A stretch of DNA of 62,741 nt, counting the filler. It is 3 parts of 3 records of this genome, joined end to end, with 100 filler letters (N's around TTAATTAATTAA, not from the genome) between each part and the next. Parts side by side here need not be neighbours in the genome. Positions count along the whole stretch, not along the records: positions 31,886 to 53,853 come from SRR20825019_484; 2 more parts are not named here. One strand, given 5' to 3'. The number at the start of each line of letters is the position of its first letter. Position 1 is the first letter of the stretch. The position numbers and the translations under genes are program-made. Below, one piece after another: positions 1 to 62,741 of the stretch. The notes below the pieces were generated by a model. It was given only the letters and a program-made list of their open reading frames with translations, made no database searches and had not been told where the DNA came from.

Positions 1-1
1 C

Positions 2-157
2 GACTTCAACCACAACCCGAACAGCTCCACATTCGATAGCAGTCAAACCAAGGTAATCGACGGCAAGTTCGTCCGTATCCTGACCTGGTACGACAACGAG
101 TGGGGCTTCTCCAACCGCATGTCTGACACAGCGGTTGCGATGGCCAAGTTGGGTTAA
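2..157 (+). CDS. gap: Glyceraldehyde-3-phosphate dehydrogenase, 3' fragment
   Basis: Manual translation [12 protein letters not shown]...[17 protein letters not shown] gives the GAPDH C-terminal WYDNE motif; lies upstream of pgk. Confidence 0.95.
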
Positions 158-181
158 GGCTCTGGTGAGCTAATCAAATAC

Positions 182-209
182 AGGGCGGCCTTTTCGGTCG
201 CCCTTTTTT
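182..209 (+). terminator. Intrinsic terminator after gap
   Basis: AGGGCGGCC-ttttc-GGTCGCCCT stem followed by a T-tract. Confidence 0.75.
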
Positions 210-240
210 GTCTTTAAATGAATTTTTCGGAGTTATGACA

Positions 241-1404
241 ATGGCTTTCAAGCGCATTTCCGACCTTGGTGACCTGACCGGCAAAATCGCAGTGGTTCGG
301 GTTGATCTCAATGTCCCGATGGCTGACGGCAAGGTGACCGACGATACACGGTTGCAGGCTGTGAAGCCTACCGTTGATGCTGTGGCAAAGCAAGGCGGGC
401 GTTCGGTTCTGCTTGCTCACTTCGGCAGACCCAAGGGGCAGGAAGTGCCTGAAATGTCGCTGAAGCCAGTTGTGCCCGCTTTGGCTAAAGTTCTTGGTCG
501 CAAGGTTGGCTTTGCCGAGCTTTGCGGCGGGCTGCCGGATGATGACGTTGTGGTCATCGAGAACACCCGCTTCCATGACGGTGAAGAGAAAAACGACCCC
601 GGGCTGGCTGTGAGATTTGCCGCCCTTGGCGATGTTTATATCAATGATGCATTTTCTGCTGCGCACCGCGCACACGCGTCTACTGAAGCGATTGCTCACC
701 TGCTGCCTTCAGCGGCGGGCGAGACGATGGGGGCTGAGCTGGAAGCGCTGGAGAAAGCCCTGGGTGACCCAGAACGGCCTGTTGTCGCAGTTGTTGGCGG
801 TGCGAAGGTGTCATCCAAGCTGGCAGTGCTTGAGAACCTTGTTGCCAAGGTTGATCACCTGATCATTGGCGGCGGCATGGCCAACACGTTCTTGTTCGCG
901 CAAGGGCACGATATTGGCTCAAGCCTATGCGAGAAGGATCTGAAAGACACCGCGCTCAAGATTATCGATAACGCCAAGGCGGCGGGCTGCAAGGTACATT
1001 TGCCAACGGATGTTGTGGTGGCGCGTGAGTTCAAGGCCCATGCCGCGAGTGAGGTTAAAGCGGCTGACGCAGTGGTTGACGGTGAGATGATCCTTGACGC
1101 TGGCCCCGCGACAGTTGAGATGCTGAAGGGCGTGCTGGCGGAATGCAAAACGCTAGTCTGGAACGGCCCGATGGGCGCGTTCGAGATGGAACCGTTTGAT
1201 ATGGCCACGGTTGCCCTTGCCAAGGCCGCTGGCAAGCTTACCGACGAAGGTAAACTGCTAAGCGTTGCCGGTGGCGGTGACACCGTGGCTGCCCTCGCAC
1301 ATGCTGGTGTGAAAGACAGTTTCACTCATATCTCCACAGCGGGTGGTGCTTTCCTTGAGTGGATGGAAGGCAAGCCTCTACCGGGTGTTGAAGCGCTTGG
1401 TTAA
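241..1404 (+). CDS. pgk: Phosphoglycerate kinase
   Basis: [26 protein letters not shown] and STAGGAFLE motifs; start set at ATG 241 by the GGAG RBS at 229-232. Confidence 0.97.
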
Positions 1405-1430
1405 TATTCTACGAGGTTGCGAATCACCAG

Positions 1431-1461
1431 AGCCTCCGATGGTTTCATCGGGGGCTTTTTT
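1431..1461 (+). terminator. Intrinsic terminator after pgk
   Basis: AGCCTCCGATG/CATCGGGGGCT stem plus T-tract. Confidence 0.75.
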
Positions 1462-1680
1462 GTACCCCGAGTCGGCGCGGGTGATTTGACTGTGAAATTG
1501 ACAGCGCTGCCAATTCAGGCTGATGGGCAAGATTGTGTTAAATACCGATGAAACTGGACTTTTTCGGCCGTTCGCGCGTTGCGGCAAGAGGTGCATTTGT
1601 GTATCAAGGGGCCACCGATTTCGCAAACGCAACAAAAAGAAGATCGGGCCCCAATAAGCTGGAATATACAGGGAAATACC

Positions 1681-2745
1681 ATGAAACCAGGTGTCGTATT
1701 TGGCGAAGAGTATGCTGCTCTTGTCCAGAACTGTAAGGATCAGGGTTACGCGCTGCCCGCGGTTAATGTGGTGGGAACAAACTCCATCAATGCCGTAATG
1801 GAATCAGCCGCAAAAAATCGCTCTGACGTCATCATCCAATTCTCAAACAGCGGCGCACAATTTTATGCAGGCAAGGGCATGAAGGATAGCTTCGGTGCCA
1901 AAGTGCTGGGTGCTGTATCTGCCGCCCGCCATGTGCAACTGCTTGCCGAGCATTACGGAATTTGCGTCATTCTGCACACAGACCACGCGAACCGCGGCCT
2001 TGTGCCATGGGTTGAGGCGCTGGTTGACGAGAGCCGTAAAAACATAAAGCGCGAAGGTATGCCGCTTTATACCTCGCACATGCTGGATCTTTCTGAAGAG
2101 CCGATTGACGACAATCTGGAAACATGTGCTCGCGTGCTGAAAGACATGACGCCCCTAGGCATGAGCCTTGAGATTGAACTGGGTGTCACCGGCGGCGAAG
2201 AAGATGGTGTTGGATCGGACGTGGATGACGATTTTGAAAACCCAAGCCTCTATACCCAGCCGGAAGATGTGCTTAAAGCATATGACCTGCTCACACCGCT
2301 TGGTCATTTCTCTGTCGCGGCATCATTCGGCAACGTTCACGGCGTCTATAAGCCCGGTAACGTCAAGCTGCGTCCTGAAATTCTCAAGAACAGCCAGTCG
2401 CTTGTTATGGCTGAGCGCGGGACGGCGATGAACCCGCTCAACTTCGTGTTCCACGGCGGTTCGGGCTCGGAAAAAGAGAAAATTACCGAAGCTGTGGGTT
2501 ATGGCGTGTTCAAAATGAATATCGACACGGACACGCAGTTTGCTTTCTCAAAAGCGGTTGGCGGCTATGTTGAAGGCAACGCTGACGCTTTCAAATGGCA
2601 GGTACACCCTGAAACGGGCACGCCCTTCAAGAAGCAATATGACCCTCGTGTCTGGCTCCGCAAATGCGAAGAATCGATGGCGGCACGCCTTGATGAGGCC
2701 TTTAAGGACCTCGGCGCGCAAGGGAAGTCGATGGCAGACGTGTAA
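1681..2745 (+). CDS. fbaA: Class II fructose-bisphosphate aldolase (E. coli FbaA subtype)
   Basis: HTDH, GNVHGVY, FHGGSG, NIDTDTQ and YDPRVWLR motifs; start at ATG 1681. Confidence 0.93.
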   Translation: MKPGVVFGEEYAALVQNCKDQGYALPAVNVVGTNSINAVMESAAKNRSDVIIQFSNSGAQFYAGKGMKDSFGAKVLGAVSAARHVQLLAEHYGICVILHTDHANRGLVPWVEALVDESRKNIKREGMPLYTSHMLDLSEEPIDDNLETCARVLKDMTPLGMSLEIELGVTGGEEDGVGSDVDDDFENPSLYTQPEDVLKAYDLLTPLGHFSVAASFGNVHGVYKPGNVKLRPEILKNSQSLVMAERGTAMNPLNFVFHGGSGSEKEKITEAVGYGVFKMNIDTDTQFAFSKAVGGYVEGNADAFKWQVHPETGTPFKKQYDPRVWLRKCEESMAARLDEAFKDLGAQGKSMADV

Positions 2746-2772
2746 TCGGTCATCAGGTCACCAAATTTACAG

Positions 2773-2802
2773 ACGGGGCGGCGTTGTTGCTGCCCCGTTT
2801 TT
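2773..2802 (+). terminator. Intrinsic terminator after fbaA
   Basis: ACGGGGCGGCG/TGCTGCCCCGT stem plus T-tract. Confidence 0.7.
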
Positions 2803-2899
2803 CGTTCAGGCATGCTTTTTTGCATGGTATTACTTCCCGCATACCTAAAAATCAGGCATATGCGGGGACGCACAGCTTACTGAAGATGAGGAGCATACG

Positions 2900-3544
2900 A
2901 TGTCGCAAAACCCGGAGGCCTGTCGGCTCTACCTAATCACGCCTGACGAAATTTCAGATTTGGACCGTTTTGCCGCCCTTCTTGATGAAACGCTGGCGGC
3001 GGGGGATGTGGCGTGTCTGCAACTGCGCCTTAAAGGTGCTTCCGATGATGAGATTGTTGCAGCCGCTGAGAAGCTGATGCCTATCTGTCACAAATACGAT
3101 GTGGCGTTTTTTCTCAATGACCGTGCGGATCTGGCGGCGCAAGTGGATGCGGATGGTGTTCATCTGGGTCAGGATGATGGCGATGTGCCAAGCGCGCGCA
3201 CGCTTCTGGGGCATAGTAAAGACATTGGCGTAACCTGCCATGACAGCATGCACCTTGCCTATAAAGCGGGTGATGAAGGCGCTAACTACGTCGCGTTCGG
3301 TGCCTTTTTCTCGACAGATACCAAAACGACTGAATACCAGCCTGAGCTGGATATCCTGACAGTATGGGATGAAGTGACAGAGCTGCCCTGCGTGGCCATT
3401 GGCGGCATAACGCCTGAGAACTGCGGTGAACTAGCCGAGGCTGGTGCGCATTTCGTGGCGGTATGCTCGGGCGTCTGGAACCATCCGGAAGGCCCTGCCG
3501 CTGCGGTGCTAGCTTTCAATGAGGCGCTTGGCTTAAACGGTTAG
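2900..3544 (+). CDS. thiE: Thiamine-phosphate synthase
   Basis: LYLITP, LQLRLK, NDRADLA, GVHLGQDD and AIGGI motifs. Confidence 0.93.
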   Translation: MSQNPEACRLYLITPDEISDLDRFAALLDETLAAGDVACLQLRLKGASDDEIVAAAEKLMPICHKYDVAFFLNDRADLAAQVDADGVHLGQDDGDVPSARTLLGHSKDIGVTCHDSMHLAYKAGDEGANYVAFGAFFSTDTKTTEYQPELDILTVWDEVTELPCVAIGGITPENCGELAEAGAHFVAVCSGVWNHPEGPAAAVLAFNEALGLNG

Positions 3545-3563
3545 ACACAAAAGAATCTTGTAG

Positions 3564-3589
3564 AAAGGGCGGTCAACGACCGCCCTTTT
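3564..3589. terminator. Bidirectional terminator between thiE and the DoxX gene
   Basis: AAAGGGCGGTC-aac-GACCGCCCTTT between convergent genes. Confidence 0.75.
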
Positions 3590-3599
3590 GTGTTTTCAT

Positions 3600-4073
3600 T
3601 TAGTATTTTATGCCGAATTTCTGGTCCAGGCTGTAGCGCCCGCCGCCCTTCAGCGCGAAAGAAAAGCCTACAATCGCCCAGAGGATTGGGTATTCCCAGC
3701 CGCCGTCTGTCCAGAAGAAACCGGTGCCAAAGTGGAAGGTTGATGCAACCGCCAACATCACCGTGATGGCAATAGCGGAAGAGCGGGTGAACAGTCCGAG
3801 GGCCAGCAGAAGCCCACCGAAAAATTCGACTGAACCTGCACCGAGTGCGGCAAGGTATCCGTTTGAGAAGCCAAGCTGACCCGCAAAAAACTGGCCTGTT
3901 GCCTCAAGTCCGTATCCGCCAAACCACCCAAACAGTTTTTGAGCGCCGTGAGGCATCAGAAATAGCCCCCCTGCGACACGGGTGAGCGTGGTGCCGATAT
4001 CAGAATATCCGCCGAGAATGCCCTCAAGGGTCGGTAGGCCGAAGGGACCTTGAGCTGTTGTTTGTGTCGTCAT
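3600..4073 (-). CDS. DoxX family membrane protein
   Basis: HGAQKLFGWFGG, EFFGGLLLALGLFTR, GGWEYP and GGGRYSLD motifs. Confidence 0.9.
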   Translation of the reverse strand: MTTQTTAQGPFGLPTLEGILGGYSDIGTTLTRVAGGLFLMPHGAQKLFGWFGGYGLEATGQFFAGQLGFSNGYLAALGAGSVEFFGGLLLALGLFTRSSAIAITVMLAVASTFHFGTGFFWTDGGWEYPILWAIVGFSFALKGGGRYSLDQKFGIKY

Positions 4074-4303
4074 TTCAAATCTCCGAATTGCATATATGTC
4101 GCTTATGTTGTTGGCCCGCGTGGCCTTTGATTATTGCGTTCTCAACAAGGTAGGGTTTCGCACTTCGGGTGAAAATCTCTTTGAATTGAACGTAGCGTTC
4201 GCAAATGCGCAACGCGAACAAGCCATAGCCTTCGCATCAATGTGATTTGCGGGTCAGGGGTCGGGCGTGCCACGGTCCGCACGGCATGAAGGAGGGAAGG
4301 CTC

Positions 4304-4708
4304 ATGTTATCACGCACTGCATCCTGCACCTGCGGGCAACTATCAATCACCGTGGAAGGGGAACCGGGCGGTGTTGGGCTGTGTCATTGCCTCGCTTGCC
4401 AGACGCGAACGGGCAGTGCCTTTGCCTATCTGGCCGGTTTTCGCGGGTCTTATACTGTTACGGGCAGGGCGACGGAATATGTGCGCACGGGGGATGCTGG
4501 TGCTTCATTTTGTTTCCGTTTTTGCCCTGTCTGTGGCAGCACGATCTATCATACGGAAGAAGGTGTTGAGGGTGGTGTAAGTATTGCCGTTGGTGCTTTT
4601 GCGGACCCTGATTTCCCGCCGCCCCAAGACTCGGTTTATGATTGTCGCAGGCATGGCTGGGTAGTCATGCCGGAGGGCGTTAGGGTCTTTGACTTGGACC
4701 CGGAATAG
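4304..4708 (+). CDS. GFA family (glutathione-dependent formaldehyde-activating) Zn protein
   Basis: CxCG, CHCxxCQ and FCPVCGS motifs; GGAGGG RBS before ATG 4304. Confidence 0.88.
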   Translation: MLSRTASCTCGQLSITVEGEPGGVGLCHCLACQTRTGSAFAYLAGFRGSYTVTGRATEYVRTGDAGASFCFRFCPVCGSTIYHTEEGVEGGVSIAVGAFADPDFPPPQDSVYDCRRHGWVVMPEGVRVFDLDPE

Positions 4709-4832
4709 GCCGAGCCATGCGCGGTTCGCACGGCTGCTCCACCACATGTCACCCATTGCATACTACGGTCGAATCTGATACATCGCGGCCCAACTTGTTC
4801 TTTGACACTTATGAGATATTAAGGGGTGCTCC

Positions 4833-5396
4833 ATGAAAATCGACGGTAACGCCGTTCGTCCGGGTAATGTGATTGAGCATAAAGGTGGCCTGTGGCGCGC
4901 AGTTAAAATTGCCCACACCCAGCCTGGTAAAGGTGGCGCATATTTGCAGGTTGAATTGAAAAACCTCGTAGACGGCACCAAGCTGAATGAACGTTTTCGT
5001 TCCAGCGAAAAAGTTGAACGCGTGACCCTTGAGCAGAAGGATTATCAATTCCTTTATGTTGAAGGTAACATGTATAACTTCATGGATCAGACTACTTACG
5101 AACAGATCGCTATCTCCGATGAAGATATCGGCGAAGACAGTGTCTTTCTCCAAGACGGTATGACCGTTGTAATCGAGCTTCACGGCGAAAAGCCGTTGGG
5201 CGTGAGATTGCCTGAAAAAGTAACGCTTGAAGTGACCGAGACCGAACCTGTTGTAAAAGGTCAGACAGCTTCAAGTTCCTACAAGCCTGCTATTCTCGAA
5301 AATGGTCTGCGCGTTGGTGTTCCGCCTTTTGTTAGTGCGGGCGACCGGATCGTTGTTTCTACCGCAGAGCGTGAGTATGTGAGCCGCGCAGACTAA
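4833..5396 (+). CDS. efp: Elongation factor P (Lys-type PGKG loop)
   Basis: QPGKGGA loop and [13 protein letters not shown] motif. Confidence 0.97.
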
Positions 5397-5454
5397 GGTC
5401 TGCACGTATCCTTTTTGTTTTGAGTATAACCCGAGAATAGATCGGAGATTTCTA

Positions 5455-6264
5455 ATGGCCCGTCGTTCACCTCTAATGAATGTCATGGTTGCTGCCGTCC
5501 TTAAAGCGAGCCGCAACCTGCGCCGTGATTTTGGTGAAGTGGAGCAGCTTCAGGTTTCCAAAAAAGGCCCTGCTGACTTTGTCTCGCAAGCAGACAAGCG
5601 CGCTGAGAAAATCCTGTTTGAAGAACTTCACCGTGCACGACCCGACTTTGGTTTCCTGTTGGAAGAAAGCGGCGAGGTGAAAGGCAAGCGTGATGATGTT
5701 CGTTTTATTATCGACCCGCTTGATGGCACCACGAACTTCCTTCATGGGCTGCCGCACTTTGCGATTTCGGTCGCGGTTGAAGAGCGTGGCGAACTGACTG
5801 CGGGTGTTGTGTACGCACCACTGACAGACGAGCTGTTCTGGGCCGAGAAGGGGCAGGGCGCTTACCTTAATGAAGCACGCCTTCGTGTTTCTGGCCGCAA
5901 CAAGATGGAAAACGCGCTTCTTGCCACAGGTATCCCGTTCAAGGGCCGTGGCGATCACGAGACCTTCATGGCTGAAATGGCAGAGTTTATGCCCAATGTT
6001 GCAGGCATCCGCCGCTTTGGCTCTGCAGCCCTTGACCTCGCCTATGTGGCGGCTGGTCGGTATGACGGTTTCTGGGAAGCTGGGCTGTCGACCTGGGATA
6101 TCGCCGCGGGTATCCTGCTCGTGAAAGAGGCTGGCGGTTATGTGAGTGACTACAAGGGCTCAGCCGACATGCTTAAATCCGGCGACATTATTGCGGCGAA
6201 CGACCAGCTTCATGCCCCCATGCAGCGTGTGATCAAACGTGTGCATCGCCAAATGGAGGGTTAA
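5455..6264 (+). CDS. suhB: Inositol monophosphatase family protein SuhB
   Basis: IIDPLDGTTNF, GSAALDLAYVA and WDIAAG motifs. Confidence 0.93.
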   Translation: MARRSPLMNVMVAAVLKASRNLRRDFGEVEQLQVSKKGPADFVSQADKRAEKILFEELHRARPDFGFLLEESGEVKGKRDDVRFIIDPLDGTTNFLHGLPHFAISVAVEERGELTAGVVYAPLTDELFWAEKGQGAYLNEARLRVSGRNKMENALLATGIPFKGRGDHETFMAEMAEFMPNVAGIRRFGSAALDLAYVAAGRYDGFWEAGLSTWDIAAGILLVKEAGGYVSDYKGSADMLKSGDIIAANDQLHAPMQRVIKRVHRQMEG

Positions 6265-6286
6265 TATCCAAACATTAATGTGTATC

Positions 6287-6313
6287 AAAGGCCGCCTTTC
6301 GAGGCGGCCTTTT
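6287..6313 (+). terminator. Intrinsic terminator after suhB
   Basis: AAAGGCCGCCT-ttcg-AGGCGGCCTTT hairpin. Confidence 0.8.
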
Positions 6314-6483
6314 CCGTTGTGCGGTGTCAATTTCTTGTAATTTATAGATGAATAGCATTGGATAGGGGTTCACATTGGTTTACTTCATTTTTGAATAGCT
6401 GGCATACGCGTGTGTGCCTTTGAAAAACCTTGAGAAACGCGGCGCGGGGCCTATTGTTACCCCTGCAGCGAGGAGGACATATC

Positions 6484-7182
6484 TTGAGAGACGAGATTAC
6501 CATTATTGGTACCCCAATTTCCCCATATGTCCGTAAGGTTCTGGCGATTCTGGACATAAAAGGTGTGCCCTTCCGCTGCATCCCCCTTGTGCCCTTTCGG
6601 GCAGAAGAAGACTTTTCCGAAATCAGCCCTTTAAGGCGCATCCCAGTGATGAGGGTTGGTGATTTTACTATCCCAGACTCGAGTGTGATCGCGCAGTATC
6701 TTGAAGAGCGTTTCCCGGAGACAAGGGTTTATCCGGAAAATCTGGAGGCGCGGGCTCGCTCGCGTTGGTTCGAGGAATATGCTGATGATCATTTCGGTCG
6801 CAACATCATCTTTAATCTCTTTTTCCAGAAGCGCGTGAAACCAGCGGTCCTCAAACAGGAACCGGACCAGGCGCTGATCGATAGTGCGCTCAACGACCAT
6901 TTCCCCAAGGCGCTGGATTATCTTGAACGGGAAGTCCCGGATGAGGGTTTCCTGTGTGGCGACGTTAGCGTAGCTGATTTGATGATTGGTGCGATGGTCC
7001 GAAATGCGGTGTGGGCTGACTGGAGGCTAGATGAAGCGAAATGGCCAAGGTTTGCAGCTTATCTGAGCCGTGTAAACGCCATACCGTCGCTTGCGAAAAT
7101 GAATGCATTGGCTGATGAAATGTTACTTGCGCATCCAAAACAGCACCAAGAGATTATGGCTAAGCATTTGCAGGCTGCGTAA
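6484..7182 (+). CDS. Glutathione S-transferase family protein
   Basis: SPYVRKV, PLRRIPVM and DSSVIAQYLE motifs; TTG start after GGAGGA. Confidence 0.88.
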   Translation: MRDEITIIGTPISPYVRKVLAILDIKGVPFRCIPLVPFRAEEDFSEISPLRRIPVMRVGDFTIPDSSVIAQYLEERFPETRVYPENLEARARSRWFEEYADDHFGRNIIFNLFFQKRVKPAVLKQEPDQALIDSALNDHFPKALDYLEREVPDEGFLCGDVSVADLMIGAMVRNAVWADWRLDEAKWPRFAAYLSRVNAIPSLAKMNALADEMLLAHPKQHQEIMAKHLQAA

Positions 7183-7307
7183 AGAGCCCGGTTCTCCGCC
7201 ATATTTTATCACCCCGTAAATCGCCATTTACAGTCATAAAATTGCCCTTAAACTATAGCCAAGTATTTGGAGTAGTTTGAATTCCACCGTGGGGAAGCGA
7301 GGGCACG

Positions 7308-8531
7308 ATGCAAAAGCCGAGAAAGTTTATCATTCGCATGACACTGTTCCTTGCAGCAGTGGTTGTGCTCGTGGCGCTTCTCAAGGATGCGATGATCGAC
7401 GCCTTCATGGCGAATGTTGCGCTGAACGGTGTGATTGTGGCGACACTTCTGATCGGGACTGTATTCGCCTATCGCAGGGTGTTTGACCTTTCCCCCGAGG
7501 TGGAATGGATCGCAGCGTTCAAGCGACACGAGAGCGCGTCGGCAAGCGTTACACCGAAGCTGATGGCACCTGCCGCTGCCCTATTGTCCGCGCAGGAAGA
7601 AGGTGGCATGCGATTGTCCACGCTTTCCATGCGCTCAGTGCTGGACGGCATTATCTCCCGCCTTGAAGAAAGCCGCGAGATCAGCCGATATTTCACCGGA
7701 CTTCTGATCTTCCTCGGGCTTTTGGGTACGTTCTGGGGCCTCTTGGGCACTATTGGTGCTATTGGCAAAACCATTAACGGGCTGACCGTGGACGGGGGTG
7801 ACATGGCGCTGATGTTTGACGAGTTGAAAGCAGGCCTTGAAGCACCACTTGCCGGTATGGGCACCGCATTTTCAAGCTCGCTCTTTGGTCTCGCCGGTAG
7901 CCTTATCCTCGGTTTCTTGGATCTGCAGGCCAGTCAGGCGCAAACCCGGTTTTATAATAACGTTGAGGATTGGCTTGCGTCTGTCACACATCTGTCGCGC
8001 TCTGAACTCTCTGAAGGCATGGCGAGCCCCAACGCTTACATGACAGCCTTGATGGAGCAGACAGCAGATGGCATAGACCGCCTGCAGCGTACACTCAAAA
8101 GCTCGGAAGACAGCCGCAGCCAAGCACAGCATACTATGACCTCTATTGCCGAATCGCTTGCCATGCTCGCCGATAAAATGGATGCACAAAGTGCCCATAT
8201 AGCAAAGGGTGACGAAGCATCAAAAGCGCTGGCGTCAGCCATTGAAAAGCTGGCCACTGCTCACCGGGCACCGGAAGCGCCTGTGGTATCGCCCGCGATG
8301 GATGAAGCCACCAAAGGCCATATTCGCAACCTGGATGTGGGTATCAAGCGGCTTATTGATGAGCAGGAACGCAATTCTGATAATATGATTGAAGCCTTGC
8401 GGGCTGAACTCAAACTGCTTTCCCGCACCATTGCCGCAGGCATGGACGGTAATGCGGCCCCTGCCAAGATGCCGTCTCGTCCCACGGGCCTGAGCGCGCG
8501 GCGTGATGATGACGGAACACCAGACGCATGA
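7308..8531 (+). CDS. MotA/TolQ/ExbB-like ion-channel subunit with a long cytoplasmic helical tail
   Basis: LGLLGTFWGL and GMGTAFSSSLFG motifs; coiled-coil C-terminus; ATGA overlap with the next gene. Confidence 0.85.
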   Translation: MQKPRKFIIRMTLFLAAVVVLVALLKDAMIDAFMANVALNGVIVATLLIGTVFAYRRVFDLSPEVEWIAAFKRHESASASVTPKLMAPAAALLSAQEEGGMRLSTLSMRSVLDGIISRLEESREISRYFTGLLIFLGLLGTFWGLLGTIGAIGKTINGLTVDGGDMALMFDELKAGLEAPLAGMGTAFSSSLFGLAGSLILGFLDLQASQAQTRFYNNVEDWLASVTHLSRSELSEGMASPNAYMTALMEQTADGIDRLQRTLKSSEDSRSQAQHTMTSIAESLAMLADKMDAQSAHIAKGDEASKALASAIEKLATAHRAPEAPVVSPAMDEATKGHIRNLDVGIKRLIDEQERNSDNMIEALRAELKLLSRTIAAGMDGNAAPAKMPSRPTGLSARRDDDGTPDA

Positions 8532-9622
8532 TCGGCGCGCGGCGACGCATAGGCGGGGCGGGGCCTGATAACAGCTGGCCGGGCTTTGTGGACGCTTTGT
8601 CCACGCTCCTGCTGGTTATCATCTTTCTCCTGTCCATGTTTGTGCTGGCTCAGTTCTTTCTAGGCCAAGCCTTGTCCGGGCGTGATCAGGCGCTTGCGGA
8701 GCTCAGGGGGCAGGTGGCCCAGCTCGGTAATCTTTTGAAGATGGAGCAGCAGGCCAACTCAGCGCTTCGGGAAAGCATGGCTGAGCTATCGGCCTCGCTT
8801 ACCTCCGCCAATAAAGACCGGGATAGTCTGTCTGCGTCCCTCGACAGCACCCGTGCGAGCCTGAGCGAAAGCGAAGCCAGGCTTGCAGAGATGACGGAGG
8901 CTCGGGAGCGCTTCGAGGCTGAAGCCAACCGCCTTCAGGAACAATACGCGTTATCGTCCGGTGAGCTTACCGAGGAGCGCGAAATATCCATGCGCGCCAG
9001 AGCGGAAGTCGCACGCCTGCAGCGGAATATCACCGCGCTTCAGGAACAGCTTGGTCGGCTGGAAGCAGCCCTTCAGGCGAGTGAGGAACGAGACCGGCGC
9101 AACCAAGCCGTGATCGTGGATATGGGACGCAGGCTGAACCGCGCACTCGCGAGCAAGGTGGAAGAGCTTGCGGGCTACCGGTCAGAATTTTTTGGCCGCC
9201 TCAAGGAAGTTTTATCCTCCCGTCCTGAAATCAGAATAGAGGGTGACCGTTTCGTCTTTGCAAGCGAGCTCTTGTTTGGCTCAGGTAGTGCAGAGCTTGG
9301 CCCTGAAGGCCGCGCGGAAATGCGAAAATTCGCGGAGACTCTCCTCACCATTTCACGAGAAATACCAGCTGAATTGAGCTGGATTTTGCGTGTTGACGGC
9401 CACACAGATGTACGGCCGATCTCAAACGCACAGTTCCGCAATAACTGGGACTTGTCAGCAGCCCGCGCCATCAGCGTCGTGGAGTTCTTGATCTCTGCTG
9501 GCGTGCCGGCGGAACGTTTGGCGGCTACCGGGTTTGGTGAATTTCAACCCATCGATCCAGCCGAGAATATCTTCGCCTACAGCCGGAACCGACGCATTGA
9601 GATGCGTTTGACGCAGCGTTAA
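8528..9622 (+). CDS. MotB-like protein: TM with conserved Asp, coiled coil, OmpA peptidoglycan-binding domain
   Basis: WPGFVDALSTLL TM, VDGHTD, NWDLSAARA and NRRIE motifs. Confidence 0.88.
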   Translation: MIGARRRIGGAGPDNSWPGFVDALSTLLLVIIFLLSMFVLAQFFLGQALSGRDQALAELRGQVAQLGNLLKMEQQANSALRESMAELSASLTSANKDRDSLSASLDSTRASLSESEARLAEMTEARERFEAEANRLQEQYALSSGELTEEREISMRARAEVARLQRNITALQEQLGRLEAALQASEERDRRNQAVIVDMGRRLNRALASKVEELAGYRSEFFGRLKEVLSSRPEIRIEGDRFVFASELLFGSGSAELGPEGRAEMRKFAETLLTISREIPAELSWILRVDGHTDVRPISNAQFRNNWDLSAARAISVVEFLISAGVPAERLAATGFGEFQPIDPAENIFAYSRNRRIEMRLTQR

Positions 9623-9628
9623 GCGTAG

Positions 9629-10447
9629 TCAGTCGCAGGTGGTTTGTTCATTGAAGCAAGGAGCCAGCTCGGTCGTTACCTTTGCCTGAAGCTGGGCCAT
9701 TAAACCTTTGTTGCCTCTGACGTTAGCGATGGCTTGCCAGATGCGGTTGACTGAGGTGTTGTCAAGCTCAACGTTTCTGCCAAAGGCCAGGAAGTGAGGG
9801 GTGGACCATAGAGCGGGTTCATGGATGACAAGAGGTTGCTCGCTTCTTGATACATAATGTATTGCTGCTCCTCTAAGAGCCACGACAGAGGCGATACGCC
9901 TTCGCTCCAGCATCTGAAACAGGCTGCTTTGTTTGGCAACAATTTGCGCCTGCTTGCCAGCCTCGGCGATTGTGCCTGCAGATCGGTAACCTAGCAGAAC
10001 CCCCACCGGCTCAGGAAGCGTTGCGACTGAAATGCTGACGGGCGCGGGTGTGTCTGCGTGGGTGATCACGACAAATTCAACATCGCTGAGTGCCTGCTTT
10101 GGTACCAGGGGCGTGATTGCGTCACCTTCCCCCTCATGAGACGGAAACCGAAAAAGAGCACCACGTTCTTCCGTATAGGAAATGCCGACAATGCCGTCGA
10201 GTTCACCTGCTGCCACTCTGTCCTGGCATCGTTTCCACGGCAGCAGGATCAGTTCATAGTCGAGCCCGATGTCAGCAAAGGCAGCATCGAGTATTTGGGT
10301 GTGAATGCCCCGCATCACATCATTTTTCATGAAACTATAGGGTGGCCAGAACTCAGTGCTGTTACAGAGCCGAACAGGGGTCGCGAAGGAGGGGGCTGAG
10401 GTGAAAATTGCCAGCAAGCTCGCCAGGAAAAGCTTTTTATAGTTCAA
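9629..10447 (-). CDS. Periplasmic substrate-binding protein (family 3-like), orphan
   Basis: Signal peptide, WPPYS, LPWKRC and TEERG..F.F motifs; TTG start after AGGAG. Confidence 0.75.
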   Translation of the reverse strand: MNYKKLFLASLLAIFTSAPSFATPVRLCNSTEFWPPYSFMKNDVMRGIHTQILDAAFADIGLDYELILLPWKRCQDRVAAGELDGIVGISYTEERGALFRFPSHEGEGDAITPLVPKQALSDVEFVVITHADTPAPVSISVATLPEPVGVLLGYRSAGTIAEAGKQAQIVAKQSSLFQMLERRRIASVVALRGAAIHYVSRSEQPLVIHEPALWSTPHFLAFGRNVELDNTSVNRIWQAIANVRGNKGLMAQLQAKVTTELAPCFNEQTTCD

Positions 10448-10627
10448 CCGCTTGGCTCCTTTACCGGTTCGCTTGCCTAATTCGTGGCTCATTTGAGTGC
10501 ATGATGACACCAGCTTGTCCAAGGTGATCGATACAGCATCTGTTTTTGTTTATACAGGGTATAGTTGCGATTTCCTTAAGGCGGAGCAAAGATATAGTCG
10601 CCGTAGGGGCGAAGCGGGGAGAAAAAC

Positions 10628-11656
10628 ATGTTTCTACAATGGGTGCGTGTCGCGTTGAGTTTGGGGATGCTGGGGGGAGCAGTCTGGTCGCCTCTCCACG
10701 CGAATGATATGATAGAAACTATTGCTGGGAAGCTCTCAAGAGGTGACTACGATGGCGTCACCGGGGGAATGGTGAGCGTGGACGGCAAGCTCCTGTTCGA
10801 AGCTTACGTGGGCGGTAATGACGCCGATAAACGCCACGATGTTCGCTCAGCTACTAAAAGCATCACATCGCTACTGATTGGTGAGCTGGTTGAGGACGGC
10901 AGCCTTTCATCTGTGAACGTTAAAGTATCCAAGATACTACCGGATGAATTTGCGCATATGGCGAACGATGACCCGCGCCGGGGTATCCGGATCGAGGATA
11001 TTCTGACCATGCGCACAGGTCTTGCCTGTAACGACTGGGTGCCAGCGTCGCTTGGACAGGAAGATAAGATGTACAAAACCCGTGACTGGGCAGCATTCCT
11101 GCTGAGCCAGCCGCTTGCCCATGAGATTGGCGAACATTTCAGCTATTGCACAGGCGGTGTGGTGTTGCTTGGCCGCGCAATCGAGAAACTCAGTGGAATG
11201 GATGTGCCCTCATTCGCGGAGGAGAGGCTGTTTCGGCCCTTGGGCATAGTGGGTGCCAAGTGGGAGAAGACCCCGACCGGCCACACTGATACGGGTGGTC
11301 ACCTTCGGTTCAGCCTGCCAGACCTTCATAAGTTGGGTGTTTTGATGCTGAACATGGGCCGTGTTGGCGACACGCAGGTTGTGACGGAAGACTGGATCAA
11401 AGCCTCGACCAAGGAACACACCAATATTCATGAACGGCATGAGAGATACGGATATCTCTGGTGGCTCAACAGCGGTGAAGTGAAGGGCAAGGCGGTAAGC
11501 CTCATTTTTGCGCACGGCAACGGTGGCAATTTCATCTTCATTATGCCAGAGCTGAACCTTGTCGCGGCATTCACTGGGAAAAACTACGGCAAACCAACAC
11601 AGTTCATTCCGATGCAGATTCTGACCAAAGAGATTGTGCCCGCCCTTATCAACTAA
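10628..11656 (+). CDS. Serine hydrolase, beta-lactamase/class C-like family, secreted
   Basis: SxxK (SATK), FSY, YGYLWW and AHGNGG motifs; signal peptide. Confidence 0.88.
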   Translation: MFLQWVRVALSLGMLGGAVWSPLHANDMIETIAGKLSRGDYDGVTGGMVSVDGKLLFEAYVGGNDADKRHDVRSATKSITSLLIGELVEDGSLSSVNVKVSKILPDEFAHMANDDPRRGIRIEDILTMRTGLACNDWVPASLGQEDKMYKTRDWAAFLLSQPLAHEIGEHFSYCTGGVVLLGRAIEKLSGMDVPSFAEERLFRPLGIVGAKWEKTPTGHTDTGGHLRFSLPDLHKLGVLMLNMGRVGDTQVVTEDWIKASTKEHTNIHERHERYGYLWWLNSGEVKGKAVSLIFAHGNGGNFIFIMPELNLVAAFTGKNYGKPTQFIPMQILTKEIVPALIN

Positions 11657-13444
11657 CTATACGCCGACACCAAATTGAAGGTCAGCAAGCCGCTTATAAA
11701 GCCCGCCAGCGGCCACAAGCTCGTCATGGGTACCCTCGGCGACAATACGGCCTTCATCGAGCACCACGATGCGGTCTACCTTCTTTACGGTGGCAAGCCG
11801 GTGGGCGATCACAAGCGTGGTGCGCCCTTCCATCAGGTGTTCGAGCGCTTCCTGCACTTTTAGCTCAGATTCGGCGTCTAGTGCGCTGGTCGCCTCATCT
11901 AGCAGCAGAACGGGGGCGTCACGCAAAATGGCACGTGCAATGGCGATACGCTGGCGCTGCCCGCCTGAAAGCCGACTACCGCGCTCGCCAAGGAAGGTGT
12001 CATAACCCTCCGGCGCGCGCTCAATAAATTCTTTTGCTGCCGCAGCCTGAACAGCCCGTTTTACATCGTCGTCCGAAGCGTTCAGGCGGCCATAGCGGAT
12101 GTTCTCTGCGATCGTGTCCGCAAAAATGATGGTGTCTTGCGGCACAAAGGCGAGGTGCGAGCGGAAGTCCTGCGGTTCTGTGGTGGCGATATCTATGCCG
12201 TCCAGAGTTACGGAGCCCGATTGCGGGTCATAAAACCTGAGCAGCAACTGCAGGACGGTTGACTTGCCCGCGCCGGACGGCCCGACGAGCGCAACAGTCT
12301 CACCCGGTTTGACATGTAGGTTGAAACCGTCAAGTGCGGCTACGTCCTTTTTGCTGGGGTAATAGAACGTTACGTTATCGAAACGAATGTCGCCATTGAT
12401 GGCTGCCGGAAGCGCAACAGCGTTGGCGGGCGCCTTGATGGTTGCCTCAGCTGAAAGCAGCTCGGCCAGTCGCCCGGCAGCACCTGCTGCGCGTTGAAGC
12501 TCGCTATAGACCTCGGAAAGGGCACCAAATGCCCCTGCAACAAACACGGCGCGCATAATGAAATCAAGCATCTCGCCGCCGGTCATGCTACCTGCGATAA
12601 CGTCTTGCGCGCCTTCATAAAGCACAAGTGCGATGGCGCCGAAGATAAGGAAGATCATGGCGAAGGTTAAACCTGCACGAACCTGTATACGACGCTTCGC
12701 CGCGACAAAGGCGTCGTCTACATGCTCGCCAAAGCGTCTGGCTTCGGCTTTTTCCTGTGTGAAGGCCTGTACGATATTGAGGGCGGAAAGCGATTCGCCC
12801 GCGCGGGCGCCCACGTCGGCCACTTTGTCCTGGCTGGTGCGGGACAGGTCGCGCACACGCCTCCCAACCACAATGATGATGCCGAGCAGCAGCGGGATCA
12901 CCACAATGATATAGCTCATCAGCTTTGGCGACATGACGAAAAGCCAGATGGTGCCAGCAATAGCGATCAGAAAATTACGCGCCCAGACAGATACGCTGGA
13001 GCCGACAATGGTTTGAACAAGCGTTGTATCTGCCGTTAGCCGGGAGACGATCTCACCGGGGCGGTTTTCCTCAAAAAATTCAGGCGACAGGGTGATTAGG
13101 CGCTCATAGACAGCTTTGCGGATGTCAGCCACAACACGCTCGCCCAACCATGTCACAAAATAAAAGCGGCAGGCGGTGGCAACGGCCATCACGCTTACAA
13201 TGCCAACAAATACGAGGAAATAATCGTTCACTTTCTGCGCATTATCTGCCGAAAAGCCTTTGTCCACGATATCGCCAAGGGCGGTGGGGACAATGAGGAC
13301 AGTGAGTGCTGCGATAATGAGAAAGAAGGATGCTAGCACCAGCTGGAGCTTATAGGGCCGGACGAACGACCAGAGCGTACGCAGGTTGGAGAGTTTACCC
13401 TTGGGTGGTTCGTGCTCCTGGCGCACGGCAGAATCAGTCATCAT
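11657..13444 (-). CDS. MsbA-related ABC transporter (fused permease/ATPase)
   Basis: TM domain, Walker [25 protein letters not shown] and IAHRL motifs. Confidence 0.93.
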
Positions 13445-13656
13445 TACTTCCCTATGAATTACCCGGCAGATATAGGGCTGCAGAGGCGCCATGCCAATCA
13501 ACGTTTTTGAAAAACTTGCTATTTGCCTGTAATAAGGGGCAGAAGAGCGTCCTCAGGATGGAAAAATCCGGTATTTGTCCAAAAAGCCGAGAAACAGCCT
13601 TGCAAAGGGGTGAAACATCCGCTAAACGGACGCCTCGTTTTCGGAGATTAAAGACC

Positions 13657-13881
13657 ATGAAACAAGACATTCATCCCGACTACCACACAATCAAAGTGGT
13701 AATGACCGACGGGACGACTTTTGAGACCCGCTCAACTTGGGGCTCGGAGGGCGATACAATGACACTCGAGATTGACCCGAAATCCCACCCGGCTTGGACC
13801 GGTGGCGCCCGCCAGGTACTTGAAGGTGGCCGTGTGGCTCGCTTCAACAAGCGGTTCGGTGGATTTTCTCTTAAGAAGTAA
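13657..13881 (+). CDS. rpmE: 50S ribosomal protein L31 (Zn-free, Cys-less form)
   Basis: MKQDIHPDY...SHPAWTG...[10 protein letters not shown]. Confidence 0.96.
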
Positions 13882-13906
13882 GTCATTCCCGTACTTTAGT
13901 TTTTCG

Positions 13907-13936
13907 AAAAAGGCGTCCCATTGGGGCGCCTTTTTT
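13907..13936 (+). terminator. Intrinsic terminator after rpmE
   Basis: AAAAAGGCGTCCC-att-GGGGCGCCTTTTTT hairpin. Confidence 0.8.
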
Positions 13937-13947
13937 GCATGTCGCCT

Positions 13948-13976
13948 CTTGCAGAAATTATCTGCCATTCCTACAT
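13948..13976 (+). promoter_or_regulatory. Putative RpoH (sigma32) promoter of ibpA
   Basis: CTTGCA-N16-CCTACAT, close to the alphaproteobacterial RpoH consensus CTTGAA-N16-CCTATAT, upstream of a small heat-shock gene. Confidence 0.7.
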
Positions 13977-13984
13977 GAGATTTG

Positions 13985-14079
13985 TCCGGTCGCCGCATAG
14001 GTGGGGCCGGGAAATTGAGTTGGCCTGGCAATGGTTGCAGGCCGTTAAATCAGTCGCTTCTGAAGGAGGACATGACATG
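13985..14079 (+). promoter_or_regulatory. ROSE-like RNA thermometer in the ibpA 5' UTR
   Basis: UCGCU motif just 5' of the AGGAGG SD (gTCGCTtctgAAGGAGGac); upstream GC-rich hairpins. Confidence 0.6.
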
Positions 14080-14535
14080 AGAACTTTTGACCTTTCCCCA
14101 TTAATGCGCAGCAGCGTGGGCTTCGATCACCTGAACAGGTTGCTTGATTCGGCCCTGAATACGGAACAGGCTGCGCCTTATCCCCCATACAATATTGAAA
14201 AATTGAGCGATGACGACTATCGCGTCACCATGGCTGTGGCCGGTTTTGCACCGGACGAGCTGACGGTGACCGTGCAAGAAGGCACCTTGTTGATTGCCGG
14301 GAGGGCGGCAGATGATGACAAGGAAAGACGCTTCCTGCACCGCGGCATCGCCAAACGCGCCTTTGAGCGCCGGTTTGAGCTTGCAGACACCATTCAGGTT
14401 GGTAACGCCAAATTCGAGAACGGCTTATTGCTGGTAGAGTTGAAGCGCGTGATCCCTGATCACAAGAAACCTCGTCAGATTGAGATCCGTACGGACGAAA
14501 ATGCCGTAAAACAGATTGAAGCTGACGCAGCGTAA
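14077..14535 (+). CDS. ibpA: Small heat-shock protein (Hsp20, IbpA class)
   Basis: MRTFDLSPL..SVGFD, YPPYNIE and LHRGIAKRAFERRF motifs. Confidence 0.95.
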   Translation: MRTFDLSPLMRSSVGFDHLNRLLDSALNTEQAAPYPPYNIEKLSDDDYRVTMAVAGFAPDELTVTVQEGTLLIAGRAADDDKERRFLHRGIAKRAFERRFELADTIQVGNAKFENGLLLVELKRVIPDHKKPRQIEIRTDENAVKQIEADAA

Positions 14536-14666
14536 CGCGTTTCTCGCTCTTTAAGTTTCCTCCACGACCCCTCGCTGTCGTGTACCTCACGTGAGGACCG
14601 GGCCATTCCTCCCCCTGAACCCCGCCCTGTCCTCACGTTTTTTCACAAGTTGCACTCGTTGCCCTG

Positions 14667-14861
14667 TCAGGTTTTGAAAAAGGCTTGGGCGGCCTCGCGG
14701 CTGGCTTTTTTGGCCTTCATTTCCTTCTGGGTGCGATCAATTTCAGCCTCAAGGCGTTCAATGCGCAGCTCAAGCTCTTCCGCGCTGATGGTGGACAGGT
14801 CTTCCCGCTCCACGGCGGTGAGCGGGCTATCTTTTTTTACTGGCAGGTCATCAAAATCCAT
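14667..14861 (-). CDS. DUF1192 family small protein
   Basis: EDLSTISAEELELRI..LEAEI.R ... REAAQAFFK pattern; divergent from the quinone oxidoreductase. Confidence 0.8.
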   Translation of the reverse strand: MDFDDLPVKKDSPLTAVEREDLSTISAEELELRIERLEAEIDRTQKEMKAKKASREAAQAFFKT

Positions 14862-14965
14862 CGCAGATCTCCCTTTTCGGTCGTTTGTCCATGATGCCGA
14901 AGAAGCTGGCCCTTGTCACGCATGCCTTAACGCCCCACCTTGAGAGAAAGCGTTAGGAGAGGCAT

Positions 14966-15955
14966 GTGAAAGCTATTGAAATTAAAACACCGGGTGGACC
15001 GGAGGTCCTAACCCTTACCGAACGGGACAGGCCTGAAGCTGGCCCCGGTGAAGTGTTGATCAGGGTTCGTGCAGCGGGCGTTAACAGGCCCGATATCGTG
15101 CAACGCGAAGGGCGGTATCCACCCCCGCCGGGCGCTTCTGATATCCCGGGCCTTGAGGTTTCTGGTCAGGTTGTTGCCGTTGGAGGGCAGGTTTCAGGCC
15201 TCGCTGTGGGCGATAAAGTATGCGCGCTTGTGCCGGGCGGCGGCTACGCAGAATATTGTGTTGCACCCGCAGCCACAACATTACCGTTACCCGAAGGGTT
15301 TGACTTCATTAAAGGCGCTGCGATTCCGGAGACATTTTTCACTGTGTGGTCCAACCTGTTTGACCGTGCGGCTTTGAAGGCGGGCGAAAGCTTGTTGGTA
15401 CATGGGGGCTCGAGCGGTATCGGCTCGACCGCAATCCAGCTGGCTAAGGCCTTTGGCGTGAAAGTTTTCACCACTGTGGGGACGCCGGAGAAAGCCAAGT
15501 TCTGCATAGAATTGGGCGCAGACTGCGCGATCAACTACCGGGAAGAGGACTTTGAAGAGCGCGTGCTGAAAGAAACTGGCGGTGCGGGCGTGAACGTGGT
15601 GCTGGATATGGTGGGCGGTGATTATATCGCCAAAAACATTGCGTGCCTCACACCAGACGGCCGCCATGTTTCCATCGCGTTCCTGACAGGTCCGCAGGTG
15701 AGCCTGAATATGCTGCCGGTGATGCTGAAACGCCTTACCTTGACTGGTAGCACGCTTCGGCCGAGAGATAATGCGTTCAAGGGGGCGATTGCGAACGCGC
15801 TTCGGGATAAGGTTTGGCCGATGATGAAGGTGGGCGGCCCCGCGCCTGTTATCAGTGCGGTATTCCCGCTTGAGAAGGCATCGGATGCCCACGCGATGAT
15901 GGAGGCCAGCACGCATATGGGTAAAATTGTTCTTGAGGTGCCAGAATCAGCCTAA
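14966..15955 (+). CDS. NAD(P)H-quinone oxidoreductase, PIG3 family
   Basis: GVNRPD, PGLEVSG, HGGSSGIG and TGSTLR motifs. Confidence 0.92.
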   Translation: MKAIEIKTPGGPEVLTLTERDRPEAGPGEVLIRVRAAGVNRPDIVQREGRYPPPPGASDIPGLEVSGQVVAVGGQVSGLAVGDKVCALVPGGGYAEYCVAPAATTLPLPEGFDFIKGAAIPETFFTVWSNLFDRAALKAGESLLVHGGSSGIGSTAIQLAKAFGVKVFTTVGTPEKAKFCIELGADCAINYREEDFEERVLKETGGAGVNVVLDMVGGDYIAKNIACLTPDGRHVSIAFLTGPQVSLNMLPVMLKRLTLTGSTLRPRDNAFKGAIANALRDKVWPMMKVGGPAPVISAVFPLEKASDAHAMMEASTHMGKIVLEVPESA

Positions 15956-16141
15956 AAACGTGTATCTGGGCCCGAAACGGCTCATTATTCGCGGTGACAG
16001 GCGCTTTCTGACCTGTTAAAGAGGGGCATGGGAGAAATTCCTCCCGCCCCTTTCAGGAACATTATGATCTTTCCGGGAGGGCAGGTGAACGAGGCGTTTA
16101 CCTGGGCGGAGAAGAATTCTGTAATTTGTAGGGATACTGGG

Positions 16142-16771
16142 ATGACACAACCTTTGATGCCGATGGCCACAGCCGTGTGGCTTGTAGACAATACAGCACT
16201 GACGTTCAAGCAGATCGCGCTGTTTTGCCAGATGCACGAGCTTGAAGTGCAGGGCATTGCAGATGGCACGGTTGGCACAAATATTGTTGGGCAAGACCCG
16301 ACAGCAAGTGGCCAGCTGACCTGGGACGAGATCAACCGCTGCCAGAAAGACGCGAGCGGCGTATTGAAGCTTAGCGTGGATGATGTGAAGGCAATGCCGC
16401 GCACAAAAGGCCCACGCTATACGCCTGTTTCCAAGCGGCAGGACAAGCCGGATGCGATTGCGTGGCTGGTGCGTCACCATCCTGAGCTGAGCGACCTGCA
16501 AATCAGCCGTCTTGTGGGCACCACGAAGCCGACCATCTCGGCTATTCGTGACCGTAGCCACTGGAATATCCAGAACATCAAACCGCAGGATCCTGTTGGT
16601 CTTGGCCTATGCCGCCAAACGGAACTTGACGAAGCGGTTCGCAGCGCTGCAGAGCGCCGTCGTAAAGCGGATGAGAAGGCAGGTATTGTCAGCGCTGACG
16701 AAGCGGTGGAAGAAGATTCCGTCGTGCGGGTTGACCCTCCGGCACCGGAGCCGACAGGCGACGAAAGCTAA
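16142..16771 (+). CDS. trcR: DUF1013 cell-cycle transcriptional regulator TrcR
   Basis: PLMPMATAVWLVDNT, RYTPVSKRQDKPDAI and GTTKPTI motifs. Confidence 0.88.
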   Translation: MTQPLMPMATAVWLVDNTALTFKQIALFCQMHELEVQGIADGTVGTNIVGQDPTASGQLTWDEINRCQKDASGVLKLSVDDVKAMPRTKGPRYTPVSKRQDKPDAIAWLVRHHPELSDLQISRLVGTTKPTISAIRDRSHWNIQNIKPQDPVGLGLCRQTELDEAVRSAAERRRKADEKAGIVSADEAVEEDSVVRVDPPAPEPTGDES

Positions 16772-16796
16772 GGGAAACCAAGGCAATTGCTTAAAC

Positions 16797-16829
16797 AAAA
16801 AGCGCGAGGCATATACCTCGCGCTTTTTT
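16797..16829. terminator. Bidirectional terminator
   Basis: AAAAAGCGCGAGG-catata-CCTCGCGCTTTTTT between convergent genes. Confidence 0.8.
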
Positions 16830-16846
16830 GTCATCTGGAAATCCGG

Positions 16847-17014
16847 TTAATGCTTAACAAATCGGGACATTTCCTCTTTCAGCCGGAGCTTTTGTTTTTT
16901 AAGCTCCGCGAGCCGTATCGTGTCTGGACACGGTCGATGTTCTTCACGGGCGATGATCTCTTCAATTTCAGCATGTTTGGCGTTGAGTGAATTAACATGC
17001 GATTCTAGGTTCAT
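16847..17014 (-). CDS. YdcH/DUF465 family small protein (55 aa, not in the ORF track)
   Basis: Manual translation MNLESHVNSLNAKHAEIEEIIAREEHRPCPDTIRLAELKKQKLRLKEEMSRFVKH; AAGGAG RBS. Confidence 0.88.
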   Translation of the reverse strand: MNLESHVNSLNAKHAEIEEIIAREEHRPCPDTIRLAELKKQKLRLKEEMSRFVKH

Positions 17015-17168
17015 ACCCGTCACTCCTTTTCTTTGATAGTTGGACTATACATTTCATCATTCTGTCACGAAGTTGTCACGGAAAAGATTGGCCTCATCTG
17101 ACTAAGCCTGTATCTTCGGGCACTTAGCAAAAGCGGATTTTTTAGCCTTTGAAGGATTATTGCGCGGA

Positions 17169-17756
17169 ATGCCTGAGACTCGAACAAACAGACTGGTGAT
17201 CGCGATCACGGGCGCAAGCGGTGCAGCTTATGGTGTCCGTATGCTGGAGCTTTTGAAGCCCGAGGATGTGGAGACCCATCTGGTGATCTCGAAGGCAGGG
17301 GAGCGCACGATTTCCGAAGAGCTAGATAAAACATCCAAAGAAATCAAGGCGCTAGCAGATGTGGTCTATCCGGCAGCAGATATTGGTGCGGCGATCGCAA
17401 GCGGCAGTTTCAAGACCATGGGCATGCTTATTGCGCCGTGTTCGGTGAAAACCATGGGCGAGGTTCGCACCGGGCTTACTTCGTCGCTGATCAGCCGGGC
17501 GGCGGATGTGATGCTGAAAGAACGCCGCAGGCTGGTGCTGATGGTTCGGGAAACACCCTTTCATCTTGGGCACTTACGCACCATGACGGCACTGTCTGAA
17601 ATGGGCGCTATTATCATGCCGCCGATGCCAGCGCTTTATGCAAAACCCAAAACCATTGACGAAATGGTGACTTATACCGCCGTGCGGGCGCTTGATCTTT
17701 TCGGGCTTGATGTCGGTGATATCAACCGTTGGGGCGAGGGGGGTGAAGGGAAATAA
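17169..17756 (+). CDS. ubiX: Flavin prenyltransferase
   Basis: ITGASGA, IASGS, APCSVKT, RAADV.LKERR and RETP motifs. Confidence 0.93.
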   Translation: MPETRTNRLVIAITGASGAAYGVRMLELLKPEDVETHLVISKAGERTISEELDKTSKEIKALADVVYPAADIGAAIASGSFKTMGMLIAPCSVKTMGEVRTGLTSSLISRAADVMLKERRRLVLMVRETPFHLGHLRTMTALSEMGAIIMPPMPALYAKPKTIDEMVTYTAVRALDLFGLDVGDINRWGEGGEGK

Positions 17757-17838
17757 CGCCACACCGCCACATATTCCGGGTGAAACTGTGACGGTTTTTG
17801 TGGCGCGACTGTGGCGTAAAATTCCGGTGTCCGAAGGC

Positions 17839-18579
17839 TTATTGAGGGGTTAAAAGCTGCATGCAATAGTCTGGCACCTTGATCTCATCGTCGCCGGTAC
17901 GGCTGAAAACCAAATCACTGAAATGTCCGCTGCTTACCAGTTTTTCCCCTTCATACATCTCAAAGCGGAATGGCCACATCACCCCGTCTATACGGCGATA
18001 CTCAAACTCGCGCCCGTATGACTTGCCACCAAACCACAGCGCGCTGATCAGGCTGGTTTCCGGGTCGATACCAATATGGAACCCCTTCCAGCCAGGGCGA
18101 TAGATGTTGTACCAATCAAGGCCCGCGTATGGCGCTGTTGTCGGCGCGCCGGGGTCTGCGGGCGCGAGAATCGTCTGGCTGTCGCTCAGGAGAAACAGGA
18201 AGTTGCTGTAGAGCGAACGCATCATGCGGTTTTCTTCCGCCTCTGGTAGCGGCGCGCAATGTCCGCCAATGAAGCTGTATCCGCGCCCGGCGCCTGCAAT
18301 CTTGCGCTCTAACCCGCCTTCGCTGGTTTCTTCTTTGGCGATTGCCTTGTTCTGGAAGTCATAGTGCATATCAGCGACATGAGGCAGCTTGTCCCCCGGG
18401 TTGCGGGTGTAAAGCCGCATCCGGGCGGACGTCAGGGACATCAATGCCTCCCCACCATGCGCCGCCCGCATCTGGGCGAGCATCTCAGACGGTGTCGCCG
18501 CTGCGGTCACATGAGGGCCAGCAAACAAGCTTGAAAAGGCGAGCAGTACGCCCGCGAAAATCCGAACAGAAATCATCAT
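17839..18579 (-). CDS. Hypothetical secreted protein (beta-rich, possibly LolA-like fold)
   Basis: Signal peptide; AAHGG.AL N-terminal motif and EYRRIDGVMWPF. Confidence 0.6.
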   Translation of the reverse strand: MMISVRIFAGVLLAFSSLFAGPHVTAAATPSEMLAQMRAAHGGEALMSLTSARMRLYTRNPGDKLPHVADMHYDFQNKAIAKEETSEGGLERKIAGAGRGYSFIGGHCAPLPEAEENRMMRSLYSNFLFLLSDSQTILAPADPGAPTTAPYAGLDWYNIYRPGWKGFHIGIDPETSLISALWFGGKSYGREFEYRRIDGVMWPFRFEMYEGEKLVSSGHFSDLVFSRTGDDEIKVPDYCMQLLTPQ

Positions 18580-18655
18580 TACCTCAACATTAAAGCGTGA
18601 GGCTTATGGAAACCCTGATTAGGCCGCGTCTCAAGCGCGGTGCGATGAACAGGGG

Positions 18656-19189
18656 CTAAGGCACGCCGGGTCGCACCACTTGTTGTGCACCAGCCAAAAG
18701 CGGGGAGAGCAAGTGTTCTGACAATCCACACTCATAGGCATATGAAGTCAGGTGTTGGCCTCGGGCTCCTAGCGGTGTTTCGCTAACTTCAACCCCACTC
18801 ATGCAGGCGATCAATGCTTTCTGGGCGCGTTTTTCAATTTCCAGTTCCTGCGCCAGAAATTCCCGATATCCGCTGCCACCTTTCATGCCATTCCGTATCT
18901 CGCGTAGCGGGCCCAAAATCTCCGTCTGCCAGAGGTGCGATGTGTTACCGAGCGCCACTGACGTCTCGTTTGGAAGCGCCACACGGTGGCAATCACACCA
19001 CAGGTACAGAAGCATCAGGTTTATATCTGCACCAAAGCTGTTCTGTGCCTCAAGGCAAATGTCTTTCACGCCTGGTTTCCCATAAACCTCTAAAGCGAAG
19101 TGCCAGAAAATATCCGGGTCATGAACCAGCTTGTGAATAATATCAGGGGCTTGCACGTCAGGCCTCTCTTCCTTGTGGTGATCGGTCAT
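18656..19189 (-). CDS. TIGR02444 family protein
   Basis: FWHFALEVYGKPGV..CL.AQ..G.DINLML motif. Confidence 0.85.
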   Translation of the reverse strand: MTDHHKEERPDVQAPDIIHKLVHDPDIFWHFALEVYGKPGVKDICLEAQNSFGADINLMLLYLWCDCHRVALPNETSVALGNTSHLWQTEILGPLREIRNGMKGGSGYREFLAQELEIEKRAQKALIACMSGVEVSETPLGARGQHLTSYAYECGLSEHLLSPLLAGAQQVVRPGVP

Positions 19190-19233
19190 GCTATAACGGC
19201 GTACTTTGGGAAAATCGGGTTTTGAGGCAGTTG

Positions 19234-19431
19234 ATGGACGAGGATGACATCCGGGGGCAGATGGCGGTTCTCATGCAGGAACACAGGGATCTTGATGATG
19301 CCATCACTGCAGTAACGCGTGCGGGTACATTCGATCTGTTGCAGGTGCAGCGGCTCAAGAAGCGGAAGCTGATGCTCAAGGATGAGATCGCCAAGCTCAA
19401 GAATATGCTGGTGCCGGATATCATTGCCTAA
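19234..19431 (+). CDS. YdcH/DUF465 family protein
   Basis: EHRDLDDAI...QRLKKRKLMLKDEI...PDIIA. Confidence 0.9.
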   Translation: MDEDDIRGQMAVLMQEHRDLDDAITAVTRAGTFDLLQVQRLKKRKLMLKDEIAKLKNMLVPDIIA

Positions 19432-19461
19432 ACGGGTAATGCCCAAAACGTGTGGTGGCGT

Positions 19462-20202
19462 CTAGCGCACACCGTCCTCGCCTTTTTGTTCCTTTTTATT
19501 CTCATACATAGCTTTGTCAGCCTTATCGAGCGCATCGTCCGGCTGGTCGCCAGACCGGAAGGTATAGGTGCCATAAGCAAGGCTCATGTCGATGGTCTCA
19601 CTGTCTAGCGGAAGAGGGTGGGAGGCGATAAGCTCGGCAAGCGACGCAGCTTTTTCCGCGCCGACATTCTCATCAGCCTGCGCGAGGATCACCCCAAACT
19701 CGTCACCGCCAAGGCGGCCAATCACGTCGGTGCCGCGCACATTCTCAGCCAACAGGCGTGCAACATGAAAAAGCGCCTTGTCGCCCGCTTCATGGCCATA
19801 ACGGTCGTTGATCTGTTTCATGTCATTCAGGTCAATGAACATGAGCGTTGAAGGCGCGCCGTAGCGTTCCGCGAACGAGATCATGCGGTTCAGCTCGCGC
19901 ACAAATGCCCGCCTGTTGGGCACGGGCAGCAAGGCGTCGGTATCTGCCACGTCTTCCATTTCGCGCAGGCGGCGCTGGGTATGATCGAGCTCACGGCGGA
20001 GTTTATCCACCTCTTCCATCAGCGACATGATCGCCCGCTGCACGCGTGGGGTCATCTCCTCGGGTGGAATTGTGCTCACATTTACGGTGTCGTCAATTTG
20101 CCGGGGTGCGCTGGCGCTGGTTGCGCTACTTGTTGATGATGTCCGCCGGACCTCCCGCGTGGGTGCTGTACGTGAAACACCGGGTGTATTGGTAATCTTC
20201 AT
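19462..20202 (-). CDS. Diguanylate cyclase (GGDEF with intact RxxD I-site)
   Basis: [16 protein letters not shown] and RGTD-x5-GGDEF motifs. Confidence 0.92.
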
Positions 20203-20306
20203 AAATAACCTGCGGTCCGTGGCAAATAATACTCTTCTAAAGCATTATGCCGCTATTGGGAATCGACTTGCAAGCTTGGGCTTGAAAATCATCGCCCTAA
20301 CGCCCC

Positions 20307-20340
20307 TTGCAATCACAATCCGCCTGCCTATAATGCGCGC
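20307..20340 (+). promoter_or_regulatory. Putative sigma70 promoter of purEK with GC-rich discriminator
   Basis: TTGCAA-N16-TATAAT-GCGCGC. Confidence 0.6.
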
Positions 20341-20416
20341 TCCGCAAGCCGGTGCCGTACTGATTGGCACGAAAGAGTGCCCGGCCCCTTGCATACTCGT
20401 GAGCGTGAGGACAGGC

Positions 20417-20914
20417 ATGACGAGCGAACGTCCCCTTGTTGGTATCATTATGGGTAGCCAGTCTGACTGGCCGACGATGAAACACGCTGCGGAAGCGCTT
20501 GACGGGCTTGGTGTGGCTTACGAGACCAAGATTGTCTCCGCACACCGCACACCAGACAGGCTCGTTGAATATGCGAAATCTGCGAAAGGCCGTGGGCTTA
20601 AATGCATTATCGCGGGCGCAGGCGGTGCTGCACACCTGCCAGGCATGGCAGCGGCGATGACACCTCTGCCGGTTTTTGGCGTACCGGTACAGTCCAGCAT
20701 GCTTTCCGGCAAAGACAGCCTGCTCTCGATTGTACAAATGCCTGGCGGTGTGCCAGTAGGCACGCTGGCGATTGGCAAGGCAGGCGCGAAAAACGCGGGC
20801 CTTCTTGCAGGTGCAGTTATTGCCCTGATGGATGATGCAGTAGCTGCAAAGCTGGATGACTTTCGTGCAGCGCAAACCGAAAGCGTTGCCATCGATCCGG
20901 TGGATGAAAGCTAA
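20417..20914 (+). CDS. purE: N5-CAIR mutase
   Basis: [25 protein letters not shown] and QMPGGVPV motifs. Confidence 0.97.
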
Positions 20915-20968
20915 GGCGCGATAGGCGCAAGCTGATAAAGATTTAACACAAAGGCAAAGAGCGTCGAC

Positions 20969-22042
20969 ATGACCCAGATCGCACCCGGCGGTACTATTGG
21001 TATTTTAGGCGGCGGCCAGCTTGGCCGTATGCTCGCGCTCGCGGCGGCCAATTTTGGTTATCGCTGCCATGTCTTTTGTCCAGACAAACGCAGCCCCGCC
21101 TTTCAGGTGGCTCATAAGGTCACCATCGCAGACTATGAAGACGAAGAGGCGCTTGAGGCTTTTTCGCGCGATGTGGACGTGGCCACATACGAGTTTGAAA
21201 ATGTCCCTGCGGTGACGGCGGAACTGGTGGCGCGCGATACGCTGTTGCGCCCCGGAGTGAAAGCGCTCAAGACTACGCAGGACCGTTTGCTTGAGAAAGA
21301 CTTTCTCAACGAATCTGGTGTGAAAACCGCCCCCTATAAAGCGTTTGAGACGGAAGAAGAGCTGAAGCTGGCGATGAAAGAGATTGGCCGTCCGGCTGTC
21401 GCTAAAACCCGGCGGTTTGGCTATGACGGCAAAGGGCAGGTGATGATCAAGTCCCGCGCGGACCTTGACCGTGTGATGGAAGTCACTGGCGGCGCACCCG
21501 CAATCCTTGAAGGTTTTGTGACCTTTGACCGTGAAGTGAGTGTTGTGGTTGCGCGCTCTGCCTCTGGCGACGTCGCGGCATTCCCGGTTTCTGAAAACGT
21601 TCATACCAACCACATCCTTGATACCACGACCGTCCCTGCTGCGATTTCAGAGATGCTGGAAGCCAAAGCCAAAGTGATGGCGACCCGCGTGGCCAATGCG
21701 CTTGAATATGTGGGTGTGATGGCGGTCGAGATGTTCATCAACGACGGTGCAGGCGATATTGTGGTGAACGAGATTGCCCCCCGCGTGCACAATAGCGGGC
21801 ATTGGACAATTGAAGGTGCTCACACCAGCCAGTTTGAACAGCATATCCGCGCGATATGTGACCTGCCACTTGGCGGCACCGACGCCAGAGGCAAGGTGCG
21901 GATGAAAAACCTGCTGGGGACCGAGATTTTGGATTACGAGCCGTATCTGGCTGACCCCAAGGCCTATTTCCACCATTACGGTAAACAGGAACCACGCCCC
22001 GGCCGCAAGATGGGCCATGTAACATGGGTCGAGACAGACTGA
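20969..22042 (+). CDS. purK: N5-CAIR synthase
   Basis: GGGQLGRM, EFEN, GYDGKGQ, NEIAPRVHNSGH and RKMGH motifs. Confidence 0.97.
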   Translation: MTQIAPGGTIGILGGGQLGRMLALAAANFGYRCHVFCPDKRSPAFQVAHKVTIADYEDEEALEAFSRDVDVATYEFENVPAVTAELVARDTLLRPGVKALKTTQDRLLEKDFLNESGVKTAPYKAFETEEELKLAMKEIGRPAVAKTRRFGYDGKGQVMIKSRADLDRVMEVTGGAPAILEGFVTFDREVSVVVARSASGDVAAFPVSENVHTNHILDTTTVPAAISEMLEAKAKVMATRVANALEYVGVMAVEMFINDGAGDIVVNEIAPRVHNSGHWTIEGAHTSQFEQHIRAICDLPLGGTDARGKVRMKNLLGTEILDYEPYLADPKAYFHHYGKQEPRPGRKMGHVTWVETD

Positions 22043-22044
22043 CG

Positions 22045-22068
22045 AAAAAGGAGGCCTTCGCCTCCTTT
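22045..22068. terminator. Bidirectional terminator
   Basis: AAAGGAGGC-cttc-GCCTCCTTT between convergent genes. Confidence 0.7.
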
Positions 22069-22071
22069 AAC

Positions 22072-22977
22072 TTATATCTCCCGAAGTTCAGGCCGAGGCG
22101 CTAGTGTCTCAGGTGTCTGGATGTTTGATACCAGCCCCAATCTTTCGAACAGCACTAACACCCACCATCCTGGGTCACTTTGGCCCCTCTCCAGTCCAAT
22201 TTTGGCCGATCCGGGGAAGGCGTGGTGATTATTGTGCCAGCATTCTCCGAAGGTGATGAGACCAGCGAACTTGATGTTGTACCCCTGTACGCCAGCACCA
22301 TCGACGTGCCAGTGACGATGGCCTTGCCGGTGAGCGAAGTGCCCAATTAGCCAATGACCTGTGATGCATGCCGCTACCCGCGCGCAGCCACCCCATAAAA
22401 CCCAGTCTATACCCCCCATGGCATAAAGGAGTATGGCTGGAGGTAGTTGTTGCCACATCCAGGTGCGGTCAATAAAGTGGTAAAATCGATCTCGTTTTAT
22501 GCGATCTTCGATCTTGAGAGTTGGTGGGAAATCGAGTTTCAAGTCGCAGCATAGCTGCCAAAAGGCGTCTTGGAAGAATGGGCGCCTGTGCGCGAAATAG
22601 TCGTGGCACGCGTTTTGGCGCTGGGCCCAGTCGCGTAGATCATGCGTTTGAATCATTCCGTAAGGGCCAGCGAGCCCTACAAGCGTACCAAGATACACCA
22701 TGATATATTCAAGCCACCGCGGACAGTCGAAGCTGTTGTGGATAAGCCGACGGTGCATACCGAGCGAATGACCGAAACACAAAACTCCTGCGGTGGATAC
22801 TAAAAACACAGCGAGGTTCTGCCAGCTGAAATACCAACAGGCCGCGATGATAGTGCCAGCATACATGGCCAGTACCCAAGCTGTCTTGGCTGCGGACCAA
22901 ACAACGTGCCCCGATATAGCTGAAGCCTGTGAGTCCTCTTTGAACCTTGGTTTGTCGATCCCGTTTGACATTGCCAT
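22072..22977 (-). CDS. Membrane acyl-CoA/acyl-lipid (delta-9-like) desaturase
   Basis: His boxes HRRLIH and GECWHNNHH; DPGWW motif; the middle box is atypical (HDLRD). Confidence 0.85.
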   Translation of the reverse strand: MAMSNGIDKPRFKEDSQASAISGHVVWSAAKTAWVLAMYAGTIIAACWYFSWQNLAVFLVSTAGVLCFGHSLGMHRRLIHNSFDCPRWLEYIMVYLGTLVGLAGPYGMIQTHDLRDWAQRQNACHDYFAHRRPFFQDAFWQLCCDLKLDFPPTLKIEDRIKRDRFYHFIDRTWMWQQLPPAILLYAMGGIDWVLWGGCARVAACITGHWLIGHFAHRQGHRHWHVDGAGVQGYNIKFAGLITFGECWHNNHHAFPGSAKIGLERGQSDPGWWVLVLFERLGLVSNIQTPETLAPRPELREI

Positions 22978-23025
22978 GATAGATTTCTCCCATTCCCTCT
23001 TGATCCAAATCGCGTGAGATATTAT

Positions 23026-23088
23026 TATTTAGCTAAATAGCTAATTACGAATTATATGAATTTAGATATTTAGTCAATAAGCTAAATA
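23026..23088. promoter_or_regulatory. Two palindromic operators TATTTAG-N8-CTAAWTA for the ArsR regulator
   Basis: Sites at 23026-23047 and 23067-23088 in the AT-rich divergent intergenic region. Confidence 0.75.
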
Positions 23089-23106
23089 ACGAAGCAAGGA
23101 AGTTTT

Positions 23107-23448
23107 ATGGATAAGGTGTTTCAGGCATTGTCCTCCAGTGTTCGCCGGCAGATTTTGGCGTATCTATCGAGTGCAAGTATGACCGCAGGCGAAATTGCGG
23201 ATCGCTTTGATATCAGCAAGCCTTCTCTCTCAAAGCATCTCGCTATTCTCGAAAATGCCGGTCTGGTTTCAAAGGAAAAACAAGGTCAGTATGTTCACTA
23301 CGCTTTGGTGCCAGACAACCTGACGAACACCCTGGCAGGGTTTGTGATGGAAGTGTGTCCAGTGGGGCGGCCCTTGAAAAAAGAAAGTCGAGAGAAGGCC
23401 GCGCGAGACCAGATGGATGCTCCCTTGAAAGCGGACTCCGAAGGCTAG
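23107..23448 (+). CDS. ArsR/SmtB family transcriptional regulator
   Basis: FQALSS.VRRQIL, TAGEIA..F.ISKPSLSKHL..L..AGLV and GQYVHY motifs. Confidence 0.92.
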   Translation: MDKVFQALSSSVRRQILAYLSSASMTAGEIADRFDISKPSLSKHLAILENAGLVSKEKQGQYVHYALVPDNLTNTLAGFVMEVCPVGRPLKKESREKAARDQMDAPLKADSEG

Positions 23449-23534
23449 AGAAAAAGGGAGGCATGTGCCTCCTTTTCTTTTGAGGGTCACTGATGGAACT
23501 TGCTTGTTCCTGCTTTTCAGTCGCCGCAACCTGA

Positions 23535-24200
23535 TCAGGCCCGGTGCAGCACCCATGTGGCGTGGTCAGCCTCAGCCCTGAAGCCGTGCTTTTCAGCAAA
23601 GGCATAAACGATCTTGCGCATGGGGTAGCCTTTGGTGCGGCCCCAGTGCCAGTCATCCCCGGTGATCTGGGCGTCAGGCCACAGGGTGTGACACACTTCC
23701 AAGTCATTCGCCTGTTTGTTCGCATCAATATAAATCAGCTCAGGCTCCAGTCCCATATCATTCAGCCCATAAAGTGCGTCTGGCGACAGGCCGCGGACGG
23801 GTACAAAGCGCGCTTCAAAGCCGCGAAGGTTGGCAAGCGCTGTGGGGAAGGGCCCGTGCTGTGCGATATCAGCAGCGAAGCGTTCCTGTACCCTGCGTTC
23901 AGGGTAGGCACGGGTAAGCGCGGGCCTGCCCACATAGCGCGCGCACTGCTCAATAAGGCCGTCGTTCCACGGGTCAATGCCAACTACCTTGAGGTCCGGG
24001 TCAAGCGAAAGCCAGCGTTTTGTGCTCGCGCAGAGGAAACATCCAATCTCAAGCATAACCGCTGGTTTACGCTCAAGGATGATGGCATCCACCAGCTGCC
24101 GCCCACCACCACCCAACGTATAGTCCCACGCCGTGACGCCGGTGGTATCCGGCCAAGGGTGTTTGGCAGCCAAGGTTTCAAATGCGTGGGTCATCGGCAA
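23535..24200 (-). CDS. Class I SAM-dependent methyltransferase (Methyltransf_24-like)
   Basis: MLEIGCFLCAST, VGIDPW, IYIDA and GDDW motifs. Confidence 0.75.
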   Translation of the reverse strand: MPMTHAFETLAAKHPWPDTTGVTAWDYTLGGGGRQLVDAIILERKPAVMLEIGCFLCASTKRWLSLDPDLKVVGIDPWNDGLIEQCARYVGRPALTRAYPERRVQERFAADIAQHGPFPTALANLRGFEARFVPVRGLSPDALYGLNDMGLEPELIYIDANKQANDLEVCHTLWPDAQITGDDWHWGRTKGYPMRKIVYAFAEKHGFRAEADHATWVLHRA

Positions 24201-24257
24201 TGCAGTCCAGATAGAAAAAGGGCGCGAACTGCCGCCGCGCCCTGATCGTTCAAATCC

Positions 24258-24911
24258 TTAAAGGATCGAGAAGCCTGTGGCAGCCCAGTCTTTATCAAAA
24301 GCTGCGAGGCCGTTTGATGTCAGCGGATGGTTGAAAAGTTTCCGGAGCACATCAATCGGGAACGTCGCAACATCTGCGCCGATACGAGCTGATTCGAGGA
24401 TATGCGTGGGGTGGCGAACAGACGCCACAAGAATCTGCGTATCAAACTGGTAATTGTCATAGATCGTGCGGATATCTTCGATCAGTTCCATGCCGTTGAA
24501 ACCAGCGTCATCATGACGGCCAACAAATGGCGAGATGAAGGTGGCACCTGCTTTTGCAGCCAGAAGCGCCTGGTTTGCGCTGAAACAAAGGGTCACATTC
24601 ACCATGATGCCTTCTGCGCGCAGGGCTTTACATGTTTTAAGCCCTTCGATGGTGAGGGGCACTTTAACCGCGATATTGTCCGCAATTTTCGCGCACTTGA
24701 GGCCTTCCTTGAGCATGGTTTCATGGTCGTGGGCAACAGTTTCAGCCGATACAGGGCCATCAACCTCGCTTGCGATTTCCTTGATCACTTCAAAAAACTC
24801 GCGGCCAGCTTTTTTGATGAGTGAAGGGTTTGTTGTTACGCCGTCGAGAAGGCCGGTGGCGTTTGCTTCGCGGATTTCGTCGATGTTGGCGGTATCGAGG
24901 AAGAATTTCAT
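24258..24911 (-). CDS. fsa: Fructose-6-phosphate aldolase / transaldolase family 3B
   Basis: FFLDTAN, GVTTNPS, VKVP, NVTL.FS and SPFVGR motifs. Confidence 0.93.
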
Positions 24912-25122
24912 CTTATGCTCCTTGGGCCCCTTTAGGGCGCTGAGTAGTAGGCTTTGGGTGGCCGCAATTGGTTGAGAATGCTCTAGGCCGCACCATAAAA
25001 CGGATTTCCCGGCTTGCCTAATGAATGTTTGCTATCTTTTCAACCCGTGTTTTCTATTGAAACAGGGAGATTGCGAATAGCCTGTGGCTTCCATATGGTG
25101 CGACGGCATATCCTGCAGGACC

Positions 25123-27417
25123 ATGACAATGAAACAACGCACATTTGACCTCGGCGATGTGGCCCCAAAGCCTGAAGCGCCAGAACTGCCGGGCCCGGAC
25201 AGCCTCTCCGCGCCGGAAGGCCCGCGTGCGCGTGTGTTACTGCCGGTGCCGGCGCTTGGTGTGCTTGACTATGGAGTGCCAAGCCATCTGGTGGACCGGA
25301 TTACACCTGGCGCGGTGGTGGAAGTGCCGCTCGCGGGCCGCACGGCCACCGGCGTGGTGTGGGATAGTGCGGCCGATGGTGGCCCAGCAGAGGGCGGCAA
25401 AAAGCTGCCGTATGGCAAGCTGAAGGCGATAGAGGGTATTCTCGACCTGCTGCCTATGCGGCAAGACCTCAGGCGTTTTATTGACTGGGTTTCGGCTTAC
25501 ACACTCTCAGCGCCCGGCCCGGTCCTAAGGATGAGCTTGCCAGCGTCTGCCGCCCTTCAGGCTGTGCCTGTAAAACGGCACTATAGGGCAACGGGCGCGA
25601 GTGTGGACGGTGTGCGCTTGACGGCGGCGCGGGAAGCTGTGCTCAAGGTGTTAGCGGACGGGAAACCGCGGATGGCGCCTGAAGTCGCATCGCTCGCTGG
25701 TGTATCCGACACCGTGGTGCGCAGCCTTGAGAAAACCGGCCTTGTGGAAGGCATGGATATATCTGTTGATCTACCTTATCCGCAGCCGGACGCAAATTTG
25801 GATGGGCCCACCTTGTCTGATGAGCAAGCGGAAGCCGCGCGCGCCATTCGTGACAAAGTCTGGGAAGGTGGTTTTGCCCCTTTCCTTCTCGACGGCATCA
25901 CCGGCTCTGGCAAAACAGAGGTCTATTTTGAAGGGCTGGCGGAGGCCCTGAAGACAAAAGGCGCGCAAGTTTTGGTTCTGGTGCCTGAGATAGCGCTTAC
26001 CAGCCAGTGGCTGGACCGCTTTGAAGCCCGGTTCGGGGTGGTGCCTGTGGTTTGGCACTCGGAAGTGGGGCAGGCCGAGCGCAGAAGGGCGTGGCGCGCG
26101 GTGGCATCTGGCGAAGCCCGTGTGGTTGTGGGCGCACGCTCTGCCTTGTTCCTGCCGTTCAAGCATCTGGCATTCATCACAGTGGACGAGGAACACGACC
26201 CGTCTTTCAAGCAGGAAGAAGGCGTGATGTATCACGCGCGGGACATGGCTATCGTTCGGGCCAAGCTGGCGGAATGCCCCATCGTGCTCGCGAGCGCCAC
26301 ACCCTCGCTTGAGACACTGGTAAATGCGGACGAAGGACGCTTTGAAAAGCTGATCCTTCGCGAACGGCACGGCAATGCTGTGCTGCCCGAAATGCGTGCC
26401 ATTGATATGCGGCATGAACCGCCTGAGGCTGGCACCTGGCTCTCGCCCGTGCTGGTGAGAGAGATTGAAGATACATTGGCGGCGGGCGAGCAGATCATGC
26501 TGTTCCTGAACCGCCGGGGCTATGCACCGCTTACGCTGTGCCGCACGTGCGGCTTCAGGATTGAATGCCCAAGCTGCTCTGCCTGGCTTGTGGAACACCG
26601 TTTCCGGCGCGAGCTGCAATGCCATCACTGCGGCCACGTTGAACCTATCCCTGAAGCATGCCCTGAATGCAAAAGCGAAGACAGCCTTGTAGCCTGTGGG
26701 CCTGGGGTTGAGCGCTTGTTTGAAGAGGTGAGCACAAGATTCCCCGCAGCGCGGACCTCTGTGATGACATCAGACACCATGATGAGCCCAAGCGCGACCG
26801 CTCATATGGTGGGGCAGATCGCGAGCGGCCACCTTGATATCGTTATCGGCACCCAGATTGTGACCAAAGGCTACCACTTCCCCAACCTGACGCTTGTGGG
26901 GGTGGTGGACGCAGACCTTGGCCTAAGGGGTGGTGACCTGCGGGCAGGTGAGCGGACATACCAGCAAATGGTGCAGGTTGCTGGCCGAGCGGGGCGGGCC
27001 GAGAAGCCGGGGCGCGTTTTCCTGCAATCTTATGAGCCGGAGCATCCAGTGGTGCAGGCGCTGCTATCAGGCGATGGTGATGCCTTTATGGCGGCTGAAA
27101 AAGAATCGCGGGCACGGCACCATATGCCGCCTTTTGGCCGACTAGTGGGCCTCATTTTGTCGGGTCAGGATATGAAGGACGTGCTCGACACAGGCCGCAT
27201 GCTGGCAGCAAAAGCACCGATGGAGCACGGTGTTGCGGTTGTTGGACCGGCGCCAGCACCAATGGCAAGGGTGCGAGGGCATCACCGCTTCCGTATGCTG
27301 GTGCACACAAAAAAAGAAGTACGCGTACAGAAGCTGGTTTACGACTGGCTGATGTCAGTGAAGGCTAAAAAAGGCGTGCGCATCAAAGTTGATATCGACC
27401 CCTATAGCTTTATGTAG
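25123..27417 (+). CDS. priA: Primosomal protein N'
   Basis: GITGSGKTE, DEEH, SATP, Cys-rich region and QVAGRAGR motifs. Confidence 0.96.
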   Translation: MTMKQRTFDLGDVAPKPEAPELPGPDSLSAPEGPRARVLLPVPALGVLDYGVPSHLVDRITPGAVVEVPLAGRTATGVVWDSAADGGPAEGGKKLPYGKLKAIEGILDLLPMRQDLRRFIDWVSAYTLSAPGPVLRMSLPASAALQAVPVKRHYRATGASVDGVRLTAAREAVLKVLADGKPRMAPEVASLAGVSDTVVRSLEKTGLVEGMDISVDLPYPQPDANLDGPTLSDEQAEAARAIRDKVWEGGFAPFLLDGITGSGKTEVYFEGLAEALKTKGAQVLVLVPEIALTSQWLDRFEARFGVVPVVWHSEVGQAERRRAWRAVASGEARVVVGARSALFLPFKHLAFITVDEEHDPSFKQEEGVMYHARDMAIVRAKLAECPIVLASATPSLETLVNADEGRFEKLILRERHGNAVLPEMRAIDMRHEPPEAGTWLSPVLVREIEDTLAAGEQIMLFLNRRGYAPLTLCRTCGFRIECPSCSAWLVEHRFRRELQCHHCGHVEPIPEACPECKSEDSLVACGPGVERLFEEVSTRFPAARTSVMTSDTMMSPSATAHMVGQIASGHLDIVIGTQIVTKGYHFPNLTLVGVVDADLGLRGGDLRAGERTYQQMVQVAGRAGRAEKPGRVFLQSYEPEHPVVQALLSGDGDAFMAAEKESRARHHMPPFGRLVGLILSGQDMKDVLDTGRMLAAKAPMEHGVAVVGPAPAPMARVRGHHRFRMLVHTKKEVRVQKLVYDWLMSVKAKKGVRIKVDIDPYSFM

Positions 27418-27481
27418 GGTATCTTTTAACTGCTGCCGTTCTAAGCATGGCAGATGGATGGAAATGGCGGCATAGTTTTAT

Positions 27482-28033
27482 ATGGTCTGGATTATTTGTG
27501 GCCCCAGTTCTGCTGGAAAGAGTACCTACTTCCACAGCGTGGCAAGGAAACCCTTTGATAATAATGAACCCGTGGACCTTCTCTTCCCTTCTGACGTCAA
27601 GTCGGGCCCGGTGGATGGGGTAATACACTATAATATCCTACAAAACCTAAGCGTAGAAAAAGATGAAAGCGGGACCGTTCAGGTGGTGCTGCCTCCATAT
27701 GGGTCATGTCAGTTCTGGACCAAGTTGGTTGAAGATTATGGAAACGATATTAATGCCATAGTATTGGTTTGTAGCCAGAAGGAGCTGCTTAGGCGCGTTG
27801 AAACACGCACGGTCATTGAGCTTTACGCGAAAGACTCGCGTAAGCATCCGGCTTACGATAGCGAATTCTGGGATTTTATATATCGAACCGTCGATATGAC
27901 GAAAGTATACTACAGGTGGCTGACGGAGTTGGAACGCCGAGGTGTGCGGTATCGTTTGATTGATAGCACTAGCGAGGGCTACACCAACATCAAGTCAAAA
28001 ACTGACGCATTTGAGTTGATTGGTGGCGCCTGA
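27482..28033 (+). CDS. Hypothetical P-loop protein (kinase/sulfotransferase-like)
   Basis: N-terminal Walker A GPSSAGKST; AT-richer than its neighbours. Confidence 0.6.
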   Translation: MVWIICGPSSAGKSTYFHSVARKPFDNNEPVDLLFPSDVKSGPVDGVIHYNILQNLSVEKDESGTVQVVLPPYGSCQFWTKLVEDYGNDINAIVLVCSQKELLRRVETRTVIELYAKDSRKHPAYDSEFWDFIYRTVDMTKVYYRWLTELERRGVRYRLIDSTSEGYTNIKSKTDAFELIGGA

Positions 28034-28199
28034 AAAACGGCCTTCCTGTGATGGCGTTTGGTTCTCATATATGAACAAAGTGGGTGTTGGCCTCGTTTTT
28101 TGTGGCTGCGCCAATAACTATGTGCCAACCCGAATGACGGTTTATCTAGCCCGATAACCTGATTCGAGTTGGCGTTATATGGTGAAGCCGCTTTAGCTA

Positions 28200-28544
28200 T
28201 TAGCCTTGGTATTCGGCTTTCAACGCTTCCAGTTCTTCCTGGTGGCGCTGCTTCATTTCCTGCTTTGCGTCAGCATGACGGTCCATCACTTCTTTTTGCT
28301 CTTCAGGGGATTTATCACCCATCTGAGCAATCTCAGAACGCTGTTGGTCCATCAGTTGGTTCCACTCCTGATGCTGGCGGTCTTTCAGTTCACGAAGTTT
28401 TTGAGCAAACTCCTTGTCCTTCGCGACCTGATCCTGAGCAATGCCAGCCAAAGGTGCTGATGCTGTTGCAGAAACAGCGGGTGCCACAAAGCCTGACAAG
28501 GCGATAGTGGCTGCGAGTACAGTCTTTGTCATCATGTGTTTCAT
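28200..28544 (-). CDS. Small secreted alpha-helical protein
   Basis: Signal peptide, GGGAG RBS, Q/E/K/H-rich helices. Confidence 0.75.
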   Translation of the reverse strand: MKHMMTKTVLAATIALSGFVAPAVSATASAPLAGIAQDQVAKDKEFAQKLRELKDRQHQEWNQLMDQQRSEIAQMGDKSPEEQKEVMDRHADAKQEMKQRHQEELEALKAEYQG

Positions 28545-28710
28545 AGTTCACACTCCCTTGAATTAGCCCCCTTGAGTTAGTTTATGCTGCCGTAAATTGT
28601 AAAAAATAGGGCGGTAAGGTGCCCAAAATGAGAATGCGCCTCATTGTGCGGGCTAGCCTGGGGTGTTAATAGCGGGTAATTGGCAGTAAATGCTTGGTTC
28701 TGGGGGACTT

Positions 28711-30324
28711 ATGACGGCAGACGTCAGCGATACGGCGGTAGAGATATATAAGGACGCAACATGCTTGCCTGTTTTTTGTCCTGTCCCTCGAAGGCCCGGA
28801 AAAGGTGGGGTATTCGACAAGGAGAAGCGGCTCATCCGCTCAACTCTGTTATTGCGCCACAATTTCCCGTCGGGGGTAAAACCTGTTGACCGGCCTGATC
28901 TCGAGCATGATCCGGCAGTGAAAACCGAGCGGATCGTGCGAGAGGGCACGATAGGGGAAACTGAAAGCTGGCTTAAAGGCCGGTATATATTTGGCGGCTA
29001 TTTCTTCTATCACTACGGTCATTTCCTTTTGGAGACCCTGACGCGCCTTTGGTATTTTAAACAGTTCCCTGACGTTCCCGTGATTTGGATTTCTTTTGAG
29101 GGCGACGACTTTGCTGACTGGCATGTGGACCTTATTCGGCAATTGGGCGCAACCAATGAAATAATTTGCCTCAAACATCAAACAGAGGTGGAAAGCCTGG
29201 CTATTCCTGAGCCAGGCTATGTCATCTCAAGCCGGTATTGGGACTGTCAGGTTGATGCTTTGGCTATGGTGCGAGGCTATGCGCCCAAGGCAGGCAAGAA
29301 GGTATGGCTGTCGCGCAGTAGCCTGAAGAAGGGCGTTATACTTAACGAATCGCTTCTAGAGGAATGTCTGACTGCGTCAGGGTGGACGATCTATCAGCCG
29401 GAAGCCCATTCTATCGCAGACCAGGTCAAAATGTTGGCTGACGCAGAAGAGATCGCGGGTATTGAGGGATCGGCACTGCATACACTTGTGCTGATGCCGG
29501 ATTACCGGGGGCGGGTCAACATATTCGACCGTGTGCATGTATCAGACTTCGAAATGATTGCAGATAAACTGGGCGTGTCGCAACGCATGATACAAGTGCA
29601 GCGTATGTCGCTGCATATCATTGCCAACACCTGGCCGAATGAAATCAACAGTTGGTGGAAAGACCTTGATGAGGTGCTTGGCCACCTTGATGTTGTTCGC
29701 CCGAGCTATGCAGGGCAAGCTATCGATCAACGGCTGGCGGCAATAACAGGGTCCGTTGCCAAGTATTTTGGCGCCAAGAATTGTATGGAGCTTTGGCCGG
29801 AACATAACACTGCCGCAGCAGGCCTTGCGGGATTGCAGCGATACTTGATCACCAATCGGGCGCGATTCGATGTTGCCGCTGCGAAACAGTCTGGTGTTAA
29901 TCATTTTGATGTTCGGCCTGATGTCTTCTTCGCGACAGCCTGTCTTCGTGCGCCAATCGACCTGTTTGTTTTTCGGGCAGCAGATGAGGGCGACAATGTA
30001 GAGCAGACTTTTTACGGAAGTCTGGACGTTAGCCACGTCAATTCGCTTTGGATCATGGATATCCCTGTCGAAGATGCTGCGGTACGGAAGCCGTTTGAGC
30101 GGATAATGAACAGCAACCCGGCGCTTAGCGCGGCGCGCATTCAGGGATCTAGCTATATATTGCTATGGCGGGCTATACGTTCCTTGGCTGTTACCAGTCT
30201 TGAATGGCTACGGCGTCAGGACCTGGGCCAAGGCGCCAAATGGGAGCTGCCGACCATGTCCCTCAACGATGTAGCCAAGCAGATAGAGATGGATCGCAAG
30301 AAAAACCGCTCAAATGCACTCTAA
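28711..30324 (+). CDS. Glycosyltransferase family 61 (DUF563) with a C-terminal methyltransferase-like domain
   Basis: HYGHFLLETLTRLW, VWLSR, NESLLE, SIADQV and GSALH motifs. Confidence 0.8.
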   Translation: MTADVSDTAVEIYKDATCLPVFCPVPRRPGKGGVFDKEKRLIRSTLLLRHNFPSGVKPVDRPDLEHDPAVKTERIVREGTIGETESWLKGRYIFGGYFFYHYGHFLLETLTRLWYFKQFPDVPVIWISFEGDDFADWHVDLIRQLGATNEIICLKHQTEVESLAIPEPGYVISSRYWDCQVDALAMVRGYAPKAGKKVWLSRSSLKKGVILNESLLEECLTASGWTIYQPEAHSIADQVKMLADAEEIAGIEGSALHTLVLMPDYRGRVNIFDRVHVSDFEMIADKLGVSQRMIQVQRMSLHIIANTWPNEINSWWKDLDEVLGHLDVVRPSYAGQAIDQRLAAITGSVAKYFGAKNCMELWPEHNTAAAGLAGLQRYLITNRARFDVAAAKQSGVNHFDVRPDVFFATACLRAPIDLFVFRAADEGDNVEQTFYGSLDVSHVNSLWIMDIPVEDAAVRKPFERIMNSNPALSAARIQGSSYILLWRAIRSLAVTSLEWLRRQDLGQGAKWELPTMSLNDVAKQIEMDRKKNRSNAL

Positions 30325-30720
30325 TGTTCGATTCGGATAAATGGGTCGCGAGCGTCCGGCGGAGATACCAATATTAGCTAAAGTATTCTAGCCTTGAGCC
30401 GAGTTTAAGGCTACCTCTTCTTGCGCTATGTATTATAAAGGCTATGCCGCGTCGCATGAAGGTCCTTAAGCGTACGATTTGCGGGCATTTGACTACTTCA
30501 AAACTGCCCAATCAATGATTGATGGGGAATTGCTGTACTAGGCGGCTTGCAAGCACGAATTCTCTATGCTAGAGGGAGCACGCATTTCGGCTGGCCATTG
30601 CCGTGAGGGGTATGAATTTCATACCAATCAAAACCGGCCAAAATTGAGCGTAGGTGAGCCAATACTCGGCCATCTGCAAAGGTTCAACAGGTTCAGACCT
30701 AACCTAGGGGAACGTCTGAC

Positions 30721-31281
30721 GTGACCTCGCACAAAGCGATAGTCTCTGGGATTTCCGGCCGCTATGCGGTAGCGCTTTTTGACCTCGCCATTGAGGAAAA
30801 GGCGCTCGATGCTGTCGAATCCGATCTCTCCAAGCTGAAAGCGATGATAGAAGATAGCGCGGACCTGCGTGATCTGGTGTCGTCGCCTCTCTTCAGCCGG
30901 GAACAACAGTCAAAAGGCATTATCAGTGTTGCGCAAGCCGCAAAGCTGAATGTGATGACTGAGAAATTCCTCGGCGTGCTCGCGGCGAATCGCCGCCTCG
31001 GCGCACTTGGTGCTATCATTTCTTCCTTTGAGAAGCTTCTCGCGCATCATCGCGGTGAAGTACGGGCAGAAGTTGTCAGCGCGCGCAAGCTCACGAAGAA
31101 ACAGCTCGGTGATCTTGAGAAGAAATTGAAACTGGCTGTCGGCCATGACGTGGCCATCGACGCTTCTGTTGATGAAACACTGCTCGGCGGTCTGACTGTA
31201 CAGGTTGGCTCCCGCATGGTGGATGACAGCCTTAAAACGAAACTCGATAACCTCGCAATCGCCATGAAAGGGGTTCAGTGA
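30721..31281 (+). CDS. atpH: ATP synthase F1 subunit delta
   Basis: [11 protein letters not shown] and [15 protein letters not shown] motifs. Confidence 0.96.
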
Positions 31282-31785
31282 TGGATATCCGTGCAGCGGA
31301 AATTTCCAAGGTCCTGAAGGACCAGATCGCAAATTTCGGCAATGAAGCTGAAGTTTCTGAAGTTGGTACCGTTCTCTCAGTGGGTGACGGTATTGCTCGT
31401 GTATACGGCCTCGACCAAGTGCAAGCTGGTGAGATGGTTGAATTCCCGGGCGGCGTTAAGGGTATGGCCCTGAACCTCGAAAGCGACAACGTCGGTATCG
31501 TTATTTTTGGTAACGACCGCGGCATTAAAGAAGGCGACACCGTTAAACGGACCGGCGCCATCGTTGACGTGCCTGTTGGTAAAGGTCTGCTGGGTCGCGT
31601 TGTTGACGCGCTCGGTAACCCGATCGATGGCAAAGGCCCTCTGAAGGACGTTCAGCGTCAGCGCGTTGAAACAAAGGCGCCGGGTATTATCCCACGTCAA
31701 TCGGTTTCTGAGCCTATGCAGTCTGGCCTGAAGGCTATTGATGCGCTCGTACCCGTTGGCCGTGGCCAGCGCGAGCTGATCATTG
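31281..31785 (+). CDS. atpA: ATP synthase F1 subunit alpha, 5' part (truncated by contig end)
   Basis: [24 protein letters not shown] and GRGQRELII motifs. Confidence 0.97.
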
Positions 31786-31885
31786 NNNNNNNNNNNNNNN
31801 NNNNNNNNNNNNNNNNNNNNNNNNNNNNNTTAATTAATTAANNNNNNNNNNNNNNNNNNNNNNNNNNNNNNNNNNNNNNNNNNNN
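31786..31885. other. Artificial contig linker
   Basis: N44-TTAATTAATTAA-N44 (stops in six frames); genes are truncated on both sides. Confidence 0.98.
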
Positions 31886-32833
31886 GAACATGGTCTCGCC
31901 GATCATCAGCGCCGAATAGTCCCGGATGCGGGAAAGATAGACCGGATAGAGATAGGTCAACCCGTACAGACCGATCCCCATGACGAAACTGAAGGCGGAA
32001 CCGGTCGCGAAATTCCGGTTCGCGAAGGACCTGAGATCGACCACGGGCACCGCGGCCACGAAAGCGCGCCAGAAGAAACCCACGGCGGAAACCACGCCGA
32101 CGGCGGTGAAGAAGACGATCTCATGATCATCGAACCAGTCATTCCCCGGCCCCTCCTCCAGCACAAATTCGAGGCTGCCGAGAAAGCCTGCCATGAAGAA
32201 TAATCCGGACCAGTCGAACCGCTCCAGCAGGGACAGATCCGGCTCATCGAAATCGACCAGAGAGAAGGTCGCGACCGAGACCAGAATCCCCGGCACGATA
32301 TTGACGAGAAACAACCAGTGCCAGGAGAAGAGCTCCGTCAGATAGCCGCCGATGGTCGGGCCGATGGTCGGCGCCAGCGTGGCGACCAGACCGATGATCG
32401 GGCCGACAACCGGCTGCTTGCTGCGCGGAAATATCGTGTAGGCCGTGGCGAAAACCGTCGGGATCATGCCGCCGCCGATGAAGCCCTGCAGCGCGCGGTA
32501 GACAATCATTTCCTCGATCGAGCTGGCTGTCGCACAGAGGAAACTCATAAAGGTGAAGCCAGCACAGCATACGGCGAACAGCCAGCGGGTGGAAAACGCC
32601 CGGGACAGGAATCCCGAGAGCGGGATCATCACCACCTCGGCGATCAGGTAACTGGTCTGAACCCAGGAAATCTCGTCATTGCTGGCAGAAAGCCCTGCCT
32701 GAATTTCGCTCAATGAGGCGGAGACAATCTGGATGTCCAGGATCGCCATGAACATGCCGAAAACCATGCACAGAAAGGCGACAACGCGCCTGACCGGCAC
32801 TTCCGGCTCTGGCTGTGCGTGCTGCATGCTCAT
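31886..32833 (-). CDS. emrB: DHA2 family MFS efflux permease, 5' part
   Basis: MAILDIQIV, WVQTSYL, RALQG..GG, GPTIGG and WHWLFLVN motifs. Confidence 0.92.
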
Positions 32834-32844
32834 GATCCGGGCCT

Positions 32845-33999
32845 TCAGTCGCTGGCTTTGGCTGGCAATGTATCCGCCCGGGCGGTCGCGAGACTGCCCG
32901 CCGAAGGATCGTCCCGCGTGTCGATGGTTACTTCGACCGACATCCCGGGTCGCAGAACCCGGCTATCCGACAGCGCGGCATCAAAGCTGACACGCACAGG
33001 CAGGCGCTGAACGATCTTGGTGAAATTACCGGTGGCGTTTTCCGGCGGCAGCAGGCTGAAGACGGATCCCGATGCCGGTGAAATACTTTCCACACGCCCC
33101 GGGAAGACATGGTCAGGATAGGCGTCGATGGCGAGGGACACCGCCTGTCCGACATGAACCTGAGAGAGCTGAGTTTCCTTGAAATTGGCGTCCACATAGA
33201 CCTTGTCCAGCGGCACCACAGCGGCAATGCGGGAGCCCGGCTGCACATACTGGCCGACCTCCACCGCGCGATTCCCGACAATGCCGTCGATCGGTGCCAG
33301 GATTACCGTGAAGGACAGATCCCGCTTCGCCTTGTCGAGCGCCGTCCGAAGCTCGCTCAGGATATGTTTTTCCTCGGTCCGCTGGGCGTCCAGCACCGAC
33401 AGGTCCGCCTTCGCCGAAGCGAGGCTGGCCCGGGTCGCGGACAGATTTGCCCGGGCGCTATCGCGGGCCGCACGGGCATTGTCGAGGGACTGGCGGCTGG
33501 CATGGTTCTTCGCAACCAGTTTTTCCTGGCGAGCGAAATCAAGAGACGCACGCTCCAGCTCGGCCTTCGCGGCCTCGATATTTGCAGAAGCTTCATCAAT
33601 CGACGCCCTGGCCGACTCCTCTTCAACGCCGAAACGTTCGATGGTCGCTTCCTGGGTCGCGATCTTGTCTTCCGCCGCCTGGACGGCAAGACGGTAATCG
33701 CCATCATCGACCCGCGCGATGACATCACCCTTGCGGACGGCCTGATTCTCCGCCGCTTCGACGGAAACGACATAACCGGAGATCTTTGCCGACAGCAGGC
33801 TGTTATCCGCACCGACATAGGCATCGTCGGTGGAGATTTCGAACCGGCCGACCGTCCACCATTCATATCCGGCAAACCCGCCGCCGGTAAGAACCGCCAC
33901 GAGCAGCACAAACTGAATGATGCGTTTACGGAGGGAACCACGGCGGCGGGGTGTGCCGTCTGACGAATCAGCGGCTTCTAAGTCAGGGTCAGTGCTCAT
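32845..33999 (-). CDS. emrA: HlyD/EmrA membrane fusion protein
   Basis: STDDAYV, ANFKETQL and PPENATGNFTKIVQRLPV motifs. Confidence 0.93.
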   Translation of the reverse strand: MSTDPDLEAADSSDGTPRRRGSLRKRIIQFVLLVAVLTGGGFAGYEWWTVGRFEISTDDAYVGADNSLLSAKISGYVVSVEAAENQAVRKGDVIARVDDGDYRLAVQAAEDKIATQEATIERFGVEEESARASIDEASANIEAAKAELERASLDFARQEKLVAKNHASRQSLDNARAARDSARANLSATRASLASAKADLSVLDAQRTEEKHILSELRTALDKAKRDLSFTVILAPIDGIVGNRAVEVGQYVQPGSRIAAVVPLDKVYVDANFKETQLSQVHVGQAVSLAIDAYPDHVFPGRVESISPASGSVFSLLPPENATGNFTKIVQRLPVRVSFDAALSDSRVLRPGMSVEVTIDTRDDPSAGSLATARADTLPAKASD

Positions 34000-34013
34000 G
34001 ATGGGGCTCTATT

Positions 34014-34072
34014 TTGACTGAACGGTTCGGTCAATTTCTTTATCATTTAGATTGACCGAACCGTTCAGTCAA
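34014..34072. promoter_or_regulatory. Two TetR-family operators in exact inverted orientation
   Basis: TTGACTGAACGGTTCGGTCAA (34014-34034) and its exact reverse complement (34052-34072); each is pseudo-palindromic. Confidence 0.88.
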
Positions 34073-34181
34073 TGAAATATTGATATGGTTGCGGAAGAAA
34101 TGTGCTGCCCGGGTGAAGTTTCGCTATCTTGCCTGCGCTATCGGGTGGCGTCCGCCCGCACAGCAGAGGAGATACAACCTG

Positions 34182-34844
34182 ATGAGCACGTCCCCGCGCC
34201 AAGACGGCAGCACCGACACGGCAAGCGATCTCGCTGACCAGCCGAAACGCCGGGACATCATCGAAGGCGCCAGAAAAGTCTTTCGCGCCGAAGGTTTCGA
34301 TGGTGCCAGCATGGGGCAGATCGCCCAGGCGGCCAGCGTCTCGAAAGGCACGCTCTACGTCTATTTCCCGAGCAAGGAAGCCCTGTTCCATGAACTCGTG
34401 GTGCATGACCGGCAGGAATCGGCCGAGCAGATGTTCCGGCTCGACGCCATCACCGATGAAACGGATACCCGGCAGCTCCTGCAGAAACTTGGCGAGAGTT
34501 TCGTCAGCATGATGGTCCGCCCGGCGCATATTGCCCTGATCCGCATGGTCATAGGCGCGGCGGAGAAATTCCCCGAGGCCGGACGCACCTTCTACGAGAC
34601 CGGACCATGTATCGGTTTCAAGCGGGTTTCGGAACTGCTTGCCCGCGAAGTCGAGGCCGGGCGGCTGGCAATCGATTGCGACCTTGAACTGGCGGCCGCG
34701 CACTTCCTCAATCTCTGCCAGGGCAAACTGATAAAGCCCCAACTCTTCTGCCATGGCGGAGAGCCAACAGCCGCGGAAATCTCCGAAACCGTTGCAAGTG
34801 GCGTTGACGTCTTCTTGCGCGCCTACGCAGCGCCGGGGAAATAA
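34182..34844 (+). CDS. TetR/AcrR family repressor of emrAB
   Basis: GFDGASMGQIA..A.VSKGTLYVYFPSKEALF; divergent from emrA. Confidence 0.92.
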   Translation: MSTSPRQDGSTDTASDLADQPKRRDIIEGARKVFRAEGFDGASMGQIAQAASVSKGTLYVYFPSKEALFHELVVHDRQESAEQMFRLDAITDETDTRQLLQKLGESFVSMMVRPAHIALIRMVIGAAEKFPEAGRTFYETGPCIGFKRVSELLAREVEAGRLAIDCDLELAAAHFLNLCQGKLIKPQLFCHGGEPTAAEISETVASGVDVFLRAYAAPGK

Positions 34845-34855
34845 GCCCCCGGCCG

Positions 34856-35344
34856 TCAGACATCCGCCCCGGCATAACCGGCACAGACAATCACTCCGCC
34901 GGCGCGCCTGGCATATGTGCGTTTCGGCACCAGATTTCCGGTTATCGGATCCGGCCACATATAAAGCGTCCAGACACCATCCGGATGCGATGCGCTCGCC
35001 TCGATGATATCCCGGATAAAGAACGTCCCCTTGCGGTCCCGGCTTCCGATGACGTTCTGCCCCTCCGCCCGCTTGTCCGGATGCAGCAGAAGCGTGCCGG
35101 TCTCGTCCATGACAAAGACATAGAGTCCCATGTCCGGCCGGGCCCAGACCTTGCGCTCACTATGACGCATGGCACCGGGAAACCCGTGCGCGGCAACGGC
35201 AACGGATGCCAGTTCCACCATTTCGATCACTGCCGCACGCGTTCCGTACGCTTGCGCCGGAACAGGACCGGCCGCGAACAGCAAAGCAAAACCCGCCACG
35301 AATAAAAATCGGCCGAGTGCGGAACGCCGGGATAGCTCTGTCAT
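34856..35344 (-). CDS. Stand-alone single Cache domain protein with a twin-arginine-like signal
   Basis: SRRSAL leader; YVFVMD..GT.L.HP, D.KG.FFI, W..Y.WPDP and KRTY motifs. Confidence 0.82.
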   Translation of the reverse strand: MTELSRRSALGRFLFVAGFALLFAAGPVPAQAYGTRAAVIEMVELASVAVAAHGFPGAMRHSERKVWARPDMGLYVFVMDETGTLLLHPDKRAEGQNVIGSRDRKGTFFIRDIIEASASHPDGVWTLYMWPDPITGNLVPKRTYARRAGGVIVCAGYAGADV

Positions 35345-35482
35345 GAAAACACCCTGTGGCTGCCGGGCATGTGTGCTTTTGGGAATTAGGAGACGATCGC
35401 CCAGCAATGGCAAGCCCGGACAAAAAGGTGGCGGCCCGCTTCAGGAATGCCGGGCCACCACATGAGGTCCGTTCTCCGGCTG

Positions 35483-36349
35483 TTACCGCGCCTGCGCCTT
35501 TAAGTGAGCATCAAGCGCGCTGGCGTAGAAGACCGGCGTTTCCTGCATCGGGTAATGACCGGCATTCGGCGATACCACGAGCTTCAGGTTCGGATACCAT
35601 TTCCCGAAAGTGCCCTGGATATAGTCCGGCTGGAAAAACGGCAGATCGTTCTCGCCAAGAAAGACCGTGACCGGTACCGGCAAGCCGTCCACGTCGCCGT
35701 GGAAGTCCGATTTGTCGAACATGTCGAGATAGCCGAGACGGGCCGTTTCGGTCGTCCGGGTCATGGCCCATTCCGTTTTGGCTCTGGCCCATTGCGCTGA
35801 CAGGCGATTGCCGGTCAAGGCCTGGATTGCCTGCTCCGTTACCTCAGGATCCCGCGCAGCCCCTTCAAGAAAGCCACGTGTATCCGGGTCCGTCTGCATA
35901 CCGGCAGCCGAGACCGGCGTGGTCGCAAAAACCGACAAGACCCGGTCCGGCGCATCCGCCGCGATCCTCTGGACCACCATCCCTGTCATGGAATGGCCAA
36001 CAATGTGGAATTGCGGCCAGCCCAGCCTGTCCGCCAGCCGGAGCGCATCGGCGGACGCCTCCTTTTCATTGAAAGCACCGGGAATGCCCATCGATCCCCC
36101 GTAACCGCGCAAGTCGGCGAAGGCGTAGCTATAGGCTTTCGTATCCAGATACGGCTTGATCGGATCATAGTTCCGGCGATCGCCGAGCCAGTCATGCAGC
36201 ACCAGCACCTTCACCGGCCCTGTTCCGAGAGTTTCATGGGCAAGGATCGGCTTTTCACCTGGCATACCAGCGCACGCCGCAAGCCATAGCACCGGTAACA
36301 GCGCGGCAAGACGCACGCGCCGGAACAACATACGTGACATCGACTTCAT
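35483..36349 (-). CDS. Alpha/beta hydrolase, putative lipoprotein
   Basis: LAAC lipobox, DLRGYG, GHSMTG nucleophile elbow and AGHYP motifs. Confidence 0.88.
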   Translation of the reverse strand: MKSMSRMLFRRVRLAALLPVLWLAACAGMPGEKPILAHETLGTGPVKVLVLHDWLGDRRNYDPIKPYLDTKAYSYAFADLRGYGGSMGIPGAFNEKEASADALRLADRLGWPQFHIVGHSMTGMVVQRIAADAPDRVLSVFATTPVSAAGMQTDPDTRGFLEGAARDPEVTEQAIQALTGNRLSAQWARAKTEWAMTRTTETARLGYLDMFDKSDFHGDVDGLPVPVTVFLGENDLPFFQPDYIQGTFGKWYPNLKLVVSPNAGHYPMQETPVFYASALDAHLKAQAR

Positions 36350-36444
36350 CGAACTTCCCCAGTCCCGAATTCCGTAATTTCCGGATGGTGACGGGAGGAC
36401 TCAACTATTTACAAATAGATAAAAAATATGAAGATCATTCAAAT

Positions 36445-37365
36445 ATGAATATTGAAACGCTCGACATCAATCTCTTCAAGGCGCTGGTTGCGATCTATGA
36501 GGAACGCCAGGTCACGGCGGCGGCGGACCGGCTCGGGATTACCCAGCCGGGATTGAGCCACGCTCTTGCGCGATTGAGAGAGCTGACCGGAGACGAGCTG
36601 TTTGTGCGCCGTCCGGATGGCATGGTGCCGACGGCGGCGGCGGAAGATCTTTACGCCCGGGTTCGCCCCGGCCTGACACTTATCCAGGAAGGTCTCGGCC
36701 GGGCCGGGTCCGTCGATCCGGCAAGACTGGAGCGCACCTTCGTTCTGGGCATGAACGATTATGGCGCCAGCATCCTGCTGCCGCCCCTCATTCGCCGGAT
36801 ACGGCTGACAGCGCCAAAGGTCCGGCTGAAAACGCGCCATTTTGCGCATGGCACCCAATATGCCGACCTCAGGGCGGGCAACATCGATCTGTCCGTCACC
36901 GTGACGAGCGATCCGCCGGGCTGGACCGATCACGAGCCTTTGTTCGAGGAAACCGCCATGCTGGTCGCGTCGGCGGACAATCCTCGCATAGCAAGGCGCG
37001 CCAACGGGTCAGTCGATCTCGCCACCTATATTGCCTGCCCGCACGTCATCATGGCGCCCGATGGCATTGACAGAAACTGGGTGGATGACCTGCTGGAGGA
37101 TCTCGGGCACTCCCGCACGATCCAGCATACGGTGCCGCATTTCCTTGCCATCCCGCCGATCATCCGCGGCACGGAGCTGATCACCACCGCCCCCCGCCGC
37201 ATCGCCGAAGCGCTGGCCGACATTGAGGGGCTGGCCGCTTACGAGCTGCCTTTCGACGCACCGAAGCATCGGATTGTGCAGGTCTGGCCGAAACGCAGGC
37301 AGCGTGATCCGCAGCTCACCTGGTTGAGGGCTGAATTACGCGCGACCGCCGCCGAACTCACGTAA
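36445..37365 (+). CDS. LysR family regulator (NodD/LeuO-like)
   Basis: VTAAADRLGITQPGLSHALARLR...DELFVR; divergent from the hydrolase. Confidence 0.92.
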   Translation: MNIETLDINLFKALVAIYEERQVTAAADRLGITQPGLSHALARLRELTGDELFVRRPDGMVPTAAAEDLYARVRPGLTLIQEGLGRAGSVDPARLERTFVLGMNDYGASILLPPLIRRIRLTAPKVRLKTRHFAHGTQYADLRAGNIDLSVTVTSDPPGWTDHEPLFEETAMLVASADNPRIARRANGSVDLATYIACPHVIMAPDGIDRNWVDDLLEDLGHSRTIQHTVPHFLAIPPIIRGTELITTAPRRIAEALADIEGLAAYELPFDAPKHRIVQVWPKRRQRDPQLTWLRAELRATAAELT

Positions 37366-37372
37366 CTCCGGT

Positions 37373-37606
37373 TCAGGCGCCCTTGCGGATGACGAAGGTA
37401 AAGGCACCATCCAGCTCCGCCTCGCTCACCAGCTCATGACCGCCGCTATTGCAGAAATGCTTGAAATCCAGCGGTGACGCCGGGTCCGTCGATTGCACGG
37501 AGATCAATTGCCCGGGCTCAAGGCCTTTGATGGCCTTTCGGGTTTTCAGCACCGGTAGCGGACATTTCAGGCCGCTTGCATCCAGGGTCAGTGCCAACTC
37601 GCTCAT
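37373..37606 (-). CDS. tusA: Sulfur carrier TusA/SirA family
   Basis: LDASGLKCPLP and TDPAS..DF..FC motifs. Confidence 0.9.
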   Translation of the reverse strand: MSELALTLDASGLKCPLPVLKTRKAIKGLEPGQLISVQSTDPASPLDFKHFCNSGGHELVSEAELDGAFTFVIRKGA

Positions 37607-38399
37607 AGATCTCGGTCCCACAGGTGATCACGTTTGCTGCATATTGGGCCCCAGGGGCCGCATTGCCAATCCCGGCGGCATCCCGTCCAGCGCCTGTCGG
37701 ACGGGCATCGGCGATTTCCCGGATAATCTTGGCAAGCAGAACATCTGCGAACGGCGTCGCCTCGTCCGCCACCATGACAAAGGCACCAAGGCCGCCAATC
37801 ACATCCAGCCGGTAATGCATCTCCAGTGGAATATTTCCCGGCCCCCGATGGCCTCCGCCACGACTTTTTACAGCCAAAGCATTGATGGTGATGCCCGCAT
37901 CCACCGCCCGGTCGCGCGCCCAGTCGATGGGCCGTCCGCCAATCTGTGGGCCATCGCCGGAAACATCGATCACCATACGGGCGCCCTCATACCCGTTCGT
38001 CAGGATCTTGTCCGTGGAATAGGCAATGGCTTCGCTGATCGAGTTGTAACCCCAGGCCGCCCTGGGCGCGGAAAGTAACGACTCGCCGAATGCGAGAGCA
38101 TCGTCCGGACCGGAAATTTCCCGCCAGTCGACAATCGTGTGCTGGGAGGTCTCGTCACCCCATTCGATATAGCTGACCGCGATCTTGCCCCAGCGTCCGG
38201 AAGCAACGGCATCCAGCACACGCCGGTCAAGAAGCGCGTCAGCATAACCCTGCCGCTGTAACAGAAGTTCGTCATCATCAATCGAGCCGGAACCGTCAGC
38301 CGCAAAAACCAACTCGAGGTCTACCGGCTCGGCGACACCGCACGGCACATACGATGCCACTCCCAACAGCCCCAGAGCGACCGGCAGGCAGCAGCGCAT
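37518..38399 (-). CDS. DUF1194 (vWA-like) secreted protein
   Basis: VDLELVFAADGSGS, LQRQGYA.AL, VIDVSGDG, TINAL and VIGG.GAF motifs. Confidence 0.85.
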   Translation of the reverse strand: MRCCLPVALGLLGVASYVPCGVAEPVDLELVFAADGSGSIDDDELLLQRQGYADALLDRRVLDAVASGRWGKIAVSYIEWGDETSQHTIVDWREISGPDDALAFGESLLSAPRAAWGYNSISEAIAYSTDKILTNGYEGARMVIDVSGDGPQIGGRPIDWARDRAVDAGITINALAVKSRGGGHRGPGNIPLEMHYRLDVIGGLGAFVMVADEATPFADVLLAKIIREIADARPTGAGRDAAGIGNAAPGAQYAANVITCGTEIYERVGTDPGCKRPEMSATGAENPKGHQRP

Positions 38400-38447
38400 A
38401 AATCGGACATGAAGGCTTAACTTATTTGAAAAAAACCAGAACTTACC

Positions 38448-38597
38448 TGTGGATAACTTTTTTGACCCTATGGGAGCGATAGAAGCTTTAGATATGAGAG
38501 ATCCAGCTCGCCCCATGGTTACTCGCCTCTTGACATTCAGATCGAAAAGCCAATTCAGGGTATCGGTTTAAATTGGAAAAGATTGAAATTATTCACA
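38448..38597. promoter_or_regulatory. Pair of DnaA-box matches
   Basis: TGTGGATAA (38448-38456) and TTATTCACA (38589-38597), both matching TTATNCACA, in an AT-rich intergenic region. Confidence 0.5.
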
Positions 38598-38827
38598 AGC
38601 CATTCACAGTTTGGTATTTCGGCTGTACTGGCGGCGCGTGATGTTCGCCTTGAAATCTGATTTCCAACCAGCGAACAGAAACAAATATACCGGTCCTTTC
38701 GCTTTTTCGAAACATCAAAAAGGCCGGCCCGGAGAGATCGGAATATCAGAGCTTCAAGGCAGACGGCACTCCCTCGTGTAACGGCCGCCGGGCACTGTCA
38801 TGCCATAGGGCTTTACAGTCGGCCTGT

Positions 38828-39940
38828 TCAATAATCGGAAGTTCCAGCGGGGATCACTTCTAGGCTTCGTCTTGCAGAACGGACAGGCTGCCCATCCATC
38901 GCCAAAAGGTCCGCCTCCGCCTCAAGCCGAACCGGCTCCCTCACCCAATAAGGGAAATCTATTTGCAAAACCAGGCGATCGCCACCGTCAGTTACCCGCT
39001 GAAGCTCACGTCTGTAGCGGTTTTGGTCGACATAGCTGGAAAAAGCGCCCGTAACGGCCATGCGGATACGGTATTCCCCTCTCTCCGCAACACTCATCCG
39101 GCCGAAGCAAACCGGGCCCTTGAAGACTTCAAGATCCGGAGGAACAGGAATCGCGCTACCGCATTCACCGCTCACGGGATCCCGGGGCACAATCGAAAGA
39201 CTGATTAAACCGGCCACATCCCCGGCAGAGTTATGAGTCCTGTCATCGATCGCAGAAGGCCACAAAGCTAGGCCTGCGAATGCGGCAAGCAGCAGAGCGC
39301 AAATGGCTCCTCCGGCGACGGTGAGAGCTCTCAAACGGCTGTGTCTTGAAGCTCCCTCCTTCCACACAGACGGAGACACCTTCGGCAACAAACGCTCTAC
39401 CGCCTGCTGCCCGAGACAAATCTCCAGCGCATCCCGCGCGCCCGCCACGGGTTGAGTCTCCCAGCCATCCACACCCGAGATGCTTTCCGTTCCATGCGGA
39501 TACAGGAAGATACCTCCACCCTGCTCCGATGCGGCAGCGCGGGCGAGTTTTTCAGCAACATGCGAGACTGGCGTCACCTTCAGGTTCCGGTCCAGACCAC
39601 CCGTAACCAGAATGGTTTGTGCAGCCACATCCCCCGGCTTCGCCAGGGCACCGGAAAGATGAAAGGCATGCGCCAGGAACATTCCCAACTGCCAGCTCTC
39701 TCCCGCCTCTATCGGTGCGTCGACATCGGTGCGGTAGACTGGATGCCCCGTCATGCGTTCCACAACGCCTGTGGGCTCGCGCACGAAGGCATCGTAGGCC
39801 GGGCTGACCGGCAAGGCCGTGAACGATCCGCCGACGCAGATAACGGAGCGGACCGCCGGATTTTCACGCGCAATGTTCTGGACCTCTAACGGCCCGCGCG
39901 TTGTTGCGATCAGCACCCTGATCAACGGCATCGTCGCCAT
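38828..39940 (-). CDS. Single-pass membrane protein with an N-terminal Lon-like (S16) protease domain
   Basis: IEAGESWQLG (Ser82) and VTGGLD...VTPVSHVAEK (Lys131) match the Lon/RadA C-domain pattern; TM at about aa 205-227 after basic RHSRLR. Confidence 0.7.
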   Translation of the reverse strand: MATMPLIRVLIATTRGPLEVQNIARENPAVRSVICVGGSFTALPVSPAYDAFVREPTGVVERMTGHPVYRTDVDAPIEAGESWQLGMFLAHAFHLSGALAKPGDVAAQTILVTGGLDRNLKVTPVSHVAEKLARAAASEQGGGIFLYPHGTESISGVDGWETQPVAGARDALEICLGQQAVERLLPKVSPSVWKEGASRHSRLRALTVAGGAICALLLAAFAGLALWPSAIDDRTHNSAGDVAGLISLSIVPRDPVSGECGSAIPVPPDLEVFKGPVCFGRMSVAERGEYRIRMAVTGAFSSYVDQNRYRRELQRVTDGGDRLVLQIDFPYWVREPVRLEAEADLLAMDGQPVRSARRSLEVIPAGTSDY

Positions 39941-40509
39941 CAGGCCAGCAGAAACCGGCTATCCGGGTCACGAAACAGCCGAAGCAAAGGATCATCGGAC
40001 GGCAGCATGAGCTGGACTCCGCCATCCGCACTTTCAGGCAAAGCCCGCATCACCGTCTCGCCCGCTTCGGGAAGGCCAATCACAAGACGCGGCATGTCAC
40101 TACCCTCATCCAGACGTTCCACGATGAAATATGCCACCCCATCGGTTTCATAGGCGGCTTCCAGACGCATCCGGAACGCATCCGTTTCACGAACGGCCAG
40201 GGCGCCGTCACTCGCGGCGGCGACGGCAGGCAGATGCCCGAGAGCAAACCGGTGCGCCAACGCCGTAAGAGCCGCCCTGACATCCGCACGGCGCGCCGCC
40301 ATGTCCATGACGCGCCGCCCCGTGACGCTTCCCGGGTCGGCAAGACATTGAACGAAAGCCGCGAACGGAAGAGGCTTGTCCCCTGCGCCGGCGTCCTCCG
40401 TTTCAGGGGCTTCTGAAAGCCAGAGACGGATATCCCGATCAGCGGAACTGGCGGTGAAAAGCGCCTTGGCAAATTCGTCATCGTCCCCGGGGCGCTTTGC
40501 TTCGGTCAT
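39940..40509 (-). CDS. Hypothetical protein, anti-sigma-like
   Basis: GGGAG RBS; ATGA overlap with the upstream gene and TGATG overlap with the downstream gene; helical N-half, PAVAAASDG hinge, beta-rich C-half. Confidence 0.6.
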   Translation of the reverse strand: MTEAKRPGDDDEFAKALFTASSADRDIRLWLSEAPETEDAGAGDKPLPFAAFVQCLADPGSVTGRRVMDMAARRADVRAALTALAHRFALGHLPAVAAASDGALAVRETDAFRMRLEAAYETDGVAYFIVERLDEGSDMPRLVIGLPEAGETVMRALPESADGGVQLMLPSDDPLLRLFRDPDSRFLLA

Positions 40510-42182
40510 GCGGTCTCCCGGTAAAGCGCAGCGAGCGCGGTATGGAAACGGCGGCAATCCTCTTCAAACACCTGTTCCGCAGGGATCAGGCTGAAATGAC
40601 GTTCCAGCGCGGCAAGAAATGCGCGCAGCTCTTCCCCGCAGGCCCGCATCAGCGGCTCACATGCCGTGGCGGCCTCCATGATTTCGGGCTCGCACACCCG
40701 CTCTTCCTCGAAACCGCGCCGGTTCACCTTGGCAAAAGCCAGACGGGAAGCCTTGAAAAGCCCGGCTTCCGGCATTGTCTCCGGATCACCATCAACAGCG
40801 CCCCGCAGCAAACGGCCAATCGCCCCGCCCGGGCGCAAGGGAATTACATTGTCAGCAAAGTCAGCTTCAGGCTCGTTGATCCTGTTTCGCAATGCCCGGG
40901 CGACCTCCGGGAAGAGATCGAAACCGATCTCGAAAGCTTCGGGCCGCGCATTCCGGAACAGGATAAACATCAGGGCTTGCCGGACTTTCCTGATCTGCCC
41001 CGTCAATTCCTGGAAATCGGCCGTTGCGGCGCTGTAATCCTCGACCGGTTTCTGATCGATCAGCGTATCGACGGAAGCACGCGGCCCCGCCGTCTGTCTT
41101 TTCCGGACGGCCTGGACGATCCGGGCCTGATGCGCACCGAAACATTCCGCCCTCAATATGGTCAAGGGCAAGATAGAGGCCGCATCACCCGCTTCCATCA
41201 TCAGCTCAAGCCGCGTGCCCTCACGTTTGTTGATGGCCTTCAACCGGTCGGCTGGTGGCAGGGCCAATTCCGCAAGCACGGACCGTCGGCCGTCGGTCAC
41301 TTCTAAAGCGCTGCAGATCTCCCCCGGATCGACCTCCCCGGCATCCCGGGATGAGCCGATCGGCGCCGCCGCATCGATGGCAAGCCGGTCGGCGGCCGCC
41401 TTCAGCGCCAGTCTCAGATGCAGAAAGTTGATCGCAACCGTCCGGAACCCCTTGAAGTCGCTTCCCGCGCGCCTGTCGGAGCAGCACTCCTCCCAGAAGG
41501 CGAGCACTGTGCGGTCATCGATTGCATCTGCACTGACCCGCCGCCCCGTTCTGTCCGCGATGAAGTTGCACATCGCGTTGAATTTCCGTTCATACTGCTG
41601 CGACGGCAGATGGTCCTTCAGGAAATCATAGAGCCTCCGGGACAGCCCATTGGCAAAGGCCTGCATGTCTTCCCGGTCTTTCGGGCCGGACAGGAAAGCG
41701 GATATGTCATCATCCAGCTCGGCAAATCCGAGCGCGGTGACGCAGAAATCCAGCAGCGCCGCCAGAAAGGGCATGCGTCCGTAGCTCACCCTGAACACCG
41801 GCCCCGGATAGTTGATGATCAACTCATCCGCTCCCGCCTCGATCTCCCTTGGCGCTGTGCTGCGTCCCGCAGCCGAGAGAGCGGCGGCCCTGTAGGCACC
41901 AGGCGTCGCGGCCCGGACGCCCCAGAAGAAACCGACATAGCCGTGACGGCCGGAAAGCTGGTCCGCGGCCGCTATCAGATAAGCGAGTTCAAGAAGAGGC
42001 TTGCCATAAGCCCTGGCGGCGATGGTCTGAACCAGGGTGCGGCGGGTTCGCGCATCGTAACGCCCGCCATCGTCACCAGACGCATCGAGCACGGCGGCAA
42101 GCGCCGCAGCCAGCTCGTTGCTGATCTCGGTCCTGAGACCAGATGCGCTGCCACCGAAATCCAAAATCGGCACCGGACCCAT
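40506..42182 (-). CDS. Hypothetical helical protein with degenerate sigma70-like motifs
   Basis: 558-aa ORF; motifs resembling sigma regions 2.4, 3, 3.2, 4.1 and 4.2 in the correct order (see findings). Confidence 0.55.
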   Translation of the reverse strand: MGPVPILDFGGSASGLRTEISNELAAALAAVLDASGDDGGRYDARTRRTLVQTIAARAYGKPLLELAYLIAAADQLSGRHGYVGFFWGVRAATPGAYRAAALSAAGRSTAPREIEAGADELIINYPGPVFRVSYGRMPFLAALLDFCVTALGFAELDDDISAFLSGPKDREDMQAFANGLSRRLYDFLKDHLPSQQYERKFNAMCNFIADRTGRRVSADAIDDRTVLAFWEECCSDRRAGSDFKGFRTVAINFLHLRLALKAAADRLAIDAAAPIGSSRDAGEVDPGEICSALEVTDGRRSVLAELALPPADRLKAINKREGTRLELMMEAGDAASILPLTILRAECFGAHQARIVQAVRKRQTAGPRASVDTLIDQKPVEDYSAATADFQELTGQIRKVRQALMFILFRNARPEAFEIGFDLFPEVARALRNRINEPEADFADNVIPLRPGGAIGRLLRGAVDGDPETMPEAGLFKASRLAFAKVNRRGFEEERVCEPEIMEAATACEPLMRACGEELRAFLAALERHFSLIPAEQVFEEDCRRFHTALAALYRETA

Positions 42183-42284
42183 CCAATATGGTGAATATTG
42201 TTTTATTTATTCGTTTTTTGCGTGTTTATATTTGTCGATTTTTCCATTATCGGCAATAGCTTATCCTACGCAGAACAAGCCGCG

Positions 42285-43112
42285 TCAGGGCGCTGGGGCG
42301 ATCACAGTCAGACGGGTGCCGGCTCCATGATCAACGATCCGGGCTCCGGATAACCCGGTGCCAATGACGATCTTTCCCAAACGCTCATGGAACTCTGTTT
42401 CGGATGCCGGACTGCTATAGCGCAAGCCGATGCCTCCGCCCGCTTCCGGCAGCTTGATAACGACAGGCGTCAACGGCCCGCCCCCCTCGACCAAAAGGAT
42501 ATCGGCAAGTGTGAAAACCGCTTCCGGGGCTATTCCATCGAAAGCGATCTCGAACGCCGTAGTCTCTGCCTGCGGAGAGCCCTCCGGTGGAAGTCCCGCC
42601 GCTGCGACCGTATAGGGAAGAATGTGAAGCGCGCCTTTTTGCCGCTGCGCGTTCGTCGCTAACTGCCGAAAAAAAACGTCCGCTGAGACGGGAGCCGTTT
42701 CTGCAAGCACGGCTGGGAGACCCTCGGTCAGCAGAACGAAAATCGCCTCCCGGTCCTGACGCAGCCCGGTCCGCGCGGCGACAAACAGTCCGGGCGTACC
42801 GCCGATTCGGATAAGGTGTTTCTTACCTGCCGGAATCTGGAGCACAGGCCCGTCCCCGGCCTGCGCCATCCGGCCGGTAAAGCGGATGGGCTGGACCATT
42901 CCATCCGCCGTCCGGGCGTAAAACGCCGCGCGGCGCGTATACGGAGACGCGGCAATATGGACACGCGGCACGGCCCCGCCACGCAGGGCCGCCACATCAA
43001 GCCAGACCTCCGGCTCTGCCGCGCCGACATCCAGCGGCGCGACAAGGAAGAAGGAGAAAATCACGCCCGCAAGCAGGAGCGCGCGCACCGGATCAGCTCT
43101 TGCGCGCCGCAA
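42285..43112 (-). CDS. Secreted protein, DUF4384-like N-terminal domain
   Basis: Signal peptide; LQIP...IRIGG.PG...EAIFVLLT...FFRQL...LPYTV pattern; start overlaps the end of speB. Confidence 0.5.
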   Translation of the reverse strand: MRRARADPVRALLLAGVIFSFFLVAPLDVGAAEPEVWLDVAALRGGAVPRVHIAASPYTRRAAFYARTADGMVQPIRFTGRMAQAGDGPVLQIPAGKKHLIRIGGTPGLFVAARTGLRQDREAIFVLLTEGLPAVLAETAPVSADVFFRQLATNAQRQKGALHILPYTVAAAGLPPEGSPQAETTAFEIAFDGIAPEAVFTLADILLVEGGGPLTPVVIKLPEAGGGIGLRYSSPASETEFHERLGKIVIGTGLSGARIVDHGAGTRLTVIAPAP

Positions 43113-44049
43113 CGGCCTCGGCGAGGACGCAGAGGATCTCGAACATGATCGTGGCGCCCGTCAAAGCCGTGATCCCGCTCGGGTCGAACGGCGGCGAAAC
43201 CTCGACCACGTCCGCACCGATAAGGTTCGCCCCGCTCATCCCGCGCACAAGCAATTGCGCTTCCAGAGCAGTGAAACCGCCGATCTCCGGCGTCCCCGTA
43301 CCCGGCGCATAGGCCGGGTCGATGCCATCGATATCGAAGGTGAAATAGGTCGGCCCGTCGCCGATCACCCGGCGTGCCTCTGCGATGACGGCATCCAGCC
43401 CCATCTCATGCGCTTCATGGATCTGGATCACGCGCATGCCATGCTCGTAACTGAAGGCCCACTGATCCCGCGAATTGATGCCGCCGCGAATACCGATCTG
43501 CACGCAACGCTTGGGATCGAGCAGCCCCTCGTCCACCGCCCGTGAAAATGGTGCTCCATGATGAAAACGGGAGCCGAGATAATCGTCCCCGGTATCGCAA
43601 TGAGCATCGATCTGGATCAGCCCGACAGGCCGTTCGCGCGCCAGTTCCCGAAGGATCGGCAGGGAGATGGAATGATCCCCGCCGACGCTGAGCGGGACGG
43701 CTCCGGTCGTCGCCAGTTTCTTGTAATAATCCTCGATCTCCTGATGCGCGCCTTCAAGCTGAAAGGGCCGCTCGACCACCGCGTCCCCCACATCGCCAAT
43801 CGTGCACAGCTCATAGGGACAGACGCCGGTCGCCTGATTGATCGTGCGCATCAGGCTGCTTTGATTGCGCACCTCGCGCGGGCCGTGCCGGGCACCGGGA
43901 CGGTTTGTGACACCGCCATCATAGGGAACCCCGACCAGGGCTATGTCGAGCCCGGCCGCACTCTCGCGATACGGTGTGCGCATAAAGGTCGGAATACCGG
44001 TATAGCGCGGCAACCCCATCGCCTTGATTTCCTGTTCCGACATTGTCAT
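43093..44049 (-). CDS. speB: Agmatinase / ureohydrolase
   Basis: GGDHS, DAHCD, HG, TFDIDGIDP, APGTGTP and DVVEVSP motifs. Confidence 0.92.
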   Translation of the reverse strand: MTMSEQEIKAMGLPRYTGIPTFMRTPYRESAAGLDIALVGVPYDGGVTNRPGARHGPREVRNQSSLMRTINQATGVCPYELCTIGDVGDAVVERPFQLEGAHQEIEDYYKKLATTGAVPLSVGGDHSISLPILRELARERPVGLIQIDAHCDTGDDYLGSRFHHGAPFSRAVDEGLLDPKRCVQIGIRGGINSRDQWAFSYEHGMRVIQIHEAHEMGLDAVIAEARRVIGDGPTYFTFDIDGIDPAYAPGTGTPEIGGFTALEAQLLVRGMSGANLIGADVVEVSPPFDPSGITALTGATIMFEILCVLAEAVAARKS

Positions 44050-44170
44050 CGCCAGTCTCCCAGTTGCTTTCGTTCCAGTTTGCGATTGGGCCAGAGCGGA
44101 TTGCAAGTCTGGACCCTCACGGCAATTGGGCGCTACTGTCCGTCTCCCGCCGAGATATCAAGAGACCGAC

Positions 44171-45289
44171 ATGACACAATATTTTCCTGCCTCAAGCGAG
44201 TCTTGGGAACGCATCGATCCGCGCGATGCCGGCTTTGATGCCGACGGCCTGAAAGCCGCCAGCGACTTCGCCATCGCCAACGAATCCAAGATGGACCGCG
44301 ATATCCGCCGCGCCCTCGACAACGATCTGTTTGGTGAGCCGGAAGGGCTGCGCGACGTCATCGGCATCACCCGGCCACGCGCCGACCCGCATGGCATGAT
44401 CCTCAAAGGCGGCCGTATCGTTCACGAATGGGGCGACACCACCCGTCCGGACATCACTTTCAGCATCGCGAAAAGCTACCTCTCGATCTGCGCCGGCCTG
44501 GCGCTGGATGACGGCCTGATCCCCAGCTTCGACCGTCCGGTCGCCGAGCTGGTCGACGATGGCGGTTTCGACGATGCGCAAAACAAGCCGATCACCTGGG
44601 CGCAACTTTTGCAGCAGACCAGCGAGTGGCAGGGCACGCTGTGGAGCAAGCCCGACTGGATCGATCACAACCGCGATCTCGACGCCCAGGCAGGCGAAGG
44701 CACGCTCAAGGGCAAGACCCGCGACATGCAGACCCCAGGCACATTCTGGGAATATAACGATGTCCGCGTGAACCGGCTGGCCCTCGCCCTGCTCCGGGTC
44801 TGGAAGCGCCCGCTTCCCGAAGTTATCAAAGAACGGGTCATGGATCCGATCGGCGCATCCACCGACTGGGAATGGCACGGTTACGAGAATTCCTGGGTCG
44901 ATATAGACGGCAAGAAAATCCAGTCGGTCTCCGGCGGCTCACACTGGGGCGGCGGCATGTTCATCAGCTCCCGCGATCAGGCCCGGACCGGCCTGCTCAT
45001 GGCCCGTGGTGGCGCCTGGAACGGCAAACAGCTGATCTCCGGGAACTATATCGGCCAGGCGACCACTCCCTGCCCGATCAATGCGGATTACGGCTATCTC
45101 TGGTGGCTCAACGGCGCCGGCGGCTCCGCGCCTTCCGCACCGCGCACCAGCTATTTCGCCAAGGGCAAGGGCTCGAACGTCATCTGGGTCGATCCGGAAC
45201 TCGACATGGTCGCCGTGGTCCGCTGGATCGAACGCGACGCGTTTGACGGATTCTGCGGCGCCGTGATGAAGGCTGTCCGGGACTCGTAA
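44171..45289 (+). CDS. Serine hydrolase, beta-lactamase family (cytoplasmic)
   Basis: SIAK, YND, HWGGG and YGYLWW motifs. Confidence 0.88.
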   Translation: MTQYFPASSESWERIDPRDAGFDADGLKAASDFAIANESKMDRDIRRALDNDLFGEPEGLRDVIGITRPRADPHGMILKGGRIVHEWGDTTRPDITFSIAKSYLSICAGLALDDGLIPSFDRPVAELVDDGGFDDAQNKPITWAQLLQQTSEWQGTLWSKPDWIDHNRDLDAQAGEGTLKGKTRDMQTPGTFWEYNDVRVNRLALALLRVWKRPLPEVIKERVMDPIGASTDWEWHGYENSWVDIDGKKIQSVSGGSHWGGGMFISSRDQARTGLLMARGGAWNGKQLISGNYIGQATTPCPINADYGYLWWLNGAGGSAPSAPRTSYFAKGKGSNVIWVDPELDMVAVVRWIERDAFDGFCGAVMKAVRDS

Positions 45290-45386
45290 GAATTTATTAA
45301 TCTAAACTGGAGATTGTTGTGCATTCGGTTGGATGTCCAACTGAACCGACGGAATTCCACGAATACGGATGCCGGGGGTTCGAGGA

Positions 45387-46862
45387 ATGCGGGTCACTAT
45401 TTTCCATTACGCGATCCTGATTCTGGGATTGCTCGCGATTGCGGTGCCGGACGGCGCCGCAATCAGCGCGTCTTCCCTCACGAACCAGCACAGTCTGCCC
45501 GACGCCGCCACCGTGGCGGCAGCGACAGATGCTCCTGCCGCGGAGCCGTCCATGTTTCATGAGATGAGCCCGGCACTGATCTGGGGCGGGATAGCATTCA
45601 TCCTGTTCCAGAGCGTGCTGATCGCCTTGCTGATTTTCAGTCACATAAAGCGCCGCAAAGCCCGCAAGGCTCTCATGCAAAGTGAGAGGCGGTTCCGGGA
45701 TATTACCTCGATCTCGTCAGACTGGTTCTGGGAACTTGACGAAAACCACAGGCTGACCGGTTTGTCCGACCGGTACGAAAAAGTGACCCGGCAGGCCGTA
45801 TCATCCCAGCTCGGCACGACATATTTGCGGTTCGAAAAACTGAGCTGGAACGACGACCGGAGAGACGCGTGGAAAGAACATCGCGAGGCTATCAAAGCCC
45901 GCCGCTCTTTCCGTAATTTCGAATATGCCGCCCCCGGCGCGGATGGAGAGCGATGCTATCGGCGCATCAGCGGCACGCCTGTTTTCGAGAATGATGTCTT
46001 CAAGGGCTATCGGGGAACAGGCACCGACATCACAGAGGAGTTCGAGCGCCGGAACCAGTTGCTGCACATGATCTATGAGGCGGATCTGGCAAACCGGGCC
46101 AAGAGCGCGTTCCTCGCGAATATGAGCCATGAGCTTCGGACCCCGCTCAACGCGATCATCGGATTTTCGGAAATCATTACCGGACAATTGTTCGGCGAAT
46201 TGAAGAATGCGCGTTATCTCGATTATGCCAAGGACATCAACGATACCGGCAAGCATCTCCTGACTGTCCTGAACGACCTGCTCGACGTTTCCCGGATCGA
46301 GGCCGGCTTCCTGACGCTGGACGAAAACGTCATCGACCTGCGGCGGATGATGCGGTCATGCGCCCGAATGCTGGACGAGAAAATCTCCGACGCGAAACTC
46401 AGCCTGACGCTGCACACTCCGCCGGAGCTGCCCGCCCTCCTGGGCGATGAAACACGCCTTCGCCAGGTTGTTATCAACTTGCTGACAAATGCCGTGAAAT
46501 TCACCCCGCCCGGCGGAACAATCACGGCAAGCGCCGCGATTGTCGACAGCGGCGGTCTTGAGATCACGGTCGAGGATACCGGCGTCGGCATCTCCAAATC
46601 GGACATTGAGCGTGTCATGGAGCCGTTCCAGCAAGCCGAACAGGACTTGTCCCGACGCTATGGCGGCGTCGGCCTCGGCCTGTCCCTCGCCCGGACCCTG
46701 ACCGAACTGCATGATGGAACGATCAAGCTGGAAAGCGAACCCGGCGTCGGAACGCTGGTTCGCATCCACCTGCCGGCCAACCGCGTGCGTGCCTATCCGG
46801 TCCAGGACCTTGAACAAAAGCCCCTGGACCAGATCAAGCCTCTCAATCGCGTTTCCGGCTGA
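45387..46862 (+). CDS. PAS-domain sensor histidine kinase (PleC/DivJ-like kinase core)
   Basis: SDWFWE PAS motif, AKSAFLANMSHELRTPLNAIIGFSE, NAVKFT, DTGVG and GVGLGL. Confidence 0.92.
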   Translation: MRVTIFHYAILILGLLAIAVPDGAAISASSLTNQHSLPDAATVAAATDAPAAEPSMFHEMSPALIWGGIAFILFQSVLIALLIFSHIKRRKARKALMQSERRFRDITSISSDWFWELDENHRLTGLSDRYEKVTRQAVSSQLGTTYLRFEKLSWNDDRRDAWKEHREAIKARRSFRNFEYAAPGADGERCYRRISGTPVFENDVFKGYRGTGTDITEEFERRNQLLHMIYEADLANRAKSAFLANMSHELRTPLNAIIGFSEIITGQLFGELKNARYLDYAKDINDTGKHLLTVLNDLLDVSRIEAGFLTLDENVIDLRRMMRSCARMLDEKISDAKLSLTLHTPPELPALLGDETRLRQVVINLLTNAVKFTPPGGTITASAAIVDSGGLEITVEDTGVGISKSDIERVMEPFQQAEQDLSRRYGGVGLGLSLARTLTELHDGTIKLESEPGVGTLVRIHLPANRVRAYPVQDLEQKPLDQIKPLNRVSG

Positions 46863-46869
46863 AGTCCCT

Positions 46870-48273
46870 TCAGATCTCGACGATCTTGCCCGGATTCATG
46901 ATGTTGTTCGGATCAAGCGCCCGCTTGATCGAGCGCATCATCTCCAGCGCCGGGCCATGCTCTTCCTCAAGATAATGCATCTTGCCGTAGCCGACCCCGT
47001 GCTCGCCGGTGCAAGTGCCGTCCATTTCGAGCGCCCGATAGACCATCCGCTGGCTGTGCGCCTTGGCCCGGGCCATCTCCTCGGGATCGTCGGGATCGAT
47101 CACATAAACAAGGTGAAAATTACCGTCACCGACATGGCCGACCAGTGGCGCGCAGAGTCCTGACTCGACAATATCCTTCTTCGTCTCCCGGATGCATTCC
47201 GCCAGCCGCGAGACAGGAACGCAGACATCCGTCGGCCAGCCCTGTGAGCCGGGACGCAGTGCAAGCCCCGCATAGTAAGCATCGTGCCGTGCCTGCCAGA
47301 GAACGTTCCTGTCTTCGGTCCGGGTCGCCCATTCGAAGGAGCTGCCACCGAAATCTGCGGTGATCGCCTCAACCGTCTCGGCCTGTTCCTTCACCCCGGC
47401 TTCGCTGCCGTGGAATTCGAAGAAGATCGTCGGCTTGGCCTCGTATCCTTGAAGCTTCGAATAATCGATGCAGGCGCCCATCTGGACTTCATCCAGCAAC
47501 TCCATCCGGGCAACGGGAACACCGGCATGGATTGTTGTGATGACCGAATCGACCGCACCTTCGAGAGTCTCGAACTGGCAAACCGCCGACGAGATTGCTT
47601 CCGGGATACCGTACACCTTGAGCGTGATCTCGGTGATGATGCCGAGCGTGCCTTCGGAGCCGACGAAAAGACGCGTCAGGTCATATCCGGCGGAAGACTT
47701 CCGGGCCCGCCGCGATGTCCGGATGATTTCCCCACTCGGCGTGACGACGCGCAGCGACAGCACATTCTCCCGCATGGTGCCGTAGCGCACCGCATTTGTG
47801 CCGGAGGCGCGGGTCGCGGTCATGCCCCCGATCGAGGCATCGGCGCCCGGATCGATCGGAAAGAACAGCCCCGTATCGCGCAGATGCTCGTTCAACTGCT
47901 TCCGGGTCACGCCCGGCTGCACGGTGACATCCAGATCTTCGGCATGGACCGCAAGCACCCGGTTCATCAGTGAGGTGTCGATGGAGACACCTCCCCTGAG
48001 CGCGGCGACATGGCCTTCAAGCGAAGTGCCGGTGCCGAACGGGATGACCGGAAATTTCAGCCTGTTGCACACGATGACGGCGCGGGCGATCTCCTCTTCG
48101 CTTTCGGCGAAGACGACAGCGTCCGGCGCCATCGGCGCATGATAGCTCTCGTCCTTGCCATGCTGGTGACGCACGGCGGCGGCGGTGGTGAAACGGTCCC
48201 CGAATATCTGCTTCAGAGCATCGAGCGCTGCGTCACGAGTGGCGGCATCGACGGGTTTCGCCTCTACATCCAT
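46870..48273 (-). CDS. FAD-linked oxidase, D-lactate dehydrogenase-like
   Basis: GTGTSLEGH, DPGADASIGG, GSEGTLG, HVGDGNFH, GEHGVG and NPGK motifs. Confidence 0.92.
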   Translation of the reverse strand: MDVEAKPVDAATRDAALDALKQIFGDRFTTAAAVRHQHGKDESYHAPMAPDAVVFAESEEEIARAVIVCNRLKFPVIPFGTGTSLEGHVAALRGGVSIDTSLMNRVLAVHAEDLDVTVQPGVTRKQLNEHLRDTGLFFPIDPGADASIGGMTATRASGTNAVRYGTMRENVLSLRVVTPSGEIIRTSRRARKSSAGYDLTRLFVGSEGTLGIITEITLKVYGIPEAISSAVCQFETLEGAVDSVITTIHAGVPVARMELLDEVQMGACIDYSKLQGYEAKPTIFFEFHGSEAGVKEQAETVEAITADFGGSSFEWATRTEDRNVLWQARHDAYYAGLALRPGSQGWPTDVCVPVSRLAECIRETKKDIVESGLCAPLVGHVGDGNFHLVYVIDPDDPEEMARAKAHSQRMVYRALEMDGTCTGEHGVGYGKMHYLEEEHGPALEMMRSIKRALDPNNIMNPGKIVEI

Positions 48274-48449
48274 TTGGGGATCTCCGTTTAAAAAAGCTGG
48301 GCCGGTCAAACTACTCCCGGTCATCACCACCAGCAAGGGCCCCCGCAGTTATCCCTGCGGCCACACACCCTGTTGACGGCAGCCCCGGCAGCCGACATGT
48401 TCCGTCAAGATTCTACAAATGTTCCACTATGCGCGGCAGTGCTTGAAAC

Positions 48450-49184
48450 GTGAGTATCTGGGGTAAAATCATCGGCGGCGCTGCCGGTCTCGCTCTTGGC
48501 GGGCCGATCGGTGCGCTGCTCGGCGCGACCGCCGGCCACGCCGTGGACCGGTTCGCCAGTTCCGATACACCGAAGGATGAGGAAGCGGCGACCAAGAAAA
48601 TCGCCTTCACCATCGGGGTCGTCGTGCTCAGCGCCAAGATGGCGAAGGCCGATGGCGTGGTCACGCGTGACGAGATCGCCGCCTTCCGGGAAGTCTTTCG
48701 CATTCCCCCCGAAGAGGTTCGCAATGTCGGGCGGGTCTGGGATCTGGCCCGGCGCGATGTCGAGGGATTCGAGGTCTATGCACAGCAGATTGCCCGACTG
48801 TTCAATCCGGGCTCTCCCGTCCTTGAAGAGCTGTTGCTGAGCCTCTTCCATATAGCCAAGGCGGACGGTGTCATCCACCAGAACGAAATCGCTTATCTGG
48901 AGCGCGTCGCCGAAATCTTCGGTTTTGACGCTCTGGCTTTCCAGCGCATGCGTGCTGTCTCCGGCGACAAGGATGCGGAAGATCCCTACAGCGTACTGGG
49001 CATCGCCCATGACGCCGACGACGCTGAAGTCAAAAAGATCTATCGCACCCTGATCCGCGAGCATCACCCGGACCGGCTGATCGCCGAAGGTCTGCCGGAG
49101 GAATTCGTTGCCGCCGCGACGGCGAAGATGGCCGCGATCAACGCCGCTTATGACCGTATCGCCAAACAGCGTGGCATGAACTGA
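48450..49184 (+). CDS. djlA: DjlA-like co-chaperone (TerB-like + J domain)
   Basis: WGKIIGG anchor, KMAKADG, DPYSVLG and HHPD motifs. Confidence 0.88.
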   Translation: MSIWGKIIGGAAGLALGGPIGALLGATAGHAVDRFASSDTPKDEEAATKKIAFTIGVVVLSAKMAKADGVVTRDEIAAFREVFRIPPEEVRNVGRVWDLARRDVEGFEVYAQQIARLFNPGSPVLEELLLSLFHIAKADGVIHQNEIAYLERVAEIFGFDALAFQRMRAVSGDKDAEDPYSVLGIAHDADDAEVKKIYRTLIREHHPDRLIAEGLPEEFVAAATAKMAAINAAYDRIAKQRGMN

Positions 49185-49186
49185 GT

Positions 49187-51046
49187 ATGGCCCGAGCTTC
49201 TTCCGCGCCGCCGATCGTCGCCCTTCGCAACGCCCGGCTCACCCTCAGTGAACGCATTCTGTTCGACGATGTCGACGTCACCGTGGCCAAGGGCGAGCGC
49301 ATCTGCCTCGTCGGCCGCAACGGCTCCGGTAAATCCACGCTGCTGAAATGTCTCGCCGGATTAGTGGACCTCGACCAGGGCGAGCGGTTCGTGCAGCCCG
49401 GCGCCAAGGTCGCCTACCTGCCACAGGACCCGCCTCTGCCAAAAGGCATAAGCATCCGTGAGCATGTCAGGAGCGGTCTTTCGGTTCACCCGGGCGAACA
49501 TCCGGCGGAATATCTGGTCGATTCCATGCTGCTGCATCTCTCCCTCGACGGAGACCGGCTGACCGATGCCCTCTCGGGGGGCGAATCCCGCCGCGTTGCT
49601 CTTGCCCGGGCGATGGTGTCCGAGCCCGATGTGCTGCTGCTGGACGAGCCGACAAACCATCTCGACCTGCCGACCATCGAATGGCTGGAAGAGGAACTGG
49701 AAGCTTTCAAAGGCGGCATTCTGCTGATCAGCCATGACCGGACCTTCCTCAGCCGGCTGTCGAACCGGACCTACTGGATCGACCGTGGCGAAGTGCGCCG
49801 CAATTCCGACGGCTTCGCGGCCTTCGCAGATTGGGCGGACAAGGTGTTGGCGGACGAGGAAGCGACACGGCGACGGGTCGATAAACAGATCGCCGAGGAA
49901 ACCCGCTGGCTGCGTGAAGGCCTGACCGCCCGGCGCAAACGCAATATGGGCCGCGTCCGCACCCTGCTCGGCATGCGCCGGGAGCGGGCTGAAAGGGTGA
50001 AGCGGACGGGTCTGGTCAATCTCAGTGTCGGCGACGCCGAGTCCGGTGGTCAGCTCGTCATTGAAGCCAATCATATTTCAAAATCCTACCCGCAACCCGA
50101 CGGCACCGAGAAAGTTCTGGCGACGGACTTCTCCACCATTATCAAGCGGGGCGACCGGATCGGTCTCGTTGGCGCCAATGGTGCCGGCAAGACCACGCTT
50201 CTGAAAATGCTGATCGATCAGGAGAAGCCGGACAAGGGCCGCGTCCGTGTCGGCTTCGGCGTCGAGACTGTCTATTTCGACCAGTATCGGGAGACGCTGG
50301 ACGGCGACGCAACACTCTGGTCAACGCTCTGTCCCGGCGGCGGCGATACCGTCTTCGTGCACGGCAAACCGAAGCATGTCGTCTCCTACCTCCGGGACTT
50401 CCTGTTCGAGGAGCGTCAGGCACGGGCACATGTGAAGAACCTCTCCGGCGGTGAGCGCAACCGGCTACTGCTGGCGAAGCTGTTCGCCGGGCCGCACAAT
50501 TTGCTGGTGCTCGACGAGCCGACCAACGATCTCGATATCGAAACCCTCGACCTGCTGCAGGAAGTGCTCGGAGAATATGAGGGCACGATCATTCTGGTCA
50601 GCCATGACCGTGACTTTCTCGACCGGGTGGTGACCTCCATCATCGCCGTCGAAGGCGATGGCAAGATCGAGGAATTCGTCGGCGGCTTCAGCGACTACGC
50701 GGCTTACCGGAAAGCGGAAGCCGAAGAGGCGGCCGAGCCGAAGAAGCGGGAGAGCAAACCGTCCGCACCGGCACCGGAAAAACCGGCGCAGCCGAAGGCC
50801 AAGCTCAGCTACAAGGATCAACGCGCGCTCGACACCCTTCCGGACACGATCGACAAACTTGGAGCGGAAATCGAGGCGCTCGGGAACGAGCTTGCCAATC
50901 CCGATCTGTTTACCGGTGATCCGAAACGGTTCAAGGCTGCAAGCGCACGCCTCGAGGCGGCCCAGACCGAACTCGACGATGCGGAAAACCGCTGGCTTGA
51001 ACTTGAAGAGTTGCGCGAGAGCATAGAGAAAGCCCGTGCTTCATGA
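49187..51046 (+). CDS. uup: ABC-F family ATPase Uup
   Basis: Two ABC domains, WLREG.TARRKRN.GR linker and KLSYKDQR C-terminal domain. Confidence 0.92.
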   Translation: MARASSAPPIVALRNARLTLSERILFDDVDVTVAKGERICLVGRNGSGKSTLLKCLAGLVDLDQGERFVQPGAKVAYLPQDPPLPKGISIREHVRSGLSVHPGEHPAEYLVDSMLLHLSLDGDRLTDALSGGESRRVALARAMVSEPDVLLLDEPTNHLDLPTIEWLEEELEAFKGGILLISHDRTFLSRLSNRTYWIDRGEVRRNSDGFAAFADWADKVLADEEATRRRVDKQIAEETRWLREGLTARRKRNMGRVRTLLGMRRERAERVKRTGLVNLSVGDAESGGQLVIEANHISKSYPQPDGTEKVLATDFSTIIKRGDRIGLVGANGAGKTTLLKMLIDQEKPDKGRVRVGFGVETVYFDQYRETLDGDATLWSTLCPGGGDTVFVHGKPKHVVSYLRDFLFEERQARAHVKNLSGGERNRLLLAKLFAGPHNLLVLDEPTNDLDIETLDLLQEVLGEYEGTIILVSHDRDFLDRVVTSIIAVEGDGKIEEFVGGFSDYAAYRKAEAEEAAEPKKRESKPSAPAPEKPAQPKAKLSYKDQRALDTLPDTIDKLGAEIEALGNELANPDLFTGDPKRFKAASARLEAAQTELDDAENRWLELEELRESIEKARAS

Positions 51047-51924
51047 AGCCAAAGGACATTCTGCTCGGCGTCATCGTCATGGTCGTCTGGGGCATGAATT
51101 TCGCCTTCGGCAAGATCGCCATGGCCGAGTTCTCACCGATGATGCTGATCGGGCTGCGGTACTTGCTAACCGCCATCCTGCTGCTGCCTTTCCTGAGATG
51201 GCGAGGCATCAAGTTCCTGCATATCTTCGGCCTCTCGGTCACCCTCGGAGTGCTGCATTTCGCCTTCATGTTCACCGGCCTCAAGGGCACCGACGCCTCG
51301 CTCGCCGCCATCGCGGCGCAGATCCAGGTGCCGTTTGCCGTCATTCTTGCTGTCATTTTCTTCCGCGAGCGTCCGAACCGGCGGCAGATCCTTGGCATCG
51401 CCATCGCCTTTGCCGGCGTGGCCATGCTGGCAGGCGCTCCGAAAACCTCCAGCAGCCTGTTCAATCTCGGCCTCGTCATCATCGCCGCGCTGCTCTGGGG
51501 CCTTGCCCATATTCAGGTGAAATGGATGGGGGCCGTGAACCCGTTCGTGCTGAATGCCTGGATGTCGGTACTGGCCGCGCCCATGATGCTCGGCTCCTCG
51601 CTGATGCTCGAGGACGGTCAATGGGAATCAATTCAGACCGCCGGAGCCGCCGGTTGGGGCGGCGTGATCTATATGGCCGTGGGCGTTACCATCTTCGGCT
51701 ACGGCATCTGGTATAAAATCCTGCAAAAATACGACGTATCCCAGACCATGCCGTTGACCATCCTGGCACCGCTTGTCGGTGCCGCTTCCGGCATTGTCTT
51801 CCTTGGCGAGCATATGGACGCCTTCCAGCTTTCCGGAGCCGCCCTTACCATCATCGGGGTTGGCGCCGTGACCATAGGCCGGACGGGGCCCGCACCAAAA
51901 ATAGAAGCGGAAGCCAGGGGATAA
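51043..51924 (+). CDS. EamA/DMT family transporter
   Basis: Ten hydrophobic segments; VWGMNF, FRE and LGE repeats. Confidence 0.88.
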   Translation: MKPKDILLGVIVMVVWGMNFAFGKIAMAEFSPMMLIGLRYLLTAILLLPFLRWRGIKFLHIFGLSVTLGVLHFAFMFTGLKGTDASLAAIAAQIQVPFAVILAVIFFRERPNRRQILGIAIAFAGVAMLAGAPKTSSSLFNLGLVIIAALLWGLAHIQVKWMGAVNPFVLNAWMSVLAAPMMLGSSLMLEDGQWESIQTAGAAGWGGVIYMAVGVTIFGYGIWYKILQKYDVSQTMPLTILAPLVGAASGIVFLGEHMDAFQLSGAALTIIGVGAVTIGRTGPAPKIEAEARG

Positions 51925-51931
51925 GCGCGCA

Positions 51932-52654
51932 ATGGAGGGAATGGACACGATCATCGAACACCCTTCCCCGAACCATGACGCACGGCCGGACGGGACCGTT
52001 ATCGACATCCTGCTGCTGCATTATACCGGCATGCAGTCCGCCGAAGCCGCCCTCGACCGGCTAACCGATCCGGATGCCAAGGTCAGCGCCCATTATCTGA
52101 TCAACGAGGACGGCCGCTGCTACCGGATGGTCGACGAGAACCGGCGGGCCTGGCATGCCGGTGTCGCCTCATGGCAGGGCGCGACGGATATCAATGCCCG
52201 CTCGATTGGCATCGAGCTGGTCAATCCGGGCCACCAGTTCGGCTACCGGCCCTTCCCCGACCGGCAGATGGAATGCCTCATCCGCCTGTCACAAGCGACC
52301 CTTCAGCGCCACCCCATTCCGCCGGCACGCGTTCTCGCCCATTCCGATGTCGCCCCGGACCGCAAGGAAGACCCAGGAGAGTTGTTCGACTGGGAGAGTT
52401 TGGCCCGCAACGGCATTGGCCTCTGGCCCGCCTCTCTTCCCACAGCACGTGACGCGATGAGTTTTTCGGAGGCAATGCGGCTGCTTTCGGAAATCGGATA
52501 TGCCGCGCCGGAAACGGCCCTGATGAGCCAGTCCGCGCGCAGTGTCTTGCTGGCCTTTCAACGCCGCTGGATAGCACAGGATCTGACGGGTGCCCTGACA
52601 CCGAAAACCGCTGCGCGCATTCGCGATGTCCACGCAAAGGCATTTCGCATCTGA
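51932..52654 (+). CDS. N-acetylmuramoyl-L-alanine amidase (AmpD/AmiD type)
   Basis: LHYTGM, VSAHY, RAWHAG, SIGIE and HSD..P.RKEDPG motifs. Confidence 0.93.
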   Translation: MEGMDTIIEHPSPNHDARPDGTVIDILLLHYTGMQSAEAALDRLTDPDAKVSAHYLINEDGRCYRMVDENRRAWHAGVASWQGATDINARSIGIELVNPGHQFGYRPFPDRQMECLIRLSQATLQRHPIPPARVLAHSDVAPDRKEDPGELFDWESLARNGIGLWPASLPTARDAMSFSEAMRLLSEIGYAAPETALMSQSARSVLLAFQRRWIAQDLTGALTPKTAARIRDVHAKAFRI

Positions 52655-52715
52655 GCGCACTTTTTGCGCTCCTTTTCCGCTTGCATAAATCCGGGAACAC
52701 GTTCATATCCGGCTG

Positions 52716-52831
52716 ACGACGCGCGCACGTGCCACTGGCCCAGGCGAGACAGCCCAGCAGGTTAAGCAACGACGAGGCGTCCTTTTTGAAACTCAGGTCC
52801 CGAGGGGACCGGTTCCGAGAGGGAAGCACCG
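52716..52831 (+). promoter_or_regulatory. Structured leader of ornithine decarboxylase (possible alphaproteobacterial speF element)
   Basis: Position upstream of ODC; GGTCCC-gag-GGGACC hairpin; TTGCAT-N17-CATATC promoter-like site upstream. Confidence 0.45.
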
Positions 52832-53853
52832 ATGCTTGAGCCGAAACGCGGCGCCTTCGCCGCTGTTCCGTATTCCAACAACCAAAACACCGCCGTTCAG
52901 CTTGTTGAGCTGGAGCAGGAGCCCGTAGCGCGCGCAGTTTCTTCCGTGTCCGCGCGTCTGGCAGATTATTTTGCGAATGAAGTGATCGATGGCCCGCAGC
53001 TGGCGGTCGATCTGGAGCTGGTGGAAGCCCGCTACAACATTCTCGCCACCGGTTTTCGCGGTGCCGATATTTTCTACGCCATCAAAGCCAACCCGTCGGT
53101 CGAGATTCTGGACCGGGTGGCCGCGCTCGGCGGGTATTTCGATTGCGCCAGCATGGGCGAGATCGACCTGGTGCTGAGCCGGGGCGTCAGCCCGAGCCGG
53201 ATCAGCTTCGGCAACACCATCAAGAAAGAAAGCGTGATCCGCAAAGCCTTCGATTGCGGCGTCCGGCTGTTCTCCTTCGACAGCGAAGGCGAGCTTGAGA
53301 AGCTGGCCCGCTCCGCCCCCGGCGCCTCCGTTTTCTGCCGCATCCTGGCGGAGAACGACAGCGCCGACTGGCCACTGTCCCACAAGTTCGGCTGCTGCGT
53401 GAAAATGGCCGGTGACCTGCTGATCGAAGCGGATCGTCTCGGCCTCGATGCCTATGGCGTTTCCTTCCATGTCGGCTCCCAGCAGAAGAACCCGCGCGCC
53501 TGGCGCGAGGCCCTTGCCGATGTCGCCAGGCTGATGCAGCGGCTCGACCGCTCCGGCGTCAGCCTGCGCATGATCAATCTCGGCGGCGGCATGCCGGGGA
53601 CCTACGACAATGGCGAGACGGACCTGCTGGAATATGGCGCGGTCGTCATGGCGGCGGTGCGCGAGCAGTTCGGCGACCGGGCACTCGACCTGATCATCGA
53701 GCCGGGCCGGGGACTGGTTGCCGATGCCGGCATCATTCAGGCGGAAGTCGTGCTGGTATCCCGGAAGGACGACAGCGACGCACCACGCTGGGTCTATCTC
53801 GATATCGGCAAGTTCAACGGCCTCGCCGAAACCATGGACGAAGCCATCCGCTA
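52832..53853 (+). CDS. Ornithine/lysine decarboxylase (fold-type III PLP), truncated by contig end
   Basis: YAIKAN, GNTIKK, WPLSHKFG, SFHVGSQ, NLGGG and EPGR motifs. Confidence 0.93.
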
Positions 53854-53953
53854 NNNNNNNNNNNNNNNNNNNNNNNNNNNNNNNNNNNNNNNNNNNNTTA
53901 ATTAATTAANNNNNNNNNNNNNNNNNNNNNNNNNNNNNNNNNNNNNNNNNNNN
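53854..53953. other. Artificial contig linker
   Basis: N44-TTAATTAATTAA-N44. Confidence 0.98.
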
Positions 53954-54111
53954 GTGTGCTTATGACTCCAAGCGCCGGGCGAGACGGACTCAGACTCCGT
54001 ACTGCCGTCGTCGTGATGAGCGGTGAGTCTCAGTGTTCCTTCTTTTCAGTGGTGGTGGGTCGTTGCCTGAGGTGCTGGGCCCGCCGGACCCGTGGCAACT
54101 GACCCACCCTC

Positions 54112-55064
54112 TTAGTGTCGGGGGGTCGTCAAGTACTCGAGGGTGTCCGCCCCCTCAGGCCGTGGGCTCAAGCCCACCTGCTTGTCGAGCAGTGCCTTCA
54201 TCTCCATTTCCTTCGCCAAACGCTCCTGATCCAACGTCCTCTTGGACACAACATCACAGAGCTCGATGCGCTGCTCGTTCATCCTCGTAATGTAGTCCTC
54301 GCCTTGGTAGATGAACTGCTCCCCGTGGTTGGTAAGCAGCGAAGAGATCATCCAAGAGATGCCAGAAGACGCATCCATGAATCCCTCAAACGTCTGCACA
54401 CCCCATGAGCCTACGGTCGTCAGAGCATCTGTTCAGAATTCTCGACTCACCGCGGAATCCTCCACAATATCCTCGTTCTCCCGAATCTTGAGGACCAAGT
54501 CCTCGCGGATATACACCGCGTCCAGGATCTTGTTGTACTCATTCACGGCATTCTCGAGGTCTTCAGGATACTTATTCGTGGTGTATTTGATCACCATATC
54601 GATCTGCAGGCCATGTTAGTCAAGCTGATGGCCATGGATGCAAGAAGTGGTACCCTGAATGAGTTGGGGAGAGACAGATCTTTCCATAGCTTGTGCATCA
54701 TGTCAATCACCCGGCTGGGGATAGGATACTGCAAATACAAGATTAATGCGCGACTTCGCCCATCATCGGATCATACGGGCATACCCTAGGCTCCTGCTCG
54801 TTGTCCAGAACATCAAAGTCTTCCAGGGTCTCCTCCTCCATTTCCTGATGCGCAGTCAGCAAGCAAATATATTTCACAACACGAGCCATTCCATCGTTCG
54901 TACATCGTCCGTGTCCGTATCGTCATCGAATCGGCTCAGGTCCTGCATGGCCTTCTGAACATCCTGCTTGTGCTTTCTTCTAGCGACCAACTTCGCCTTG
55001 GCAATCTGACCGATGAATGTGTAAGCTAAAACATCCACGCCGTTCAATATCTCCATGAACTGAC
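54112..55064 (-). CDS. Last exons of a eukaryotic multi-exon gene (hand-spliced)
   Basis: GT-AG introns at 55006-55064, 54845-54903, 54729-54784, 54604-54653 and 54394-54450 join in frame: IAKAKL...DTDTDD|EMEEE...QEPR|YPIPS...NSFR|IDMVIKY...EDSA|TFEGF...stop at 54112. Confidence 0.85.
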
Positions 55065-58000
55065 CCTCTTCAGTTCCAGCTGTTTCTTCCGCTCCTCCTC
55101 TTTCTCCTTCTTCTTCTTCTCAATCGCCTCCATGCGCAGTCTCGCTGGCATTCACGTCGCTTAACCACTTAACGATCACACGCGAAGCCATATCACCCAC
55201 CGACTTGCTCGTAGTCAATCCCTTCCTGCGATGCAACGCTCCCCGCGCTCTCAGCATCCGACATGGCATTGTCCACGTCCGATTGCGCCTTTTCAGAGGC
55301 ATTCTAGCTGGGGTTTGAGTGGACCTGACGCAACAAGCCGAGGGTGGGCACCGTACCTCTTCCTCTTCTTCCTCAAGTTCCTTCAGCTCCTCCTCCAATG
55401 CCGCAAGCTCTTCCTCATCGTTGCGCTCCTCCTCCTGCAAGAAAAATTTTCAAATCGAAATCAGAATCCGAATCCGAATCCCCAAATATAGCACATGCAC
55501 CCACCTCTTCGTCAGTTTCCTCTTCCTCCTCGGTGCCCGACTGCTCTTCATTCAGGGCATCTTCAACCGCTTCATTCTGCAAAAAACACATTAGCCCGTG
55601 CCCGCCGCCACACATCGCGCGGCATACATCCTGCGCATTCAAGCCATCAGGCGGAGCTTCCTCCTGCTCCGGCTCGTCTTTGGGCAAGTCCCAGACGGCA
55701 GCCTCTTCTTGTTCTTGTTTGATTCTTCTCCGCTCTGCCTTGGCTTCCTGCTTCGCCTTCTTTTTCTTTGCTTTCTTGCGGAACTTGCGAATCTGCCCAA
55801 CCGTAGACATTACGGCATCAAGACCACTGGACATAGACTGCATTTTCTTTCCAAGTTCGTCAAGCAGACTGGATCTTCCGGCCTCTTCTGCCACATCACT
55901 GCCCATGCTGCGGCGCCCCCACGTGGCATTAGAGGCCCTCGCTCCTCGGACATCATCGTCACTGTCATCGCTGCCCTCTATTCGATCTAATGGATCGAAG
56001 CGGCTCTTGTTCTCATACGGATCCATGAACTTCCTGCGAGGGGGCTCAGTCGGGGAGGGGGGCAATCCACAATCCAGTTGGAGTAGGTCCACTCACATTC
56101 TAAAAGGCGAGTCTTCCGTGAACGCACCAGTCCACCACTCGGGCAGAGGCGTCTCGGTATATAATTTCGACACGATCCGGCCGGAATCGTGCTCGAATTT
56201 GTCTGCGCGCAAGGATGTCAAGGCACAGGATTCAGAGTCGATGGGACCGGGCCCATACCGCCATGGAAGGTCCTGTGAGACCCAAGGCCTTCAAGGTACT
56301 CTGCGCTGTAGTCGTATGGCGCGGTGAGGGCCTCTCGGAGCTTCGAGACGGCCTCAAGCTTGAGTGACTTCCGAGCTTCCTCCAGTGCTTCCTGCAAACC
56401 AACCATTGATCCCAATTCCAGCAACAAAAGCGATAGAAACAGCGATTTCGATAGAAACACGTCTTCCCACCACCCCGTCAGTGTTCATCCCGCTGAATTG
56501 ACGACCCAACAAACGATTCTCCACCATCCCAAACGCACCAAGGGCCCGGACATGACACCATACCTCCTCTTCACGCTCCTTCCGCCGAGCCTCCGCGGCC
56601 TCCTCGTCGGAGTCCTCATCCACGCCTTCGGTGTCACCCCCATCGTCTACAGACGCTACGGACCCAACGCTGCTCTTTCTTCGCATCTTTTTCTTCTTCT
56701 TTTTCTTCTTCTTTTCCTTTTCGATTTCTTCGTTCCTGGCAGCCGATTCTCAGACCAAGATCAACTCACACGGGGCGCCTGTCACTTACGAGGGCTCTTC
56801 AACGGGATTTCCATTCTCGTCGAACACTTGGACCACCATCTTCGGGAGCGGGTTCCCGTCCTTATCGAGTAAGACATTGCCGTGCTCATCGCGGGGGGTC
56901 TTGAATCTCATCTTGTTTCTCTTGGCGTTTCCACGCGCAGTACCGGAACCTCGGGCGCTCATCTTCTGTTGCCTTGCTGACTTGAGCTGACGCGTAGACA
57001 GCATACCCCTCTTCGTCATCCTGAAAGCCATAACATCAACCGCGGCATCACACAGATTCGTTCTACATATATGACTCACTTTCCGCCAAAAAATCGAGAC
57101 GTCGTCTGACGATTCGTGGTGTTCCCTCCAGACTGCATGATCTGCGTGATCGTATTGATGGAATTCCGCTCTCGCATCGCGTAGACCTCGAATCGCTCGC
57201 CCGCTTCCTCGCGCTCTTCCGCAGACATGAAATACCTACGCCCCCGCAAGGTCGCATCAGTGAACTTCAAACTCAACGGATCATGATATATGTGGAGTGT
57301 TCCACTCACCAGGCCATAAAATCTTCGGTTAGCTCGTAGGCGTCCCATGGGGATACAAATTCCTGGAAATATTGTCTGAACTTCTTCTGCAAAACGCCAA
57401 CACGGTGGGCCCGTCCTCTTTCCAAGGCTTCCTTTCCTGTGATGCGGATCATTGTCAACACCATATCTTGCCCTTATTCACGGGGGACCTACCCATGAAC
57501 GATTGGCGAATATACTGTGCCAGAACCTCATCTGAGAATATCTGACGAAGCATGTCAGGAGGATTAAGAACGCGGACCGGCTGAGTGTCATACCGCATTC
57601 AAGGCGTCTTCGACGTAGAAGTAACGCTTCATATAGGGGTCCAGCTCCTTCATGATAATCTTGGCGCGATAGTGCAGTTCTTTGGGGAAGAGTTTCTCGA
57701 AGGTGACCTGGAATCCAATATTCGATACATACCTGTGGTGACCGATCAGTCTCGAGGCTAGGCCCGCATATGTGAAGATGCCACACTCACGAAAATTTGC
57801 ACATAAAGTACTCCACGCGCTGCTTCTCCGCATCGTTCAGATAGACGTCGATGCCCTCGTTCCATATCACTCCCGGAAGCTCCAAGATCGCCCACGCGTC
57901 CAGGCGGGTATCAACAATGGTCTTATCAAAGGTCTCATGTGGCTCAATCTTCAGATCGCGTCAGTCGTTATATCGCTTGGCCGGGCATCTGACTCACCCC

Positions 58001-61000
58001 CGAGTGCGCCTTTATATAGGCAAAGTCCACCACGATTTCATCATCCATGCACTGCTTGAGGAAATCGCGAGTGATGCACCGCTTGCCATTCACACTGCCC
58101 CACCGTAAATCATTAGCAAAAATTTCGCGTCGCGGTGTTGGGCTGCCTACTTTGTGGAATTATTAATGATGTACTCCTTGATGGGGTGCTTGTGCTTGGG
58201 ATTCATCGTGTTGATTTTTCCCGTTGTCCGTGCCTTGAGCAAGATGCGTAGGACCTGAACAGAGAATATATCAGCATCCATTGTCACACAGGGTAACTAT
58301 CGCCGACCTCGCACTCCAACAACTTCATGATGGAGATGAAGACTGTGCGAGGGTCGTCTTCTACCAAGCATGCCTCCTTGGTAATCTCCCAGAACTCGGC
58401 GGCTGCAGGGCACCGATATCAGCTTGGAGCAGCACCCCACAGAATAGATAAACCCACCCGTAATGTATATGTCGAGTTGCTGGAAAACTCCCCGAACCTT
58501 TGGAGGAGTCACCTTGCCGCTAAAATACTTGTCCTCCGCGCGCAAGATTTTCTCAATCTATCAAATCCTCAGTCGGGGCCAACGCTGCTCCACGCTCGTG
58601 CCACCTCACCTTCTTAATCATGACATGAGTGTAGGCATGGCTGAACCACTTTCCACACGTGTAACTGTCGAAGAGATCCTCGATGTCGATGTATCCCGTT
58701 TCTCCCGGGTCTAGCTTGTCAACAATGGATCCATGCTCCTCTACCACGTAGGCTGCGAGAACGAAATTAAGAATGAAGACGCGACATGGGCACTCGCACA
58801 TACATTGCATGGCGTCGACGAGATCATCCCATCGTAGCTTGGACATAGACGCCTTCTTCACGAATATCTTCTGCATATTGGTTTTTCTATCAAGTGATAA
58901 ATCAATCACAAAGATAAGCAGGCACAGGAAGGATGCTCATACCGGTGGCGCGCCTCTGTGCTTGCGAACCATTTCCGAATTGTGGAGAGCTCAGAGAATC
59001 CATCCATTTTAAAACGGGTGTTGTCCTTGGTAATATCCAGCCCTCGGACCATGTGCTCCACCTCTAGCTTACCGACGTTCCCCTTCCCCATGGCTGCGAG
59101 AACTAGGCAGCCACAAGTCAACACACGCCAGGGCCGAACACCGTTCCTCGCTTACGGAATTCCACTCGGTCGATTGTACTGAATGAAACCTTGAGCATAA
59201 GCGCACGCAGGGCTGCAATCTGATCCGCCGAGGCCCAATGTCCCCACGGCACCTCACGCGGGAACCCGCCTTCAACGAGCTCCATTACCTGAGACCCACA
59301 ATCAACAAGTTTTCGCAATTCAAAAGCACACTTCGACCTACCAATTCGCTATGGGCAACCTCATCCACCTCGAAAAGATCATTGCAGTGCGAATCAAACT
59401 CGGATATGAGCCGGGCCTTCTGGGACATGGACAAGAGCACATGCATCTTCCACAAGCAATAGAACAAGTCGTTCGTCTGAATATTTTTCTCCTTTGTAAA
59501 CAGGTGGACGTATTCCAGGAATATCTCATGCCTGCAATAGGTCATGTCAGACTCAGGTCCCCGCCACAGCGAGGCCGAAAAAAAAAAAAAAAAAAAAAAA
59601 CTCACAGAACCGCCTTTCTATCGCTTCCCCTTTTCATCAAGTTCATTTCGATCACGCCCCCAAGCTTAAATTCTTCCTTGTCCTCCTCATATTGATCGGT
59701 CTCCTCCTTGGACACGACATCGTAACTATCGCTCAACCACGGTTTCTCGTATATCATCGCCCTTTTCTTTCTCTTTTTCTTGTCAAACTTGGCCTTGAAA
59801 TCCTTTCCAAACCTGCTTGCGTTCATCTGAAGCCGTGCCAGCCGTCTGGAGAAGAGTCTATCAGCCCCAACATCCTCACCCAATGCCGCGTGCAATACCT
59901 CGCCGCCTTCATGCGGTCCTGCTTCTCCCGCTTCATTCGCCGCAATATCATATTCCTCATTGCTTTCGGGGTATCTTGCAACACCTCGATGAGGTCTTCC
60001 TCGGTTCCGTCCTGTAGAACTATGTCAGCCATCGTGAATGTGCACCAGGGCAACGGACCGTACCAAATCGTTCACACCAAGATCGGCCAGTATCTGCGTC
60101 ATGCCTTCTTCAACATCATCGAACTCGTCCGCCGTCAGAGTGAGCAGCTTGCGGATGTAATCCCCAACGCTGGAGTGGTCGCTGATGTCTGAATAATAGT
60201 CATCATCGGTGTCGGTGTCACTCTCAGGCTGGTCCTCCCTCCTGATCTGCCTGCCACGCTCATCCTGTCCGTACGGAATCAGCCCGACCCGACCGCCCCA
60301 AAACCACACGATTCACTCACCCGATAGTCGTAGTCACTTTCCACATCGCTAAGCGACACGTAGCTCGGTTCCCCGGCCTCATTGCTGTCCTCGCCGTCAT
60401 CCGCGCCGTCATTCGGCTGCCCTAGGCTGGTTTGTGCCGTGCCGTGGCCGCTTGATTCTTTCTTCTTGCCGACGCTGCTCCTTGTTCGTCGCGCCGACTG
60501 CGGCGCCCCTCGGGAAGTTCCCATCTGGCTCGGCCGTCTGGTATCGAGGGAGCTCACACGGGCGGACTTGCGCTCCTCCTTGGGCTTTCCGGCAAGCTTT
60601 TCTGCCAGTGCCTTCTCCGAGAGCTCTTTCTCGTCCTCCTTCGCTTTCAGCAAATTGGCGTGTCGCAACTTCTTCGTCTGTGAGGCACGCGAGTCAGAAA
60701 GCTGACTCCACCACCAAGGCCCCCCCGCTTACCGCATTCTGTAACTTCTTCTCAGCTAGCAACTTTTGTTGCTTGGCCTTCTTGCGCGCGAGAGCCGGAT
60801 CTTCCTCCGCGGACTTCTTCTTGTTCTTCGCCTCGGCGCGCCGTTGTTCATTCAGGAGACGCTGCTTCTCCCGGGTCTTCTCTGCCTGGGACATCACGGC
60901 CATGGCCTTGGCCCGGCGCTCCTCCTTCTCATCATGCGGTGGGGTGATAGGCCGCTTGCCCCTTGACCGAATATCTTCAATGATTTCCTGTCTCACTCGT

Positions 61001-61976
61001 CAGATGATACCCACGCGCCCCATCGAAACGAGACTTGCCTTCTTTCTCTTATTGAAGTTGAGGCGCCGCTGCTGGGCATCCTGTGCAATAACGGATGCTA
61101 GTCCACCCTTCTGACCATAGAGGAACTCCCTACACCAACCTAGTCAAAACACGATGGCCATACCAACGCGGCCAGGCATCCGTACCAGTCGACACCCTGA
61201 GTAAGATTCTTGTTGTCAAGGAACTGTTTCTCCTCCAACAGCTTCCACCGGGGTGTCTCCAGCTCAGCCGTCACCTCCGCACTGATTGTCGGTTCGGATT
61301 TCCCCTCTTGGACCTGCAGGCAGAGTCAGAACCTCGGCAAAAAAGCAGCAAAGGCGTGCGTGCATGTGTTCGCGCGCGCGTGATGGCACGACCCATCAGA
61401 ACCCATCTGGCACTCTGATGGGCCTGCCAGGCCCGTCACGTTTCACAGAAAAAAGTAACTCAAGTGATACCAGGACCAAGATCCGGATGAGCCGGCGTGC
61501 GGTCGATCCGATACGCACCTTGTCATTGACTTTAAGCATCGCCTGCATCCGTGTAATGCCTGACTGGAGCACGCTGTAGCCGGGCGAGAACGTCTCAAAC
61601 ACATCGTCGCTGGTCCTGCCACGCGCGGCCCTCGTCAGTACACTCGAACACACACCGCGGTGCGCAATACCTCTTGTAATCGGGCTCCAGGTCCCCTTTC
61701 GGCATGAACTCTGGCATGGCAGCACTGGCAACTGACATTTTTCGGTCGAATGTGACAGCTTTCCACAGCATTTCCTGCGGGTGATGAGGGTGAGAACCGG
61801 CCGAGTGATGCCAACGCGTCGCAATAACCTTCTCATCGCGGTCCAAAAATATGTCTTCCCCATGTCCCTGCTCCCCCAGCTTCCCCATAGCAGCCTTCAC
61901 CTCCTTCGACGCGGCCCCGAGGCGGCGTTGGACTGAAAAAGGTGTAAGCGACGGGGCGTGGACCTTCAGCTAACAT
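55065..61976 (-). CDS. Upstream exons of the eukaryotic gene(s): K/E-rich low-complexity segments and an EF-hand-like region; exact model not resolved
   Basis: Recurrent GTGAGT donors (plus-strand ACTCAC), CTRAC branch sites and CAG acceptors; EF-loop-like DPGETGYIDIED near 58680-58710. Confidence 0.6.
59578..59600. repeat. A23 homopolymer inside an intron (59532-59605)
   Basis: Directly follows the GTGAG donor on the minus strand. Confidence 0.85.
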
Positions 61977-62149
61977 AGCCGCAGTTACCTGGCCGCTTCT
62001 CAGCGCGTTTGCGCGCCGCCGCAATGAGGTCGGAAATGCTGCTCATCCGGCCGGAGGGCACGTTGCCGTGTTCATTGGTTGGCACACTCTAGTTCAATAT
62101 ATATAGGCGCCACAACACCGCGACGACAAACGGACCAGCGGTTGACACC

Positions 62150-62571
62150 CGCCGGGTCGGGCCACTGCAGTGCCGTGACCAGAGACCAGGCTGGTTAGTC
62201 GCCAGACGGCGCGGCCGCACCGGACCGGCCGAGTCACAGCCCTGCTGCCGCCCGGACGCGTGACTGTGAGCCAGGCCGCCGAGGACGGTCGGGCGGGAGA
62301 GCGAAGGCCGGCGGGCCGAGGGCACCCGCGCGGCCCTGGGCGGTCGCGGCGGTCCGGCGTGCGGCGCGCGCGGCGTGCCGTGCGGCCGCTGGCCCATGGT
62401 CCGACGCAGGGCCGGTCCCGGGCCAGGCCGGGCCCGGCCGGGCCGGCCCGCGTCGGCGGTCGGCGGGCCGGGCCGAACTCTACCACTAGGCTAGGGGCGC
62501 GCGGGGTCCCGGGCGGCGGGTCGTCACCGCCGGGCGGAGTGCGCGGCAGGGCTGCCTAGTCGAGGCCCCCC
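62150..62571. other. Extremely GC-rich low-complexity tract
   Basis: Dense GGCC/CCGG/GCGC words and no credible protein. Confidence 0.7.
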
Positions 62572-62721
62572 AGCGCAGTGGGTCAGTGAGTTTGCCTCTG
62601 CACAAATTGAACCGATAGAAAAGATACATATGTCCACCAATAAATCAAGTCTATATACAACGAAGTATCTCCATATATCAAGAGTAAGCAGTTCCGTGGA
62701 CACGCCCATCCCCACGGGCCG

Positions 62722-62741
62722 CCCCCCCCCCCCCCCCCCCC
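62722..62741. repeat. Terminal poly-C run
   Basis: C homopolymer at the sequence end. Confidence 0.8.

Follow-up and report, generated by a model that had tools for sequence, protein, structure and literature searches.

Organization of the locus

We analyzed a stretch of DNA of 62,741 nt (the window), of which positions 31,886 to 53,853 stem from SRR20825019_484. The cassette described here lies at 38828-42182 and consists of three genes, referred to as g1, g2 and g3. The following features were assigned in and next to it:

42285..43112, minus strand: upstream gene, ORF of 275 aa with a signal-peptide-like N-terminus, possibly part of the system
42183..42284, minus strand: AT-rich leader/promoter region of g1, kept across Nisaea species in the alignment
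40506..42182, minus strand: g1, ORF of 558 aa; cytoplasmic, mostly helical, the most conserved of the three and the presumed output or effector
39940..40509, minus strand: g2, ORF of 189 aa; helical N-domain and beta-sandwich C-domain, candidate protease substrate or adaptor
40210..40230, minus strand: linker motif of g2 (P94-A-V-A97-A98-A99-S100), putative cleavage or recognition site
38828..39940, minus strand: g3, ORF of 370 aa with a Lon-like domain, a single transmembrane (TM) helix and an outer domain
39416..39940, minus strand: N-terminal, cytoplasmic Lon-like (S16-type) Ser-Lys domain of g3, about aa 1-175, assigned from profile matches
39695-39697 and 39548-39550, minus strand: codons of the predicted catalytic dyad of g3, Ser82 and Lys131, respectively, read from the sequence
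39263..39319, minus strand: TM helix of g3 (aa 208-226, Kyte-Doolittle), N-terminus inside
38831..39262, minus strand: extracytoplasmic, beta-rich C-terminal domain of g3 with conserved C260 and C278, presumed sensor

A preliminary description of this DNA had reported three coupled minus-strand genes flanked by AT-rich spacers, and all of this was confirmed. The ORFs are present with the given lengths, and g1 and g2 overlap by ATGA (40506-40509), g2 and g3 by TGATG (39938-39942). The length of g2 is 189 aa when counted from the ATG at 40509 and 205 aa when counted from a TTG further upstream. In 300-nt windows, the GC content was 0.52-0.55 for the leader (42183-42284) and 0.46-0.49 for the 3' spacer (38517-38827), compared to about 0.60-0.66 within the genes. 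Neither g1 nor g2 nor g3 had a match in Pfam, NCBIfam, PADLOC or PHROGs.

The three genes are conserved as a unit

Searches were seeded with g3, g1 or the protease domain of g3. Of the 49 non-duplicate sources, 44 have g1, g2 and g3 arranged in this order and with the same orientation. The search with g3 gave 23 loci, and 22 of them have g1 upstream. With g1 as seed, 14 of 401 genomes of Alphaproteobacteria matched, and all 12 matches at E<=1e-15 were followed by g2 and the protease domain of g3. The protease domain matched in 13 of 401 genomes of Pseudomonadota, and g1 adjoined it in 11 of the 12 places retrieved. Stop/start overlaps of 4 nt or 1 nt recurred in other genera, and some genomes harbor two paralogous copies of the cassette. 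The g1 family comprises 921 clusters at E<=1e-3. Identity to the copy of N. denitrificans was 91% for g1, 83% for g2 and 75% for g3. The neighborhood survey thus bore out the co-occurrence of the genes in other genomes: g1, g2 and g3 are a widely conserved, co-inherited and translationally coupled bacterial unit.

The chromosomal position of the locus is stable in Nisaea and its family, which is compatible with housekeeping and with immunity alike. DUF1194 is found near the locus in Thalassobaculum and BAL199, and the family was not found among the viral contigs searched. In one genome, g2 and g3 form a single ORF of 672 aa with a second motif, PKVAAAT, just ahead of its TM segment; this fusion could be due to a sequencing error at the overlapping stop and start codons.

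The region upstream of g1

Of the 49 sources, 25 have a co-oriented gene for an SLT lytic transglycosylase within 1 kb upstream of the cassette, and 2 more have one at about 2 kb. In the window and in 6 Nisaea loci, the 275-aa gene holds the position that SLT takes in most other genera. The 275-aa protein had no match to a known family in the family searches, and its profile is unlike that of SLT (hhalign probability 0.8%). Alignment of the g1 leader showed long invariant blocks even in two loci (L006 and L007) with a g2 of only 37-39% identity. A scan with the sigma-70 consensus gave no promoter-like site in this leader.

g3 is a predicted membrane-bound protease of the Lon type

When profiles of the N-terminal part of g3 were compared to the PDB, all matches were Lon proteases, with 16 of 16 in one comparison (best E 0.028) and 37 of 37 in another (best E 0.0015), and Lys131 aligned with the catalytic Lys of Lon. 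In a genome search the g3 profile found, at E about 1e-8 (29.7 bits), a protein to which Pfam assigns both Lon_C (6e-10) and LonB AAA. Single g3 sequences had no match to Pfam Lon_C, even with the threshold at E 1. By hhalign (P 0.008, probability only 4.8%), GESWQLG, which contains Ser82, was paired with the serine motif GPSAG of Lon, and HVAEKL with GLKEKL. The similarity is confined to the C-terminal half of the protease domain, where both families have the pattern T-G-x(5)-L/G-x-V-x-P-V/I-x(4)-K together with the serine motif G-x-S-W/A-x-L/G. The first 80 residues of g3 are a very conserved, family-specific segment. In most loci from other genera than Nisaea, detectable conservation of g3 is limited to aa 7-135.

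Ser82 and Lys131 were invariant in all 27 g3 sequences, and no AAA family match was obtained for g3 or the 19 relatives scanned. We consider the N-terminal domain a distant relative of Lon (S16) and predict that it is a Ser82/Lys131 protease domain devoid of an AAA+ module. The sequence-profile statistics under this assignment are weak, as the best PDB E-value and the hhalign probability given above illustrate.

The hydrophobic segment at aa 208-226 has a Kyte-Doolittle peak of 2.34, with four K/R on its N-terminal and one on its C-terminal flank. A single TM peak in a comparable place (window start aa 189-232) was seen in 19 of 20 g3 homologs; the degenerate copy of locus L021 showed a peak at aa 135 plus a second peak. 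Two or four Cys follow the TM segment in 19 of 20 homologs, two of them in g3 of the window. C260 and C278 are invariant in alignment A1 of g3, and the outer domain varies between genera. The C-terminal domain is presumed to be a sensor of disulfide type. Together, dyad codons, hydrophobic segment and charge bias agree with the Ser-Lys domain, single TM helix and outer domain of the preliminary description, and g3 is predicted to be a bitopic inner-membrane protein with its protease domain in the cytoplasm and a variable C-terminal domain outside.

The sensor part of g3 is exchanged in some genomes. The g3 variant of genome G293 continues after its protease domain with a NACHT domain with Walker A and B motifs (GDPGAGKS and VVDGLDE), a winged helix and HEAT repeats, and it has no TM segment. 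The scores were 1.2e-16 for NPHP3_N, 4.7e-7 for NACHT and 2.3e-6 for AAA_16. This was the one NACHT-HEAT variant among the loci examined, and g3 of the window itself has no NTPase. The fusion fits an activation by sensor-driven oligomerization. A paralog of g3 in Terasakiella carries DUF4384 (8.6e-13) in place of the outer domain; in the part of the source considered, DUF4384 is reported as often fused to proteases (10.1101/2022.08.17.504292). Since the membrane sensor can be swapped for a cytoplasmic NACHT-HEAT sensor, the cassette looks like a portable output module that would operate in the manner of CalpL-CalpT-CalpS or BlaR1-BlaI.

g2 has two domains joined by an invariant Ala-rich linker

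ORF, alignments and the AF2 model (pLDDT 87.2) agreed with a two-domain protein of 189 aa with an Ala-rich hinge, as described before. The model has helices at 12-88, an unstructured hinge at 94-105 and strands at 106-188. The hinge sequence P94-A-V-A-A-A-S100 is coil, modeled at a pLDDT of about 85; with this fairly high confidence it may be packed rather than exposed. The alignment of 39 sequences has only six invariant columns, among them P94, A97, A98 and A99 of the linker, and the linker consensus P-x-V/A-A-A-A-S is the only invariant block of g2. P-x(1-3)-AAA was present in 30 of 34 unique g2 ORFs; the other four are two close variants (PQAIAAS and SRVAAAAS) and two fragments.

The linker resembles the cleavage motif of CalpT, the anti-sigma factor of a type III CRISPR system, and may be a cleavage site; it could equally be a docking strand. 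The proposal that g2 itself is an anti-sigma factor or a relative of CalpT did not gain support. Family and profile searches with 39 members (Pfam, E up to 10) gave no MazF, DUF2080 or anti-sigma signal, the g2 profile had four weak and unrelated matches in the PDB, and the model had no clear fold match.

g1 is not detectably a sigma factor

The AF2 model of g1 (pLDDT 84.5, pTM 0.68) is confident and mostly helical. Structure searches with this model returned no match to a known fold and no DNA-binding fold. The sigma70-like motifs of the preliminary description are visible by eye (IDDRTVLAFW; FGAHQARIVQAVRK). With E-values of up to 10 allowed, Pfam gave no sigma match for g1 or for any of 39 members of its family. 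When 5 genomes each were scanned with PF04542 and PF08281, 3-22 sigma genes per genome were picked up, but never the g1 locus. The g1 profile had 0 matches in the PDB at E up to 10. Profile-profile comparison of g1 to sigma alignments gave probabilities of 0.4-1.1%, compared to 94.5% for the control of ECF versus RpoH-like sigma factors.

In one hhalign run, the sub-region aa 195-375 of g1 aligned co-linearly with ECF regions 2 and 4 (P 0.012). The score of 23.0 was above those of 60 block shuffles (mean 14.8, maximum 22.1). With a broader ECF profile of 23 sequences this signal was lost: g1 scored 19.1, and 80 shuffles had a mean of 15.8 (sd 2.9) and a maximum of 26.2. The motifs were thus rejected as no more than expected by chance. 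At the place where a sigma factor would need its helix-turn-helix, the g1 model has an uninterrupted helix (339-362), and an ECF sigma factor has only about a third of the size of g1.

The 3-member cluster P0126 has an N-terminal DnaG zinc ribbon fused to g1 (PF01807 Zn_ribbon_DnaG, 1.5e-35), and two metagenome loci with this fusion retain the order SLT, g1, g2, g3. Given this zinc ribbon of the DnaG type, which is fused to g1 in one lineage, a role of g1 as a regulator or effector directed at nucleic acids is more likely than one as a sigma factor. The fusion behind this assignment is a single one, from one lineage only. A conserved A-A-P-I-G segment of g1 (aa 277-281), followed by GEVDP, lies in a stretch with a pLDDT of 49-62.

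A proposed proteolytic signaling cassette and alternative explanations

We give about even chances to the reading that the locus is a conserved proteolytic signaling cassette, in which g3 cuts g2 and thereby controls g1. The outer domain of g3 would sense a cue, by which the protease domains would be brought together. The cue may be related to the cell wall, because a lytic transglycosylase gene usually lies just upstream. The activated protease would then cut g2 in its Ala-rich linker, and g1 as the output would be released or activated. A cytoplasmic NACHT-HEAT sensor could take the place of the membrane sensor and drive the same set of protease, g1 and g2. The protease-cascade logic of the cassette is plausible but unproven. 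From the CalpL-like scheme of the preliminary description, the parts that stood are the three-gene module, the Lon-like Ser-Lys domain and the Ala-rich linker, to which the NACHT variant adds; the labels sigma and anti-sigma did not gain support.

A wider version, which we put forward tentatively and regard as somewhat unlikely, is that g1, g2 and the Lon-like domain are a portable, previously undescribed output cassette. Varied sensors, with the periplasmic disulfide domain, DUF4384 or the cytoplasmic NACHT-HEAT part as candidates, would force the protease domains together, and a cut of g2 at A-A-A|S would unleash g1 as a new class of DNA-directed effector or regulator in envelope or phage surveillance. 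If true, this surveillance would be independent of CRISPR and cyclic nucleotides.

Other explanations have to be weighed against the cutting of g2 by g3. The genes may be wired differently, with g2 bound to the protease via the g2 linker and acting as adaptor or inhibitor, and with g1, g3 itself or another protein as the substrate. The ordered linker in the g2 model is in favor of this, and the fusion of g2 and g3 with its second motif before the TM segment would suit a permanent adaptor. The AAPIG loop of g1, which is conserved together with GEVDP and lies in a low-confidence region, could be the cut site; however, the Pro right after its Ala pair would be at P1', where this residue is unusual for cleavage. 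An invariant short Ala-rich linker between poorly conserved domains looks like a cleavage site, as in CalpT, and we consider the different wiring unlikely. It is quite improbable, in our view, that the genes and the upstream lytic transglycosylase jointly form a housekeeping envelope module for cell-wall remodeling or for protein quality control at the membrane, in which g3 is a constitutive membrane protease and g1 and g2 are its structural or chaperone-like partners. The SLT neighbor, the stable position in Nisaea, the nearby DUF1194, the lack of PADLOC and PHROGs matches and the absence from the viral contigs searched are all compatible with such a role. The module is, however, patchy in the sampled genomes, and paralogous pairs occur. 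Moreover, the strong conservation of g1 contrasts with a hypervariable outer domain of g3, and variants with NACHT-HEAT or DUF4384 are typically found in systems for sensing and conflict.

We attach a very low probability to a switch of the CalpL-CalpT-CalpS type without SAVED or cas genes, with g1 as a very divergent sigma factor that is freed from its anti-sigma factor g2 when g3 cuts the latter. The parallel architecture, including the Ala-rich site in the middle protein, and the score of aa 195-375 above all shuffles in the first comparison would be in line with such a switch, and the strongly kept leader of g1 could be an autoregulated promoter. Against it stand the lack of Sigma70_r2 or r4 in g1 and its relatives, the genome scans and PDB searches, the low hhalign probabilities, the loss of the sub-region signal with the broader profile, the continuous helix and the size of g1.

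Comparison with known systems

The CalpL-CalpT-CalpS system (type III CRISPR SAVED-Lon protease, anti-sigma factor and ECF sigma factor) is a three-gene set like the cassette described here. In both CalpL and g3, a Lon-type Ser-Lys domain without AAA+ is fused to a sensor. As far as the accessible part of the source goes, CalpT, the middle protein, resembles g2 in having two domains and an Ala-rich site between them, and CalpL is activated by sensor-driven oligomerization, as the NACHT variant also suggests for g3. This part of the source places the cut of CalpT by CCaCalpL within LAAA, between A204 and A205 (bioRxiv 10.1101/2024.05.08.593097). Unlike CalpL, g3 lacks SAVED and any Pfam match and has a TM helix plus outer domain as sensor, g2 differs from CalpT by the lack of a MazF or DUF2080 signal, and g1 with its 558 aa is, unlike CalpS, not recognizable as a sigma factor. 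The immediate neighbors of the cassette in the window, and those in 22 related loci, included no cas genes to the extent that clustering and scans covered them.

Canonical LonA, LonB and LonC (MEROPS S16) have the C-terminal half of the protease domain and the Ser-Lys dyad in common with g3, whereas g3 lacks the AAA+ module, is fused to a TM sensor or NACHT and has its own N-terminal 80 residues. BlaR1-BlaI and MecR1-MecI follow a similar logic, with sensor and protease in one transmembrane protein: an extracytoplasmic sensor domain is connected across the membrane to a protease domain in the cytoplasm, and activation of the latter leads to cleavage of a cytoplasmic regulator. In contrast to g3, BlaR1 belongs to the zinc metalloproteases, spans the membrane with several TM helices and senses by a penicillin-binding domain, and its substrate is a winged-helix repressor. 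The cue of these systems is related to the cell wall, which fits the SLT neighbor of the cassette; none of their families was detected in g1-g3 by family searches.

In Craspase (Cas7-11/Csx29 with Csx30-Csx31-RpoE), a protease that is activated by a sensor cleaves a regulator-holding partner protein in the linker that joins its conserved domain to its divergent one. DUF4384, present on the g3 paralog, also occurs in some C-terminal domains of Csx30, according to the part of the source at hand. The Craspase protease differs in being caspase-like (CHAT) and RNA-guided, with the sigma factor RpoE as output, and profile and structure searches revealed no sequence or fold similarity of g1 or g2 to its components. 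Bacterial NLR-related (NACHT/STAND) defense proteins, which carry effector domains at their N-terminus, share the layout of protease, NACHT, winged helix and HEAT repeats with the g3 variant of G293. Lon is absent from the peptidase effectors listed for them in the portion of the bNACHT preprint considered, and here the effector has two dedicated partner genes.

Composition of the window and the three coupled genes

The window proved to be a composite sequence, in which positions 1-31785 (GC ~0.54) were 100% identical to and colinear with G001:C1:1116595-1148379, while the sequence from 31786 onwards (GC ~0.61) was absent from genome G001 and syntenic with Nisaea contigs. The GC content shifted at ~32 kb and ~54 kb, and the stretch after ~54000, with a GC of ~0.53, may be a third piece. 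The three genes studied here lie in the Nisaea-like piece, to which G001 is unrelated. A search for g3 among 41 relatives (0/41) was uninformative, since G001, taken as the nearest genome, matches only window 1-31785 and has none of the g1-g2-g3 region.

Open reading frames of the gene set
40506-42182, minus strand: g1, 558 aa
39940-40509, minus strand: g2, 189 aa from ATG
38828-39940, minus strand: g3, gene for a putative membrane-anchored Lon-like protease, 370 aa

The preliminary description had proposed translational coupling and AT-rich flanks, and both were confirmed. The g1 stop overlaps the g2 start (ATGA, 40506-40509), the g2 stop overlaps the g3 start (TGATG, 39938-39942), and the GC content of the flanking spacers is below that of the genes on both sides. 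Loci of other genera likewise showed 4-nt or 1-nt overlaps between stop and start codons. The g1 ATG at 42182 was not conserved; in relatives, translation of g1 probably begins three codons further downstream, at a GTG, for a length of 555 aa.

No Pfam, NCBIfam, PADLOC or PHROGs family matched g1, g2, g3 or the 275-aa gene upstream of them beyond chance level at E up to 1. The chance-level rows for g2 were PqqD in Pfam (E 0.2) and PRK05379.1-5 in NCBIfam (E 0.035), both far under the curated cut-offs.

Linkage of g1, g2 and g3 in other genomes

A g3-seeded search of species-representative genomes yielded 23 loci from Nisaea, Terasakiella, Thalassobaculum, strain BAL199 and MAGs labelled Kiloniellales, Sedimenticolaceae and other Alphaproteobacteria/Rhodospirillales. 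By tblastn, g1 was directly upstream of g3 in 22 of them, and the g2 position was occupied by an ORF of 174-189 aa. When the class was sampled evenly, the g1 profile matched 14/401 genomes; in all 12 matches with E<=1e-15, g1 was followed by g2 and the g3 protease domain, although one of these copies was decayed. The protease-domain profile matched 13/401 genomes in an even sample of the phylum. Twelve of these places were fetched; g1 adjoined in 11, and the twelfth was an ordinary LonB-like protein.

When all sources were pooled and three loci repeating others were left out, g1, g2 and g3 stood in this order on one strand in 44 of 49. The samples, for which genes of the module itself served as seeds and among which some genomes are related, speak for linkage and not for frequency. 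The co-occurrence in other genomes on which the earlier proposal depended was found. The five exceptions were two decayed copies (L021, L023), a locus with no detectable g2 (L141), a lone distant g1-like gene (L081) and the LonB-like protein (L143). The g1 family comprised 921 clusters (50% identity level) at E<=1e-3 among 1.84 billion representatives. Among viral contigs, the g1 profile gave 103 pattern matches, none of which was confirmed. Judged by these sequence comparisons, g1-g2-g3 is a real, conserved module.

Individual loci showed further features. Locus L048/L054 (G201:C2) holds a decayed copy, in which a TGA stop interrupts g1, the 3' part of g1 forms an in-frame fusion with the end of g2, and the protease domain is reduced to the first 65 profile positions. 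Three loci (L014, L020, L022) carry two more unannotated same-strand genes after g3, of ~192 aa and 230-400 aa, with no Pfam match. Genome G451 holds two copies of the set (L142, L150).

Neighbouring genes, leader and transcription signals

A lytic transglycosylase (SLT) gene with a signal-peptide-like start was located on the same strand at most 1 kb upstream in 25 of the 49 sources, and ~2 kb upstream in two Terasakiella loci. A different gene holds this place in the window and in six Nisaea loci.

Features flanking the gene set
42285-43112: upstream gene, protein of no known family with a signal-peptide-like N-terminus
42183-42284: AT-rich g1 leader with long invariant blocks
37518-38516, minus strand: DUF1194 (vWA-like) gene, E 2e-58, downstream neighbour of g3

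We also considered the upstream Nisaea protein as a relative of SLT and rejected this, as there was no profile similarity (probability 0.8%). The 100-nt leader between the upstream gene and g1 was better conserved than the proteins; its invariant blocks were present in seven Nisaea sequences, including species with g2 proteins less than 40% identical. Neither an Rfam match nor a sigma-70 consensus promoter was present in the leader, which may act as a regulatory element.

A promoter scan gave no sigma-70-like sites, and Rfam and tRNA scans of the window gave no matches; terminator-like sites numbered 8 against 4.8 expected, all inside genes. Five short contigs (180-268 nt, 97-100% identical) from two RNA-Seq libraries of one study mapped to g1, the g1/g2 junction, the g2/g3 junction and the spacer downstream of g3; since RNA libraries may contain DNA, neither transcription nor an operon transcript follows from these contigs.

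The Nisaea locus has fixed neighbours, with DUF1194 downstream and, upstream, a gene which we take from reading its sequence to be agmatinase-like. Every Nisaea locus had DUF1194 immediately beside g3, and in Thalassobaculum, BAL199 and two MAGs the distance was 6-7 kb, indicating that the chromosomal neighbourhood was kept within that family.

The g3 protein is a putative membrane-anchored Lon-type protease

The N-terminal 175 residues of g3 were very conserved and the remainder was not. Against the PDB, the g3 family profile matched Lon proteases only, with 16/16 hits from alignment A1 and 37/37 from the broader alignment A5 (best E 0.0015). The family motif T-G-x-x-D-x-x-L-x-V-x-P-V-x-H-V-x-x-K aligned on the Lon segment T-G-...-P-V/I-G-G-...-K. 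In the phylum scan, the profile matched (E ~1e-8) a single protein in which Pfam identifies Lon_C (6e-10) together with a LonB-type AAA domain, and the same segment was aligned. Comparison with LonA C-terminal domains by hhalign paired GESWQLG with GPSAG and HVAEKL with GLKEKL (P 0.008, probability 4.8%). As a lead only, the ESM Atlas placed g3(1-190), the cytoplasmic N-terminal part, near a cluster at 0.87 with Lon_C in 19% of members and a cluster at 0.79 with 81% Lon_C. Ser82 and Lys131, the proposed catalytic dyad, were invariant in 27/27 intact sequences, the most distant ones included. We accept from these alignments that the g3 N-terminus is probably a distant Lon-type Ser-Lys domain without the AAA+ module, of which only the C-terminal half aligns.

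A strong hydrophobic segment followed the protease domain in 20/20 g3 homologues. It was the sole peak in 19; the degenerate L021 copy has a second. K/R residues were commoner on the N-flank of the segment in most of the 20, and 2 or 4 Cys followed it in 19. Such a pattern is consistent with an intracellular protease and an external disulfide-bonded domain, and the predicted layout of cytoplasmic protease, one TM helix and outer domain put forward earlier was upheld.

The outer domain differed between lineages, and no Pfam family matched it in the window protein or in the majority of relatives. Terasakiella pusilla has a second, divergent copy of the set with SLT, g1, g2 and g3 (L079, G044:C25, 4678-8580), whose g3 ends in DUF4384. 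One source describes DUF4384 as a frequent fusion partner of proteases that is also found at the C-terminus of some Csx30 proteins (10.1101/2022.08.17.504292).

In genome G293 (locus L080, G293:C5, 4533-11662), the protease domain is part of a 1175-aa protein with no TM segment; after it come a NACHT module carrying both Walker motifs (A and B), a winged helix and HEAT repeats. The g1 and g2 genes are kept upstream, and an inserted SAM-dependent methyltransferase gene separates g2 from g3.

The g2 linker is the most constrained part of a divergent protein

The predicted g2 structure (pLDDT 87.2, pTM 0.78) comprised a helical N-domain (12-88), a coil (94-105) and a beta-sandwich (106-188). This model and the conservation of the linker agree with the suggested two-domain architecture with an Ala-rich hinge. 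Outside Nisaea, g2 was 18-28% identical to the window protein. Only six columns were invariant across 39 sequences, and four of these, P94, A97, A98 and A99, lie in the linker. P-x(1-3)-AAA was present in 30 of 34 unique g2 ORFs; two had the near-variants PQAIAAS (the L079 copy of T. pusilla) and SRVAAAAS, and two were fragments.

In one genome only, g2 and g3 form a single 672-aa ORF (L140, G454:C4, 4873-6888, minus strand), which could reflect a genuine fusion or a sequencing error where stop and start overlap. This ORF has a second motif, PKVAAAT, directly before the TM segment.

The g1 protein and the sigma-factor proposal

The most conserved member of the trio was g1, with 91% identity to N. 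denitrificans against 83% for g2 and 75% for g3; for a distant Nisaea MAG the values were 60%, 37% and 46%. Its supposed likeness to sigma factors failed each sequence test that we ran. No sigma family was found in 39/39 g1 members at E up to 10, and Sigma70_r2 and r4_2 scans of the carrier genomes recovered sigma genes, never g1. Profile-profile comparison with sigma alignments gave probabilities of 0.4-1.1%, the control giving 94.5%. The g1 profile had no PDB match at E up to 10. The region of aa 195-375, co-linear with a 7-sequence ECF profile, scored above 60/60 shuffles, but this first positive was not reproduced with a 23-sequence profile, for which the score was inside the shuffle range.

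The predicted g1 structure (pLDDT 84.5) was mainly helical with a small sheet. It had no PDB or BFVD match, and a sigma fold may have escaped this search, since a model of 558 aa can hide small domains. In the ESM Atlas, nothing above 0.89 was found for g1. At aa 277-281 (window 41339-41353), a conserved A-A-P-I-G is followed by a conserved G-E-V-D-P. The A-A-P-I-G segment lies within the internal stretch of lowest confidence in the model (pLDDT 49-62); it could serve as another Ala-rich site or as a loop for metal binding or catalysis.

One positive clue to the role of g1 came from sequence fusions. A three-member cluster on three contigs had a DnaG-type CHC2 zinc ribbon (1.5e-35) N-terminal to the g1 domain, and two metagenome loci had the fusion gene in the order SLT, g1, g2, g3. 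The fusion protein (P0126; L084 4022-6157 and L085 3982-6117) belongs to one lineage. Such a fusion points to ssDNA or replication as a candidate target.

A possible sensor-protease cascade

We consider the chances about even that the module is a sensor-protease cascade. The outer domain of g3, or the NACHT-HEAT module in the G293 variant, would sense a cue; the protease domains would be brought together; the protease would cut g2 within the Ala-rich linker, and the state of g1 would change. The variant fused to NACHT suggests that activation occurs by forced oligomerisation. The gene set, its linkage, the Ser-Lys dyad, the membrane topology and the linker motif rest on the observations above; cleavage, binding, the cue and the function of g1 are inferred. 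As to putative binding among the partners, complex prediction with g1, g3(1-190) and g2, run without alignments, gave scores of 0.50, 0.47 and 0.33; the controls gave 0.47 when g1 was replaced and 0.00 when the partner was replaced. These scores speak neither for nor against binding.

The biological role could be envelope signalling, to which the SLT neighbour and the stable chromosomal position point; the link to the lytic transglycosylase gene suggests a cell-wall cue. On the other hand, the module is patchily distributed and has a variable sensor, variants with NACHT and DUF4384, and paralogous copies, features which point to phage defence.

Comparison with known systems

The cassette is built from three large families with no annotation, so that learning what one member does would put a name to thousands of hypothetical proteins. 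The fusions to NACHT and to the DnaG zinc ribbon offer two experimental handles. Our literature search, which covered main texts outside subscription journals, found no description of the set. The whole word 'Lon' was absent from the main texts of PMC13581612 and of the bNACHT preprint, the supplements of which may list Lon-type effectors.

If the proposed cascade is true, it would be a second, CRISPR-independent case of Lon-domain signalling proteases after CalpL, and g3 a rare single-pass membrane protein that relays information through the membrane by switching on the protease domain which it carries in the cytoplasm. The nearest system in logic and protease type is CalpL-CalpT-CalpS, after which g3 had been proposed to free a sigma-like g1 by cutting an anti-sigma-like g2. 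BlaR1-BlaI signals across the membrane by a sensor-protease and is the closest for this mode of signalling. The cassette belongs to neither system, since it has no SAVED domain and no detectable sigma factor, in contrast to CalpL-CalpT-CalpS, and no metalloprotease, in contrast to BlaR1-BlaI.
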